Assembly (NCBI GenBank): GCA_048940445.1
Contig: JBHLON010000007.1
Coordinates: forward strand, 28,663-92,662
Length of the DNA stretch: 64,000 bases
Direction: 5' to 3'
Origin: Promethearchaeota archaeon
GTDB lineage: Archaea > Asgardarchaeota > Lokiarchaeia > Sigyniarchaeales > SOKP01
The number at the start of each line of letters is the position of its first letter. The stretch's first letter is position 1. Shown here piece after piece: positions 1-64,000 of the stretch. The position numbers and the translations under genes are program-made. The notes under the pieces were generated by a model. That model did not search any database and was not told the DNA's origin. It was given only the letters and a program-made list of their open reading frames with translations.

Positions 1-94
1 GGTATAAACCCGCATTATGAAGATTTAATAATACTGTTGTCATACCAAATCCCATGAGGCCGAGAGGTGCTGGATTTGCCAATTCATCACTCAT
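1..94 (-). CDS. satP: GPR1/FUN34/YaaH (SatP-type) acetate uptake transporter, N-terminal part (runs off window)
   Basis: Not in ORF track. Minus strand from ATG at 94 reads [31 protein letters not shown], which contains the family signature NPAPLGL. Confidence 0.9.
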
Positions 95-313
95 TTTAAT
101 TTCACAATTAGTAATTTTGAATATTATGATCCTTATCTATGTAAAAATTATTACAAAGTTAAAAAGATTATATTAATCTTATATAAAAAAACAAAAATAA
201 GAAAAGTTAAGATATTAGAATCTATAACTTCTTTCTTTTTTATTTCATTATCTATTATGTAAAAAAGTGTTCTATGTTATTTTTTTAAATAGGATTAGGT
301 CGTATTTGTTACT

Positions 314-2011
314 ATGAGTCCATTTATTCTTTCAAAAAAGAGAATTATTTTAATCTGTATCTTTTCAACCATTTTTATAATCGGTACTATCTTTATTTTT
401 ATAACTCCATTTAGCGTAAAAAGCACCTATGGGCTTACAACTACTACTACTGATGGTGTAACAATTGCCTTCAATGTATTTGAACCTCAAAATGGCGGAA
501 TAAACAAACCAGCCTTCATAATAGGGCATGGGATCATGGCTAATAAAGAAATGTTAAAAGACTATGCAATTGAGTTAGCTACGACAGGATTTGTGGCAAT
601 TCCTTTCGACTTTAGAGGTCATGGTCAAAGTTCAGCAGGAGATCCTGATGGTATGTTTAGAGATATCATTGCAATTAAAGAATACTTAAACACTAGAGGC
701 GACGTTAACATGAATTCATTAGGTTATATAGGATATAGTATGGGAGGATTAGGTCAGGGTCTAATTAATAATGACACTGACTTTATTTGCTTTATTGGAG
801 TAGGTACTGGGTTATATAACAGTACTAAGCTTAGATTAGGTAATTCAACAAATCCATTGGACATCCTTATGATTCAAGCTTTATTCGATGAAGCCGTTGA
901 GCTAGATGGATTAAAAATGAATTTAGCAACGCGGATAAACGTTCCTTCTGCGAATGATGTCAATGTAAATAAGATTTATGGTTCATTTAATGAAGGTAAT
1001 GCTACAATGATTTATTTAGATGACGATAGTAATCATTTAAAAGTTGCGTGGGATGTTGACTTTATACGATTAGCGAGAGATTGGGCAATTAATTCTTTTG
1101 ATATTAACGTAATTGATGAAAATTTTTATGCAAATACAAGAGCAATTATCTTATTAATACAAGTTATCGGTGGGATGGGATTCTTCTTTATAATAATCGA
1201 ACCTTTTTCAAAGTTAATAGTTCAGTCAAAAAAAGAGAGAAAAAGAGGAGTAGACATAGATTCATATAAAATTGAATCAACAAGCCTAACTGTAAAAAAC
1301 TTATCAATAAAAGCGTTTGTTTATTCTCTAGTGTTTGGCATTCCAGGGATTTTAATTTTTATACCCCTCTTATTGATTTTACCCTTAGCAATAGCTGGTT
1401 TTGCATTAGCATTGTTATTTGGTCAAACTTTTGGATTTATTGTTTTATTGTGGAGAATTGGTAAAAAAGTAAATACATCACTAATAGAAATGATCACAAA
1501 CGTATTCAAAGGAACTACCAGATTTTTAAAGCACTTAGCCTTAGGTACCATTCTTGCAGCCATATTATATATTATCGCATACTTGTCTGTGGGATTAAAT
1601 TATTTCGCATTATTGCCTTCGATAAATAAATTTTGGATATTACCTATCTATTTCGTTATTCTATTTTTTATAAACATAATATATTCTCTATTAATGCAAG
1701 TTATAATTCAAAATAAATACCTAGATTCACTCCAGAATACATTGAAGATATTTATTATAGGGCTGATATTACCATCCTCTTACTACTTTATTTACCTTTT
1801 AATCTTGGGGTTTATCTTGAGAAGTTTCTTTTTCCTTGGAATCTTTTTCCCTATAGCTTTAATTCTATTTATGGTTAATTCATCTACATCAATAATGGTT
1901 TATAAAAAGTCGGGTAACATTATTGCTGGAGCTGTGATTAATGCTATTTTAGTTGCTTTCATAATTGTGACTATTTCTCCATCGTTTGTAGGTTTAGCAT
2001 TTTTCTTATAA
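314..2011 (+). CDS. Membrane-anchored alpha/beta hydrolase with multi-TM C-terminal domain
   Basis: HG oxyanion motif, DFRGHGQS, nucleophile elbow GYSMGG; N-terminal TM and about 8 C-terminal hydrophobic helices. Confidence 0.8.
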   Translation: MSPFILSKKRIILICIFSTIFIIGTIFIFITPFSVKSTYGLTTTTTDGVTIAFNVFEPQNGGINKPAFIIGHGIMANKEMLKDYAIELATTGFVAIPFDFRGHGQSSAGDPDGMFRDIIAIKEYLNTRGDVNMNSLGYIGYSMGGLGQGLINNDTDFICFIGVGTGLYNSTKLRLGNSTNPLDILMIQALFDEAVELDGLKMNLATRINVPSANDVNVNKIYGSFNEGNATMIYLDDDSNHLKVAWDVDFIRLARDWAINSFDINVIDENFYANTRAIILLIQVIGGMGFFFIIIEPFSKLIVQSKKERKRGVDIDSYKIESTSLTVKNLSIKAFVYSLVFGIPGILIFIPLLLILPLAIAGFALALLFGQTFGFIVLLWRIGKKVNTSLIEMITNVFKGTTRFLKHLALGTILAAILYIIAYLSVGLNYFALLPSINKFWILPIYFVILFFINIIYSLLMQVIIQNKYLDSLQNTLKIFIIGLILPSSYYFIYLLILGFILRSFFFLGIFFPIALILFMVNSSTSIMVYKKSGNIIAGAVINAILVAFIIVTISPSFVGLAFFL

Positions 2012-2129
2012 ATTTCAAAAATTTTTTTTAATTTTAATCTTTCAAAATTTAAATTAATAAGTTTAAAATGTTATATAGTATGGTGAATTTATTAATTAAA
2101 ATACAGACAAACTAGAAATAATATTAATT

Positions 2130-2501
2130 ATGTCCTCAATTAAAGGATTTCTTTGGAGTTTAGTATTTTTATTAACAGCTGGGATTTATGGTTCGATACC
2201 CACCTATTTAATGGTTGAATACTGGCAGTGGTTAAATTCATTTACAACACCAACTGGAACACCAGTGTACACAATTCCCCTGTTTTTATTATTTCTGTGG
2301 ATAATCTCGTTAGTAGTTACATTAATTTATCTTGTAGCAATGATGAGAGCAATTATACAAAGAAAGAATGAGGATTTAGGAATTCCTAGAGGTGTAAAAG
2401 GTTTTGGCCTTATATCTTCAATACTAGTAATTTCATTTATGGTTATATGGTATATATTATTTCAACAAATTGCTTTTTTTTCTATGGCGTCTCCTCTATA
2501 A
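2130..2501 (+). CDS. Small hypothetical membrane protein (3 TM)
   Basis: 123-aa ORF with three hydrophobic segments; no recognised motif. Confidence 0.6.
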   Translation: MSSIKGFLWSLVFLLTAGIYGSIPTYLMVEYWQWLNSFTTPTGTPVYTIPLFLLFLWIISLVVTLIYLVAMMRAIIQRKNEDLGIPRGVKGFGLISSILVISFMVIWYILFQQIAFFSMASPL

Positions 2502-2526
2502 TCATAAACGCCACAAAACCTCTCAA

Positions 2527-3705
2527 CTATTCTAATGAAAGAGGATATTCACCGAACTCTCTTGTTGCTTCAACCATCCAACGCAAATTTTGAACTTTTA
2601 CAGCAGGATGCATATTAGCAGCACTAACAATAAAGCCTCCTCCTGCACCAGCTGTTTTAATCGCATTTTTAACAGCATCTAAAACTTCTTGTTTGGTTCC
2701 ATAAGTCAAAGTGTGAGCAATATCAATATTTCCCATAAGGCACAATTTATCACCTACTTTTTTCTTCACTAGACCTAAATCAACTCCTGCTGTAGGTTCA
2801 AGAGAATGAAGCCCATCAAATCCACAATTCACGATAAAATCCAATAAGGGAGTTATGTGCCCATCGGTGTGAAGTACTATTTTTCCTCCTCGCTCATGAA
2901 CAGTATCAGTAATTATTTTATATGCCGGTAAAAGTAGTTCTGTGAACTTTTTAGGACTCATCATAGGACCAGTTTTATAAGCTAGATCTCCTGATTCAAC
3001 AAATACTTCAGCACCAGCTTCCATATAACTCTTGTATAATTCTGCCGTGAATTGAGCCAAAGTGATATGTACTTCTTTAATAAATCGCGGGTCTTTTCTT
3101 ACCATCCTCGCATAGAAAGACCACCCTAATCCTTGTGAAGCAGATTCGAAGGTTCCTAAGTAATCGTTTGTTACGATTACAAAAATTTTATCTTTATGTT
3201 TTTTATTAATCCGTCGGAAAAACTTTTTAGCCATTTTTTTATACTTACTAAGAGTAGGCCCCTCTAAATTGCCTTTGATGTCTTTCCATGCTTCTTTGCT
3301 ATTAACAGTGCCATGGATGTAATAGGGATTAAAATTCCCCTCATTGTTTAATACTTTCCACACTCTACCAAAGATATCTCCTAAAAGAAATTTATCATCT
3401 TTTTGTTCTTCTAAAACATAAAAAGGGATAATTCCTACTTGCATAACATCTAAACCAATAGTAGCAGCGGCCTCTACACATCGAGAAAAAACTGAAATTT
3501 CGATACCTTCAATTAAGTTACTCATTTCATCTATCCATCCTTCAGGATTATGGATTCTTACTTTTTCAAGGGTTTCAAAATCATCAATTTGAGGTTTACC
3601 AAGAATTTCATCAACATTGTTAGCATCAATTAAGATTGTGTGACAAGGAACTCGATCTGGTTCTTCTAAGTTTAAAGTAGTAAGAACTCTTTCTCTACAG
3701 TCCAT
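2527..3705 (-). CDS. Uroporphyrinogen decarboxylase family / MtaA-CmuA-like methyltransferase
   Basis: MDCRERVLTTL..EPDRVP start, DLAYKTGPMMSP, LHTDG, LMGNID, GGGFIVS. Confidence 0.8.
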   Translation of the reverse strand: MDCRERVLTTLNLEEPDRVPCHTILIDANNVDEILGKPQIDDFETLEKVRIHNPEGWIDEMSNLIEGIEISVFSRCVEAAATIGLDVMQVGIIPFYVLEEQKDDKFLLGDIFGRVWKVLNNEGNFNPYYIHGTVNSKEAWKDIKGNLEGPTLSKYKKMAKKFFRRINKKHKDKIFVIVTNDYLGTFESASQGLGWSFYARMVRKDPRFIKEVHITLAQFTAELYKSYMEAGAEVFVESGDLAYKTGPMMSPKKFTELLLPAYKIITDTVHERGGKIVLHTDGHITPLLDFIVNCGFDGLHSLEPTAGVDLGLVKKKVGDKLCLMGNIDIAHTLTYGTKQEVLDAVKNAIKTAGAGGGFIVSAANMHPAVKVQNLRWMVEATREFGEYPLSLE

Positions 3706-3833
3706 AATTTTACACGATTGTAAAAATAAGTTTAATAAAAAGACCAGTTTAGCCTTTTTAGTATATATTTTTATTTGTTCAATATAAAGATTTACTTTTT
3801 AATTGATTGAATAAAAATAGTATCATAAAGTTT

Positions 3834-5057
3834 TCATTTTATTAATTTGAGAGAATTTGTAAGAATTATGGGATTTTTAATTAAAAATCTAAATAAAAAC
3901 AAGAATATAAATGGATTTCTAAGCATTTTTATTACAATATTTTTTGGAAAATCCATATCTCCATATATAGATATTAATTTTTCTATTTTATAGCGCTTAA
4001 TTATGTTAAAAAAAACTTTAAAATCTTTATTAGAAAGTCTCATTAAAATAAGACGGAGTAAATAATGAATTTTTAACTCTCTACCTATTGATTTTTTACA
4101 TGGTATTTCATAATGTTTCTTAATAAATTTTTTTGAAAAGTTGTTTCTGATAAAACATAATTTTATACAATTACATGCTATCTTTGCGGCTTTTAGAAGC
4201 ATTATAATTCCCCCTCCAGTAGTTGCTTTAACCTGTCCAGCTGCGTCTCCAAGTAAAAAACCATTATTAAAAGCTAATTTGTTCATAAATCCAAATGGTA
4301 TAATACCTCCTTGTTGGTCTAATTTATGCTCAAATTTTAACCCTAATTTTTTTAAATAGAATTCAAAATTTTTCTTTAACTTTGAGCAAGTAGCTAGTCC
4401 TATTCGGTAGATATTATCTCCCTCAGGAACAATCCATCCAAAAAGTTCTTTCCATCTTTGATGAAAATACAATACAGCTTCATTCTCATCAAACTCTCCA
4501 CTAATACGAATTTGAATCGCATAAATAATTTTATTCTTGACACTTATTAACTTTCCTACTCTGCTTAAGGGTCCATCACATCCTATTATCATTTTAGCTT
4601 TAATCAATCGTTTGTCTGTAGTGATAAATAACTCTTTTTGGGCAATTTCCTCTCTAAATTCAAAATTCTTGAATTTTTCATTTAAAAAGTATGTGATATT
4701 TGATTTATCTTTGATCTTATAATAAAATAGGCGATCTAATGCTACACGATCAATTATATATGGATTATCTGAACCCGAAAGTCTGATAAATTTCCCTTTT
4801 GGAGCAACAATTCTTGCAATCTTAACACGATTTAATATTATGTTTTTTGGGATATTAATAAGATTTGTCAACTTTTGAGAAATAATTCCAGCACATTGAA
4901 ATGGTAATCCAATATTAGAATGCTCTTCAATAATACAAATCTTCAAATTAGAGTTTGCTAATAAATAAGATAAATAATTGCCTGCAATGCTTCCACCTAT
5001 AATACAGATATCAAAATATTCAAAAGTATTATCCATTAACAGATAATATTTTAACAA
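3834..5057 (-). CDS. Geranylgeranyl reductase family FAD oxidoreductase (DGGGPL reductase-like)
   Basis: IIGGSIAG, PFQCAG, GCDG, FGWIVP, GDAAGQVKATTGGGI. Confidence 0.85.
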   Translation of the reverse strand: MLKYYLLMDNTFEYFDICIIGGSIAGNYLSYLLANSNLKICIIEEHSNIGLPFQCAGIISQKLTNLINIPKNIILNRVKIARIVAPKGKFIRLSGSDNPYIIDRVALDRLFYYKIKDKSNITYFLNEKFKNFEFREEIAQKELFITTDKRLIKAKMIIGCDGPLSRVGKLISVKNKIIYAIQIRISGEFDENEAVLYFHQRWKELFGWIVPEGDNIYRIGLATCSKLKKNFEFYLKKLGLKFEHKLDQQGGIIPFGFMNKLAFNNGFLLGDAAGQVKATTGGGIIMLLKAAKIACNCIKLCFIRNNFSKKFIKKHYEIPCKKSIGRELKIHYLLRLILMRLSNKDFKVFFNIIKRYKIEKLISIYGDMDFPKNIVIKMLRNPFIFLFLFRFLIKNPIILTNSLKLIK

Positions 5058-5079
5058 GGAATTAGAATTTTATTATTAA

Positions 5080-6111
5080 TCAAGAATAAAGCTTAAAGAA
5101 TCTTAAATCTCCTTCCGGGATTGGACGATAACCTAATGATATCATCATCCCATAAACGAGTGCAAGAACCATTCCTTTGAAAACAGAGTCTTTTTTTAGA
5201 TTCAAATCTGTTCTAGAAGTTAATAATGGCAAAACTTTATTTACAATATATCGTGTTTCATTCTTTTGCTCATGATACTCTCTTATTTTTGTTTCGAATA
5301 AATTCATAAAACTTTCATGTTCTAATAATATTTTCTGAACATTCTCTTGACCGTTTATTATCCCAAAATGTCCAAAGCCAGCTCTTTTGGGTCTTAACTT
5401 TTTTAAATGCTCAAGAGTCCTCATATATTCAGTATGGTTATAATAAATGGGCATTGAGACAGGCATAGTACACAATTTTGATGAATGATAAATAGTACCT
5501 ACAGCTTCGCCTAAAAAAATGAAATCTATTTTATTATTTTTTAAAAAAAAAGCAGATTGATGATCTGGGGCATGACCTGGGGTTTTAAGTATACCTAATT
5601 TAATTTCATCTTCATTTACATAGAAATTATCAATAGTTTCAAACTTATCAGTATTACTATCGAAAATATTGCTCGGTTTTATAATTTCAAAAGCTTTCTC
5701 TTCGATTTTTTCCATTTTTCCAACAAAGTTACCATAAGTTCTTCTTGCTCGATTAAGATGATGCTCATAATCATTAAGTAACTTCATTGTTTTTTGATTA
5801 GTTAAGATTTTAACATCTGGATTATGTTTCTTCAAAAAATTGTAAACTAAATACATCCCTCCAGCATGATCAAAATGATGATGAGACGTTATCAGATACT
5901 TGAAAGAACTAAGAGGAATTTCATTCTTTTTGATATAATCTATAAGGTTCTTCGCATCTAAAGAACTTCCACAGTCTAAAAGAATGCTGCCATTGTCAAA
6001 TTCTCCGATATAAGCAGACAACATTTTTGATTTCCCATATGATCTTAAATCAATATGATGAAGGTATGCATTAGTTTTCCCAGAACTAATCGTTATTAAA
6101 TCTTGTTTCAT
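5080..6111 (-). CDS. MBL-fold metallo-hydrolase
   Basis: SHHHFDHAGG (HxHxDH), TPGHAPDH, GFGHFG. Confidence 0.85.
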   Translation of the reverse strand: MKQDLITISSGKTNAYLHHIDLRSYGKSKMLSAYIGEFDNGSILLDCGSSLDAKNLIDYIKKNEIPLSSFKYLITSHHHFDHAGGMYLVYNFLKKHNPDVKILTNQKTMKLLNDYEHHLNRARRTYGNFVGKMEKIEEKAFEIIKPSNIFDSNTDKFETIDNFYVNEDEIKLGILKTPGHAPDHQSAFFLKNNKIDFIFLGEAVGTIYHSSKLCTMPVSMPIYYNHTEYMRTLEHLKKLRPKRAGFGHFGIINGQENVQKILLEHESFMNLFETKIREYHEQKNETRYIVNKVLPLLTSRTDLNLKKDSVFKGMVLALVYGMMISLGYRPIPEGDLRFFKLYS

Positions 6112-6204
6112 GTAAAAGAAAATAAAATATTAAATTTGAATTATTTCATTTCAAAAGAAAATCATTTTAAAAGAATAGGTTTTGAATTTTAAAAAATAGA
6201 GTTT

Positions 6205-8385
6205 TTATAAATTTAATTTCTGCTTCCAAAATTGCATTTTCATTTTTAAATCCTCTTTCTCAGACTGACTTAAAATATAAGTTTTTCCCCGAATGTCATT
6301 ACTTGTATTATTAATATTTTTCAATACGCTATTGTATCCCTCTTTATTAATGTATTCAGTTTGAAATTTTTCTAATGCTTTAGAAAGCTCTAAACCCGTC
6401 ATACTTTCAAGTCCTTCTAAGATTAAATCAAATTGTTTTGATAAAAGAGATTTTGCTTCTGTAGTTTGGACTTCTTTTAATGGTTCTTCCATTACTTTTG
6501 GCTTTTGAGCAATTGGTTCCACCTTTACAGCAGGTGTTGGGGTGGTGGGTTTTTCTAATATCTGGCGTTTTACTTCATGAACCACCTCTTTCCTTGCACC
6601 TAACCAGGCTTCCTCGAGTATTGGTACAAAAATCTTGATGTGTTCTTCAATGATACTTCCTACTCCAGCAATTTCTGTGACAATATCTCCTCTTACTTCG
6701 GTTTTATTAAGCACACATACTACTACAGATTCATAATCCTTATTTATACCCCATAAGTTTTGTAGCCCCCTGTGTCTGTAATCAACATTATCCATTTTAT
6801 CAAATTGTTCAATGATAGATAGATGATTAGGATTTGATAAGTCAATGCTAGTCGCTATTCTAAAGTTTATATGAGAAGGTCGATCTTTAATTGCTTCAAT
6901 ATCAATATCATCTAACTGAGGAGCTACAATTAACACTCGCATTTTAGCTTTTAAGATTTCATCATTAATATGAGCTTTAGCACTTTCAGGTGATCTTATA
7001 AACCAAATATCCTTCATCGTAAAACCGGCACCTTTTTTTGCTTGTTCCCAAAATTCGCTTGTAACTCTCTCAGATACTTCTAGCTTTTGTAAGATATCAT
7101 CTAATGTGGTGTTTAATGTAGAGACAATTTGATTGGAAAAAACATCTCTCATATCACCAAAAGATTCCAAAACACCTCCAGAGATACCCTCAATTTTTTC
7201 CTCAGCAGCTTGCACTGCCTTATTAAAATTTTCAGCGATATCCGAATAAATTTTTTCTTTATCCTCTTCTACTTTTGATGCAAGCCCATCTATATTTTTC
7301 ATCGTACTTTGCAATGAATCTTTTAATTTATTGATAATTTCAGGATCAATACCTGTAGAGACTTTTTTCAGCTCATCTGAGAAAGCCATCTGGCTGACAC
7401 TTAGTTGAACATTTACAGCATCAGTGATTTCTTTTAATCTAGAATCTATTATTTTTTCAAGGACTTGATCAACTGTTTGTTGGATAACACCTAATCGAAG
7501 TTTCTGTAGATTCGAAGATACGGTTGATTTAATATTATCAAATTCACTTTTTAAATCTGACAACTGACCTTTAATAATTTGATTTGTCTTCTTATTAATC
7601 TCTTCAAATTTTGTTGACATATCCCCTAACTGATCTGTTGGTACAGTTGTAGTTGCTCCTTCTAATTTTGATATATCTTCAGTTATACCTCGAATTTGAT
7701 CCATGACTGCCATTGTCTCATCAAACTCTTTTTTCTGAGAGCGAATCTGAGAAAGCATTGTATCTTTAAGTTCTTTCATTAATTTTGTAGAGTCTGTAGG
7801 CACTGCTTTACTTGGAGTCGTTTCGATTGTTGTAAATGTTTTATTTAATTGGATAGGTATGCTGGATTTAATATCAGATATATATTTATGAAACTTTTTT
7901 AATTGTCCAATTAAAGCCGCATAAGGGGGTAAAGCTGTATAATGAGGCTTAGCTCCAACAATTTCCTTGAATAAACCTTTTTCTACAAATCTTTTTGCGA
8001 TGCCCTCACATAACTCTTTCGGTTTATTAATTAATAGAGCCATTTCACCTATAGATACAGCTTCTCTTCCAGTGGTTCTGAAATATAATTCAATTTCTTC
8101 ATCATTTAATCCAAGTTCACCTAATACTTGTCTTGTTAACTCTTCAGAATATGAAACATCTTCTCTCTGCACTACATCCTTAATTTCGAAATTTTCTACT
8201 TCTAAGTATTGATTTAGATAGACAATTAATTTATGAGGTGGGTCTCCATGCAAACTTTCTTTTTTGATTGGAAATTTTGTAACCGCTTTATATTCATCAA
8301 CAGTAACCTTAAATTTAATTTCTTTTAAACACACCTTACAAGAATAAGGAATTTCAATTTGTTCTTTATCTTTAAATAAATACAT
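6205..8385 (-). CDS. Multidomain protein: Zn-binding N-terminus, TrmB-like HTH, long coiled coil, TrmB/PLD-like C-terminal domain
   Basis: CKVC..H..H N-terminus; ELGLNDEEIELY...KRFVEKGL...KPHYTALPP resembles the TrmB HTH; heptad-rich middle; AKMRVLIVAP resembles the start of the TrmB effector domain. Confidence 0.55.
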   Translation of the reverse strand: MYLFKDKEQIEIPYSCKVCLKEIKFKVTVDEYKAVTKFPIKKESLHGDPPHKLIVYLNQYLEVENFEIKDVVQREDVSYSEELTRQVLGELGLNDEEIELYFRTTGREAVSIGEMALLINKPKELCEGIAKRFVEKGLFKEIVGAKPHYTALPPYAALIGQLKKFHKYISDIKSSIPIQLNKTFTTIETTPSKAVPTDSTKLMKELKDTMLSQIRSQKKEFDETMAVMDQIRGITEDISKLEGATTTVPTDQLGDMSTKFEEINKKTNQIIKGQLSDLKSEFDNIKSTVSSNLQKLRLGVIQQTVDQVLEKIIDSRLKEITDAVNVQLSVSQMAFSDELKKVSTGIDPEIINKLKDSLQSTMKNIDGLASKVEEDKEKIYSDIAENFNKAVQAAEEKIEGISGGVLESFGDMRDVFSNQIVSTLNTTLDDILQKLEVSERVTSEFWEQAKKGAGFTMKDIWFIRSPESAKAHINDEILKAKMRVLIVAPQLDDIDIEAIKDRPSHINFRIATSIDLSNPNHLSIIEQFDKMDNVDYRHRGLQNLWGINKDYESVVVCVLNKTEVRGDIVTEIAGVGSIIEEHIKIFVPILEEAWLGARKEVVHEVKRQILEKPTTPTPAVKVEPIAQKPKVMEEPLKEVQTTEAKSLLSKQFDLILEGLESMTGLELSKALEKFQTEYINKEGYNSVLKNINNTSNDIRGKTYILSQSEKEDLKMKMQFWKQKLNL

Positions 8386-8410
8386 TTTTGCAGATCATCT
8401 CATTTTATTT

Positions 8411-9667
8411 TTAAAATACAACTTTTTCAGGATACGACACTTCTAATAAATCTAATGCTTTTTTTGCTACTTCATATGTTATTTTTCCATCAGAATCTTC
8501 TTGTCTATAGGCTTCTCTAATTTTAGGGAGCAAATACTCTGGGAATATAGTTAAAGGTTTAATATCTGTTAAAAGTAAAATCCAGCTTCTCTTATTTTCA
8601 TCTTTAATCTCAGTGATTACGTTAATCTTTTTAAGATTATCAAGCAATATTTCAGTTACAGCAAATTCACTAAAGATTTTAGGAATTTTATCAAGGGGGT
8701 AATGGTTACTGCGGAGCAGAACGAAGAAGTCATAGATATCAGGATTTAATAATATGGCTGCAAGTCGTTTGATTTCTTCAACTGGTTCAGTATAAGGGTC
8801 ATAATGGGCGAAAAAATCTATTGCCTTTTGTTTATAAGGTTCCAATAACTCATTGTTAGTATCTTTGAAATGTTTTAGAAGATTTTCATTTGGTACGCGT
8901 GAAAACATTATATCTTTTACCAAAAATAAATATTCACCTTGATTCCTGATGACTCCTGTCTTTTTATCTTTTTCCCCTTTAATCCAATCACGCCTCACTA
9001 GATTTAATTCAAGAAAAGGACGTAGAAGGATATCAATATTCGCTGTAGGTTTCATCTTTTCAACTATCTTTTTCATTTCATCCTTTGATATTGGTCGTTT
9101 TCTGAGAGTCTCAAGAATTTTTAATCGTTCATTACTGTTATAAATTAATGCAACTTTCTGTAATCTATCTAATTGACTTAAACGCTCAATTTGAAAGATT
9201 GTATATTTTAATTCATTCATTAATCGGATATTTACATTAGAGATTAGGTCGATCTGTTTAGTATTTGTTGCTTTAGTTAACTTTTCAAAAATGACATCTA
9301 AACGTTTAGCCATATCCTTGAGTATATCCTCAAATAATTCGATTTCATCGTCTAATTCAAAAATTGCTATTGTAAGATATTGAGTTCCATCTGGAAGTTG
9401 TTTAAAATAAGACACTACTTGATAAGGTGTTTCTTTTAATTTCCCTTCATAAAAATTGCTGAAACCATATTTTGTTCCATAAATTCCAGTAGTATGTTGA
9501 TAAAAAGTCGCAAAGATATCATTCTGTATAATCAATTCTAAATAATTGTTTTCATTAAACTGTTCATTTTTAAAAACTAATTGAATAGGGCTGAATTCAG
9601 GATTTATCTCACCAGTAGTTTCATTTTGATTTAATAAAAAATTAAAACTTAATATTCCTTGAATCAT
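8411..9667 (-). CDS. Hypothetical protein with possible longin-like N-terminus and winged-helix domain(s)
   Basis: 418-aa ORF; RLKILETLRKRPISKDEM...LLRPFLELNLV is wHTH-like; likely co-transcribed with 6205-8385 (25-bp gap). Confidence 0.5.
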   Translation of the reverse strand: MIQGILSFNFLLNQNETTGEINPEFSPIQLVFKNEQFNENNYLELIIQNDIFATFYQHTTGIYGTKYGFSNFYEGKLKETPYQVVSYFKQLPDGTQYLTIAIFELDDEIELFEDILKDMAKRLDVIFEKLTKATNTKQIDLISNVNIRLMNELKYTIFQIERLSQLDRLQKVALIYNSNERLKILETLRKRPISKDEMKKIVEKMKPTANIDILLRPFLELNLVRRDWIKGEKDKKTGVIRNQGEYLFLVKDIMFSRVPNENLLKHFKDTNNELLEPYKQKAIDFFAHYDPYTEPVEEIKRLAAILLNPDIYDFFVLLRSNHYPLDKIPKIFSEFAVTEILLDNLKKINVITEIKDENKRSWILLLTDIKPLTIFPEYLLPKIREAYRQEDSDGKITYEVAKKALDLLEVSYPEKVVF

Positions 9668-9957
9668 GTTTGATGTCGCACTCTTAGATTTTAATTTTTT
9701 TCAAATATTTGTTTTCTTATAATAATTTCTTAAGTAATGTATTAAATTAAATTTAACCTATAAGAATATTTAAAATTCATTATTTTATCAAGATTTCTCT
9801 CAAAAGGTTGCAAATAATTTATAATAATAAAAAAATATGTTATATCCTATAATCAAAATAAATAATTTGCCAAGTTAAATTAAAAACATAATTTGTTTAA
9901 GTAGCTTGTTTAATAATATTTAAACTAAATGGAGTTTTATATTTAAAATATTGATTC

Positions 9958-11631
9958 TTGAGAGTGATTTTCATGATTAAAAATCCTAAAATCAAAAAAT
10001 ATTTTCTGTTTATTTTTATAATATTACCATTAATTTTGCTAAATCCATTTATTCTCCAATTTAACTCTATTCAAGTAAGAGATTATAATCCTAAAAAGGA
10101 AGGTGTAAAAAGTTCTTATGTTGTATCCCATAGTGGTTCATGGTTAAAAAACTCAAATTTTGATACTACTATTGTTCCATGGTTTCCAAGTATAAGCGGT
10201 GATTCCTCAGATGTGAATGCTTCCTACTCTCCTGGTCAGGCAAATTTGGAAATTACTGGTGATCAAAGAACTTTTTCTGAAATTTCTGGAACACCTACTG
10301 AAACAGACTGGCATAATGTTACTAATCCACTTTTTCCGGCATTACCCGATAATTACGGAATTGATAGCTATGGCTGTTGGGCAAATCATACATGGATTGA
10401 TCCAACAGATCCTAATCAATCTCCTAGTATTCATTGGGAAAGAAATGTTACTATGCCAGTAAATATGGCTGATTATGAGATAACTTCCGCTTCAATTTCA
10501 GCGGTTTATAACGCAACAGTCACAGCCTATCCAGGAGGAGCAGGATCTCCAAGTAATAATTATGGTGTAGAGGTGCCTGGTGATCAAGTAGGTTCTAATA
10601 CTCAATATCAAAGGGATTATGATAATGTAAGATTTTATGTTTTAGTCTCTGATTTAGAGAATAATGAAAGCTATGAAATAGCATGGTATCAATCTATTGA
10701 TTTGGGAAAAGATTCAGCAGGTGCTTATGATAGTATTGCGGATTCATTTATGAATACGGTTGTTAATCAAACCTTGATTTATTATTTGAGTTCTCTATTT
10801 GAACGTGATAATTTTCACTTTAAAATAACACTTGGGATAAGAATTAAATGTGTTGATAATTGGACTTATGATCGCGATCGCTGGGACTCTCTTCGGATTA
10901 AATCATGTAATTTAAGTTTCACTTATGAAAAAAAAATTGATAAATTTACTACTGTCTCATGGAATCAAATTGGGAATCAAATTACTGGAGATAACGTTTA
11001 TATAACAGGAGCTAACCTAACTTTTAAATATAAAATTGATCAACCTTGGCCTGAAATTCTTTCACCAAATTCTGAGCTTATTGTTTTGATAAACAATAAT
11101 TCACACAGTGAAACAATTAATTTAAATTTGGCAACCACAACCTTTCAGGAAGCGAAAACAGAAGGTTTTGATGTGGAATATCTAATCCTGAAAGATGTAA
11201 ATATCTCTCTTTCTATAGAGCTTTATTTAGCTGACGATTTTTTGTTGAATCGAACAATTACGGTCTCTTTAGATGATGTATTCCTTGAGATCAGTTATAT
11301 CACCGTGTATCGTGAATTTTTATCTGAACCCGAAATATTTCGGTTATTATTAATATTAGCATTAGTAGCTGCTGCCGCTGTGGGAACTTACTTTATATTA
11401 TATCAACGAATATTAAAGTATCCTTTAGCTGTTAGAAAAGTAAGAAGATATAGGAGCTCTCTAAATAAAGCAGAGGCTCCCAGTTCCTCCATAGCGGATT
11501 CCGGATCATCATTTAATAAGATTTACAACAATGAGTTAAATAAGTCATCAAAATATTTGAAATTAAAAACCTCCGGAGAAATAAATAAATCAAATATGAT
11601 AAGAAAAGAAGGAGGAGAGGGTTTAAAATGA
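9958..11631 (+). CDS. Secreted, C-terminally anchored surface glycoprotein, family A (copy 1)
   Basis: N-terminal signal/TM, beta-rich domain with many N-X-S/T sequons, C-terminal TM plus basic tail KYPLAVRKVRRYR. Likely start is ATG 9973. Confidence 0.75.
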   Translation: MRVIFMIKNPKIKKYFLFIFIILPLILLNPFILQFNSIQVRDYNPKKEGVKSSYVVSHSGSWLKNSNFDTTIVPWFPSISGDSSDVNASYSPGQANLEITGDQRTFSEISGTPTETDWHNVTNPLFPALPDNYGIDSYGCWANHTWIDPTDPNQSPSIHWERNVTMPVNMADYEITSASISAVYNATVTAYPGGAGSPSNNYGVEVPGDQVGSNTQYQRDYDNVRFYVLVSDLENNESYEIAWYQSIDLGKDSAGAYDSIADSFMNTVVNQTLIYYLSSLFERDNFHFKITLGIRIKCVDNWTYDRDRWDSLRIKSCNLSFTYEKKIDKFTTVSWNQIGNQITGDNVYITGANLTFKYKIDQPWPEILSPNSELIVLINNNSHSETINLNLATTTFQEAKTEGFDVEYLILKDVNISLSIELYLADDFLLNRTITVSLDDVFLEISYITVYREFLSEPEIFRLLLILALVAAAAVGTYFILYQRILKYPLAVRKVRRYRSSLNKAEAPSSSIADSGSSFNKIYNNELNKSSKYLKLKTSGEINKSNMIRKEGGEGLK

Positions 11632-13208
11632 AAATACTATCAAGAAGAGGCAAAAAGTTTCTCTATATGTTCCTTTTTTTCACTCTAGTAGGAATTTCAA
11701 CTCTAGTCTATAACTCTCAAAATTTAGTGATATTTGACAATGAAAACTTAAATCTTCATTCTTCTGATATAGTTACAAGAACTCGAGAGTGGATAAAGAA
11801 TGCTGATTTTTCATATCCAATAGAACCATGGTATTCTCAAGCTTCAGGTGATATATCAGACACTGCCGTTGGATTTAGTCCTGGGGAGGGATATTTTAAA
11901 GTAATAGGTGAGGAGTATACATTTTCAGATATTTCAGGAACGCCATTGAGTTCTAATTGGACAAGGGTTCATAATCCTGAATTTCCAGCATACCCTGATA
12001 CAGCAACAATCAATTCAGGCGGATGCTATGTCAGCCATCAATGGGCAGAATATGCTGATCAATCTCCGAGTGTAAATTGGGATAGAAACGTCAGCATGCC
12101 AATTGATATGTCAGATTACATTATCACATCGGCATCATTAACAGCAATAGTGAATGGAAGTGTTGATGTTAATGTAGAAGCTCCTGGTGATTCTGCAACA
12201 GATCACTATACATGGGATTATGCCAGATTCTACGTCCTATTATCAGATTTATCTAAAAGTAAAAAGTATGAGATTGCACATTATCAAACTGTTGATTTAG
12301 GGAAAGATGGTCCTCCAGCAATCACTCAACTAAATGATACATTGATGACAACAGTTTCAGAAAATGATTTGAAATTTTATTTAACCTCTGTTTTATCAAG
12401 TGATTTCCAGAATTTTACTATAACATTAGGAATAAGAATCTGGTGTGAAGATAATCGCCTAAGTGATCAAGATGATTGGAATTATTTATATATAAATTCA
12501 TGCTCTCTCACATTCACTTATCAAAAGAAAGTAGATCAGAGATCTAGTGCTTCTTGGAATCAGATAGGAGATAGGATTAGTGGTCAAAACGTTTCTATAG
12601 TAGATGGAAATCTTCAATTTAAATATAAGATTGATCAATTATGGCCCATGGAATTATCTACAAACTCTAGATTAAATATTTTAATCAATAATAACACTTT
12701 ATTAGAAAATATTAAATTAATTACTGCAACTTCAACATTTCAAGATGCTAAGGCTGGAGGTTTTGATGTAACGAGATTAATTCTAAAGGATGTCAATATC
12801 TCATTAAGTATAGAGCTCTTTTTAGGTGACACGTTTCCATTAGATCATAATTTTACAATATCCATAACGGATGTATATTTAAGAATAATTTATACTGAAT
12901 TTGTTCCAGAACGTGAAGAACAGCCTTGGTTCTTTGCAGGTTTGTTTATAATATCTGCGATCGCAGCAGCAGTATTGACTGGATTATTAATAGCATATGC
13001 AAAGGTATGGAGATTCCCTATTCCAATTAGAAAGATACGAAAACATAAAAAAGCATTAACCGATGAAAAAGCTCCCGATGTTAAAATTATAAGTCGTGAG
13101 GCTGCTTTCAAGAGAAATTACTCTGGAGAAATGGACAAAACAACTAAAATTCTTAAAGGGCCCCCTCTCAATGGAAAAATTGAAAAGGAAAAGTTATTTA
13201 GAAAATAA
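11628..13208 (+). CDS. Secreted, C-terminally anchored surface glycoprotein, family A (copy 2)
   Basis: Paralogue of the previous gene (WIKNADF, ISGTP, QSPSVNWDRNVSMP, ITLGIRIWCEDN, FKYKIDQLWP); ATGA overlap with the upstream stop. Confidence 0.75.
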   Translation: MKILSRRGKKFLYMFLFFTLVGISTLVYNSQNLVIFDNENLNLHSSDIVTRTREWIKNADFSYPIEPWYSQASGDISDTAVGFSPGEGYFKVIGEEYTFSDISGTPLSSNWTRVHNPEFPAYPDTATINSGGCYVSHQWAEYADQSPSVNWDRNVSMPIDMSDYIITSASLTAIVNGSVDVNVEAPGDSATDHYTWDYARFYVLLSDLSKSKKYEIAHYQTVDLGKDGPPAITQLNDTLMTTVSENDLKFYLTSVLSSDFQNFTITLGIRIWCEDNRLSDQDDWNYLYINSCSLTFTYQKKVDQRSSASWNQIGDRISGQNVSIVDGNLQFKYKIDQLWPMELSTNSRLNILINNNTLLENIKLITATSTFQDAKAGGFDVTRLILKDVNISLSIELFLGDTFPLDHNFTISITDVYLRIIYTEFVPEREEQPWFFAGLFIISAIAAAVLTGLLIAYAKVWRFPIPIRKIRKHKKALTDEKAPDVKIISREAAFKRNYSGEMDKTTKILKGPPLNGKIEKEKLFRK

Positions 13209-13409
13209 ACAATAAACTGTAGAAAGAGTAAAAATCCATAATTAACTTTAATTTTTTCTTTAAAGCTAATAATTATAAAATATCTTTAACATTTTTCTTC
13301 AATCATCAAAATTTAATATAATATTGTAATTCGCTAAAAAAAATTTAAATCAAAAGTTCCTATAATATTATATTTAAATAATACGAAAAAATTAGGAAAG
13401 GGTTGAAAT

Positions 13410-16400
13410 ATGAAATTGATAACTTTTTTCATAAAAAAAAGAAAAATTCGAAGAATTATGGCATTGTTCTTAATGATAGGGATTTTTATCTCCTTAAATG
13501 TCGGAACGAATATTAATAACAACTCTTTAAGAAATCAAATTCAGAATAAAGTTGATCAAGATTATTTGAATACACAAGATTTAGATCCATCAAATACATT
13601 CACAGGTATAGGAGAAGCATGGAATATTACTCATTGGGCAAATCGAACGGACACAGGGTTAGCAGTTAATTTTGCCGAGGGCGAAAATGCTATATTAAAA
13701 TTTCCATTATATTCAGAATGGGAAGGATACAAGCTTGATGCAAATATTTTAAATTTCTATGATACAAGAAATTGGAATAATGGAACTCTTAATTATGGTA
13801 CTGATAATGGTTATAGTACAGGAGCAAATGATTCTATGTGGATTCAAAATACGTTTCAAAATTGGACTTTTAATCAAAATGTAGTCGGACAAGGAAATGT
13901 AATGTCGGGAAATTATATCGATAATACAGAAATCTCCCCTAATTCGTTATCTCATGACTGTCTGGAATTAAGAATGGCGGGAAATCCTTATACTGGTAGT
14001 GGTGGTCAACGATATTGGTATGATAATGGGGATGGATGCTGGTGGGATACAATGTTCTATATTCCAAGAGGACAAGTTTTAAACAATGTTTTAAAATTCC
14101 AAATTAATCCCATCCATCTTATAAGTTTTAATTCATGGGAATTAAGAATTTATATTAACAATATTCGTGTATTCAGCCTTGGAATATACACATTAAAAGG
14201 AATGGGTATAAATGAATGGCATAATTTTTCAATTCCTCAAGGAATCTGGACGAATACTACTAATGTCTTTTCATCTGGAAATTTAAACGATACAATCATA
14301 CCCTTAAGAGTAGCTCTTGAATATACTGCAACAAGTGCGGGATATGGGTTTGAAGACGGAGAAAATATTGATTACCAACAAATACTATTCGATAATGTAG
14401 AATTAGTTACAACAGCTGAAGCAAATCCTTCTGATCTAGGATTAAAATTGAATAATACTAAAATTTCAGATGAGAATTGGGGTAAAGGAAGCGTGGAGTT
14501 AAATGGAGAATGGCAGGGAGTCAATAATAATTTAGATTTATTATTTTCAACTGATGATATAAGTAAATTAGGCTCTTATAGTGTTAATTTTTTTACTGAT
14601 GTAAATCTATTTGTTTTAAAGAATTTACCAGAAAGTAATTATGAAACTAACATAGCGTCTCTTGGTACAAAAGTTATTGTTAAAAATAGTTCCTCTGTAG
14701 AATGGTCATGTTATGGGAGAGTCAGTGTACCAACTAGATATGTAGAAAATTTAATGAGTGTTGTGGTTCCTCAAGATGTAAATATAACTGCAGTATATGA
14801 TCCGCAAAATCCAAATTTAAATATCTTGAATCAATGTGATAATAGTTCGGCAGGAATACTGTTAATACCTATTAATAGCATTTCAGCTACACCAGATGGA
14901 TTTTGGAGATTTTTAGCTAAATCACCAAATTATTGCGAGGATTCAATAATATATGGCAATACTACAGGTCCTTGGGTTGAGGATTACGAATTTTTAAGTG
15001 GTGATTTTGTTAATATCACTGCCAAAATTACTAATTCACCCATAATCACGTCATATATTCAGAACACTAATGCATTGCTTAATGTTAGATTTCCAAATGG
15101 TACTATCTGGGCAGATCATACCCAGATGTCACAAGTTGATTCAAACGGTATGGTTTATTTTAACACTTTCCAGATTCCAAATAACCCACCTAATTATGAT
15201 GTAGGATTGTATGACGCAATAATAACTTGGAATAATTCATATTCTAATTTTGGATTTAATGAATCGGGGATTATTTATAAGCAATTTAAAGTTGTTCATG
15301 AATCGGTATTAATTCCCGAAGAGAAGTTTTACGAAGATAATTTTGAAAATTCAATTCTTAACCTCAAGGTAACATTCCATGACTTCATAACCAATGCTCC
15401 CATCAGAAATGCTAAATTATATACATATGACTTTATAAATCCTGGAATTAAGAGATATTTTAGTGAAACTAGTCCTGGTTATTATTTTCTTGAATTTAAT
15501 CTAAGTGGAGCTAGCTTTGGAAATAACTCTATAACGATATATGCCGAATCTGCAAATTATGAAGACAAACAAGTGGTTGTAGATATAGAGGTAATACAAA
15601 GAACTAATTTGAATGTAGATAATGATTTTCTCGATAGCGTTCAATATAAAAGTAATTTCACAATTCAAGTAGACTATATTGATAATGTAACTGGATTAGG
15701 TGTAGATCCCGGTGAACTTTATACTGATTGGGGTGGTGATAATCATTTCTCAAGAATATCTCAAGGAAAATATAATTTAATATGTAATGCATCAGGTCCC
15801 GGTTATTCTGCTGGGAATCTTTATTCATTTAACATTTATGCTAGTGCATATCAATATGAATCGCAAATGAAAACTGTTCGCGTATTTATAACGGAACTAG
15901 ATTCACAAATTGACTTAAAATTAAATAGCACGCCCACAGAACCGAATGCAGTATATATCGTTCAAGTTTGGCAACAAGTAAACATCACCATTCGATATAG
16001 AGATTCTTTTGGAAATCCTATCCATGGAGCATTAGTAAATCTTACTAGCCAAGAGTTTACAAAAGAACTAAAAGAGGATTTATTGCATAATCAGTACACA
16101 ATTTTTTTAAATGCGACTGATCTTGGACAAGGAATTGATAACTTAATAGTAACAGCTGAAAAGGTAAATTATAAACCTAATTCAATACCTTTTATTTTCG
16201 AGATTATAGAAAGGCAAACCTATTTCAATATATACATTAATGGAAATAATAAAACCAACGATCCATTCGAATCAGTGGTAGTAACATCAATGGTAAATAT
16301 AACAGTTGGTTATTATGATAACTTGAGTAAATTCATATCAGGAGCAATGGTTTCTTTATCGGGTGATTATATAGGTACTCTGAATGAAAGTACTACTTTT

Positions 16401-17159
16401 CATCAATATACCATCATTATCAATACAGAAGATTTAAGTATTGGTCTTAGGCAACTCAAACTTACTGCAATTCGACCTAATTATGAATTGCAATCTAAGG
16501 TTATTAGAATACAAGTTCAAAGAATCACAGCACAAATAAATACTACTTCAGGATCACCAATCATTATTGCTAGTCCCGGTGAAAGTGTTAAGTTAGAAGT
16601 CATTCTTAATAATGTAGATTTTAGCACACCAATAGTAGGAGCATCGGTAAACTATAGTTGGGCTTTTGGAAATGGTGTTTTTACGGATCTAAACAATGGA
16701 ATCTATGAAGCCGTTTTACCAAACGTTAACGAAGGTACTTACACAATTGTTGTCTCTGCCTATTTTGGAGATAATTATGAGTTTCATAGTTTTGAAATAA
16801 CCTTAACAGTAATACAAGCTCCAGGAGAATTATGGATTGTCTCATTTGCTTTAATTTGTACTGCTATTGCTGCCGCTGCATTAATAGGTTATCTTATCCT
16901 TTATATGAAAGTCTTGAAATATCCTAAACCTGTTAGGAAAGTCAGAAAGTATCGCCGTACATTAATGAGCAAAAAGCATCCAAGGAAAGCAATTGAATCA
17001 AGAGAAAGTTCAATTAAATCTATATATGAAAACCAGATTTCTGACTCAAAAAAATATCTTAAAGGAAAGCCGAGTGGTGAGCAAATGAGCATTGATAAAC
17101 TGATCAAGAAAAATCCAGAAGATGAATATCCTAAAAGCACTGGAGGTGAAATGGAATGA
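13410..17159 (+). CDS. Large surface glycoprotein, family B (copy 1), with Ig-like beta-sandwich repeats
   Basis: Signal/TM, NITHWANRTD, HDCLELRM, repeated 'VNITxxYxD...I.GA.V...QYTI.lN..dL' units, C-terminal TM plus KYPKPVRKVRKYR tail. Confidence 0.75.
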   Translation: MKLITFFIKKRKIRRIMALFLMIGIFISLNVGTNINNNSLRNQIQNKVDQDYLNTQDLDPSNTFTGIGEAWNITHWANRTDTGLAVNFAEGENAILKFPLYSEWEGYKLDANILNFYDTRNWNNGTLNYGTDNGYSTGANDSMWIQNTFQNWTFNQNVVGQGNVMSGNYIDNTEISPNSLSHDCLELRMAGNPYTGSGGQRYWYDNGDGCWWDTMFYIPRGQVLNNVLKFQINPIHLISFNSWELRIYINNIRVFSLGIYTLKGMGINEWHNFSIPQGIWTNTTNVFSSGNLNDTIIPLRVALEYTATSAGYGFEDGENIDYQQILFDNVELVTTAEANPSDLGLKLNNTKISDENWGKGSVELNGEWQGVNNNLDLLFSTDDISKLGSYSVNFFTDVNLFVLKNLPESNYETNIASLGTKVIVKNSSSVEWSCYGRVSVPTRYVENLMSVVVPQDVNITAVYDPQNPNLNILNQCDNSSAGILLIPINSISATPDGFWRFLAKSPNYCEDSIIYGNTTGPWVEDYEFLSGDFVNITAKITNSPIITSYIQNTNALLNVRFPNGTIWADHTQMSQVDSNGMVYFNTFQIPNNPPNYDVGLYDAIITWNNSYSNFGFNESGIIYKQFKVVHESVLIPEEKFYEDNFENSILNLKVTFHDFITNAPIRNAKLYTYDFINPGIKRYFSETSPGYYFLEFNLSGASFGNNSITIYAESANYEDKQVVVDIEVIQRTNLNVDNDFLDSVQYKSNFTIQVDYIDNVTGLGVDPGELYTDWGGDNHFSRISQGKYNLICNASGPGYSAGNLYSFNIYASAYQYESQMKTVRVFITELDSQIDLKLNSTPTEPNAVYIVQVWQQVNITIRYRDSFGNPIHGALVNLTSQEFTKELKEDLLHNQYTIFLNATDLGQGIDNLIVTAEKVNYKPNSIPFIFEIIERQTYFNIYINGNNKTNDPFESVVVTSMVNITVGYYDNLSKFISGAMVSLSGDYIGTLNESTTFHQYTIIINTEDLSIGLRQLKLTAIRPNYELQSKVIRIQVQRITAQINTTSGSPIIIASPGESVKLEVILNNVDFSTPIVGASVNYSWAFGNGVFTDLNNGIYEAVLPNVNEGTYTIVVSAYFGDNYEFHSFEITLTVIQAPGELWIVSFALICTAIAAAALIGYLILYMKVLKYPKPVRKVRKYRRTLMSKKHPRKAIESRESSIKSIYENQISDSKKYLKGKPSGEQMSIDKLIKKNPEDEYPKSTGGEME
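17142..17149 (+). promoter_or_regulatory. Shine-Dalgarno GGAGGTGA for 17156
   Basis: Strong anti-SD match 6 nt before the ATG. Confidence 0.6.
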
Positions 17160-20100
17160 ATTTGCAAAAGAATAGGATCACTAAAAAACAATTAAAAGTT
17201 ATTGTGCTTATACTATTAACTTTTAACCTCTCTCTCCTAAGCTATCTTGTGAATATTAATGATATAATTTCTAATAGTATTGATGTAAGAGAAAATTTAA
17301 ATCCAAAAAGTCAAGATATTTCTAATGATAACATCTATACCGGAATTGGAGCACCTCTAAACATCACTCATTGGGCTAACAGGACAGATGTAGATCTTAC
17401 AGTTAATTTCGATGAAAGTGAATGGGATACGGCAAATATTCCACTAGGAAGCGGATGGGATGCATATAAATTAAATATTGATGTGGATGGATTGAGAGAT
17501 AATCGAAATTGGATTAATGGGTCCTTTTCATATGGTATTGATGATGGAAGTGATACACCCGGTGCTGATGATACAAATTGGATAAGTAATAAGTATGAAA
17601 ATTGGACATTTGGATTTAATGACACGGGACTGGGAACTAACTTAATGAGTGGAAATTATTTGAGTAGCGTTGGAGGTCATGATTGTTTAGAGTTACGTAT
17701 GGATAGTAATGATACAGTTTTATCAGGCTGGAGTACATACGATCCAAATGATCGATTATGGTGGAATTCTTCAGTACTAATTCCAAGAGGTAAACTTCTT
17801 GACAGTGTTTTAAATTTTGAATTGTATCCAAATCACCTAGCAGGATTTAATTCTTGGGCTTATGCCATATATATTAATGATATTTGTGTGTATTCAATTG
17901 GTACATATACATTATTGCAATATGGGCAAAATATTTGGCATAGTTTCTCCATCCCGCAAGATATCTGGATAAATACTACTAATGTATTTCCAAATGGACC
18001 AATCAATAATCAATTGGTTAAACTAAGGGCAGATTTAGAATGTGTTGGAGGAGGAAATTATTCTGGATTCACTAATGAAGATTATCAGAGGTTATATTTC
18101 GATAATCTTGAACTTGTAACCCTAACTCAAGCAATGCCTTCTAATCTTGGTTTGAGTGTTAACCAAACAGTTGTTCAAGATATCGATTGGGGTAAAGGAA
18201 GAGCTATTCTTTCAGGTAATTGGCAGAATACTTTCATTACTGCAAATTTCAGTTCTAATGATGTTGGTCTTTTGGGTCCATATTCTGTGAATCTAAAAAC
18301 TGACTTAAATTTATTTGCATTAAAAGATGTCCCAGAAACTAATTATGAGACAAATACAGCATCAATAGGAACAAATTTTCAAGTAAATAACAATACCAAT
18401 GTAATTTGGGAATTCTATGGCTTTATTGCAGTTCCTACGGGTTATTCGGAATCACAAATGAAAATCGAATTTCCTAGTGATATGTCAATTACTTCAGTAT
18501 TTGCACCAGATGAACCCTCTACTAATATCCTTAATTTATGTGACGATTCAATCTCGGGTATCTTATCAATCCCAATTAATACATTAACATCTACCCCAGA
18601 TGGATTCTGGAAATTTAAGGCTGTCTCCCCTAATTATTGCGAAGAATTATCAATATATGGGAATTCAACTGGAACATGGCTACCCAATAATGAGTTTAAA
18701 GCAGGTGATTTCATAAATATTAGTGCAAAAATTACAAATTCACCTGTTATATCTTCCTATATTCAAAATACTATAGCTCAACTTCAAATAAGATTTCCAA
18801 ACGGTTCTTTATGGGCTCAAGAAATTCAACATGAAATGGTAGCCTTGAATGGATTTACTCATTTTGATCCAATAAGAATTCCCTCAAATACTCCCAATTA
18901 TGAGGTAGGAGAATATGAAGCGATTGTTTCATGGAATAATTCTTTTTCTCTTTATGGTATGAATGAAACGGGAATAATCTATAAAACATTTCGAGTAATT
19001 CATTATTCTAAGTTAACACCTGACCAAAATTATTTCGAAAATTATTTGGAAGGAACGGTATTAAATCTTAAAATTTCATTTAATGATAAAGAAAATTTTG
19101 CCGCGATTGAAAATGCAATAGTATATACATATAATTTTACACATCCGAGTATTGTGCAATATTTCAATGAAGTAAGTCCAGGATTTTATATCTTAGAATT
19201 TAATACAATAGGGGGATTAGCAGGTAATAATACGGTTACTATTTATGCAAATTCAACCAATTATGTTAATACTCAAACATCTATCACAATAGACATTATA
19301 AAGCAAACGACTCTAACCGTTGATAATGATTTTTTTACCAATGTTCCCTACAAATCCAACTTTTCTATACAATTTAATTATACTGAATATTATACAGGAG
19401 GAGGCATCGATCCAACATCGCTTTCTACAAATTGGGCTGGTGATTTTCAATTTAAACGTATTACTCAAGGGATGTACAATTTAGTATGTAATGCTTCTGG
19501 ACCGGGATATGATCCAGGAAAACTTTATACTCTCTTAATTAATGTAGCAGCAAATAATCATGTTCCTCAATCAATTCCGATAAGAGTCCTTATTAGTGAG
19601 TTAAATTCTAGAATAAAACTCTATATTAATGGCACTGAAATCTTTAATGATGAACTAATTTCAGTAGAAGTTTGGCAAGAGATTAATGTAACTGTAAAAT
19701 ATACAGATGCACATTCAAATCCTTTGAGCTTAGCATCAGTTAAGCTAAGGATTGGTGAATTTACGAGAGATATTCCAGAAATTCCTTCATTAGAGCAATA
19801 TAGTATATTAATCAATGCAACTGAATTAGGACAGGGAATTGATTATTTATCGGTTTATGCTAATAGCACTTTCTACAATCCGCAATTCATTCGAGCGATT
19901 CTTCAAATTACTGAAAGATTAACACAAATGCGTATATTCTTAAATAATGTAGAAAAAACGAGTGATCCGTTTATTAATATACCCATTGGTGAAATGCTAA
20001 ATATTACAATAAAATACCTAGATACTCAAGGACACTTCATTGATAATGCGCTTCTCTCATTGTCTGGTGACTATTCAGACAACTTAACTGAGAATCCCGG

Positions 20101-20854
20101 ATTGGAGCAATATACTATATTAATTAACTCCACTGATTTGAAAATAGGAGTAAAAATAATAACGATTTCTGCTGAAAAGTTTGACTTTCAATATAAATCA
20201 GAGGATTTGAGAATTGTTGTTAATAGAATTCAAGCCGAAATTATATCAGAACATGTTCAATATATTGTGAGACCAGGTGCAAATGTGAAATTAGAAGTAA
20301 AATTGAACAACACAGATTTTGGGGGTCTAATTTTGGGCGCTAATGTCAAATATTCAGGAGTACTTGGGACAGGAGATTTAATTGATTCTAATGGAGATGG
20401 AATATATGAAGCTGTATTAGAGAATATCCCATTAGGAACATATAAAGTCTATATTACTGCTTTTGCAGGGGATAATTATGAATTTAAGACTTTAAGTATC
20501 ACTATAACTGCAATTATTCCTGAAGCAGAGTTAACATTATATTTAATATTATTATTACTCGCAATAGGTATTACCGCAGCTATTGGAATTTATATATATC
20601 TTTATCGTAGGGTACTAAGATTCCCTAAGAAAGTTAGAACTGTAAGGAAGTATGCCAAAACTTTAAACAAAGGAAGAGCCCCAAGAGCAGAAATTAATAG
20701 TCGAGAAAAGTTAATTAAGGATGTGTATCAAGATGAAGTGGATAGAAGCACTAAAATACTAAAAAGGCGTTCAGCTATTCCCGTTGAAAAACCAGATAAA
20801 TTTATTAAAAAGTTACCTCAAGAGAAACTCGATGAAAATATCGAAACTAAATAA
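17156..20854 (+). CDS. Large surface glycoprotein, family B (copy 2)
   Basis: Colinear paralogue of 13410-17159 (TPDGFW, SPNYCE, CNASGPGY); ATGA overlap; GGAGGTGA upstream. Confidence 0.75.
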   Translation: MNLQKNRITKKQLKVIVLILLTFNLSLLSYLVNINDIISNSIDVRENLNPKSQDISNDNIYTGIGAPLNITHWANRTDVDLTVNFDESEWDTANIPLGSGWDAYKLNIDVDGLRDNRNWINGSFSYGIDDGSDTPGADDTNWISNKYENWTFGFNDTGLGTNLMSGNYLSSVGGHDCLELRMDSNDTVLSGWSTYDPNDRLWWNSSVLIPRGKLLDSVLNFELYPNHLAGFNSWAYAIYINDICVYSIGTYTLLQYGQNIWHSFSIPQDIWINTTNVFPNGPINNQLVKLRADLECVGGGNYSGFTNEDYQRLYFDNLELVTLTQAMPSNLGLSVNQTVVQDIDWGKGRAILSGNWQNTFITANFSSNDVGLLGPYSVNLKTDLNLFALKDVPETNYETNTASIGTNFQVNNNTNVIWEFYGFIAVPTGYSESQMKIEFPSDMSITSVFAPDEPSTNILNLCDDSISGILSIPINTLTSTPDGFWKFKAVSPNYCEELSIYGNSTGTWLPNNEFKAGDFINISAKITNSPVISSYIQNTIAQLQIRFPNGSLWAQEIQHEMVALNGFTHFDPIRIPSNTPNYEVGEYEAIVSWNNSFSLYGMNETGIIYKTFRVIHYSKLTPDQNYFENYLEGTVLNLKISFNDKENFAAIENAIVYTYNFTHPSIVQYFNEVSPGFYILEFNTIGGLAGNNTVTIYANSTNYVNTQTSITIDIIKQTTLTVDNDFFTNVPYKSNFSIQFNYTEYYTGGGIDPTSLSTNWAGDFQFKRITQGMYNLVCNASGPGYDPGKLYTLLINVAANNHVPQSIPIRVLISELNSRIKLYINGTEIFNDELISVEVWQEINVTVKYTDAHSNPLSLASVKLRIGEFTRDIPEIPSLEQYSILINATELGQGIDYLSVYANSTFYNPQFIRAILQITERLTQMRIFLNNVEKTSDPFINIPIGEMLNITIKYLDTQGHFIDNALLSLSGDYSDNLTENPGLEQYTILINSTDLKIGVKIITISAEKFDFQYKSEDLRIVVNRIQAEIISEHVQYIVRPGANVKLEVKLNNTDFGGLILGANVKYSGVLGTGDLIDSNGDGIYEAVLENIPLGTYKVYITAFAGDNYEFKTLSITITAIIPEAELTLYLILLLLAIGITAAIGIYIYLYRRVLRFPKKVRTVRKYAKTLNKGRAPRAEINSREKLIKDVYQDEVDRSTKILKRRSAIPVEKPDKFIKKLPQEKLDENIETK

Positions 20855-20903
20855 TAATAATTAATATTTTAATATTTATTTCTTTTTTATTCTATGAATT
20901 TAG

Positions 20904-21194
20904 AAAGATAAATCATGCTTCTTCAAGCTAACATACTCAGGAAATTTGATTGAGTTATCATCTGGTAAAGGATTAAATTATTTCAATCTATTTGACATTA
21001 TTGCTATATTTATCCCTAATCAAAAAAGAATGTATGTTTGAATTGTTAAAAAGACAACACAAAGTCTAAGAAGTCATATTCCAAGAAAACCTCAGATCTT
21101 CTTCAAAGAATACCCTGAATTAGAGATATTGCGTAATATCACAATCGAAGTTGGTTTTGAACCTACTGAATTTTTTGTTATCAAATTTGGTTAA
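20904..21194 (+). pseudogene. Degraded gelsolin-like domain gene, paralogue of the N-terminus of 24855-25901
   Basis: Not in ORF track. Reads FFKLTYSGNLIEL...FNLFDIIAIFIPNQKRMYV*IVKK...LRSHIP...YPELEILRNITIEVGFEPTEFF..* versus VFKLKYSGDLEEI...FTLFDILTFYDINQKRLYIWVSKK...LKSHIP...YPQFKVIRNIIIEQDLEPANFF. TGA at 21039-21041 replaces the conserved Trp; no in-frame ATG upstream. Confidence 0.8.
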
Positions 21195-21374
21195 TGGAGA
21201 CTATTTTTGTTTTTGAATTAATTGTAAATTCTTGATCTCTATTGAGAAAAGTATAAAACTTAAACTATAAATTATTAATATCAACATATTATCATAAAAA
21301 ATTGATTAAGGTTTTTTAATCAATATTGTATCCGAAATATTTTAATAGATAAATTAAGGAGGAGACATAATTTA

Positions 21375-24300
21375 ATGGCTTCAATAACAAAAGAAAATAA
21401 AAAGGTATTTATCAGTGTTATAATTTTTTGCTTATTTATAACTTTAGGTTTATATATCTTCTCAAATTACCAAAATAGTTACTCCAAATACAATCAAAAT
21501 AGAATGTTATTATTGAATCAAGGGGGATTTCTTGGCCAGTGGTTTAGTGAATCACATCAAGAACAATGGATAAATAATCCCGATTTTAATAATAGTATAG
21601 GATGGACTTCTGAATATAGTGGAGATCTGTCGGATGTAGGAACTTATATTAGTGGTGGAAGTGCTAGCTTTCAAGTAATTGGAGCGAGTCACACAACAAC
21701 ATTAATATCGGGCACACCTAATTCGTCAAAATCCCCAAATTGGCATAATATTACTAATCCTGAAATTCCTGTCTATCCGACTCATGGTCATAGAATTGAT
21801 CAATTTGGATGTTTTGCATCTCATTACTGGGCAGAAAACTTAGGGACAACGACTAATGCATATCAAAAGACTAGTGTTCATTGGGAAAAAATCATTACCA
21901 CACCATATAATATGTCTGATTATATTATAAATAATGCTTCTCTCTCAGTATTGGTAAATGCAACTGCAAAAGCTTACACCGGAGGAAATACTGAGGATAA
22001 GTGGAGTTGGGAGGGCGTAGAAGTGTATGGGGACGCGTATGCAAGATTTTATGAGGGTGATTACATACGTTTTTATGTGAGACTTTCAAATCTAAATAAA
22101 GATGTGAGCTTCAAAGTTGCCCAATATCAAACTTCTACTTTAGGGCAAGATGGATCAAGCATTAATGGTAGTTATGACTATTTAAATGATACTTTTTTCG
22201 AAGCTAACAACATGAATGATTTAATTTTTTATCTAAATCAGGTATTGATTAATGGTGACTTTCAAAATTTTATTATCACTTTGGGAATGGAATTTAATTG
22301 TGAAGATAATCAAATTACCGATCTTGACGAATTTACTGCTGCTTACATAAAATCCTGCAACTTTACAATTAGCTATGTAAAGAGAATAAATCAACTAACT
22401 TCCGCATCATGGAAATATCTAGGGGAACAGATTAATAATAAAGGAGGAATCGTGAGAGTAACAGACGCAAAATTATATTATGACTATAAAATCGATAAAT
22501 TATGGTCTAGTAATTTATCTCCAAACTCTGAATTAAAAATTTTAATTAATGATTTAGAACATGATGAAACAATAAAGTTAAGTAGTGCAGGATTAACATT
22601 CAATTCTGCGAAACAAAATGGGTTTGAAATTACGAGGTTGATTCCACCTTATGAGAGAATTAATATTTCAATACAAATGGTTCTTGCGGACGAATTTCAA
22701 CTTAGTGAAAATTATACAATAGGCATAGATAATGTAATTCTGGATATATCCTATGATTTATTCTTTCAAGCTCAACTAAACACATTATTTCAGACTTTAC
22801 TATTACTAGCTTTAATTACCTTGGGTGGGTTAACGTTTTACTATGTATATTATCGTAGAGTTTTACGCTTTCCCAAAGCAGTTAGGAAATTAAGAAGATT
22901 TAGAAAAACATTGAATAAGGAGACCTCTCCTGATGTTAAGGTTATAGATCGTAATAAAGCTTTTAAAAATCAATACAAAAAGGATATAAAACCTACATCG
23001 AATCTCTTAGGAATACAATCTACCCCAAAAAGAGAGGATCGGAATCTTACTAGTAATAAAAAACAACTAATTATAATCATATTCTTAATATTTGGTTTAC
23101 TTTTTAGCCCAATATTATTTGGAACTAGAGTTACTGGCTATAAAAACGAGATCAGGCGGGAAGGGATAACTTTAACTCAAAATACTCCACCAGAACAATA
23201 TCAAAGAGAGACTCGGATAGCTCAATGGATTCAAAATTCTCAATTCAACACAGAAGATAGATGGATTAGTCTACTAGATGGTGATATGTCAGACATAGGT
23301 GCAAATATTAGCGGGGGTCATGCAAATTTTAATGTAATAGGAAATTCTGGCATAACAGAGTTTTCTGAAAATGGATTAAGTAATAATTGGACTAGAATAG
23401 AAAACGAGGATAATATTGTATTACCTGATGTGATAGCGGGTGGGGGATATGGAATGGATGATCGTGGATGGTATGCTTATTATAATTGGCCAGATAATCA
23501 ACCCCAATCGGTAAAAGTCCAGTGGATGAAGAATTTTAGCATGAATGTAAACATGTCGGATTATTATATCACTTCAGCTTCACTAAAGGCTTGGATTAAT
23601 GGAACTGCCCAGGCTACTTCTATGGATAATGGGGGGATAGATCGCCCAGGAGACTCTCTTGTTAATAACCCAAGTAATGAACTTCAAATAGCAACCGGAG
23701 ATTTTGCAAGATTTTTCATTTTAATTTCTGATCCAGAAGCAAGCAGAAAATTCACTGCAATTGAATATCAAACTGATGATTTAGGGAAAGATGGGCCACC
23801 AGCAATCACTCAACTAAATGATACGCTAATAACACCCATCAATGAAGAGACTCTAAAATTCTTTCTTGAAGAAGCATTACATTCTGATCATCAGAATTTT
23901 GCTATTACTTTAGGGATATACATTTGGTGCGAAGATTCAGGACATCCTGGAGATCAAGACAATTGGCAGAGTTTAGTAATTAAAAATTGGAGTTTATCTG
24001 TCTCATATGAAAAAAAAATTAATCAATTCTCAACAATCACTTGGAAATATTTAGGAGATCAAATTGAGGCAGGAGGTTATGAAATAGAGATTACTCAAGC
24101 CATACTTAATTTTGATTATCGAATTAACCGATTATGGCCAACCTCCGCCTCACCAAACTCAGAGATGAGAGTTTTAGTTGACAATGTTGATTATACTGAA
24201 ACATTAAAATTAGGTAGAGCGGAAACTAGTTTTACAAGAGTAAGTGAAACTGGATTTGATGTGACTGAATTAATTCCAAATGATAAAGAGATTAATGTGT

Positions 24301-24737
24301 CAATTCAAACATATTTAGCTGATGAATTTAGATTATCAGAAGATATTACTATTTCAATTGATAATGTGATACTCCAAATAACCTATGATGTGTTCGTCCC
24401 CGTTGAAGAATCGTATTTATTTCCACTATTATTTGCCATTGCCGCATTAGTGGCATCGGGAGTAACCATCTACATTATTTATTATCAGAAAGTACTTAAA
24501 TATCCCATCCCGGTAAGGAAAGTACGAAAATTCCGTAAAACCTTAATGAAAGAGGAAACACCAAACAAACCTATTAAAGCACGTGAACGAGCATTTGAAG
24601 ATGTATATCAAGAAGAATTAAAGAAATCATCGAAGTTTATAAGGGGAACGCCAGTCAATGGGAAATTACTAAGAGATAAAATGTTAAGTAGAATTAACAA
24701 TAGAACACTAAGCCCATCAGATGAAAAAGCCGATTGA
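21375..24737 (+). CDS. Tandem fusion of two family A surface glycoprotein units
   Basis: Two complete units (WINNPDF..., WIQNSQF...), each followed by TM plus basic tail, with an internal signal-like TM near 23065-23120. SD AGGAGG upstream. Confidence 0.75.
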   Translation: MASITKENKKVFISVIIFCLFITLGLYIFSNYQNSYSKYNQNRMLLLNQGGFLGQWFSESHQEQWINNPDFNNSIGWTSEYSGDLSDVGTYISGGSASFQVIGASHTTTLISGTPNSSKSPNWHNITNPEIPVYPTHGHRIDQFGCFASHYWAENLGTTTNAYQKTSVHWEKIITTPYNMSDYIINNASLSVLVNATAKAYTGGNTEDKWSWEGVEVYGDAYARFYEGDYIRFYVRLSNLNKDVSFKVAQYQTSTLGQDGSSINGSYDYLNDTFFEANNMNDLIFYLNQVLINGDFQNFIITLGMEFNCEDNQITDLDEFTAAYIKSCNFTISYVKRINQLTSASWKYLGEQINNKGGIVRVTDAKLYYDYKIDKLWSSNLSPNSELKILINDLEHDETIKLSSAGLTFNSAKQNGFEITRLIPPYERINISIQMVLADEFQLSENYTIGIDNVILDISYDLFFQAQLNTLFQTLLLLALITLGGLTFYYVYYRRVLRFPKAVRKLRRFRKTLNKETSPDVKVIDRNKAFKNQYKKDIKPTSNLLGIQSTPKREDRNLTSNKKQLIIIIFLIFGLLFSPILFGTRVTGYKNEIRREGITLTQNTPPEQYQRETRIAQWIQNSQFNTEDRWISLLDGDMSDIGANISGGHANFNVIGNSGITEFSENGLSNNWTRIENEDNIVLPDVIAGGGYGMDDRGWYAYYNWPDNQPQSVKVQWMKNFSMNVNMSDYYITSASLKAWINGTAQATSMDNGGIDRPGDSLVNNPSNELQIATGDFARFFILISDPEASRKFTAIEYQTDDLGKDGPPAITQLNDTLITPINEETLKFFLEEALHSDHQNFAITLGIYIWCEDSGHPGDQDNWQSLVIKNWSLSVSYEKKINQFSTITWKYLGDQIEAGGYEIEITQAILNFDYRINRLWPTSASPNSEMRVLVDNVDYTETLKLGRAETSFTRVSETGFDVTELIPNDKEINVSIQTYLADEFRLSEDITISIDNVILQITYDVFVPVEESYLFPLLFAIAALVASGVTIYIIYYQKVLKYPIPVRKVRKFRKTLMKEETPNKPIKARERAFEDVYQEELKKSSKFIRGTPVNGKLLRDKMLSRINNRTLSPSDEKAD

Positions 24738-24854
24738 TAAAAAGAATAAAATGATTTAAAATACATATTTATTTATCTATCTTTAAAGAAAAAATAAAAT
24801 TAATTATTTAATTTATCTATTTAATCTTAAAATAGGGTCAGAGGGCTCTCAAAA

Positions 24855-25901
24855 TTGATTAATGAAATAAAAGTATTTAAATTAAAGTATTCAGGAGATT
24901 TAGAAGAAATTTCAACAGAGAATTTATTATCAAATTTTACGTTGTTTGACATTTTAACTTTTTATGATATAAATCAAAAGCGATTATATATCTGGGTTAG
25001 TAAAAAAGTTTCCCATACTTTAAAAAGCCATATTCCTTCTATTCGTGAGATATTTCTAAGGAATTATCCCCAATTCAAAGTCATACGCAATATAATAATA
25101 GAACAGGATTTAGAACCAGCAAATTTTTTTGATATTATAGGAATTTCAGAAAAAAGATATAGAGATCACTTTAAACAATTAGAATTTAAACTATTGCCTG
25201 TATTATCTGAAATATATCGATTAAAAGAGAGCATAGATAAATATTTTGAGTCAGAGAATTATAAAGAAGCGGCGAATATAGCTCAGAAAGTTTTAAAGTT
25301 AGCTCAAGAAATCGACGATTATTCACTCGAAAGGGATATGCTTAATTTTATTGAGGAAATGAAATTGAGGGCCAAAGCTAAGCAGAATGTAAGAGAAATT
25401 GAAACTGAAGCAGAAATAAAGTTAAAAGTTTTTGAAAATCTAATTAGAGCTGAAAATTACAAAGAAGCCCATAAGATAGCGCAAGATTTTAAAGATAAAT
25501 ATCAAAATAACTTTAATTTGCATTCAATTCAATATGCTCAAGACTTACTACTAAAAGATGAAAATATTGTATATAATTTGAGAGAAGAACAGCGGGTATT
25601 AGAAAAGAATTTTGAAGTGATAGGAAAAAAAATTGAAAAATTGATTGAAGCCAAAAAGATACTTCATACTGGAAAAATGATAAAAGAAGCTGAAATTTTA
25701 GTAGATAAAATAATTGATAGGACAACTTTAAACAAATTTGACTCAATAAAAAGAAGGTATCAAGCGATCAAGATAAACCAAAAAAATGCTCTCGAGGAAT
25801 TAAGTAAAAGCGCTCTTAGTCTTATTGATAAGCGTAAATTTTTAGATGCGATAGAAATATTCGACCAGATTATCGATCTTTTAGAGAATTCTATTCAATA
25901 A
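24855..25901 (+). CDS. Gelsolin-like domain plus alpha-helical (TPR/coiled-coil-like) protein
   Basis: RLYIWVSKK and IEQDLEPANFF match the gelsolin-repeat pattern (yvWxG.., .qG.Ep.eF); helical C-terminus. Confidence 0.6.
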   Translation: MINEIKVFKLKYSGDLEEISTENLLSNFTLFDILTFYDINQKRLYIWVSKKVSHTLKSHIPSIREIFLRNYPQFKVIRNIIIEQDLEPANFFDIIGISEKRYRDHFKQLEFKLLPVLSEIYRLKESIDKYFESENYKEAANIAQKVLKLAQEIDDYSLERDMLNFIEEMKLRAKAKQNVREIETEAEIKLKVFENLIRAENYKEAHKIAQDFKDKYQNNFNLHSIQYAQDLLLKDENIVYNLREEQRVLEKNFEVIGKKIEKLIEAKKILHTGKMIKEAEILVDKIIDRTTLNKFDSIKRRYQAIKINQKNALEELSKSALSLIDKRKFLDAIEIFDQIIDLLENSIQ

Positions 25902-25907
25902 ATAGTT

Positions 25908-27068
25908 ATGAGGGTATCACTAATGGATTCCAAAGAAGAAAAATTAGATGAAAGGAAAAAAATTGTTATAATTTCAGAGATTGATGAATTAAAGGTAATT
26001 GCACACAATCATTACTTAATGGGAAAATATGATGATGCAATTAAAACAGCAAAAGATATAATAGAACTTGCAAGACAGGCAGAACTAAATTCTATAGTAA
26101 AGGAACAGCAAAAATTCATATCTAAAGTATATCAACTCAGCGAAAAAGGAGATCAAAAGTCCATTCTCATTGATGATTTTAAGGATTTAAAAAAAAATTT
26201 CGAAAACTTATTAAATAGTAATAAAATTTATGAAGCACATGAATTAGTAAGAAATTTTAATGAAAAACATAATAAAGTTATCAATTTAAGCCTAAATACC
26301 GAAATCCAAGATCTTATTAATAGAGAAAAAAAAATTTGGGAACTTTATTCTACCAAACAAAAAGATATAAGAAGAAAATTAGAGCCACTCGAAATTCAAT
26401 TAAATAGTTATCTTAGTACGAATAATGTCATCCTAGCTAATGATGTAATGAAAAAAGCTAAAGGGCTCTTGAAAGAAGTTACAGATGAATCTATAAAAGA
26501 AAAGTGGGATACACTAGAGGTTATTTTTATTGAACTCAAAAAGAAATATGACTTTCTTGAAAAGATTGAAAGTTTGATGCGAGAGGTTACAAAACTCACA
26601 GATAAATATGAATTTGACCAAGCTAATAATTTATTAAGATTAATCAATCAAATTGTTGAAGAAAAAAGCTTAGGAAACTTTAAGAAAGAAATAAATTTAA
26701 AAAAGAGGTCTATTCTTGATGCAAAACAGAAATATAATAAATTAATGCAGGATATTGAACATCTCGAAATTCTAGTTGAAGAAAGTATAAAGAAATTTTT
26801 ATTTAATGATGCTATAGATAATTGTAATCAAATAATAAAAATAGCGAGATTTATCGGAAAAAAAAATTATGTTGATAAATATTCTGAATACATCAATGAT
26901 ATCAAGAAAAAAATCAGAGATTTTAATGAGTTTGAAAAACTTCGGATTCTTATAATCAAACTTAATTCAGAAGCTATAAATGCCTTAAACAAGGAACATT
27001 TTGAGTTAGCTTTAAAAAGATTTAAAGAAATTAAAGAAAAATTAACATTTTTTATTAATGAACAATAA
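25908..27068 (+). CDS. Alpha-helical repeat/coiled-coil protein related to the C-terminus of 24855-25901
   Basis: GKYDDAIKTAKDIIELA vs ENYKEAANIAQKVLKLA; IYEAHELVRNF vs YKEAHKIAQDF. Confidence 0.55.
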   Translation: MRVSLMDSKEEKLDERKKIVIISEIDELKVIAHNHYLMGKYDDAIKTAKDIIELARQAELNSIVKEQQKFISKVYQLSEKGDQKSILIDDFKDLKKNFENLLNSNKIYEAHELVRNFNEKHNKVINLSLNTEIQDLINREKKIWELYSTKQKDIRRKLEPLEIQLNSYLSTNNVILANDVMKKAKGLLKEVTDESIKEKWDTLEVIFIELKKKYDFLEKIESLMREVTKLTDKYEFDQANNLLRLINQIVEEKSLGNFKKEINLKKRSILDAKQKYNKLMQDIEHLEILVEESIKKFLFNDAIDNCNQIIKIARFIGKKNYVDKYSEYINDIKKKIRDFNEFEKLRILIIKLNSEAINALNKEHFELALKRFKEIKEKLTFFINEQ

Positions 27069-27178
27069 TTAATCCTTTATTCTTGGATTAATAACTAATT
27101 TAAATTTACACTTGAATCTATACTTTATTTAGAAAATTTTTAAATAGTTGAGAATTGAATAAATAATTCTGAGAAGAA

Positions 27179-27604
27179 TTGATCCAAGAAATAATTATTT
27201 TATCTAATACAGGTATTCCATTATTTAATTATACTATAGATGATAACCTCAATAAGAAATACGATTATCGGTTAATTGCGAGTTATTTTGACCAAATTTG
27301 CCGCTTTACTCGCTATAAATTTAACCAGAGTCTAGTAACCTTAAAAATAGGTAAAAATGAATTCTATTTTTATACTTCTCCCGATAAGGTTTGTCATTTA
27401 GTTATTAAAACTGATAATAAAAAGATGAATAAAAAAACTGTAGATCTATTTGCCAAGGAAATATTGGATAAATTCAGTTCTAAATTTAAAATGAAATTAA
27501 TTGAATTTAATGGCAATATCAATGTATTTAAATCATTTACTAAGGATATTGAACGGTTAATCAAAACTAAAAATCTTAAATCAATTACATCAAGACTTTT
27601 TTAG
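27179..27604 (+). CDS. Stand-alone longin-like domain protein
   Basis: IIILSNTGIPLFNY...LIASYFDQI...FSSKF...FNGNINVFKSF pattern typical of longin/sedlin-like folds. Confidence 0.6.
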   Translation: MIQEIIILSNTGIPLFNYTIDDNLNKKYDYRLIASYFDQICRFTRYKFNQSLVTLKIGKNEFYFYTSPDKVCHLVIKTDNKKMNKKTVDLFAKEILDKFSSKFKMKLIEFNGNINVFKSFTKDIERLIKTKNLKSITSRLF

Positions 27605-28144
27605 ACAAGCCAATATAATAGCATCATAAAATTTGCTATTTAAATTTAAATATTCTTTTAATTGACCTTCTTCTATAAATCCAGAGCTTTTAAAAGTAGA
27701 AATTGAACGAACGTTTTCTAAAGCGATATGAGCCTGAATTCTATTTAGTTTGAGGTGGAAAAAAGCAATAATTTTTATCAAATTTAGAGTTTTTTTTCCA
27801 AAACCTTTTTCCCAATAATTAGGAATTAGCCATACCCCTACTTCGGCTCTTTTATGTTGCCAACTTATGTTCCATAAGCTCACAGATCCAATTTTAAGAG
27901 GTTCATTTATTTCTCGGAGTTCGATTATATAATTAAATTGAATATAACTATCCCAATATTTTAAATAGTTTTTAACGATACGTTTTGCATGATCAAGAGA
28001 GTATAAAGGGCCTAACGAGAGATAATCCGTTATTTCCTTAATTTTTAAGCTTTTAAAAAAAAAAGAAATATCATCTTTGGAAATTTTTCTTAAATAGAGA
28101 TTATTATCATTAATCTCTTCGATTAAGTCGATATTTGGCAACAT
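27590..28144 (-). CDS. GNAT N-acetyltransferase, RimJ/RimL family
   Basis: RAEVGVWLIPNYWEKGFG, ENVRSI..F..SGF.EEG. Confidence 0.85.
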   Translation of the reverse strand: MLPNIDLIEEINDNNLYLRKISKDDISFFFKSLKIKEITDYLSLGPLYSLDHAKRIVKNYLKYWDSYIQFNYIIELREINEPLKIGSVSLWNISWQHKRAEVGVWLIPNYWEKGFGKKTLNLIKIIAFFHLKLNRIQAHIALENVRSISTFKSSGFIEEGQLKEYLNLNSKFYDAIILACLKKS

Positions 28145-28198
28145 TTTTTATCCAAAAATTTAATTTTTGAAGAAAAAAATAGAAAAAAGATATAACAA

Positions 28199-29152
28199 TT
28201 ACATCCCTTTGAAATGGGGAGTATCTTTTATTCGTTTCGCTCCACCACAATTTTGACAGGTACTTCCATCTTCCATTTTACCTTTACCATTGCAGACAGG
28301 ACATCTAACTTTCCGGTTAAATGCAGCAACACCTTCTTTAGAATCAAAGCTTGCACTATTAACTCCAAAACCAAGTTGTTCCATCATAATACCTAATTGT
28401 GGGTATCTGGTTCCAAATTTTACGCATTTCTTTATAATAAATAGAGCAGTCGTTGGGGCATCCCCAAGCCATTTTGCTTTTTCATGAACTAAGTTTTCAA
28501 ATTCATCTCCAGCTGGAACCATCCATGTTACCAACCCCCAATCAAGCATTGTTTTTGCATCAAATTGTTCTCCAAAATAACCCACACGTAAGGCTCTATT
28601 GAGTCCGATTCTTTCAGCTAATCTCGTGACTCCCCCATTTGCTGAAAAGATTCCACGATGAATCTCTGGGGTTCCAAATATAGCTCTATCGCTCGCGATG
28701 ACAATATCACAAGTTAATACTAATTCAAAACCTCCACCCAGAGCAAATCCATCGACAGCAGCGATTAATGGCTTGGAGAATTGTGCTAATTCATCATATT
28801 CTCTATGTCGTATTCTCATTGCCATACTCATATGCATTGGAACATTCATTTTTAATCTTGGATCAACCATTGCTGCAAGATCTGCACCTGCAGAAAATGC
28901 AGGTTTTTTTGTATAGTTTTTCGTCCCTCTTAAAACTACAGCTCTAATTGAATGGTCAAGTTCCATAATTCTAAGAGCCTTTGAAATTTCTGCAACAGTC
29001 TGCTCTGTTAAGGCATTTAATCTATCTGGTCTATTAATTGAAATAACACCATAATTTCCATCAATAGTTCCTTCACGAATCACATTTCCATTGTCATCCT
29101 TTAAGGTGGGCCACTCTATTTTAATATGCTCAAATTTTGTTTCTTCAGCCAC
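28199..29152 (-). CDS. Enoyl-CoA hydratase/isomerase with C-terminal CxxCxGxG zinc-finger insertion
   Basis: NRPDRLNAL, FSAGADL, KPLIAAVDGFALGGGFEL, GTPEIHRG; CPVCNGKG...CQNCGG near the C-terminus. Confidence 0.9.
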   Translation of the reverse strand: MAEETKFEHIKIEWPTLKDDNGNVIREGTIDGNYGVISINRPDRLNALTEQTVAEISKALRIMELDHSIRAVVLRGTKNYTKKPAFSAGADLAAMVDPRLKMNVPMHMSMAMRIRHREYDELAQFSKPLIAAVDGFALGGGFELVLTCDIVIASDRAIFGTPEIHRGIFSANGGVTRLAERIGLNRALRVGYFGEQFDAKTMLDWGLVTWMVPAGDEFENLVHEKAKWLGDAPTTALFIIKKCVKFGTRYPQLGIMMEQLGFGVNSASFDSKEGVAAFNRKVRCPVCNGKGKMEDGSTCQNCGGAKRIKDTPHFKGM

Positions 29153-29312
29153 TCTTCTTACCTTCTTATCCTATATTTTTTGAATTTAATTTAATTTTGA
29201 ACTATTTTAAGCAATTACTTAAATAATTTTTAAAATTAAAATTTTAAGAATTTATTAATTAAATTTAATCCAATCTTTTTGATATACAGAATAAAAAAAA
29301 TAGAAATTTAGG

Positions 29313-30506
29313 TTATTTTCTCATTTTAGAGAATTCTCCTGATTTCATTAGATCAATTGGACGAAAATAATCTTTCCCAGTCTTATCAGCTAAATCGTTT
29401 AAAACTTTTGACCATTCTTCATAGTTCTTTTTACCTGCTCCAAAAGGTCCTGGAGCATTCATTCCTGCCATATTTGCATCATCAATCACTTTAAATCCAC
29501 TAGCAATACCTTCATCTAAGATTCGGCAACCTTCATTTAGCATTATAGCAAAGACCGTATTTAAGTTAAAAAGTCCTGCTGGTTCAGCGGTTTTTATTTT
29601 GGTCATGATTGCATCTCGTCCTTGGCTCCAATCATAAAAACCTTTTCCAGTTTTCTGGCCTAAATTTCCCTTATTAACCATTTCATTTATAACTTCGCCT
29701 GGCTCAAAATCTGGAGAGAGTGTTTCTTTATAATAATTCATTACATGGAAAGTTGTATCGAGACCAACAAAATCAGTCAAAACACAAGGCGGCATTGGCA
29801 TCTTACCACCAGCATCAGCATCTAATCGCTCCCAAGGGATATTAATCTTTTTTGCTTCTTCAAATGCCCAATTTAGATAAATTTGAACTGGTGCATTCAT
29901 TCGGTTAACAATAAAACCGGGTCTATCTTTTAATACTGGAGCAATATATCTTTGACCTCTTAAGCATGGTAATTTACCAGCTACCTCCATAGCTGTATTA
30001 AAGGTTTCATCTGATGTGTTTTTACCTCGTATAACTTCCACGCATCTCATAAGGGGTACGGGATTGAAGAAATGCATTCCACAAACACGATCAGGAGCAC
30101 CACTATCTTTTCCTATCTCTGTTATACTCATTGTTGAAGTATTTGACGCAAAAATAGCGTGAGAAGGGCCATTTTCCATAACAGTTTTAGCGACTTTCTT
30201 CTTAATATCCATTTTTTCAACTACTGCTTCAATTACAAAATCAATATTTTTTACTGCAGATACAAGGTCAATTGACTTTTTACATCGAGTTAAAACATCA
30301 TTTGCGGATACACCTTCACCCAAAGCCCCTTTTAATTCAAGTTTCTTTAGACCCTCTTCAATCTGAGAAAATCCTTTATTTACTAATTCATCATTAATAT
30401 CTACCATAGTAACATTATATCCCGCCATTAAAGCAACTTGTCCAATACCACTCCCCATCAATCCGGCTCCTAACACTAAGATATTTTTAACCATTTTTAA
30501 TTTCAA
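29313..30506 (-). CDS. 3-hydroxyacyl-CoA dehydrogenase
   Basis: GAGLMGSGI, EAVVE, FASNTST, GMHFFNP, PGFIVNR, GQKTGKGFY. Confidence 0.9.
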   Translation of the reverse strand: MKLKMVKNILVLGAGLMGSGIGQVALMAGYNVTMVDINDELVNKGFSQIEEGLKKLELKGALGEGVSANDVLTRCKKSIDLVSAVKNIDFVIEAVVEKMDIKKKVAKTVMENGPSHAIFASNTSTMSITEIGKDSGAPDRVCGMHFFNPVPLMRCVEVIRGKNTSDETFNTAMEVAGKLPCLRGQRYIAPVLKDRPGFIVNRMNAPVQIYLNWAFEEAKKINIPWERLDADAGGKMPMPPCVLTDFVGLDTTFHVMNYYKETLSPDFEPGEVINEMVNKGNLGQKTGKGFYDWSQGRDAIMTKIKTAEPAGLFNLNTVFAIMLNEGCRILDEGIASGFKVIDDANMAGMNAPGPFGAGKKNYEEWSKVLNDLADKTGKDYFRPIDLMKSGEFSKMRK

Positions 30507-30791
30507 CCTTTCTTAATATATTTTTAGATAAAGATTTTAACAAATAATTAAATCTTATTTTTTTTATAACTTTTAACATTTTGTTTATCTTAAAAGTCAA
30601 CCTGATGATCTATTTCTTAAATTACTATATTAATTTTATAAAAGAGTATAAACTTGTTATATATCCTAATATTAATTCAAGAACTATAAATAATAAATAT
30701 AGAAAATTTTGGTTTAATTTTTTTTCTTTAAAATTAAAAACTTGTGCTACTATTTGTATTATAATATTAAAAAACAGATAAGCAAAAGTAT

Positions 30792-31403
30792 ATGCCTTTT
30801 TACAATGTTGCAGAGAATGGTTCTTTACGAAAAGTTACAAAATTGCATTTTAGTGATAACAATAGAGTATATCTGATCGACACAGACAACATAATTTATC
30901 TCTGGTATGGTGAAAAAGCATCGAAAAAGAAGAAGAATTTGGGATTAAATAGAGCTAAACAACTTAAAGAAAAAAAGGAGATCTCTGCAAAAGTTCAAAT
31001 AATTCAACAAAATCAAGAATTCGGAGGATTCTTAGCAATAATGGAAGCTTATAAAGCTAATGGAGCTATCGATGGTAATATTAAACTGCGCCCTGAATTA
31101 GAATTAGAAGTGGAGGATACAAAAGAACTTATTGAAGCGGGTTTAGAACCAGATCTTATTGCAGAGATAAATATAGCAGCATATGAACTTACTCAAAAAA
31201 ATAAAGAGTATAAAGAATTATGTACAGAACTTGCTAAATTACAATTGTCTATTATCAAAGGAAAAGGAAAAAAAATCACTGAAAATGAGATTAAAAGGAA
31301 ATCAGAAGTAATTTTAAAATCATCAGCAACTTACGAAGAAGTTTGTTGGTTAATTTCTGAGCTGAGTATCTTATCTAACAAGAAAATTTTTAAGAAACAT
31401 TAA
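30792..31403 (+). CDS. Single gelsolin domain plus Asgard 'domain X' protein (1DGelX-like)
   Basis: VYLIDTDNIIYLWYGEKAS...IIQQNQE is a clear gelsolin repeat; C-terminal repeated AYEL...YKELCTELAKLQL / YEEVCWLISEL helices. Confidence 0.75.
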   Translation: MPFYNVAENGSLRKVTKLHFSDNNRVYLIDTDNIIYLWYGEKASKKKKNLGLNRAKQLKEKKEISAKVQIIQQNQEFGGFLAIMEAYKANGAIDGNIKLRPELELEVEDTKELIEAGLEPDLIAEINIAAYELTQKNKEYKELCTELAKLQLSIIKGKGKKITENEIKRKSEVILKSSATYEEVCWLISELSILSNKKIFKKH

Positions 31404-31478
31404 TAAAAGTTATTTTTAAAAATTTTTATTTATCTTATTTTTTCTAAAATTTAGTAATTAGGTTTTACTTTTTTTCTA

Positions 31479-31973
31479 CTAATTATTTTCTATAATTTTT
31501 TGAATTAATTTCTCAATGTTGCTATCAATAATCTTTAAAATTTTTAAGTAAGTTTCAGAATTCGTATAGTAGGGATCTAAAATGTCAGGGTTAAATGAGT
31601 CTCCATTAAATTCTTTAAGAGTTAAAATTTTCTTGTCAATATCTTTGATATTGGAGTATGTTCTAATTATTTCAACTGATTGTGCTTTCTCCATAGTTAA
31701 AATTAAGTCTTGTTTTTCCAAAAGTGCCTTATTGATAAGCTGAGGTCGAAAATCTGAATGATCTATACCTTTGGAATTTAAATATTCATGAGACTTTGGT
31801 TGCATATAAGAAAAGACATTTATAAAACCGGCGCTCTTAAAAGAAAGATTAATATTAGATTTTTTCGCATAATAACGTGCTAAATATTCAGCTACGGGAC
31901 TCCTGGCTGTATTTCTGGCTTTCTAATTAATACTTCCAGTACAGACAAAGAGTATAGATTTGATTTTTTTCAT
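31479..31973 (-). CDS. Low-molecular-weight protein tyrosine phosphatase / ArsC family, interrupted by a 21-nt putative intron; join(31934..31973, 31479..31912), 157 aa spliced
   Basis: ATG at 31973 reads MKKIKSILFVCTG-[SIN*KAR]-NTARSPVAEY...FKSAG...DLILTME...DILDPY. Removing 31913-31933 restores CTGNTARS. The ORF track shows only the last 108 aa. Confidence 0.85.
31913..31933 (-). other. Putative bulge-helix-bulge (tRNA-endonuclease-type) intron, GUAUUAAUUAGAAAGCCAGAA
   Basis: Exon helix CUGUA/UACAG, 3-nt bulge AAA, 4-bp helix CUGG/CCAG, then AAG. Cuts after the second nucleotide of each bulge excise exactly this 21-mer. Confidence 0.75.
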
Positions 31974-32045
31974 AATTTTTCTATTATTAGAATGGTATTC
32001 AATTAAAATAAACATTTATGTATTCAATAGAAGAAAAATTTAGAT

Positions 32046-32567
32046 CTACGGTTTATCTTCTTCAAGTTTATTAATTTTTATAATTCTTTCAACTACTTTG
32101 ATTACTCCATTTTCTATCCTTTGTAAAACTTTTTTATACTCATTTTGATCTAAATTAAACGGATCTTTTATATCTAAGTTTTCTGTTTCACCAGCAAACT
32201 CTAATAATAAGAATAATTTATTATCCAGACCTTGTAAGTTCTTATATTTTCTCTTTAATTTATCGATATGTCTTTTTCTTTCAAACCCAATGATAAGATC
32301 TTGTTTTTTTAGTAATTTTTCATCAATTCTTTTAGCTTTAAAATCGGAAATGTCTATATTTTTAGATTTAAGATAATTGACAGTACCTTCCTGAGGGCGG
32401 TCGTAATAATGATAAATTCCTGCTGAATCGAATACAACTTCTTTTAGGTCTTCTTTATACTTATTTTTTTGGAGCCATTTTGAAAAGTATTCTGCAAATG
32501 GACTCCTACATGTGTTTCCTGCACAAAACCACAATACACGATGGATTCTGGTCATTTTATCTATCAA
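32046..32567 (-). CDS. Low-molecular-weight protein tyrosine phosphatase (intact)
   Basis: FCAGNTCRSP P-loop, DSAG, DIKDPF. Confidence 0.9.
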   Translation of the reverse strand: MIDKMTRIHRVLWFCAGNTCRSPFAEYFSKWLQKNKYKEDLKEVVFDSAGIYHYYDRPQEGTVNYLKSKNIDISDFKAKRIDEKLLKKQDLIIGFERKRHIDKLKRKYKNLQGLDNKLFLLLEFAGETENLDIKDPFNLDQNEYKKVLQRIENGVIKVVERIIKINKLEEDKP

Positions 32568-32856
32568 ATAAATCTTTTTGAGAAAAATTACATATAATTA
32601 TTGAACCTTATTCAAAAAAATGCTAAGAATATAAAAAAAATTCCTAAGCAGAAAAAGCTTTATTTCTTTAAATTTCCTTTTAAAGTAATTTAAATTTGAA
32701 TAAAATTAATAAGAATAAAATTGTTGTCTCGGAAATTTTTCTAATTTTTTTAATTTCTAAGAAAAAAATATTAATTTCTGTTAATCTTTTGGATATTAAT
32801 TTAATTATTTGTAATTTTAAAATTCGCGGAAATTAAATCGTGAATGTTGAATTCCC

Positions 32857-34428
32857 TTGAGAATTAAAACTGATATTTTAATAGTAGGAGGAGGAGTCTC
32901 TGGATTAACATTAGCAATTAAATTAGCACAATTAATACCAGATCAGGATATTCTATTAATTACAAAAGAAAGTTGTAAAGAATCAAATACATTTTATGCC
33001 CAAGGTGGTATTGCGTGTGTATGGAATAAAGATGATAGTTTTGAAAAACATATTCAAGACACTCTAATTGCTGGAGATGGTTTATGCGATGAAAATATTG
33101 TCAAGAAAATAATTACTCAAGCGCCAGAAAGAATAAAAGAATTAATCGACTTGGGTGTTGAATTTACTCATAATGATAATGGAGATTATGATCTTGGTAA
33201 GGAAGGAGGCCATTCAGAAAGACGGATACTTCATGTAAATGATTTAACAGGCCAAAATATAGCGTTAAAGCTAATTGAAGAAGCAAAAAAATATGATAAT
33301 ATAGAGATTAAGGAATATTGGGTTGGAATTAACTTATTTTCAAACAACTTCAGATGCGATGGATTATATGTCTTGGATCAGAATAAAGATGATATTCATA
33401 ATATTGCATCCAAAGTAACTATTTTAGCTACTGGTGGAGCTGGTAAAATTTATCTTTATACAACAAACCCAGATGTTGCCTCTGGAGATGGAATTGCTAT
33501 GGCGTATCGAGCGGGAGCTATAATTGCAAATATGGAATTTTATCAATTCCATCCCACATGTTTATATCACCCATTTGCCAAGTCTCTTCTAATTACTGAG
33601 GCGATGCGGGGTGAGGGAGCCGTTCTTAAGGATTTGAAAGGAAATGCATTTATGCAGAAGTATCATCCTTTAAAGGAATTAGCTCCCCGTGACATTGTGT
33701 CTAGGGCCATAGATTCTGAGCTTAAAAAATCTGGAGATGATCATGTTTACTTGGATATTGCATCATATAAGAATACCGATTTTATTAAGAACCATTTCCC
33801 CGGAGTTTATGAGGCTTGTAAGAATTTCAATATAGATATTACTAAAGAACCAATTCCTGTGGTTCCAGCAGCACATTATTGTTGTGGAGGTGTATTAACT
33901 AAACTTGATGGATCTACAAAAGTTAAAAATTTATATGTTATTGGAGAATCTGCATGTACGGGGTTACATGGAGCAAATCGATTAGCTAGTAATTCTTTAT
34001 TAGAAGGACTTGTATGTGCCCATGAATGTGCAAATACTCTCGCAAAAAAGATAAGAGATTTAAAAGTTAACGAATTTAAGGAATGGGAACATGGACATGC
34101 TGTACCCTCGACAGAAGCGGTTGTTATTACCCAGAATTGGGATGAAATACGCAGATTCTGTTGGAACTACGTTGGAATTGTTCGAACTGATTTACGACTA
34201 CAAAGAGCCAAAAAGAGAATAAATTTGCTTCTTGATGAGATTAATCAATATTATTGGGATTTTAAAATCGAAAGGGATCTGCTTGAATTAAGAAATTTAG
34301 CAACCGTGGCAAAAATAATAATAGTGAGTGCAATCTCCAGAAAAGAAAGTCGTGGGATACATTATAATCTTGATTATCCGAATAAATCAGCAATGAGTAG
34401 AATGACTACTCTCAGAAGACCTTGGTAA
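32857..34428 (+). CDS. nadB: L-aspartate oxidase
   Basis: SNTFYAQGGIA, EGGHSERRILH, QFHPT, ELAPRDIVSRAI, GLHGANRLASNSLLE, ESRGIHY. Confidence 0.93.
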   Translation: MRIKTDILIVGGGVSGLTLAIKLAQLIPDQDILLITKESCKESNTFYAQGGIACVWNKDDSFEKHIQDTLIAGDGLCDENIVKKIITQAPERIKELIDLGVEFTHNDNGDYDLGKEGGHSERRILHVNDLTGQNIALKLIEEAKKYDNIEIKEYWVGINLFSNNFRCDGLYVLDQNKDDIHNIASKVTILATGGAGKIYLYTTNPDVASGDGIAMAYRAGAIIANMEFYQFHPTCLYHPFAKSLLITEAMRGEGAVLKDLKGNAFMQKYHPLKELAPRDIVSRAIDSELKKSGDDHVYLDIASYKNTDFIKNHFPGVYEACKNFNIDITKEPIPVVPAAHYCCGGVLTKLDGSTKVKNLYVIGESACTGLHGANRLASNSLLEGLVCAHECANTLAKKIRDLKVNEFKEWEHGHAVPSTEAVVITQNWDEIRRFCWNYVGIVRTDLRLQRAKKRINLLLDEINQYYWDFKIERDLLELRNLATVAKIIIVSAISRKESRGIHYNLDYPNKSAMSRMTTLRRPW

Positions 34429-34516
34429 TTCTCATATTTTTAGATTTGTATAATTTTAAATGTTTATTCTCATTACATAAGCATAATTTGATATTCTTAA
34501 GAAAAGTGCCTTATAT

Positions 34517-35314
34517 TTGAATGTAGGAAAACGTATCAGAATTGAGCGAATAATTGATAGAAAGACTAAACGAACTATCATAATTCCCTTGGATCATGGA
34601 CTTACTTTAGGTTCTATAAAAGGGTTGGAAGATTTGGCTAGTATGGTAGAAAAAGTCGCTTTAGGAGGAGCTAATGCTGTTTTGATGCATTCGGGCATGG
34701 TAGAAGCGGGACATAGAAGGTATGGGAAAGACATAGGACTTATTATTCATCTATCAGGAGCCACAAATTTAGCGCCAGATCCGGATCGGAAAGTATTAGT
34801 CTGTTCTGTTGAAACAGCAGTAAAGATGGGTGCTGATGCTGTTTCAATCCATATAAACATTGGAGCAGATGAAGAACCACTTATGTTGCAAGATGCTCAG
34901 AAAGTAGTTCAAGCTGCAAGGAAATGGGGTATGCCTCTACTAGCGATGATGTATCCTAGAGGCCAAAAAATCACGAATGAAAATGATCCTGAAGTAGTAA
35001 ATATTGCCGTTAGGGTAGGAGCAGAATTAGGAGCGGATATTGTTAAAACTAATTATACAGGAGATATTGACTCATTCAAGTATATTGTAAAAAGTGTACC
35101 AATTCCAGTATTAATTGCTGGAGGACCAAAAATGGATACGAGTGTTGATCTTCTTCAAGTTGCTTATGAATCTGTTCAAGCAGGCGGTATAGGAGTAGCA
35201 TTTGGTAGAAATGTGTTTCAATCAGAAGATCCTACAAAGTTAGTCAGTGCATTAACAAAAATTATCCATCAAAATTATACTGTAGAAGAAGTACTTAAGG
35301 AATATGAATTCTAA
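34517..35314 (+). CDS. 2-amino-3,7-dideoxy-D-threo-hept-6-ulosonate synthase / archaeal class I aldolase (DhnA family)
   Basis: PLDHG, AMMYPRG, ELGADIVKTNY, AGGPK, GRNVFQ. Confidence 0.85.
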   Translation: MNVGKRIRIERIIDRKTKRTIIIPLDHGLTLGSIKGLEDLASMVEKVALGGANAVLMHSGMVEAGHRRYGKDIGLIIHLSGATNLAPDPDRKVLVCSVETAVKMGADAVSIHINIGADEEPLMLQDAQKVVQAARKWGMPLLAMMYPRGQKITNENDPEVVNIAVRVGAELGADIVKTNYTGDIDSFKYIVKSVPIPVLIAGGPKMDTSVDLLQVAYESVQAGGIGVAFGRNVFQSEDPTKLVSALTKIIHQNYTVEEVLKEYEF

Positions 35315-35486
35315 TAAAAGTAATAAAAATAAAAACATGTCCGAACCTAAGCAGCAGAAAATTGTTTCATATACTCATTTAATAAGAAGAGCTTTAACAA
35401 TCTCTATTGAGTTCATCATTATTTCAATTCTCATATTTTACCTCCCAGAAATAATTATGTTTTTTAGATTTATATACGGGTTTTGA
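35304..35486 (+). CDS. Small hypothetical single-TM protein
   Basis: 60-aa ORF (alternative start 35337) with one hydrophobic helix, in operon context. Confidence 0.4.
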   Translation: MNSNKSNKNKNMSEPKQQKIVSYTHLIRRALTISIEFIIISILIFYLPEIIMFFRFIYGF

Positions 35487-35502
35487 TACTGGAGGGTTTA
35501 AT

Positions 35503-36057
35503 ATTTATCCACTTTTTCATCTAGCGATTCCATTACTTATTTTTGAATTTCCTCAAATTAGGAAAAGATTTTCTGTTAATCGCTTCGCTTTAATAGTTGG
35601 ATCAATAATTCCTGATGTAATTGATAAGTCTCTTATGTTTTTAGGAATAAGTTCGGGACGAGGCTATTTCCACACAATTGTTTTTGTTTTAATTAGTTCT
35701 CTGTTGGTCTACATTACAACAAGGAGAAATAAAGTAATTGCTTTCTCCTATTTCGCGGGAAGCTTTATCCATTTATTATTAGATTTACCAGATATACCTA
35801 TATTCTTTCCATTCATATCTTATCAATTCTATTATCTTGATGATCCTTTGAGGTCTTGGCTAACTGAATTGTTAAATCAGCCTATTATTTATATTACTGA
35901 ACTTATTGGCTTAGTAATTTTAAGCTTTATAGTTATAAATAATAAATTGTATACGATTAGCCAATTCAAAGCTTTTTTATTTAAAAATTCTCAAATAGAA
36001 TTACAAAGAAAGTTTGATATTAAAGAAAGGAATGTAAAAAATTATGGTTCAGAATAA
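35503..36057 (+). CDS. Membrane metal-dependent hydrolase (YdjM/DUF457-like), probable non-canonical ATT start
   Basis: The frame extends upstream of the ORF-track ATG (35635) through IYPLFH...GSIIPDVIDK; RGYFHT and HLLLD follow; GGAGGG SD precedes ATT at 35503. Confidence 0.7.
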   Translation: MYPLFHLAIPLLIFEFPQIRKRFSVNRFALIVGSIIPDVIDKSLMFLGISSGRGYFHTIVFVLISSLLVYITTRRNKVIAFSYFAGSFIHLLLDLPDIPIFFPFISYQFYYLDDPLRSWLTELLNQPIIYITELIGLVILSFIVINNKLYTISQFKAFLFKNSQIELQRKFDIKERNVKNYGSE

Positions 36058-36781
36058 AATACCTCATATAATTCTCGATAATAGGGAACAAAAATTAGCA
36101 AGTGCATTGGAAAATAGAAAGGATCGAATTACTTATGAGACTGAACAATTGGACATAGCTGATATTGTAGTTTCCAACGAATTAGCAATAGAAAGAAAAG
36201 AAGGTTTTGATTTTGTATCTTCCATAATAGACAATCGCTTATTTGAACAGATGATGAGACTAAAAGAAACGTATAGTACTCCCATTTTAATAATTGAAGG
36301 CTTAAATGATGATGTTTTCGATAATGTTGGAATGAATATTTCGTCTATATATGGAGCACTCGCTTTTGTATCTTATAAATTAGGAATCTCAGTAATTCCT
36401 ACAAGAAATATAGAAGACACGGCAATAGTCATTGAACGAATAGCATATCGAGAGCAAATAAAGGATGGTGTTCTCTTATTATCTCGAAAAGCACCAAAAG
36501 GTATGTCAATAGAAGAAAGAAGGACCTTCGTTGTGGAGGGCCTTATTGATATTGGTCCAAAAAAAGCAAAAACTTTGATTGAAAAATTTAAAACCCCACA
36601 TCAAGTTATTAAAGCCATTAAACATACTGAAGTTACTTTCACTAGAACAGGAAACCCTAAAGGAATTGAAGGGCCCTTAAGCATGCTCAAAGGATTTAGT
36701 TGGAAATTTATTGAAAAAAACAAAAAACTATTATTTGGCAAAACAAACCGCTCAATTCAAAAAAGATTAGATGACTTGTAA
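36044..36781 (+). CDS. xpf: Short XPF/ERCC4 structure-specific nuclease
   Basis: LDNRE, IADIVV, IERKEGFDFVSSIIDNRLFEQ, HhH GPKKA, C-terminal QKRLDDL. Confidence 0.85.
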   Translation: MVQNKIPHIILDNREQKLASALENRKDRITYETEQLDIADIVVSNELAIERKEGFDFVSSIIDNRLFEQMMRLKETYSTPILIIEGLNDDVFDNVGMNISSIYGALAFVSYKLGISVIPTRNIEDTAIVIERIAYREQIKDGVLLLSRKAPKGMSIEERRTFVVEGLIDIGPKKAKTLIEKFKTPHQVIKAIKHTEVTFTRTGNPKGIEGPLSMLKGFSWKFIEKNKKLLFGKTNRSIQKRLDDL

Positions 36782-36895
36782 AGATCTTATTTATTTACTA
36801 ACTTTTAACTTGAAATAATAAAAACTTAAATTAGTGATTAAATTTTAAAACTCAATTTAGGGGAATAGAGAGATCTTAAATTATTTTGTTTTAAG

Positions 36896-37660
36896 ATGTT
36901 AGAATACTTACTTTTAATACCAATTTTTTTTTCAAGTCTGGTCTATGGAATTATTGGATTTGGAGATGCTTTGATCTTAATTCCGATTATAAGTCCAATA
37001 ATAGGAATTAAAACGTCGGTAATTTTAGTAAATATTTGGGGATTATTTCCGGCTTTACTCAATTTTATCAAATATCGAATGTATTTAGATAAAAAGTACT
37101 TTTTCCGTTTTCTCTCCTTAGGAGTGCCAGCTACAATTTTAGGAACTTATTTGATAATTAATATTCGAACGGAATGGATTGAATTAGTCTTCGGAGTTTT
37201 TGTGTTGATTTATTCATCTTATAAGATAGCTCTTTATCTTAAAAATCCAACATCTCTAGAAGTTAACGGAAGTCTAAAGGTCAACTCTCTAGTTATTATA
37301 TTAGGGGGATTTACGTATGGTCTACTTGCGGGATTGATTAGCGCTGCGGGACCTCTTAATGTAGTCTTATTAGAAAAATCAGAACATTATAAAGAAAATT
37401 TTATTGGAAATTTTGCTGCAATAGGAACTGTACTCTCTATTTCAAGAGTTCCATATTATGTTTTTGGAGGGTTATTTCCAATAGAATTAATTTTTGTATT
37501 TTTATTAGCTTTCCCTATAATTTTTATTGGAACAAAAGTAGGGCATAAAATAACACCCAAAATTTCCCTTAGATTGTTTCAATTAGCGATTTTTTGGTTC
37601 CTTTTTATAATAAGTGTGAGATCAATTATCCTAGCTTTAATAGGATTAATTATTTTTTAA
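36896..37660 (+). CDS. TauE/SafE sulfite exporter family membrane protein
   Basis: GIIGFGDALILIP, GLLAGL...GP two-repeat TM pattern. Confidence 0.8.
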   Translation: MLEYLLLIPIFFSSLVYGIIGFGDALILIPIISPIIGIKTSVILVNIWGLFPALLNFIKYRMYLDKKYFFRFLSLGVPATILGTYLIINIRTEWIELVFGVFVLIYSSYKIALYLKNPTSLEVNGSLKVNSLVIILGGFTYGLLAGLISAAGPLNVVLLEKSEHYKENFIGNFAAIGTVLSISRVPYYVFGGLFPIELIFVFLLAFPIIFIGTKVGHKITPKISLRLFQLAIFWFLFIISVRSIILALIGLIIF

Positions 37661-37801
37661 ATGTGAATAAATATGAAGAAAATTTCATCTTATGTTACAA
37701 AAGTGTTAAATATTATTTTATAACATAATAATATATCTATCATTTTATAGAAATTCCAATCTCTTTAATAAAAATATTATAAATGTAAAAAAGTGTAAAA
37801 A

Positions 37802-38299
37802 TTGAAAAAGAAAGTAAAAATCGAATTAATATTATTAATATTCACGGCTATTTTCTTATACACTTCTTCAATTACACCTCAAGCTGTGGCACAAGAAAGC
37901 ATAACAATTACAGCACGCGGGTGTTCTGTTTGTAATCAAGAAAATAATTATTTTTGGGTAAATTGGTCTTCTACCGGTACAATTCCCCAAGTATCGATCT
38001 TTATTTACAATTTAACAATGACAACTTTGGAATACACGGTCGTTGATGGGACGACAAATGATGGTAGCTTTGGCTGGAATTTTCCTGCTTCTCATACACT
38101 TGATGGGGAATATTATTTATTAGTTTGTGATACCAGTAATCATAATGTAAATGATAGTCGTATAATAGATGTATATCCAATACAGACAATTCCTCCCATA
38201 CTAATACCTGGATATTCGATATTAACGATAGGATTGATAATTGGAATAACAAGTGTAATTATAATAATTTCTGTAATTAAAAAGCTAAGAAAGAGATAA
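37802..38299 (+). CDS. Secreted Ig-like protein with Loki-CTERM/PGF-CTERM-like sorting signal
   Basis: Signal peptide; NDGSFGW...GEYY; C-terminal IPGY + TM + KKLRKR. Confidence 0.7.
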   Translation: MKKKVKIELILLIFTAIFLYTSSITPQAVAQESITITARGCSVCNQENNYFWVNWSSTGTIPQVSIFIYNLTMTTLEYTVVDGTTNDGSFGWNFPASHTLDGEYYLLVCDTSNHNVNDSRIIDVYPIQTIPPILIPGYSILTIGLIIGITSVIIIISVIKKLRKR

Positions 38300-38383
38300 T
38301 TACTTTTGTCTCATTTTTTTTTTGAATGCACTGTTTTAAAAACGAGAATGTTTTAATCATCCATATCTAAATCAAAAATTTGT

Positions 38384-38845
38384 ATGAAAAAGATGCAAAC
38401 ATCAAAATTAAAAATTGGATCGTTTTTTGTCTCAGCTATGGGCGTTTATATAGTAGTAATGTCAATATTATGGATATTTGCAACTGAAATAATGTTTGTA
38501 AGTGATTTCCAAGTTTTTACAGGTGAAACATACGCGCAGTATTTAATTTCTGATCCTATTTTTGCTCAAATGTATATTATAACAAAAAAACTAATTGGGA
38601 TCATTTTTTTAGCGTGTGGTATATTTGTTCTTTTCATCAATCATATGAGTTATCGTAAAGGGGAAAAATGGTCTTGGTATGCTCTTCTATTAGGGGGTAG
38701 TATCCCATGGGCTACCTTTATACTATATAAGATATTTATTGGGTATTACGGAGGGAGCATGTTTATATTTGTTATCGGGGCTATACTTCTTGTGTTAGGG
38801 TTAGTTTTTCCCGCAAAAGAAATCTTATCTAAAAAATCAAATTAA
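38384..38845 (+). CDS. Hypothetical membrane protein (4 TM)
   Basis: Hydrophobic helices; YRKGEKWSWY motif. Confidence 0.6.
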   Translation: MKKMQTSKLKIGSFFVSAMGVYIVVMSILWIFATEIMFVSDFQVFTGETYAQYLISDPIFAQMYIITKKLIGIIFLACGIFVLFINHMSYRKGEKWSWYALLLGGSIPWATFILYKIFIGYYGGSMFIFVIGAILLVLGLVFPAKEILSKKSN

Positions 38846-38915
38846 TCTTTTTTTTCTAAATATTTCAGCTTAAAGTACCAAAATCTTTTAAATTTACTTT
38901 GCTTAGAAATTCAAT

Positions 38916-39431
38916 GTGAGATATAAAAAGTATGTTTTTTTCATTATTATCTATTTTATATTAATCTTCACTTTTATTCCAAAAGTATATTCTTTACAAG
39001 TGCCATTATCTCCCCTCGAACAACCTATCTTCATAACTTTGACTGTTGTAGTCACAAGTATTTTTAATATACTCATTGAATATGGGGTTGTTTATGGTTT
39101 CCTTAAGTCTAGTATTTTAGTTAAACATAAATTATTTTCTTCAGTAACCTTAGTTAATCTAACTACATTTCCTCCCACTAATACAATTGCTTATCTGTTT
39201 GTAGCATTCTATCTTGGATTTTATGCGGTCTATGTAATTATTATTAGTATAGTTGTAACATTAATTGATTGTGTATTGTATTATCTAGAATTTCAAAAAC
39301 TTTTTTATAGAAATTCAATAAAGAATCAGCCTTCTATAAAACGAACAATTTTAATATCATCCCTAGCAAATTCTGCTTCTTTTAGTGTAATCTATTTATG
39401 GCCGATTATAGCTAGCATTTTATTTACTTAA
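38916..39431 (+). CDS. Hypothetical membrane protein
   Basis: Several TMs; repeated LVNLTT / LANSASF. Confidence 0.55.
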   Translation: MRYKKYVFFIIIYFILIFTFIPKVYSLQVPLSPLEQPIFITLTVVVTSIFNILIEYGVVYGFLKSSILVKHKLFSSVTLVNLTTFPPTNTIAYLFVAFYLGFYAVYVIIISIVVTLIDCVLYYLEFQKLFYRNSIKNQPSIKRTILISSLANSASFSVIYLWPIIASILFT

Positions 39432-39470
39432 ATCTATAAATCGTATAGCACAATTCTCACTAAAATAATA

Positions 39471-40721
39471 CTATTTAATTGGGCGACTTCTAATTTTAGA
39501 TCTTATGATAAAATACAAAGAGATCAGAGAAACACCACAAAAAATTCCAAAAAGAATGAAATAGAAGTCCCAAAGGTTTGTTCGAAAAAGAGTTTTACCA
39601 TTACTTACAGGATTTTTTACCAGCATATTTCCAGCTAATAGATAGATATTATTATCAGAATCAGTGCGAATTTTAGAGATATAATCATTATCAGGACCAC
39701 CCCATGTTAAAAACCATTCAAAAGTTCCAGAACTATTGACTTTAATCATTAATATATCTGTGTTATACATCTCATTTGGTATTTCGATCTCCCAACCTAA
39801 GTATATGCTATCGCTTAAATCCAAGGATAAATCATAGCGATATTTCATTGGGATTGGGGGCCCAATACCTTCTGACAAATAAAAAGATGCCGTCTCTAAC
39901 TTATAATTCCAGATAGAATTACCAAAATTATCATACTTAACTAAATCCAATTGACTGCAATTTGACGCAATTGAAATTATGCCGTTTAGGGAATCTAATC
40001 CTAATAAGGGAAAAGATTCACATTCATAACTAATAGACCACTGTAATTCTCTTGATGCATTATAAGATTTTAACCAATAGGTTGAAGTAGAAATCCCTGA
40101 GATAATAATATTAAAATTAGAGTCAATTAAAATATCTAATCCATAACCCATGTCTTGAAATTCGAGTGACCATATTTGAGCACCAGTTTCGTTATATTTA
40201 GTTAGCATAAGTTTCTCTTCTAAAGATCCATAAATATATATATTATTATCTGAATCTACAGCGATATCAGCTATGTGATCATATTCACATGTAGTTTGCC
40301 ATTGAAGATCTCCTAGAGGATTAAATTTGAAAAGGGTCGCATTCCAAGAAAGGGTTTGGTTAGTTTCTTTTATATAAACATTTGCTAAATACAGATTATT
40401 ATTAAAATCAGTTTTAATAAATGGCTCATAAACGATTCCCTCTAATTCCTTATTCCATAGTTGGATTCCAGAGGTATTATACTTCGCTAAATTTACACGG
40501 CTAGCGATATAAATACAATTATTTGAATCAATTGCCATATCTATTCCATAACTATCTAAGGTGATACTCCATTCTTGATCATTCGCATTTGATTTCACAC
40601 TAACATTCACATTATTCCTATTAATTTGAAAACCAACTGATGCAACTGATATGATTGGAGTTAAGGAACAAAAAATTAAAATTATTATCAAACAATATAA
40701 GAAAAAATTCTTAGATTTCAA
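39471..40721 (-). CDS. Secreted beta-propeller (SBBP-like repeats) with C-terminal TM
   Basis: Repeats of (I/V)DSxNNIY...KYxxxG..xW; TWGG; signal peptide and C-terminal anchor. Confidence 0.75.
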   Translation of the reverse strand: MKSKNFFLYCLIIILIFCSLTPIISVASVGFQINRNNVNVSVKSNANDQEWSITLDSYGIDMAIDSNNCIYIASRVNLAKYNTSGIQLWNKELEGIVYEPFIKTDFNNNLYLANVYIKETNQTLSWNATLFKFNPLGDLQWQTTCEYDHIADIAVDSDNNIYIYGSLEEKLMLTKYNETGAQIWSLEFQDMGYGLDILIDSNFNIIISGISTSTYWLKSYNASRELQWSISYECESFPLLGLDSLNGIISIASNCSQLDLVKYDNFGNSIWNYKLETASFYLSEGIGPPIPMKYRYDLSLDLSDSIYLGWEIEIPNEMYNTDILMIKVNSSGTFEWFLTWGGPDNDYISKIRTDSDNNIYLLAGNMLVKNPVSNGKTLFRTNLWDFYFILFGIFCGVSLISLYFIIRSKIRSRPIK

Positions 40722-40833
40722 TATTTAACTTTAAGTAAAATTGTCTCTCTTAAGATGCAATATATCAAGTAAACTTTTAATAATTAGCTTTGAAAATTTC
40801 TTCATATTTTTTTTCTGATATTAAGGAATTATT

Positions 40834-41553
40834 TCAAATTGAATCCTTTAATAATTTTATGTTATTTGTTAAAATTCCATCAACCCCCAATTTGATTAAT
40901 TTCTTTAGGCTTCTCCTAGAGTTTGCTGTCCAAGCAAAAACCTTAAGATCCTTATCGTGAGCAAACTCTAAAAATTTCCTATTTACCATTGAAAAAAATG
41001 GATTAATGGAAAAAAAACTTTTTTCACTTATTGATGAGATAATTCTCTTCTTTAAGAACCAATTTGTAATCCATCCTAAGCCAGTAGGAACTATAGCTCC
41101 AAATTTTAGGTCGGAATAACAATTTTGAGTCTTTAAAAGTTCATCATGCTTAAATGAAATTAAAATTGTTGAATCTAAGGCATTGTGGTTTTTTAAAATA
41201 TTGATTACTTTACCAGAAATATTCTTAACTTTTAACTCACACATATAATTAATTTTTCCCTTTGTTTCAACCAGAATTTCCTCTAAAGTAGGTATTATCT
41301 CTCCATTTCCAGCATTTAACCTTTTAATTTTCTCTAAAGACATTTGTTTTACAAATCCGAATTTATGAGTAGTACGGAACACGTTTGCATCGTGTATAAT
41401 TACAATCTCTCCATCTTTAGACTCCCTTACATCAAATTCTATATAATCTGCTCCTAAATCAATAGCCTTTTTAAATGCTTTTAAAGTGTTTTCAGGAGCA
41501 ATGTTACTCGCACCACGATGAGCGATTGAAATTATTTCCTCTTTTCTCATCAC
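40834..41553 (-). CDS. Glycerophosphodiester phosphodiesterase
   Basis: AHRGAS..PENT, IEFDV..SKDG...IHD, WTAN, GVDGILTN. Confidence 0.92.
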   Translation of the reverse strand: MMRKEEIISIAHRGASNIAPENTLKAFKKAIDLGADYIEFDVRESKDGEIVIIHDANVFRTTHKFGFVKQMSLEKIKRLNAGNGEIIPTLEEILVETKGKINYMCELKVKNISGKVINILKNHNALDSTILISFKHDELLKTQNCYSDLKFGAIVPTGLGWITNWFLKKRIISSISEKSFFSINPFFSMVNRKFLEFAHDKDLKVFAWTANSRRSLKKLIKLGVDGILTNNIKLLKDSI

Positions 41554-41590
41554 GTATAAAAATTCACACTTTTAGGGATTATTTATTCTT

Positions 41591-42415
41591 TTACGAAAGT
41601 CCAGTAAGTTTTAAACTTAAGTTCCATAACTGCTTACGAGCCTCGAGATCATATGCTTGATCTAGGGCTTTTGCCTTTTCCATCACATTAAAATATTGCC
41701 CTGTAACACTTTCTAAATCAGGAGATGTTGCTAAGTAGACTTCTGCTTCAGCACCTCCTTCTGCTTTACCAAGTGGTCTTATTCCTGCACTGCGAACCAT
41801 TTTTGTATCCAAATAAGTGCCTGGATGGAGGGCATTAACATTTATTCCGTAATCTTTTACTCTTTCTGCTAATGAAAAACTAAACATTATCAATGCTAAT
41901 TTACTTTGACGATATGCGCGACGAGGATCGAAGTTTTTTTCAAGCATTATATCTTTGAAATCAAGAGGGTGTTGTCCAATTGAGGCTACATTTACGATTC
42001 TCGAGGTTTTTGCTTCTTTTAATGAATCAATCAAGAGATGAGTGAGAAGAAATGGAGCGAGATAATTAACTGCAAATCTTAACTCATAACCATCTTGACT
42101 TACTTGACGTTCTCCAATTAGGCCGATTCCAGCATTATTAATAAGAACATCTAAGACCGGATAATCTGATGAGATATCTAAAGCTAATTGCCTTACATTT
42201 GCAAGAGCATTCAGATTAGCATTATAACCTTTCACTTTTGCATTTCCTGATTGCTTTTTAACAACCTCGACTACTTGTGAAAGTTTTTCAGGTTTCCTCC
42301 CATGGATAAGAACTTGAGCCCCTTTTTTAGCAAGCATTGTTGCTGCAAGCTTTCCAATTCCATCTGTAGAGCCAGTAATAAGAATAGTCATACTATCAAC
42401 TGATTTCATAAACAT
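41591..42415 (-). CDS. Short-chain dehydrogenase/reductase (retinol dehydrogenase-like)
   Basis: TGSTDGIG, NNAG, YRQSK, LHPG. Confidence 0.9.
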   Translation of the reverse strand: MFMKSVDSMTILITGSTDGIGKLAATMLAKKGAQVLIHGRKPEKLSQVVEVVKKQSGNAKVKGYNANLNALANVRQLALDISSDYPVLDVLINNAGIGLIGERQVSQDGYELRFAVNYLAPFLLTHLLIDSLKEAKTSRIVNVASIGQHPLDFKDIMLEKNFDPRRAYRQSKLALIMFSFSLAERVKDYGINVNALHPGTYLDTKMVRSAGIRPLGKAEGGAEAEVYLATSPDLESVTGQYFNVMEKAKALDQAYDLEARKQLWNLSLKLTGLS

Positions 42416-42476
42416 GGAGAAGAGCTATAATTATTTATAAATTTTGTCTTTATTTTATAGAATTTAACTTAGAGTA

Positions 42477-44450
42477 TTATAATCTCTTAATATGGATTTC
42501 ACACCCTTCAGAATCACAAAACAGAGCTCCCAGCTCTCTATCTGTAATTTCTTCTAATTGTAATGGAGTAATATCTTTTTTTAATTCGAGATAAACATTT
42601 TCAGATATTTCTTCATATGGTGCTTGTTTATATCCATGTTCGCTAAATGGTAAAAAACTAATACTTTTTAATTTATCTTCAAAACATTCTAATAGATACT
42701 TTATTTCTTTTGCTTCTTCTTGTTTAAAAGTTACAGTTATTGACACTTGATTATCTGACCAATATTTCTGATAAAAAGCGGCATTTTCCGCTTGTTCCCA
42801 AATTGAAACATCCTTTTTAAAGCGATAAATATTAGATTCATGTATTGGAAAATCGATAACAAATGTATCTTCCGAGTATAAATCCTTAGAAACTCTATAC
42901 CCAGCATCTTTAACCACTTTTACAATATTAGAATTCTTAGAAACACGTATTCTTCTAATATAATATTTGGAATGGGGAAAATGAATCCCAGGAGATACAC
43001 CCGGAAGGAGACTAATTGTTCCACTTGGTTTAACAGTTGTTAGCTTGATAGATTTTGGAATGCATAACCAGTCAGAAAAACTAACATCTAATTCTTTTAA
43101 ATACATATATCCTTTATCACACCAATTCATCATAGTATCTCGACCGTGTTTTTGAATAGCCTCTACGATTCCTGTTTGAGATATCCCTATCCTCCTATTT
43201 TTTAGCATTACAGCATTAGTTAATTCCCAATGGGTGTTGAGTAGAGTTACTGATTTCGCATAGATATAAGCATATTTTAATGTTTCTTGAAATTCTTCAT
43301 AAGATTCATGTTTTGAAGGAAATGTCTCAACTAAACAACAAAGTTCGTAAGATTCCAAAGTTTGTTCTCCACAAGGATTTATTCCTAATGCTTTTTTATC
43401 TTTATAATCCGGAGAATCACCCATTCTAGAGTATTTTCTTGCATTATCTAACCAAAAAACTCCTGGTTCTCCATTTTTGGCAATCAAATTGCTAACTTTA
43501 GTATAATCCTCTCCTCTTCGTGTAATAACAGAATTATTACTTACCCAACGATGAGTATATAATTTATTATCGTCCTGTTTTAACATAATGAAATCATCAT
43601 CAGATGGATTACCTAGGGCAATTTCAGCACTCCTTCTAATACCACCAGCAATTACACAAGTTCCAATAAGATTCATTATATCAACAATATCTTCAGAAGT
43701 TAGGTATTTACTAATTCTATGATGCAAAATTTGTTGAACATTTGTCAACATATTTTTTAGAGGAATGGGACCCGGAGCTATTCCACCAAATCTTTTAATT
43801 GGAGAGCCAGCTTGACGAATATTAGAAAAATCAAAATTAGGAACTTTATTACCCAGAAAATATGCATCCAGTAACAATTCTAATGCTTTTATCCATCCTT
43901 CTCTACTATCGGGTATGATATATACAAATTTTCCATCTTTAGGCTCTTTGATTATGATCTTATTTGCACCTTTAGTATCAAATCCAATACCAACACCTAC
44001 CAATAAACAATCCATCAAGAATTTGAAAGGTAAAGAAAATTTTACATCAATATCTTCAGTAGAAACAAATCCACAATTATTAAGTGCCGCAGATCCCTGC
44101 TCTTCAATGAAATTTGTTCCCATTATCCATAAACCTCTTCCAGGAGGGAGCAGCTTAAAGTTCCACATTTTTTTATACATTATTTTAGCAGATTTTTTAG
44201 CTTTAGATTCATCCCACGGAATCATTAGATTTTTACAATGTGCCTTTTGAAGTGAAAAGGTTCCCTCAACAACTCGCCTGAGAGTTTCCCAGAATTCTTC
44301 TTTACGATGTTCATTTTCTAAATATCTTGCATATGTCCGTTTATAAGTAAAATATCCTAATGGCCCCCATTCTGGTTGTTTTCCTCTAAATTGATTTATG
44401 AATTGTTCACTTAATTTGAAACTTGAAATCGAAAAAGGACTACAAATCAT
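42477..44450 (-). CDS. nrdJ: Monomeric class II (adenosylcobalamin-dependent) ribonucleoside-triphosphate reductase
   Basis: LPPGRGLW, LNNC, RRSAEI, NPCGEQ, CCLVE, TTVKPSGT, QAPYE, terminal CDSEGC. Confidence 0.9.
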   Translation of the reverse strand: MICSPFSISSFKLSEQFINQFRGKQPEWGPLGYFTYKRTYARYLENEHRKEEFWETLRRVVEGTFSLQKAHCKNLMIPWDESKAKKSAKIMYKKMWNFKLLPPGRGLWIMGTNFIEEQGSAALNNCGFVSTEDIDVKFSLPFKFLMDCLLVGVGIGFDTKGANKIIIKEPKDGKFVYIIPDSREGWIKALELLLDAYFLGNKVPNFDFSNIRQAGSPIKRFGGIAPGPIPLKNMLTNVQQILHHRISKYLTSEDIVDIMNLIGTCVIAGGIRRSAEIALGNPSDDDFIMLKQDDNKLYTHRWVSNNSVITRRGEDYTKVSNLIAKNGEPGVFWLDNARKYSRMGDSPDYKDKKALGINPCGEQTLESYELCCLVETFPSKHESYEEFQETLKYAYIYAKSVTLLNTHWELTNAVMLKNRRIGISQTGIVEAIQKHGRDTMMNWCDKGYMYLKELDVSFSDWLCIPKSIKLTTVKPSGTISLLPGVSPGIHFPHSKYYIRRIRVSKNSNIVKVVKDAGYRVSKDLYSEDTFVIDFPIHESNIYRFKKDVSIWEQAENAAFYQKYWSDNQVSITVTFKQEEAKEIKYLLECFEDKLKSISFLPFSEHGYKQAPYEEISENVYLELKKDITPLQLEEITDRELGALFCDSEGCEIHIKRL

Positions 44451-44550
44451 AATAATATATAAAGTAACAATTCTGAAAATAAATTCATGTTCTATAATTT
44501 TTAATATTTAAAAAAATTAAAAGAAAATAATTATAGATTTTTAACGAGCG

Positions 44551-45741
44551 ATGCTTGATATCAATAACATAAGAAATATCTGCGTGGTTGGAGCTGGTAA
44601 AATGGGCCAAGGAATTGCTCAAGCGTCTCTAATGGCAGGCTATAATGTCAATTTAATTGATTTAAATAAAGAAATTGTAGATAATGGAATTAAAAAAATC
44701 AGGTACGGCTTAGAAAAAATTAAAATTAAGAGAAAGTTAGCAGAAGGACTCTCTGTTAGCGATCTTATGAAAAATTGTACGAGCGCTATAGATTTAGTAA
44801 ATGCTGTCAAGAATACTGATTTGGTTTTTGAAGCGGTTGTGGAGAATCTAGATATTAAAAAAAAAGTGTGTAATATAGTTATGCAATATTCACCTTCTCA
44901 CTGTATATTTGCCTCAAATACATCAACTTTTAGAATAACAGATATTGCAGAAAGTTCGGAAAGGCCAGAAAAAGTTATTGGCATGCATTTTTTTCCTCCC
45001 GTAGTTATTCAGTGCTGCGTTGAAATAATGAAAGGGGAAAAAACGTCTGATGAAGTTTTAGATATATGTGTTACTCTTGGTGAAAAATTGCCATGTATTA
45101 AGGGTAAAAGGCTTTCAGTACGAATTGAAAAGGAAAGTCCTGGATTTATAGCTAATAGATTATTAATTCCGACCACAATTTATGCAAACTGGGTTTTTGA
45201 CAAAGCGTATGAAATGAATATTCCATGGGAACAGATTGATGCAGATGCTGGAGCAGGACAGTTGGTATTAATGGGCCCTTGCCAACTAACTGATTATCTT
45301 GGAATAGATGTAACTTATAATAGTATGAAGAGTTATGAAAAATATATTTCCCCCGATTTTGCTCCCGGTAGTGTGCTTACTAAACTCGTAGCAGAGGGAA
45401 ATTTAGGAAAGAAGACAGGAAAAGGCTTTTATGATTGGACAAAAGGTACGCCAAACATAAATTTAAGTAAAAAGGCGGGTTTATTTAATCCTGAAGTTCA
45501 TTTAGCTATCGAGTTAAATGAAGGGTGTAAGCTTTTAGAAGAGGGAATTGTTTCTAGTTATAAAACTATTGATAATGTTATGTTAAAAGGTACTAGTATG
45601 CCTGGTCCATTTAGTGCTGGAATACATAATTATAAGAAATGGTCTAAATTGTTGGAAGATATTGCCGAAAAGACGGGGAAAAACTATTTTAAACCTTGTG
45701 AACTCATGAAATCGGGAGATTTTATAAAGATGAAAAAATAA
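44551..45741 (+). CDS. 3-hydroxyacyl-CoA dehydrogenase (paralogue of 29313-30506)
   Basis: GAGKMGQGI, FASNTST, GMHFF, PGFIANR, GKKTGKGFY. Confidence 0.9.
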   Translation: MLDINNIRNICVVGAGKMGQGIAQASLMAGYNVNLIDLNKEIVDNGIKKIRYGLEKIKIKRKLAEGLSVSDLMKNCTSAIDLVNAVKNTDLVFEAVVENLDIKKKVCNIVMQYSPSHCIFASNTSTFRITDIAESSERPEKVIGMHFFPPVVIQCCVEIMKGEKTSDEVLDICVTLGEKLPCIKGKRLSVRIEKESPGFIANRLLIPTTIYANWVFDKAYEMNIPWEQIDADAGAGQLVLMGPCQLTDYLGIDVTYNSMKSYEKYISPDFAPGSVLTKLVAEGNLGKKTGKGFYDWTKGTPNINLSKKAGLFNPEVHLAIELNEGCKLLEEGIVSSYKTIDNVMLKGTSMPGPFSAGIHNYKKWSKLLEDIAEKTGKNYFKPCELMKSGDFIKMKK

Positions 45742-45770
45742 ATAATAAAGAAGAAAAAAATTAATTATAT

Positions 45771-47048
45771 TTATATCAATCTTAGAAATCTTTGAATTTG
45801 GGATTGGATTAAGAGTAATTGTATATTCCTTGCCCCACCAATGACTTCTTCGATTTTGCTTACATCCATTAACTCATCTACGGGTGTATTATCCGTGACG
45901 CTTACTCCTCCCATATGTTGTTGGACTTCATAACAAATATCATGTGTGAGCTTTGCTACATAATATTTCCCCTGAGATGAGATTGCAGCGACCCATTTTT
46001 CTGCTTCCTTTGAAGGTTTTTCAGCAAATAAAATTTTATCATCATAAATAGTAGCTGCTTGAAGAGCTAAACTTGTAGCTGCTGTAGTTTTTGATAACAA
46101 ATCAGCTAATCCATAGCCAACACCTTGATACCTGATAACTGGTTTACCAAATTGTTGTCTTAAATTAGTATATATAATCCCATTTATTAATCCACTCCAA
46201 CATATCCCAATTCCAGACCCCATAATCCCTAAGCGCTCTGGGACGAGTCCTTCAAACAATCTCACATACCCTAATCCATTGTCTGCTAATATATAATCTT
46301 TTGGTACTCTAACATCATTCAAAATTGTATGGGCAATATGTACACGAGGAACTGAATTAATTTTTAACCGCTCTGTTTGAACGCCAAATTCACGTTTTAT
46401 CATTGCCTGAACCATTGTGTCTCTTGGTTGAGCCTCATCGTAAACTCCATAGCAACAGAAATAATCTGCTTTAGGACCATTGGTGGTATAGACTTTCTCA
46501 CCATTATAAATGACTCCATCGTTAGTTTTTGTACAAATCGTAGTCAAATTAACAGCATCAGAACCTCTTGCAGGTTCTGTTATCCCAATACACCCAATTT
46601 TTTCACCAGACATTAACTCATCTTGTACTTTTTGTATAGTGTCTCCAGTGCCCCCATGAGTATAAAAGTGAAAGGTAGGGTTACCACACAGAATTCCACT
46701 TGCTAGTCTTGCAAGTTCAAGTTGAGGGTCTAACAAAGATAGATGGGTTCCCAATAAGATTTCTTTTTTCATTCCATAAGGAGCGAAATCCCTCCACTTA
46801 TTAATTCTTTGTAAGTATCCATGTTTTCCTAATTCGGGAAATAATTCATAGACATCTTTAGATTTATCTATTCTAGGAGAGAGTTCTACACAAAAATTTT
46901 GAAGTTCTTGGCAATATTCTTTTTCTTCTTCATTTAACATTGGAAAGACATTATCATTAAAAATTTTAAACACATTTTCCAAGGTCATTTTTTCATGAAT
47001 TTTATCATCAATAATTTTCTCTTGCATTTTCATTTTAGTCAACTTCAA
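45771..47048 (-). CDS. Acyl-CoA dehydrogenase
   Basis: ITEPARGSD, NGEKVYTTNG, RQQFGKP, QHMGG. Confidence 0.9.
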   Translation of the reverse strand: MKLTKMKMQEKIIDDKIHEKMTLENVFKIFNDNVFPMLNEEEKEYCQELQNFCVELSPRIDKSKDVYELFPELGKHGYLQRINKWRDFAPYGMKKEILLGTHLSLLDPQLELARLASGILCGNPTFHFYTHGGTGDTIQKVQDELMSGEKIGCIGITEPARGSDAVNLTTICTKTNDGVIYNGEKVYTTNGPKADYFCCYGVYDEAQPRDTMVQAMIKREFGVQTERLKINSVPRVHIAHTILNDVRVPKDYILADNGLGYVRLFEGLVPERLGIMGSGIGICWSGLINGIIYTNLRQQFGKPVIRYQGVGYGLADLLSKTTAATSLALQAATIYDDKILFAEKPSKEAEKWVAAISSQGKYYVAKLTHDICYEVQQHMGGVSVTDNTPVDELMDVSKIEEVIGGARNIQLLLIQSQIQRFLRLI

Positions 47049-47216
47049 TAATTCATGTTAATTTTGAAAGAATTATATTATGTAGTCTAAATTTTTTATT
47101 ATAATTAAAGTTTAGAAAATAATGTTTTCATTCTTATTAATGGATTTAAGTTTCCAGACTTTCAAACTAATCAAGTTTGTTAATAAATAACAAGTTCAAT
47201 GAGTTAAATACGCATA

Positions 47217-48965
47217 TTAAGCATAATTTTCTTTTACATAATTCTGAGCTCTTTTGATTTCATCTAGATGAGTTTCTCGTTTTCCAAAGATATAAAATCT
47301 AACTTCTGGACCAGTTCCACTAGGTCGGAAGTAGAGTGTAGAATCTTCACTTTTTAGTTGAAAAATATCAATGAGGTGATTATTATCTGATAAAGCTTGA
47401 ACTTTATAATCTTTATTTGCAATTGAAATTGTTTTACCATCGTTCTGTTCAAAATTATTCATAATTCTAACCTTTTCTTCATCAACAGCAGGAATAGTAC
47501 GATTAATTCCTACTATAGACCAGTCTATCGATTTTGATATGATAAAACCTCTTGAAATTAATTCTGCAACAATTACTAATGCAATTACAGGGTATTTATC
47601 AGCAATTAGGGGGAATTCCGAAATAAATTCAATTTTATTATTATTCTTATCTACTTTGGTTTTTAGGATATTTAATGTATGACCACCTGATTCTTCCCAC
47701 ATTACAACTATAAATTCCTCATTAGTTAAACCATGTTTGTTTATTAGTTCAATGAGTCTTTTTTTAAGTGGCTTAGGATTATCAATTTTTACTAAATCTT
47801 GATTTTTATCTTCAAAATAAAGAATTGCGGTATCAATTTTAGATTTTTCTACTTTAATTCCGAAAAGGAAGTATAAAATCACACCTAAATGCTTGTAGCC
47901 AACACCAGTGAAGACGTTTAAAAAGCTAGCTCTATCTCCTCTTGGATCTGATGGAATTGTTCTAATATTAATAATCTTTTTATTAAATTCTTTTGCTAAG
48001 ATATTGTGCATTGCAGAATAGATCTCATTTGGAATATAGGTAAAATATTGCCCATTTTGTTTTACGTATAATGCAATACGATCACGATCAGCATCAAGCA
48101 GAAGAGCTAGATTTGAATTAGTCTTATCCATTACTTTTTGTAGTTTACTTTCCTTAATGACTTTAATGGGGTTAGGAGGATTAATGGCTTCTTCAATAAC
48201 AGTTACATTTGCTTCTAATTGCTTGAATAAATTAACAATCCCCTTAGCTTTGCCCAAATATGGCCAGATTACTAGATTTTTACCTTTTAAGCTTGAGATT
48301 TCTATAACTTTCGATAATATAGAAATAACATATTCATTATTCTTTTGTACAGCATCAATTAAAGTAGGTTCGAAGTGGGGATTAAGAGCAATTTCTTTTA
48401 ATTTTATTGCCATCTTAGAAATATCTTTAAATAAATCTCCTGAAATTGGTATAGGGTAATCAATGTAAAATTTAACCCCATTCCATGATAAATCGTTATG
48501 TGATGCTGTTAAAACTATAATTAATTTGATATCTTCTAATAAGGCCACTGAAGCTGCTCCATAAGGTGATGATACTCTCGATTCACCGGGATCATCCACT
48601 TGATAATAAATTTCATAACCGTCATGAGAAAATATTTGAGAACAGTATTTCAAAAGTGCATTTTTGCTTGGACGGTCATCTGTAACAATTAGAATCTTTA
48701 AGTCTTTATCCTTTTTTATTTGTTTAAACTTCTGACTAATTGCTTTAAAGACTCGCAGAAATAAAAATAGTTTACGACTAGTTAAGAAATACTTTTTGTG
48801 GCCTTCTTCCTCTTTGATATCAAAAATTTGAATCCTCAATCCGGATGTCGGAGCAACAATAGGATCAATAATCTTTATTTCTTCCTCAGTTAATTCTGGT
48901 AAATTTAAAATGCGGAAATTTCCACGTTTTTCAATGTTAATATCTTCAAATGCAAAATCAATCAT
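47217..48965 (-). CDS. Phosphoglucomutase/phosphomannomutase family (divergent)
   Basis: TSGLR, TASHN, DADRDR, EESG, RPSGTGP. Confidence 0.85.
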   Translation of the reverse strand: MIDFAFEDINIEKRGNFRILNLPELTEEEIKIIDPIVAPTSGLRIQIFDIKEEEGHKKYFLTSRKLFLFLRVFKAISQKFKQIKKDKDLKILIVTDDRPSKNALLKYCSQIFSHDGYEIYYQVDDPGESRVSSPYGAASVALLEDIKLIIVLTASHNDLSWNGVKFYIDYPIPISGDLFKDISKMAIKLKEIALNPHFEPTLIDAVQKNNEYVISILSKVIEISSLKGKNLVIWPYLGKAKGIVNLFKQLEANVTVIEEAINPPNPIKVIKESKLQKVMDKTNSNLALLLDADRDRIALYVKQNGQYFTYIPNEIYSAMHNILAKEFNKKIINIRTIPSDPRGDRASFLNVFTGVGYKHLGVILYFLFGIKVEKSKIDTAILYFEDKNQDLVKIDNPKPLKKRLIELINKHGLTNEEFIVVMWEESGGHTLNILKTKVDKNNNKIEFISEFPLIADKYPVIALVIVAELISRGFIISKSIDWSIVGINRTIPAVDEEKVRIMNNFEQNDGKTISIANKDYKVQALSDNNHLIDIFQLKSEDSTLYFRPSGTGPEVRFYIFGKRETHLDEIKRAQNYVKENYA

Positions 48966-49084
48966 TTCATAATCATCAAATTAATAGAATAATATCGAAA
49001 AATGCTTACAATTATAAATTTTTTATGTATTACATCTATAAATGAATGAAATCTGAATATAAAATAAATAAACTATGTAATATT

Positions 49085-49981
49085 CTATTTTTTGGGGTAG
49101 ATTTTATTTATTGCTTCTCTTAGAATCGCATGTATTTTTTCACGATATACAGAGTTAATTGCAATCATTCCATAGACTTTAATTGATGGGTGTCTTTCTG
49201 CTTTTGATAACCAACTTTCACAAAATTCAGGAGTCAGTCGACTAGGTAAATCTTGTTTATTTGCTATCCCAATTACTAAAGTATCTTTGTAATATTCATC
49301 CAAAATATCTCCTATTATCTTTCTACTATAATCGACGTTCTCAAAAGAAGAATCTAATACTAATAAAGCTATATCAGTACTATCTAATAGGCTTTTCCAC
49401 AAAGATCTAAAGTTACTTTGCCCAGCGAAATCCCAAAATACGATAGATCTGGGGATATCATCAAAACCATCATAAGATGTAATATCTACATTTATTGTAG
49501 GAATATACTCTAGATCAATATTTTTTCCGCATATTAAGCGTAATAATGTTGTTTTTCCAACCCCTCCAAGCCCAATTATGGAGACTTTTATTGCTCCTAA
49601 AATGGTATCATCTATTTCTCTTTCGAATTCTTCAAATATTGCACGATTTCCAGACCAACTTCCATCAGAAAGAACGCTTCCATATCTTTCGATAAATTTC
49701 TTTCGTATGGTTGTGATTTTTGAATTAATATTAGCATCATCTTCTTCTAAATCAGTACAAACTACAATAATAATTTCATCTATAATAGTATAATAATACT
49801 TAAATTCATTTGTTGCAAATGATCGTATTTCACTTTGACTGATTTCTTTTAAAAATCCTGAAAATGCACTTAAAAATCCAGCTAATAAATCTCTATCAAC
49901 CTCAACATTACCATAATTTCTAAATAACAGTGATTTTCCGTCTCTCGAGAAGAGATTGATATATTGTATGATTTTTACCAC
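49085..49981 (-). CDS. Longin-domain / small GTPase (Arf-like) fusion
   Basis: N-terminal longin pattern (DGKSLLFRNY, LLAGFLSAF); GLGGVGKT, WDFAGQ, ANKQD. Confidence 0.8.
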   Translation of the reverse strand: MVKIIQYINLFSRDGKSLLFRNYGNVEVDRDLLAGFLSAFSGFLKEISQSEIRSFATNEFKYYYTIIDEIIIVVCTDLEEDDANINSKITTIRKKFIERYGSVLSDGSWSGNRAIFEEFEREIDDTILGAIKVSIIGLGGVGKTTLLRLICGKNIDLEYIPTINVDITSYDGFDDIPRSIVFWDFAGQSNFRSLWKSLLDSTDIALLVLDSSFENVDYSRKIIGDILDEYYKDTLVIGIANKQDLPSRLTPEFCESWLSKAERHPSIKVYGMIAINSVYREKIHAILREAINKIYPKK

Positions 49982-50100
49982 ATCAATTTCGTGTATTCAC
50001 TATAAGATAGAACAATATTTAAGTGTTAAATAAAGTAATAAATATTTAAAATAAAAATTGATCTTTTTATTAGATTCTAAATAATTTTTTAAATCATTCT

Positions 50101-50107
50101 AGGAGGT
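50101..50107 (+). promoter_or_regulatory. Shine-Dalgarno AGGAGGT for 50114
   Basis: Canonical SD 6 nt before the ATG. Confidence 0.6.
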
Positions 50108-50113
50108 AAATAA

Positions 50114-50767
50114 ATGACAAATTCTAATGATACAAATGAAAAAAATGTCATTCAGATGATTAAAGACCTAAAAGAAAGAACTCAAGCTTTTTCATCAATC
50201 TTAGAAAAGTTTGGACTAGATATTATTACTAAAATGGGTCAAACAAATCTAAAAATGAACATGTTAACTGATAAAGTTACTGAATTACATAACGTCACTT
50301 TAGATATAAAAAGTCTGATTCCCCAATTAAATAATGTTATTGAGAGTCAAAAGTCCTTAGAAAGTGAGTTAGATTTAATAGAATCTTTAATTATGAACCT
50401 CCAAGTTACTAAAACACCAACAGAGATAGTAAAGAACGAAATTGAAAGAGATAAGACTGCCTCTAATAAAAAAGGAGATATAATAACAAAATTGAATGAT
50501 TTAAATAGAGACATAAAAACCTTAGAAGATCCCAAAATTATAATAGAAAACTTAGAACAAATAAAAGAAGATATTTTCGAATTCACTGGAGGACATAGAA
50601 TTCTTTATGAAATTTCAAAGATAATTAATCGATTAAATTCATCAGAAACTCTCTCAGAACCTTTTGATACAAATAAGACTAACTCTAATCCTTTAAGAGA
50701 ATATCTTCAAGAAAAAGTAACCTTCTGGATTAACAAGCTTATGGTTAAAGACAAGAAGGTTATTTAA
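50114..50767 (+). CDS. Hypothetical coiled-coil protein
   Basis: Heptad-rich 217-aa ORF with strong SD. Confidence 0.6.
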   Translation: MTNSNDTNEKNVIQMIKDLKERTQAFSSILEKFGLDIITKMGQTNLKMNMLTDKVTELHNVTLDIKSLIPQLNNVIESQKSLESELDLIESLIMNLQVTKTPTEIVKNEIERDKTASNKKGDIITKLNDLNRDIKTLEDPKIIIENLEQIKEDIFEFTGGHRILYEISKIINRLNSSETLSEPFDTNKTNSNPLREYLQEKVTFWINKLMVKDKKVI

Positions 50768-50796
50768 AATTTAAAATTAGGTGGTTAAAACAAGTA

Positions 50797-52059
50797 TTAA
50801 CAATATTTTCTGTAATCAACACGGGGCAATTTTTCAATTGGATATGGAAGTATTGCATCTTCAGGAATAGGATCAATATAAAAACGACGAAATACCTTAT
50901 GTTGCATTCTACAAACTGAATTTTTATGATTATAGGCAGGGTGACGAACCATTTTCATCCATATTCTTTTTAATGAATCTTCACGCACATTTCCAAAGGA
51001 AATTGGTGTAAAATCGCAAGGAGAAACTTCACCATACGCAGAAACATAGAATTGAATATTTGCTGCTAAGCATCCTATTCCAGCTAAATACGCTTCTAAA
51101 GAATTTTGCCAAGATTGTGATGATAGTGGAGGGATTGTCCCTTTTCGGAATTCTTCAGCAGAATACAGGTGAATTTCTTCTCGTTGTTCTGGAGTAAGAA
51201 TTTCACTTGTATCTTTTAACATCCTACCCGTAGGTACTCCATCAAACATAATTATGTTTTGAGCACCGACCTTCTTTCCAAGTTCATGTAGATCTTTATA
51301 CATACCTCTTTCAGTGTGAGAACGAATCGCATAGGATGATAATCCTACTAAAATCCCTTTAGATTTTGCTTTTTTCATTCCCTCTATTGCTGCATTGAAA
51401 ATACCGGGCATCTTTCTCAAATTATCATGTTCCTCTGGAATTGGGCTATCGATGCTTACAAAAAGTGAATAAAGACCAGCTTTAGCTAATTTCTCTACAT
51501 TTTCATCTGTAAGATACTGTCCATTAGTAAACATAACAGGCATTGCTTTTTTTTGATTTACATGAGATATTAACTCAAAAAGATCTTCTCGAAGTAACGG
51601 TTCTCCTCCTGTAAATGCAATTATGGTCACTCCTAATTTCTGTGCATCATCAATAAGTTTTTTTGCCTCTTCAGTACTAAGTTCTTTTACATCCTTCCTT
51701 AAATGACTTCCAGCACTACAGTGTACACAATTACATTGACACCTATAAGTTATAGCAAACGTCATGGCTATTGGCATAGAATATCCCATTAAGAAATCTT
51801 TAAAAAGCCCCAATAAAGCACGGAATTGAGGACGACTCCCAATGGGTGGTGCAAATGTATTTGAAACAGTCTTACCCTTCCAACTACCGACCACAGTATT
51901 TTTATAGAAGTTAGCTTGAAGTAAAATCATAAGGATAAAACTGATTTTATCAATGAACGGATTTAGAATTCCAGTGCCGATTACTTCGCCACTTGGAAGC
52001 CTTTTATAACTAAGCATCTTTCTACCCAAGAACTTCCAGATTATCTGTTCTCGTTCCAT
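50797..52059 (-). CDS. Radical SAM / SPASM-twitch domain protein
   Basis: CQCNCVHC, FTGGEPLL, GCLA...GEVSPC. Confidence 0.88.
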   Translation of the reverse strand: MEREQIIWKFLGRKMLSYKRLPSGEVIGTGILNPFIDKISFILMILLQANFYKNTVVGSWKGKTVSNTFAPPIGSRPQFRALLGLFKDFLMGYSMPIAMTFAITYRCQCNCVHCSAGSHLRKDVKELSTEEAKKLIDDAQKLGVTIIAFTGGEPLLREDLFELISHVNQKKAMPVMFTNGQYLTDENVEKLAKAGLYSLFVSIDSPIPEEHDNLRKMPGIFNAAIEGMKKAKSKGILVGLSSYAIRSHTERGMYKDLHELGKKVGAQNIIMFDGVPTGRMLKDTSEILTPEQREEIHLYSAEEFRKGTIPPLSSQSWQNSLEAYLAGIGCLAANIQFYVSAYGEVSPCDFTPISFGNVREDSLKRIWMKMVRHPAYNHKNSVCRMQHKVFRRFYIDPIPEDAILPYPIEKLPRVDYRKYC

Positions 52060-52226
52060 GGGAAATTTTTACCTCTACAAACTCTATTTAATAATCCTTA
52101 TTCTTTAATGTTAATAAATCTTTCTAAATACAATTATAATAAATAACTATTCAGTTTTTTGTCATAATACAGCCAACTTTTATCCGAAAAATTTATTCAG
52201 TAAAGAAAAAAGTAAAGAAAAAAGTA

Positions 52227-52787
52227 CTATTTTAAATCCTCTTTATATTTATACACTAATTCTGCAATTTTATGAAATATTTTCTTAACATTTGCTCCCG
52301 TTAACGCAGAAGTTTCAAAATAGGGTGCATTTAATTTTTCAGAAAGATGTTCAGCCATGGGTAATATAATTTTTCTTTCTTCTACTAAATCTATCTTATT
52401 ACCAATTAAAATACGGGGAATTCCACTTAAACCATATTTCACAGCAGTAGAATACCAATTATTGATGTTGCTAAAGGTACTCGAACGAGTTATATCAAAC
52501 ACTAATATCATACCGTCTGCACCATTGAAATAAGGGCGATGTAGCATATAAAATTGAGGTTGTCCAGCCACATCCCAAAACATTAGATTCACTGTGGCAT
52601 TGACGATCTCTAGATTGATGGGTTCTTTGACAATATTTACCCCAACTGTGGGCAAATACTTTTCTTCAAACTGTTTAGTAACAAATTTCGTAAGAAGGCT
52701 TGTTTTTCCTACAGCAGGATCCCCTATCACTATCACTTTATATATCGATTCAGTTTTCCCTTGAAATACAATATCGCTATTGCTCAT
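52227..52787 (-). CDS. Rab-like small GTPase
   Basis: GDPAVGKT, PTVG, WDVAGQ, GNKID, ETSA; no C-terminal prenylation cysteines. Confidence 0.9.
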   Translation of the reverse strand: MSNSDIVFQGKTESIYKVIVIGDPAVGKTSLLTKFVTKQFEEKYLPTVGVNIVKEPINLEIVNATVNLMFWDVAGQPQFYMLHRPYFNGADGMILVFDITRSSTFSNINNWYSTAVKYGLSGIPRILIGNKIDLVEERKIILPMAEHLSEKLNAPYFETSALTGANVKKIFHKIAELVYKYKEDLK

Positions 52788-52899
52788 GGTTCATTCTTTT
52801 TAAGATTTATTAATAATTATATTAAATATGGAGTTCAAATTTAAAAATTTTGACGATTCTTGTTAATTCTTAAGGAAGATTTCGGTTTTTTATAATAAA

Positions 52900-53442
52900 T
52901 TAGGAGGAAAGTTTTATGATTGTTTTTTCTTTGAAAGAAGAATTTTTTCCTTGCTTTCTAGCAATAAAATATATCCTGTCCAAGATAAATGTCTGCTTCT
53001 CCCACTTATTTTCAAGAATCTTTATAGTATCCATTAATAAGTTTTTATCTTTAATTTGTCCAAGACTTAAATGTGGTATGAAACCATTTTTGTAAAGTTG
53101 CACATCATTGCAATTAGGTACTATCTTCTGAATTCTATTTTGAAGATCAACAATGTTGATCTTGGGTTCTGGTTGGAGCCAGATCGTAAGATTGTGATGT
53201 CCATGAGTGAAATGATTAAATAACTTCAGTATTATTTTAAAGGGGTGGATTTGCATACATACAGCTTTAAATTCTGTTTCTAAATTATCAAATTCAGATT
53301 CTGGTCGAAAAGGATAGATTAAAGTTATATGGGGCATCCATCTATTTATTTGATGATCATAACGTTTTCTAATTTCTTGTATTGGGCCCCAAATTTCTTT
53401 AGGTGGAATAATAACAACCGCAGAAGTATACACTTTATACAT
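52900..53442 (-). CDS. 2H phosphoesterase (2'-5' RNA ligase / RNA 2',3'-cyclic phosphodiesterase family)
   Basis: Two HxT/S motifs: PHITL and PHLSL. Confidence 0.85.
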   Translation of the reverse strand: MYKVYTSAVVIIPPKEIWGPIQEIRKRYDHQINRWMPHITLIYPFRPESEFDNLETEFKAVCMQIHPFKIILKLFNHFTHGHHNLTIWLQPEPKINIVDLQNRIQKIVPNCNDVQLYKNGFIPHLSLGQIKDKNLLMDTIKILENKWEKQTFILDRIYFIARKQGKNSSFKEKTIIKLSS

Positions 53443-53467
53443 AAATCTCTTTCTATGTTATAAAAAG

Positions 53468-54067
53468 TTATCGTTTAGTTAATATACGTGTAAAGAGTAA
53501 TAATCCACCGGTAATAAAAGGTCCTATTACTCCAAAATCCATTTTAAAGTAAAACCAAAAAGGAGTGGTAAATAAGTCAGTCGAAGGAGGTGATTGACCA
53601 TACCAAACTCCTAATTCAACCATAATATCGTAGTAAGATGCAAATGAAATTTGAATCATCCATAAAATCGTAGCTACCCATATTAATATACCACACCAAC
53701 TCCAAAAAATTCTCCTATTTTCAATAGAGCTTTTTTTCCTATGCACCCTTAAGGCATCCATCATAACAATTATACTTGCAGATAATATTATAATAGAGCT
53801 TATAATCCCTGATACGAAATATGTACCTTTTAAAAAAATAGTACGTGATGTTATATAATAGATTGGATAAAGGGATTCAACTGCCGAATTGACCCACATT
53901 CCCCACATCCAAAATTTGAGTGCAATATATGGCTCTGAAGAATAATAATAACCTCCTTCCAGGTATCCTGCTGGAGTAATAATAGAGATTACAGCTATTA
54001 AACCACTTATAAATGGTAAAACCCAAAGATATGACGATAAGTCAATCTCAAATTTTCCTATTCTCAT
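53468..54067 (-). CDS. Hypothetical membrane protein (4 TM)
   Basis: Hydrophobic helices; WMWG and FGVIGPF motifs. Confidence 0.6.
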   Translation of the reverse strand: MRIGKFEIDLSSYLWVLPFISGLIAVISIITPAGYLEGGYYYSSEPYIALKFWMWGMWVNSAVESLYPIYYITSRTIFLKGTYFVSGIISSIIILSASIIVMMDALRVHRKKSSIENRRIFWSWCGILIWVATILWMIQISFASYYDIMVELGVWYGQSPPSTDLFTTPFWFYFKMDFGVIGPFITGGLLLFTRILTKR

Positions 54068-54182
54068 AAAATTTTAATATAATTTTTGAATTTAAGGCTT
54101 AAATTTGTTTAAGATTAACAGATATATAATTATTTACTTAGAAGACATAAAAGGTTTTAATATAAAAATGTTTATTTAGTTA

Positions 54183-54698
54183 ATGAATATGCAGATTAAA
54201 CATCGACATTATATTCAGAAATCTGAAGTTAAAGCTCTAAAAGAAGATTTTTTGAAACAATATGATGAAACCTTTTTAAATCAAGTCTTCCCTAAGAAAG
54301 CAAATATTGAGCTAATCCAAACTGAGAATGGAGATACCTTATATGCTATCAATAAAGAATTAAAGCTCTGGAAAACTGAGACTGATGGTTATGTGCCTGT
54401 TTTAACTTTTTTATTAAATCATAATGTCAGAATGAAGAAGATTGTAGTGGATATGGGTGCTATTCGTTATGTTGCAAATGGTGCTGATATAATGATTCCT
54501 GGAGTCACTCAGATCGACCAAACTATTAAAAAAGATGATATTGTACAAATTGTTGATGAAACGCATGATCGTGCACTAGCAGTTGGTAAAGCATTATATA
54601 ATGCAGACGATATGAATTCTAAGAAATCGGGTAAAGTAGTAAAAAATCTTCACACTGTTCAAGATGCCATATGGGAATTTGAAAAGAAGTTTACCTAA
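54183..54698 (+). CDS. Pre-PUA/PUA RNA-binding protein (DUF1947, MCT-1/Tma20-like)
   Basis: VVDMGAIRYVANGADIMIPGV, ALAVG, GKVVKNLHTVQDAIW. Confidence 0.88.
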   Translation: MNMQIKHRHYIQKSEVKALKEDFLKQYDETFLNQVFPKKANIELIQTENGDTLYAINKELKLWKTETDGYVPVLTFLLNHNVRMKKIVVDMGAIRYVANGADIMIPGVTQIDQTIKKDDIVQIVDETHDRALAVGKALYNADDMNSKKSGKVVKNLHTVQDAIWEFEKKFT

Positions 54699-54978
54699 AT
54701 TCCTCAATCAAAATTGGTATAACATTTTCTCGTTCGTGATTTGAACATGAATTAAAATCTACGCTTTCGATATCGTATGAATCAAACTGATAATCTTTAA
54801 AAAGAGTCATTATCATTCGTAAACCATTTTCGCAAAAATTATTATTATCAGTTTTACTGACTAGTTCCATTAATTTAACTATTGCATTTAGTTTCCAGAG
54901 CATTTTTTGGTTATTAATACCATTAGTTTTAAGAAAATCATCATATAGAGAGAGATAAAAGTCAAGTTCACCTATCAT
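54691..54978 (-). CDS. Hypothetical protein
   Basis: 95-aa ORF with GGAGG SD upstream. Confidence 0.55.
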   Translation of the reverse strand: MIGELDFYLSLYDDFLKTNGINNQKMLWKLNAIVKLMELVSKTDNNNFCENGLRMIMTLFKDYQFDSYDIESVDFNSCSNHERENVIPILIEEFR

Positions 54979-55342
54979 TCTTATTTACGCCTCCCCTTAA
55001 GTAAGTATCCCAATTTTTAAGCATAAAAAATGTTAAGAATCTTATATTTTTAAAATACCTTTTTTTGTCCAAATAACGTTGCTATAACACAAACTTGCAC
55101 TCGAAATTTTTTTAAAGTGACCCCAAGAAATTGATTTTTAGTTGGAACTCTCCCAAATTTTACTTTGTGATTTAAATAGAAATTTTCAGTTTTTTTGTTT
55201 GTGAGGTATCTGAATAATATTAGATATTTTAGATTAAAATAAACGTAATATGGGGATATATTCTCGATAACACACGATTCTATAATTGAACTATATCTTA
55301 TATTACTCAGATACTACTCGAGGGGTCATTAACTAGGATATT

Positions 55343-55392
55343 CTGATGACTCCCCAGCAATATAAAAATGAAAAGTTGTGTGTGTGATCTGA
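55343..55392 (+). ncRNA. Possible C/D box sRNA
   Basis: UGAUGA (55344-55349) and CUGA (55389-55392) about 50 nt apart, with a weak internal D'/C'. Confidence 0.2.
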
Positions 55393-55700
55393 TGAGTATG
55401 TATAGGAGTTATTTATTAAAGAACCAATTTTGGGCAAAAAAGGGAAACGAAAAAAGAGATGACTCAAATGGAGAGAAAGTTTTTATTAAGCATGATTCAG
55501 AGATTGGTGGAATCTATGCGATCATCAATGTAAATGAAAGAAAAGGAGTAAAGATTATTGTTAATGGCGAAGAACATTGGTTTAACAATTTTGATAAATT
55601 AGACACTTTTCTTAGCCGATTAAAACAAAAAGAAAATGATTTCATTAAAATTCTTAGAAGAAAAAATATGTCAAACAAGTTAAGAACATTAAAATTATAG
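55368..55700 (+). CDS. Hypothetical basic protein
   Basis: 110-aa ORF; the true start may be 55392 or 55398. Confidence 0.45.
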   Translation: MKSCVCDLMSMYRSYLLKNQFWAKKGNEKRDDSNGEKVFIKHDSEIGGIYAIINVNERKGVKIIVNGEEHWFNNFDKLDTFLSRLKQKENDFIKILRRKNMSNKLRTLKL

Positions 55701-55809
55701 AATTTTTTATATTTTTAAAAAAAATTCAAATTTAGAATATTACTTTTACTATTTAGTTTCCCAATTACCTTTATTTCCTATTTGGTTTTAGAAATTATTT
55801 AAACTTTTA

Positions 55810-57438
55810 TTAATTAAACTCATAAATTGGTTGAAGTCCAGATTGAAAATGTCTTAATTTCAATTCTGAACCACGAGAGATTCTTACTTTTGGAATTTTT
55901 TCTCTATTTTGAAATAACTCAGTAATAGCAGCTATAGCAAAATCTATGTGACACATGTTATATACATTTCGAGGGATTGCAAACCTTACTAAATTTAATA
56001 TACCTTTTCTTTGTTCATCTGTCTTGTTATCCCATTCAAAGGCAAAAGGACCTAATTCACATGCTCTAATTCCATAATGTCTAACCAATTCAATCGTAAA
56101 CCCGACACCTCCGAAATCGTTTATCCTCATGGGAGTATCCTCAAAAAATTTATCCATATTCAGATAAACCGCATGCCCTCCCGGAGGAAGAACAACAGGT
56201 ACTCCATTTTGAGCTAATTTCTTCGCAAAATATTGACTTTGTGCAATTCGGTCTTTAAGATATATTTCATGTGTTACCTCGTATAAACCTGTAGCTATTG
56301 ACATAATATCTCGACCACTTAGACCTCCGTAAGAATCATTTCCAAATGTAAGTATTTGTTTTTCCTTTAAATGTATACCAATATCCCCCTTATAGGAATA
56401 TTTTTGATGAAATATCCCTTTATCTCTAAAAAATAGACCACCTCCTATATTTGCTAACCCATCTTTTTTGAAACTTATTGTAAAACCATCTACATATGAA
56501 AACATTTCCTTAATAATTTTAGGAATTGAATGGTTAGAATAACCTTCTTCATATTTTTTAATAAAAAATGCATTTTCTGCAAATCTACAAGCATCAAAAA
56601 AAAGAGGGATTTCATATTTTTCTGCGATTTTATGAATTTGTTTTATATTTTTAATTGCGACTGGTTGACCTGCAGCAGTGTTATTAGTAATCGTTAGATA
56701 AATCAATGGGATACTCTCAGAACCTTTCTGATTAATAAATTCTTCTAGTTCTTTCACTTCCATATTACCTTTAAAAGGATTTTTATTCTCAAGTTGTTCA
56801 AGAGGAAAAGGATCAAATAAATTGTCAGAAAAAATATTTATAGGAATTATGTCATTAGCAGCAATATTAGCTTCCGTTGTATCAAAATGACCGTTATTCG
56901 GTATATAAAAAGTTGTATTAGGAGAAACTTTTCTAAGAATAGGAGCAATAGTTGAAAATAGTAAATGTTCGGCACATCTACCTTGTGGAACTAGAAATGT
57001 ATTAGGTCTTTTTAGTTGGAATTTCCCGCCATTTACAAAGCCTCCCTCAAATGATGTAAGATATAATTCATTCATTAATTTTTCAATATTAGTCTCTCCT
57101 GTTAGAATTAAATTTAAAGCCCTTTCAGGTTTATCTCCTCTTTCAAAAGTATCTCTTATAGCATCAAGAAGAACATAATATCCTTTATTGCGTCCATAAG
57201 CTTCATCGCCATGAAAGAGAGAAGACCATTGCAAATCAGTCATCGTGGATGTTCCACTATCAGAGAGAAAATCTAAAACAAGCATATCTGCGGGAAATGA
57301 AAACATACTGTATTCTGTTTCTTTTAAAGCGCGTTCCCTTTGTTCTTTAGAAACTTGTTTAATGTTTCTAACGACTAATGCGTGCTTAGTTGGCACAGGA
57401 ACTCCCAATTCATGCATAGACTTCATAATTTTTACCAA
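55810..57438 (-). CDS. tnaA: Tryptophanase (beta-eliminating PLP lyase)
   Basis: DFLSDSGT, GDEAY, QGRCAE, HFDTT, DACRFAEN, SFKKDG, YGGLSGRD. C-terminal LRHF favours tryptophanase over tyrosine phenol-lyase (LRFF). Confidence 0.85.
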   Translation of the reverse strand: MVKIMKSMHELGVPVPTKHALVVRNIKQVSKEQRERALKETEYSMFSFPADMLVLDFLSDSGTSTMTDLQWSSLFHGDEAYGRNKGYYVLLDAIRDTFERGDKPERALNLILTGETNIEKLMNELYLTSFEGGFVNGGKFQLKRPNTFLVPQGRCAEHLLFSTIAPILRKVSPNTTFYIPNNGHFDTTEANIAANDIIPINIFSDNLFDPFPLEQLENKNPFKGNMEVKELEEFINQKGSESIPLIYLTITNNTAAGQPVAIKNIKQIHKIAEKYEIPLFFDACRFAENAFFIKKYEEGYSNHSIPKIIKEMFSYVDGFTISFKKDGLANIGGGLFFRDKGIFHQKYSYKGDIGIHLKEKQILTFGNDSYGGLSGRDIMSIATGLYEVTHEIYLKDRIAQSQYFAKKLAQNGVPVVLPPGGHAVYLNMDKFFEDTPMRINDFGGVGFTIELVRHYGIRACELGPFAFEWDNKTDEQRKGILNLVRFAIPRNVYNMCHIDFAIAAITELFQNREKIPKVRISRGSELKLRHFQSGLQPIYEFN

Positions 57439-57562
57439 TTAAAGATAAGTAAGAAAATTATTTTCACTTAAAAAAAGAAATAAATAATTAATATTTCTAA
57501 ATAATTAAGAGAAGATATTAAAGTTTTATTTATTATCTGGAGAAGCCTAAAAGTCCTAGAAA

Positions 57563-59314
57563 GTGTCATCAAAAAAAACTTTAATATTTATATTACTTAA
57601 GATCTCAAATAGTAATAAAAATCAAATTGATCTTATGGATATACCTGATTATATAAGGGATCGTTATTGGAAAGATTTTCTGCCCTCTGGAATGAGTTTA
57701 GAAATTAATATTCCTGAAGATATGTCTTTAGCCGAACTCTTTAAAAATGGGGCTCAAGAATTTGGTAATAGTATCTCTATGAATTATTACGGAAGAGAAT
57801 TTACATTCAATGAAATGGATACTTTAACTAGGAGATTTGCTAGGGGATTGCAAAATCAGGGTGTTAAAAAAGGAGAGATTGTAGCTATTTGGTTACCAAA
57901 CAGCCCATATTTTAGTTTTGCATATTTTGCAGCTCTAAGTCTTGGAGCTACCTTAACTGCTTTAAGCCCACTTTTAGTTGCTCGGGAGGTACAATATCAG
58001 ATTGAAGATTCTGGCGCAAAATTTCTGATTTTAATCGATAAATTCTATAGTCAATATGAACGTATTCAAAATGAACTTAATTTAGATAAAGTAATTATTG
58101 TAAATGTTGAGGGAAACGTTCCAGATATTCCAGAAACAGAAAAGGTTATTCATTTTAACTCAATAATGAATCAAAATCTCTCTCCCTTAACAGATTCAGA
58201 GTTAAAAGTTAATATTGATCCTAAAAAGGATATTGCAGTTATTCAATATACAGGAGGCACTACGGGGCTTCCAAAAGGGGCGTGTTTATCTCATTATAAT
58301 ATAATAGCTAACATATTTCAAATGAAACAAATCTCAGATTATATGAAAAATGAATATATTAAGAGTAATTTTATTATTCTATCGGTTTTACCTTGGTATC
58401 ATATTTATGGGCAGACTTGTGAATTAGCACAAGCACCATTAATTGGAGCTAAGGCATACGTTTTAGCCACTTTTGATCTTCCTAAAATTTTAGAGATAAT
58501 AGAAATGAATAAGCCTAACTTAATACTTGGTGTGCCAACTATGTTCATTAATCTTCTGAATTATCCTGAAAGCAAAAATGTTGATTTTTCTAGTTTAAAA
58601 TATGCTAATGTAGGGGCAGGATCATTACCTACTGAAATATTCAAATCTTGGAAGGAAAAAACAGGGTTTGAAATGGGTGAAGGTTATGGTTTAAGTGAAA
58701 CAAGCCCTACAGTGACTAATTCACCTCCATGGGCAAGAAAGAAGTATGGAAGCTGTGGTCATCCTGTTGCAAATACTCTCGTAGGGATTATTGATGAAAA
58801 TCTAAATTTTTTGCCGATAGGAGAAGCTGGAGAATTAGTTGTTTCAGGACCTCAAGTAATGCTAGGTTATCTTAATCGTCCAGAAGAAAATCAAGAAGTT
58901 TTTTTTGAAGCTGGAGGTTTCAGATGGTTCAGAACAGGAGATTTTGCTAAATTAGATGAAGAGGGATATATTTTTATACTTGATCGAGTGAAAGATATGA
59001 TAAAATATAAAGGACATAGCGTGTATCCTCGTGAAATTGAAGAGATCTTATATGAACATCCCGCAATTATGGAATGTTCTGTATTTGGAATCCCAGATCC
59101 AGAAAAAGGAGAAGAAATTGTCGTATATGTCATCCTTAAACAAGAATATAAAGGTAAAATTAATGAGGAAGCTATAATTAATTTTGCAAAAGAAAATATG
59201 GCAGCATATAAATATCCTCGAATAATAAAATTTGTACGTAGTTTACCAAAAAGTGCTGTTGGAAAAGTTTTGAGACGAATAATTCGAGAAAAAGAAGAAA
59301 AAAAAAGAAGTTAA
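57563..59314 (+). CDS. Long-chain fatty acid-CoA ligase
   Basis: QYTGGTTGLPKG, EGYGLSE, RTGD, LPKSAVGK. Likely start is ATG 57635. Confidence 0.9.
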   Translation: MSSKKTLIFILLKISNSNKNQIDLMDIPDYIRDRYWKDFLPSGMSLEINIPEDMSLAELFKNGAQEFGNSISMNYYGREFTFNEMDTLTRRFARGLQNQGVKKGEIVAIWLPNSPYFSFAYFAALSLGATLTALSPLLVAREVQYQIEDSGAKFLILIDKFYSQYERIQNELNLDKVIIVNVEGNVPDIPETEKVIHFNSIMNQNLSPLTDSELKVNIDPKKDIAVIQYTGGTTGLPKGACLSHYNIIANIFQMKQISDYMKNEYIKSNFIILSVLPWYHIYGQTCELAQAPLIGAKAYVLATFDLPKILEIIEMNKPNLILGVPTMFINLLNYPESKNVDFSSLKYANVGAGSLPTEIFKSWKEKTGFEMGEGYGLSETSPTVTNSPPWARKKYGSCGHPVANTLVGIIDENLNFLPIGEAGELVVSGPQVMLGYLNRPEENQEVFFEAGGFRWFRTGDFAKLDEEGYIFILDRVKDMIKYKGHSVYPREIEEILYEHPAIMECSVFGIPDPEKGEEIVVYVILKQEYKGKINEEAIINFAKENMAAYKYPRIIKFVRSLPKSAVGKVLRRIIREKEEKKRS

Positions 59315-59323
59315 GTTTAAATT

Positions 59324-61684
59324 ATGAAACAGAGAATTGAAAAACTAAGAAATCAAAGCCTAAAAGCTAAACCTTATCTTTCTTTAGAACGCGCTTTACT
59401 AGTTACCGAATTTTATAAAACAGGAGTTTCTCAAAAGTATTCTTCTCCTGTTATTAGGGCGAAAGTATTCGAATATCTATTAGCTAATAAAAAGATTTGC
59501 ATTAATGAAGGGGAGCTAATTGTGGGAGAACGTGGACCAGAACCAAAAGCTACTCCAAGTTATCCTGAAGTATGTTGCCATAGCATTCAAGATTTAGAAA
59601 TATTAAACACAAGAAAAAAAATTTCATTCAAAGTATCAGAAGAAGTAAAGAAACAATCAATTGAAGAAGTTATTCCTTTTTGGAAAGGAAAATCAATAAG
59701 AGACAAAATTTTTGAACAGATGGATCAAGAATGGATTAATGCTTTCGAAGCAGGGATTTTTACTGAGTTCATGGAACAAAGAGCTCCCGGTCACACCGTT
59801 GCGGGAAAAAACATATGGAAAAAAGGATTTTTAGATTTCAAAAAGGAAATAAAAAAGTCTATTGAAAATCTTGATTTCTTTAATGACCCTAATGCTCTTA
59901 ACAAAAGAGATCAACTTAGAGCAATGGATATCGCTGCAGATGCCATAATATCATATGCAAAACGACATTCTGTACTCGCAAAACAGTTAGCAGAAAAAGA
60001 AAGTGATTTAGTAAGAAAAAAAGAATTACAAAAAATTTCTGAAATTTGCTCTCGTGTACCTGCACATGCCCCGGAAACATTTTGGGAAGCTCTTCAACAT
60101 TATTGGTTTATTCACTTAGGTATTATTATTGAATTCAATACATGGGACTCTTTTAATCCTGGACATTTAGATCAACATCTTTATCCTTTTTATAAGAACG
60201 ATATCCTAAAAGCGGTATTAACCAAAGAGAACGCAATTGAATTGCTACAAGCATTTTGGATTAAGTTTAATAACCAACCAGCTCCTCCTAAAGTGGGAGT
60301 CACTGCCGAAGAAAGTAATACCTATACAGATTTTTGTAATATCAATATTGGTGGTCTAAAAGAAGATGGCTCGGATGGGGTAAATGAACTATCCTATATC
60401 ATTTTGGATGTAATTGAAGAAATGAGAATTCTACAACCAAGCAGTAATGTTCAAATTAGTAATAAAACCCCGGATGAATTCTTAAAACGAGCCTTAAAAA
60501 TTATTAAAACAGGATTTGGTCAACCTTCAGTATTTAATACTAATGCAATTATTCAGGAGCTTACAAGACAGGGTAAAACGTTAATAGATGCGAGAAATGG
60601 GGGAGCTAGTGGATGTGTTGAATCAGGTGCATTTGGAAGAGAAGCATATATTCTTACAGGATACTTTAATCTTGTAAAAATACTGGAAATCACTTTAAAT
60701 AACGGGTTAGATCCATTAACTAGCATTCAAATCGGACTAAAAACTGGAGATCCAACAAAATTCAAATCATTTGACGAATTAATGGAGGCATTTAATAAAC
60801 AAATCAATTATTTTGTTGATATTAAAATTAAAGGCAATCTAATCATAGAAAAACTGTGGACTCAGCTTCCAGCAGTATTTCTATCAATTATTATAGAAGA
60901 TTGTATTAAAAAAGCTTTAGATTATCATGAGGGAGGAGCAAGATACAATACTTCGTATATACAAATCGTAGGAATAGGAAGTATAACTGATTGTTTAACC
61001 TCATTAAAATATAATATATTTGATAACTCGATATGTTCAATGAATGATTTGATAAAAGCTCTAAGAAGAAATTTTGAAGGATATGAAGGCTTACGGCAGA
61101 AAATTTTGCATAAAACTCCAAAATACGGTAATGACAATGATTATGCTGACTCTATAACACAAAAAGTGTTTGAGATTGTATATAATGCAATAGATAATCG
61201 TCCTAATATGAGAGGTGGAGTCCATCACATTAATTTACTCCCAACTACGGTTCACATTTATTTTGGTAAGGTAACAGGTGCCACTCCAGATGGAAGAAAA
61301 GCTTATATGCCATTATCAGAAGGAATTTCTCCGGTGCAAGGAGTAGATATTAAAGGTCCCACAGCTGTACTTAAATCTGCCGCTAAAATTGATCATCTAC
61401 GAACTGGAGGGACTTTATTAAATCAGAAATTTACACCACAATTACTTTCGACTGAATCAGGAATAGAAAAGATTGCTCATTTAATTAGAACATATTTTAG
61501 TTTAGGTGGCCATCATATTCAATTTAATGTCGTTTCAGCTAAAACCTTAAAAGCTGCTCAAAAGAATCCAGAAAAATATCAGAACCTAATAGTTCGAGTA
61601 GCTGGCTATAGTGATTATTATAACAATTTAGGTAAAGATTTACAGGATGAGATAATTAGAAGAACAGAACATAAAGTACTATAA
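59324..61684 (+). CDS. hypD: Glycyl radical enzyme, trans-4-hydroxy-L-proline dehydratase
   Basis: EFMEQRAPGHTV, NNQPAPPKVG...ESNTYTDF, SGCVE, RVAGYS. Confidence 0.82.
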   Translation: MKQRIEKLRNQSLKAKPYLSLERALLVTEFYKTGVSQKYSSPVIRAKVFEYLLANKKICINEGELIVGERGPEPKATPSYPEVCCHSIQDLEILNTRKKISFKVSEEVKKQSIEEVIPFWKGKSIRDKIFEQMDQEWINAFEAGIFTEFMEQRAPGHTVAGKNIWKKGFLDFKKEIKKSIENLDFFNDPNALNKRDQLRAMDIAADAIISYAKRHSVLAKQLAEKESDLVRKKELQKISEICSRVPAHAPETFWEALQHYWFIHLGIIIEFNTWDSFNPGHLDQHLYPFYKNDILKAVLTKENAIELLQAFWIKFNNQPAPPKVGVTAEESNTYTDFCNINIGGLKEDGSDGVNELSYIILDVIEEMRILQPSSNVQISNKTPDEFLKRALKIIKTGFGQPSVFNTNAIIQELTRQGKTLIDARNGGASGCVESGAFGREAYILTGYFNLVKILEITLNNGLDPLTSIQIGLKTGDPTKFKSFDELMEAFNKQINYFVDIKIKGNLIIEKLWTQLPAVFLSIIIEDCIKKALDYHEGGARYNTSYIQIVGIGSITDCLTSLKYNIFDNSICSMNDLIKALRRNFEGYEGLRQKILHKTPKYGNDNDYADSITQKVFEIVYNAIDNRPNMRGGVHHINLLPTTVHIYFGKVTGATPDGRKAYMPLSEGISPVQGVDIKGPTAVLKSAAKIDHLRTGGTLLNQKFTPQLLSTESGIEKIAHLIRTYFSLGGHHIQFNVVSAKTLKAAQKNPEKYQNLIVRVAGYSDYYNNLGKDLQDEIIRRTEHKVL

Positions 61685-61690
61685 ACTCAA

Positions 61691-63112
61691 TTATTTGTTG
61701 GCTAATTCTTCTTTGCGAGATTTGAGTATCTCAGCTCTTTCTTTCAAGATGACTTTAATCTGCATTTTATCATTTGGAAACCATTTTATTGCTAAAAGCC
61801 ATAATATTACTCCTGGGAAAATACAGAAACAAACTATAATGACTGTTAGTTGGTAATTCGCATTTGATACTAATAACAAAGTTCCACATAACAGAGGACC
61901 TATTCCTCTTCCAAATTGTTCTAAAAACTGATTCCATGAAAAAATTTGGCCCTGTGCTTCTGGTAAATTAATTTGTTGAATAACAGGACTTTGATTTACG
62001 ATATATAATGAAAAAATTGACCTTGATGTAAAGAAGAGTGCTCCCATCATCCACATCGTCGGTAAAGCCATGATATATGGTATACTTTTTCCTTGTTCTG
62101 GAGTTAAAGGAGACCAAGGAAGGAAGAAGAAAAGAGCAAATGTTACTAAACCACCTATGATAGAAATTACAATAATGGGTAATCTTTTCACTTGATCTTG
62201 CATTGCAATCTTATCACTTACTCTTGATAAAAATATCTGTCCTACTAATCCTCCAGTTAATCCAAAAATAACCATAAAAACTCCTATTGAAAAGGGAGAA
62301 AGATTATAAGGAGGACTTTGGACATAAGTCAAAATCAAAAAATTTAGACTACTCATTAAGATACATGTAAAAATTCCTTCGATTAGAGCTACAGAATTAG
62401 TTTTACTTAGCATTGTTTTACGCATCATTTTTCTATTTATTTCAAAATTATATTCTATTGAGTGGTTTTGCAGGATATGAATTAATTCCTCTTGTTGAGA
62501 GCCTCTTTTTGGCTCTTTATTTTGAATTGCAAAGATTATCCCTCCAAGAAGAATAGAAATCCCTATACCCCAAAAGAATTCTCTCCATAAACCATTCTGG
62601 ACTAAAAAAGTCGCAAATAACCATCCAATTATATTAGTTGTATTAAGCACAATTTGATACACTCCAAAAAATCGAGAACGCCTTTCTTGTTTTACAACAT
62701 CATTAGATAAAGAATTGATTGCTGGCCATGAACCACCAGCAAAAAATCCAAAAATAGCAATAAAAACTAAGAAATACCACCATGTATTGTTTTCACCACC
62801 ATAAACTGCAAATCCTAGGAAGAACATCGATAATCCGCGAAAAAATGAAATGATAATGATGATCTTCTTACGGGAATACTTATCAATAAATCTTCCGAAT
62901 AACAATCCCGAAAAAGAAGATGACCAAGATAAAGTGGTGTACAATATACCCATTTCTAAAGCATGGATAGCTGGTAGATCATTTGGCCAAATAATTAAAG
63001 CAAGAGGGACAACTAATACTATAATTGCCCCATACGCTATACTTTGAAAACCATTTAATAAATATAAAGGCCAAAAAATTCGATTAAAAGACTTTTCACT
63101 ATTCGAGCTCAT
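61691..63112 (-). CDS. MFS transporter
   Basis: About 12 TMs; GRFIDKYSRK motif A; WREFF...EPKRG. Confidence 0.85.
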   Translation of the reverse strand: MSSNSEKSFNRIFWPLYLLNGFQSIAYGAIIVLVVPLALIIWPNDLPAIHALEMGILYTTLSWSSSFSGLLFGRFIDKYSRKKIIIIISFFRGLSMFFLGFAVYGGENNTWWYFLVFIAIFGFFAGGSWPAINSLSNDVVKQERRSRFFGVYQIVLNTTNIIGWLFATFLVQNGLWREFFWGIGISILLGGIIFAIQNKEPKRGSQQEELIHILQNHSIEYNFEINRKMMRKTMLSKTNSVALIEGIFTCILMSSLNFLILTYVQSPPYNLSPFSIGVFMVIFGLTGGLVGQIFLSRVSDKIAMQDQVKRLPIIVISIIGGLVTFALFFFLPWSPLTPEQGKSIPYIMALPTMWMMGALFFTSRSIFSLYIVNQSPVIQQINLPEAQGQIFSWNQFLEQFGRGIGPLLCGTLLLVSNANYQLTVIIVCFCIFPGVILWLLAIKWFPNDKMQIKVILKERAEILKSRKEELANK

Positions 63113-63476
63113 ACCTTCTAAGCTTTACCACTAATTTCTTATGATGTTTGGTAAAATATGTTTTAAAATTTTAATGTGATGGATTAACAAATTTGGAGGA
63201 ATATTTGAAATTTTGATAATTGTAAATTGATAGTTTAAATTTTATTAAGATAAACCTAATTTTTTAACAATATGATAATGATTCTACTATTTACAGTAGT
63301 TTTTTAGGCCTAAATGCGGAATCGAAGAATTTAAAATTCATTGCTCTGGTTAAGAAAAGTTTATAATTTCATACGAAATCAAATATTATTATTTAGATTA
63401 CCTTTTTATATAAAAGAACACTTAACTAAAGATAAATTAGTATTAGATTATTTGAGCATCATACAAGAGGCTTTAG

Positions 63477-64000
63477 ATGTTTATGAATAACGATAATCAG
63501 TTGATAAAAGCACTTCATTCTAAATCCATTAAAGGAATCATCTTTGATTTTGATGGTACTCTTCTTGATATTAGCGAAGCGCTTAGAACATCCATAGAAG
63601 AAGTTTTTGAACGTAAAAAGTTAACAGCAGATATCGATACGACTATTGGAGAAATTGGTGCCTTAATGGAAACGATTCAAGCTTTACCTCTTCCCAAAAT
63701 TATGCTTCAGTCTCATGAATTAGTTAAGCATATATCCTCTTTTCAATCTTTGACATACCTAAAAAAGTTAGAAATTGCGGCAAGAATTTTTACGAAATAT
63801 CTTACATATGCGAAAGAATCACCATTTTTTCCTGGTTCTATAGAGTTACTAAAAAAATTAAGTAAATCATATGATCTTTTTATTGTGTCTCATAATCAAA
63901 CAAGAAATTTAGAGGATCATTTAGAAAGATTAGGGATTGAAAATTTATTCAAAGGAGTCTACGGAGCCGACTTATTACCAGAACTTAAGCCAAGTCCTGA
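63477..64000 (+). CDS. HAD-family hydrolase (phosphoglycolate phosphatase-like), 3' end outside window
   Basis: Not in ORF track. Reads MFMNND...GIIFDFDGTLLD...FPGS...VSHN...LKPSP. Confidence 0.85.
   Translation, partial: MFMNNDNQLIKALHSKSIKGIIFDFDGTLLDISEALRTSIEEVFERKKLTADIDTTIGEIGALMETIQALPLPKIMLQSHELVKHISSFQSLTYLKKLEIAARIFTKYLTYAKESPFFPGSIELLKKLSKSYDLFIVSHNQTRNLEDHLERLGIENLFKGVYGADLLPELKPSP

What the first reader, a model, noticed from the sequence alone, without database searches (positions are those of the whole stretch)
31899..31953. Candidate tRNA-type (bulge-helix-bulge) intron in the active-site codons of an Asgard protein-coding gene
Seen: the minus-strand LMW phosphatase reads ...GTC TGT ACT GGA A|GT ATT AAT TAG AAA GCC AGA A|AT ACA GCC AGG AGT. 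A 21-nt insert with an in-frame UAG splits the CX5R P-loop (CTG/NTARS). The RNA folds as an exon-exon stem ACUC(U)UUG-U-CUGUA / UACAG-C-CAG-GAGU (12 bp, one mismatch, one bulge), a 3-nt bulge AAA, a 4-bp central helix CUGG/CCAG, then AAG and a weak inner helix or loop. This is a relaxed BHB/BHL. Established: archaeal splicing endonuclease (EndA) cuts after the second nucleotide of each 3-nt bulge flanking a 4-bp helix, and RtcB ligates. Applying that rule gives cuts at 31934/31933 and 31913/31912, removes exactly 21 nt and restores an intact 157-aa protein. BHB introns in mRNA are best known from crenarchaeal cbf5. Inference: this Asgard archaeon splices mRNA with its tRNA-splicing machinery, analogous to IRE1/RtcB-type non-spliceosomal splicing. 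Other such micro-introns may be annotated as pseudogenes elsewhere in the genome.
Basis: partly seen in the sequence, partly recalled or inferred. Interest (0 to 1): 0.95.

Follow-up and report, generated by a model that had tools for sequence, protein, structure and literature searches.

The report
tRNA-type mini-intron in Asgard phosphatase gene
A 21-base insert with a stop codon splits the catalytic loop of a phosphatase gene in an Asgard archaeon, and it has the shape and conservation of an intron removed by the tRNA-splicing enzymes. Similar inserts break essential genes of the same genome, so this lineage very probably splices many messenger RNAs, which the papers I could search confirm inside an archaeal coding sequence only for cbf5.

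Summary
Observation confirmed. A 21-nt insert (31933-31913, minus) with an in-frame UAG splits the CX5R loop of an LMW phosphatase. It folds as a bulge-helix-bulge, and the EndA cutting rule restores a 157-aa protein.

Thirteen distinct same-site inserts (20-21 nt) occur in relatives. All keep the central helix (3-4 of 4 pairs), with two-sided changes in three pairs. All carry a stop, and the exons are under purifying selection (dN/dS 0.14-0.26). In two alleles the junction is unambiguous and falls exactly where EndA would cut.

The genome has EndA alpha and beta genes and RtcB. A motif-free comparison finds the same kind of insert in single-copy metG and purA and in fwdA, so this is not gene decay.

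The intron travels with about 20 nt of flank on each side, between lineages and between the tandem paralogues, against the gene tree (AU p 5e-119).

No RNA data were available, so splicing is inferred (0.88). The scan reported such introns before, including this one in another genome. New variant of the cbf5-type mRNA intron.

The parts
31934..31973 (-). Exon 1 of the LMW phosphatase: ATG plus 13 codons up to Cys-Thr-Gly and the first base of the Asn codon
31913..31933 (-). Predicted 21-nt BHB intron (phase 1, inside the codon of the conserved P-loop Asn)
   Evidence: recovered by the motif-free alignment
31923..31925 (-). In-frame UAG in the intron; unspliced RNA stops after 16 codons
31479..31912 (-). 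Exon 2: rest of the phosphatase (NTARS, DPY acid loop), open to the stop
31936..31939 (-). Central helix, exon strand (CUGG)
31915..31918 (-). Central helix, intron strand (CCAG)
31933..31935 (-). 5' bulge (AAG); predicted cut 31934/31933
   Evidence: BHB rule (PMC2738675); unique register in alleles L016 and L174
31912..31914 (-). 3' bulge (AAA); predicted cut 31913/31912
   Evidence: as above
31940..31953 (-). Exon-exon stem, 5' arm; part of the flank haplotype that travels with the intron
31899..31911 (-). Exon-exon stem, 3' arm
31920..31932 (-). Inner intron helix (4 bp in relatives, one A-A mismatch here) and loop
32046..32567 (-). Upstream tandem LMW phosphatase paralogue without intron (CAGNTCRS). 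In two sister genomes it is this paralogue's counterpart that carries the intron

Best explanation
[quoted passage not shown] SHOWN by computation: the pre-mRNA can fold into a 13-bp exon-exon stem, a 4-bp central helix (exon 1 with the intron's 3' end), two 3-nt bulges and a short intron hairpin. INFERRED from known archaeal biochemistry: the two-subunit EndA cuts after the second base of each bulge, RtcB joins the exons, and the 21-mer is released. The junction then reads GGA-AAU and rebuilds the catalytic loop C-T-G-N-T-A-R-S, whereas unspliced RNA ends after 16 codons. The spliced junction is a stem closed by a 7-nt loop (CU-GGA-AA), the geometry of a tRNA anticodon arm with an intron at 37/38. 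It is one of at least 10 such inserts in this genome. The intron is inherited with about 20 nt of flank on each side, which supply the exon stem, and has moved by recombination between lineages and between the tandem paralogues (direction not established).
For: (1) 13 distinct same-site inserts of 20-21 nt in LMW-phosphatase genes; central helix 4/4 in 9 and 3/4 in 4. In 12 chance matches of the same search pattern outside phosphatase genes none reaches 4/4. (2) On 11 alleles 92.5% of cells pair, against 37-53% when partners are slid; three pairs change on both sides (C-G/G-U in the central helix between an exon codon and the intron; G-C/A-U and U-A/A-U in the inner helix). RNAalifold finds the same fold unprompted. 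(3) Alleles L016 and L174 allow only one junction giving the conserved Asn, and it is the BHB one. (4) Every insert has an in-frame stop within 3 codons, yet the exons stay open, with dN/dS 0.14-0.26 between intron-bearing pairs and 0.10-0.29 between intron-less pairs. (5) Single-copy metG has a frameshifting 32-nt BHB insert in 3 genomes and none in 27; single-copy purA has a 30-nt stop-bearing one in 9 of 30. (6) EndA catalytic subunit closest to crenarchaeal chains (E 3e-38, catalytic Tyr/His/Lys motifs aligned), a second EndA paralogue, and RtcB. [quoted passage not shown] (7) A motif-free protein-to-DNA census recovers these inserts, and their junctions then show BHBs (shuffle p from under 0.0001 to 0.004).
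Against: No transcript or cleavage data. The fold energy of this site alone is not unusual (z -1.24). An ab initio genome-wide BHB scan showed no excess over 10-16 decoy geometries; it has low specificity, but it gives no support. The alleles are related and few, so the covariation counts are not independent events, and two of the five pairing measures do not beat the shuffles. This gene has an intact paralogue next to it, so its own splicing is not forced by essentiality.
Confidence: 0.88

Rival explanations
1. Pseudogene: a chance insertion killed a redundant paralogue, and the fold is coincidental.
For: An intact paralogue lies 72 nt upstream. The insert carries a stop in the active site. 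The fold z-score is only -1.24.
Against: Same-site inserts with diverged sequence and conserved pairing in 13 alleles; no second lesion; dN/dS like intact genes. The same kind of insert sits in single-copy metG and purA.
Confidence: 0.03
2. Translational bypassing: the ribosome hops over the insert, as in T4 gene 60 or mitochondrial byps (own knowledge), and no RNA is cut.
For: Short insert, early stop, hairpin. In some alleles an AAU codon flanks both ends.
Against: No matched take-off and landing codon in the window allele, in L016 or in metG. In the 20-nt allele L016, a codon-wise hop from the Gly codon gives Tyr in place of the conserved Asn, while the BHB cut gives Asn. Conservation concerns exon-intron pairing at fixed 3-4-3 spacing, which hopping does not need.
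Confidence: 0.04
3. A real BHB substrate, but EndA cleavage mainly destroys or silences this mRNA, and spliced protein is rare.
For: An intact paralogue exists. The cbf5 intron was proposed as a negative regulator (PMC2738675).
Against: Purifying selection on exon 2 implies the protein is made. metG and purA need ligation.
Confidence: 0.04
4. Stop-codon readthrough or recoding of UAG, DNA-level excision, or an assembly error.
For: The window allele is a multiple of three, with a single UAG and a 3-nt direct repeat.
Against: Relatives use UAA and some alleles shift the frame. Seven extra residues would break CX5R spacing. L016 and L174 have no direct repeat. Independent assemblies carry inserts.
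Confidence: 0.01

Closest known systems
cbf5 pre-mRNA intron of Crenarchaeota (Watanabe 2002; Yoshinari 2006; Yokobori 2009, PMC2738675)
   Same: Short BHB intron in a coding sequence; phase 1, at an active-site codon; cuts between the second and third bulge bases; often relaxed motifs; patchy presence with gain and loss; hetero-oligomeric EndA.
   Different: Asgard lineage and a different gene family. At least 10 genes in one genome instead of one. The intron moves with its flanks between paralogues. Splicing is proven for cbf5 but only inferred here.
Haloferax HVO_1309 BHB intron (Schwarz 2020, PMC7714728)
   Same: An mRNA substrate of EndA.
   Different: It lies in a 5' UTR, not in a reading frame. 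That paper calls cbf5 the only other example.
Archaeal tRNA introns, including the intron-rich Asgard tRNAs (bioRxiv 10.64898/2026.10.13.758758)
   Same: Size, BHB geometry, repeated gains, and a 7-nt loop left after splicing.
   Different: That study covers tRNA genes only ('mRNA' does not occur in it), and its focal families are not Lokiarchaeia.
IRE1/RtcB splicing of XBP1 (HAC1 in yeast); own knowledge
   Same: Protein-only cut and ligation of a short mRNA intron; metazoans use RtcB.
   Different: Unrelated nuclease and different RNA motif; stress-regulated. No homology or regulation was shown here.

Membership tests
Archaeal BHB (EndA/RtcB) intron | 4-bp central helix with two 3-nt bulges on opposite strands, flanked by exon and/or intron helices | tested here: met
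Archaeal BHB (EndA/RtcB) intron | Cutting after the second base of each bulge restores the functional sequence | tested here: met
   157-aa CTGNTARS protein; unique register in L016 and L174
Archaeal BHB (EndA/RtcB) intron | Structure conserved while sequence varies; intron-less alleles exist | tested here: met
   (few, related alleles)
Archaeal BHB (EndA/RtcB) intron | EndA and RtcB encoded in the genome | tested here: met
Archaeal BHB (EndA/RtcB) intron | Spliced RNA and excised intron observed | not testable with these tools
   no RNA holder listed
Archaeal BHB (EndA/RtcB) intron | Cleavage by EndA in vitro | not testable with these tools
   bench experiment
cbf5 intron family | Located in cbf5 at the catalytic Asp codon | tested here: not met
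   host is Pfam LMWPc; it works like the cbf5 intron but is not a member
Translational bypass elements (gene 60, byps) | Matched take-off and landing codons around the gap | tested here: not met
   absent in the window allele, L016 and metG
Group I/II or homing introns | Ribozyme core or intron-encoded endonuclease | tested here: not met
   the insert is 21 nt
LMW protein tyrosine phosphatase / arsenate reductase (PF01451) | CX5R(S/T) loop and DPY acid loop | tested here: met
   present after splicing; substrate not tested

The most novel reading that the evidence does not exclude
Loki-type Asgard archaea carry tens of EndA-spliced introns in protein-coding genes, including essential and stop-free hidden ones. 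These introns spread without any encoded enzyme, as a cassette of intron plus about 20-nt flanks that brings its own exon stem and moves by gene conversion between lineages and paralogues. This would be a mobile, protein-spliced mRNA intron system in the closest prokaryotic relatives of eukaryotes.
Probability: 0.55. Interest if true: 0.9.

Novelty: new variant of a known kind. Interest (0 to 1): 0.78.

Why it matters
The papers I could search confirm splicing inside an archaeal coding sequence for one gene only (cbf5), plus one 5' UTR. Here the same machinery appears to be needed for MetRS, PurA, FwdA and others in an Asgard genome. That would make mRNA splicing routine in the lineage closest to eukaryotes, and it bears on where non-spliceosomal mRNA splicing and intron tolerance came from. 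It also means that Asgard annotations contain truncated or wrongly extended proteins: the database holds this protein as a 108-aa fragment. The flank co-transfer gives a testable route of intron spread, which a 2026 preprint on Asgard tRNA introns leaves open. The 60-nt substrate is small enough for a direct EndA assay.

Tried and rejected
RNA evidence: the look-up of sequencing runs listed no RNA holder. This is no evidence either way, and read laying could not be used. No protein among 120 homologues equals a spliced product of an intron-bearing allele; uninformative.

Ab initio genome-wide BHB scan over joinable ORF pairs: no excess over decoy geometries. It missed the target itself because exon 1 is too short to score. 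I dropped it in favour of a homology census. A first version timed out.

G017 as the census reference was too close, because shared introns are invisible. A 28-nt 'insert' at C61+84144 is only a C-terminal difference. Pattern hits in G045, G053 and G156 are chance matches outside phosphatase genes.

The promoter scan was at chance level and is not suited to archaea. By eye, the insert does not resemble the tRNA introns that ARAGORN listed; this list is incomplete.

The shuffle p-value for the uvrA-like insert is circular (it was picked for its BHB). Those for mvk and rubredoxin come from others' leads without a homology check here.

Full report
OBSERVATION. The minus strand at 31973-31479 encodes an LMW phosphatase (Pfam LMWPc) whose P-loop is split by 21 extra bases with an in-frame UAG. 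Removing 31933-31913 gives a 157-aa protein with CTGNTARS and a DPY acid loop. The RNA folds into a bulge-helix-bulge: helix CUGG/CCAG (pair probabilities 1.0), bulges AAG and AAA, and an exon-exon stem. The energy is not unusual (z -1.24), but shuffled inserts give so good a central helix in only 0.07% of trials. An intact paralogue lies 72 nt upstream.

ORGANISM AND MACHINERY. The closest named relatives are Promethearchaeota MAGs; the genome's own name is not given. It encodes two EndA paralogues. One matches crenarchaeal catalytic chains best (E 3e-38) and keeps the Tyr, His and Lys motifs; the other appears by eye to lack them, as a structural subunit would. It also encodes RtcB and several intron-containing tRNAs. 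PMC5829648 reports Asgard EndA as (alpha-beta)2 with the L1 loop that allows relaxed motifs.

RELATIVES. Among the 30 best-hit loci in the genus, 27 orthologues are intron-less and three (this genome, G020, G022) have an insert at the same base. In the two nearest genomes (G017, G019) the upstream paralogue carries it instead. Pattern and protein look-ups raised the set to 13 distinct inserts of 20-21 nt. The central helix is complete in 9 and has one G-A mismatch in 4. None of 12 chance matches outside phosphatase genes reaches 4/4. On 11 alleles 92.5% of cells pair, against 37-53% for slid partners, with three pairs changed on both sides; one of them links an exon codon (Thr/Ser) to the intron. 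These are few, related sequences, so this is supportive and not a p-value. In L016 and L174 only one junction yields the conserved Asn, and it is the one the EndA rule predicts. All inserts hold a stop within three codons; the exons are open, and dN/dS is 0.14-0.26, like intron-less pairs at 0.10-0.29.

OTHER GENES. Leads from earlier notes were tested here. metG has one match in the genome and a frameshifting 32-nt insert, shared with G017 and G019 in diverged sequence and absent in 27 others; the BHB cut gives Val or Ile, both seen in intron-less relatives. purA, also one match, has a 30-nt stop-bearing insert in 9 of 30 loci. A motif-free protein-to-DNA alignment using about 1.1 Mb sampled from relative G008 (714 aligned proteins) found disrupting inserts in a Rab-like gene, fwdA and metG, plus a stop-free 30-nt insert in fwdA; all have BHB or relaxed BHB junctions. 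That rate suggests roughly 15-25 genes in the genome. This is a rough lower bound, because short first exons and shared introns are missed. G008 has one such insert of its own. My ab initio scan showed no genome-wide excess over decoys and gives no support.

MOBILITY. On a tree of the gene body, the 10 intron-bearing genes need 6 changes, at least 4 forced by well-supported branches, and a single clade is rejected (AU p 5e-119; much of this comes from the two paralogue-borne copies). The 38 flanking bases are 92% identical on average among intron-bearing genes, even 89% between paralogues that are about 40% identical as proteins. Against the body-tree neighbours without intron they are only 63-76% identical, with G006 the exception at 97%. 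G020 and G016 are 83-100% identical per 4-codon block in the body but 42-75% around the loop. The shared flank supplies the exon stem (about -10 kcal/mol against -4.7 on average in intron-less genes). Inference: intron and flanks move together by recombination. Whether this means repeated gains, or losses by conversion to an intron-less haplotype, is not settled. G006 is either a precise loss or a pre-insertion allele.

MECHANISM. Shown: sequence, fold, conservation, selection, and presence of the enzyme genes. Inferred: EndA cuts both bulges, RtcB ligates, and the protein is made only from spliced RNA (0.88). Rivals: pseudogene 0.03, ribosomal bypass 0.04 (no matched codons, wrong residue in L016), cleavage mainly for decay 0.04, readthrough, DNA excision or artefact 0.01. 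No RNA holder was listed, so nothing here shows transcripts.

COMPARISON WITH KNOWN WORK. It works like the crenarchaeal cbf5 intron (PMC2738675: phase-1 intron at a catalytic codon, relaxed motifs, gain and loss; introns in other genes only predicted) but is not a member of that family. PMC7714728 adds one 5' UTR case and names cbf5 as the only other. A 2026 preprint covers Asgard tRNA introns only. Five literature searches found no report of Asgard mRNA introns; the library is incomplete. This scan has noted such introns many times on other DNA, including this phosphatase intron in another genome and one note claiming RNA support for a different gene. I did not check that RNA claim and do not count it.

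VERDICT. A real feature and a new variant of a known kind: cbf5-type mRNA splicing, here in many genes of an Asgard genome and apparently mobile with its flanks. Interest 0.78; direct RNA proof is missing.

Noticed in passing
L077:2070-2115 (G000 C47 near 63578, fwdA): Stop-free, in-frame 30-nt insert with a relaxed BHB (helix GGGG/CCCU plus inner stem), absent in four relatives including the 90%-identical G017. Candidate hidden intron and recent gain; annotation would read it as 10 extra residues.
   Followed up: partly
L077:2500-2535 (G000 C47 near 64001, fwdA): Canonical 30-nt BHB insert with stop, shared with G017, absent in G021 and G008.
   Followed up: partly
L074:2380-2416 (G000 C10, metG): 32-nt frameshifting BHB insert just before the HIGH-like motif of the single MetRS gene; also in G017 and G019.
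   Followed up: yes
L075:2774-2805 (G000 C134, purA): 30-nt stop-bearing insert in the P-loop of the single purA; present in 9 of 30 loci; the exon-exon stem is weak (HBh' type).
   Followed up: yes
L080:2405-2445 (G000 C61 near 8910): 30-nt insert with stop and a strong BHB in a gene that by eye resembles the AIR-synthase/selenophosphate-synthetase family.
   Followed up: partly
L078 (G000 C63 near 31236, minus), L076 (C78 near 74290, minus), L079 (C21 near 44710, minus), G000 C72 minus: Further 30-31-nt BHB inserts in a uvrA-like gene, mevalonate kinase, rubredoxin and a Rab-like GTPase; only the Rab one was confirmed by homology here.
   Followed up: partly
L147 (G008 C11, minus strand, about 1852 from the end): Relative G008 has its own 30-nt stop-bearing insert with a relaxed BHB, in a gene that is uninterrupted in this genome.
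   Followed up: no
window:31479-32567: The genus has two or three tandem LMW phosphatase paralogues with distinct loops (CxGNTARS, CYANTCRS/T, CSGNxCRS); this genome has two at this locus.
   Followed up: partly
window:31899-31953: After splicing, the junction forms a stem with the 7-nt loop CU-GGA-AA, like an anticodon arm, which may mark sites able to receive such introns.
   Followed up: partly
window:30792-31403: Convergent downstream gene of 203 aa; its counterpart in L181 has a weak gelsolin-family hit.
   Followed up: no
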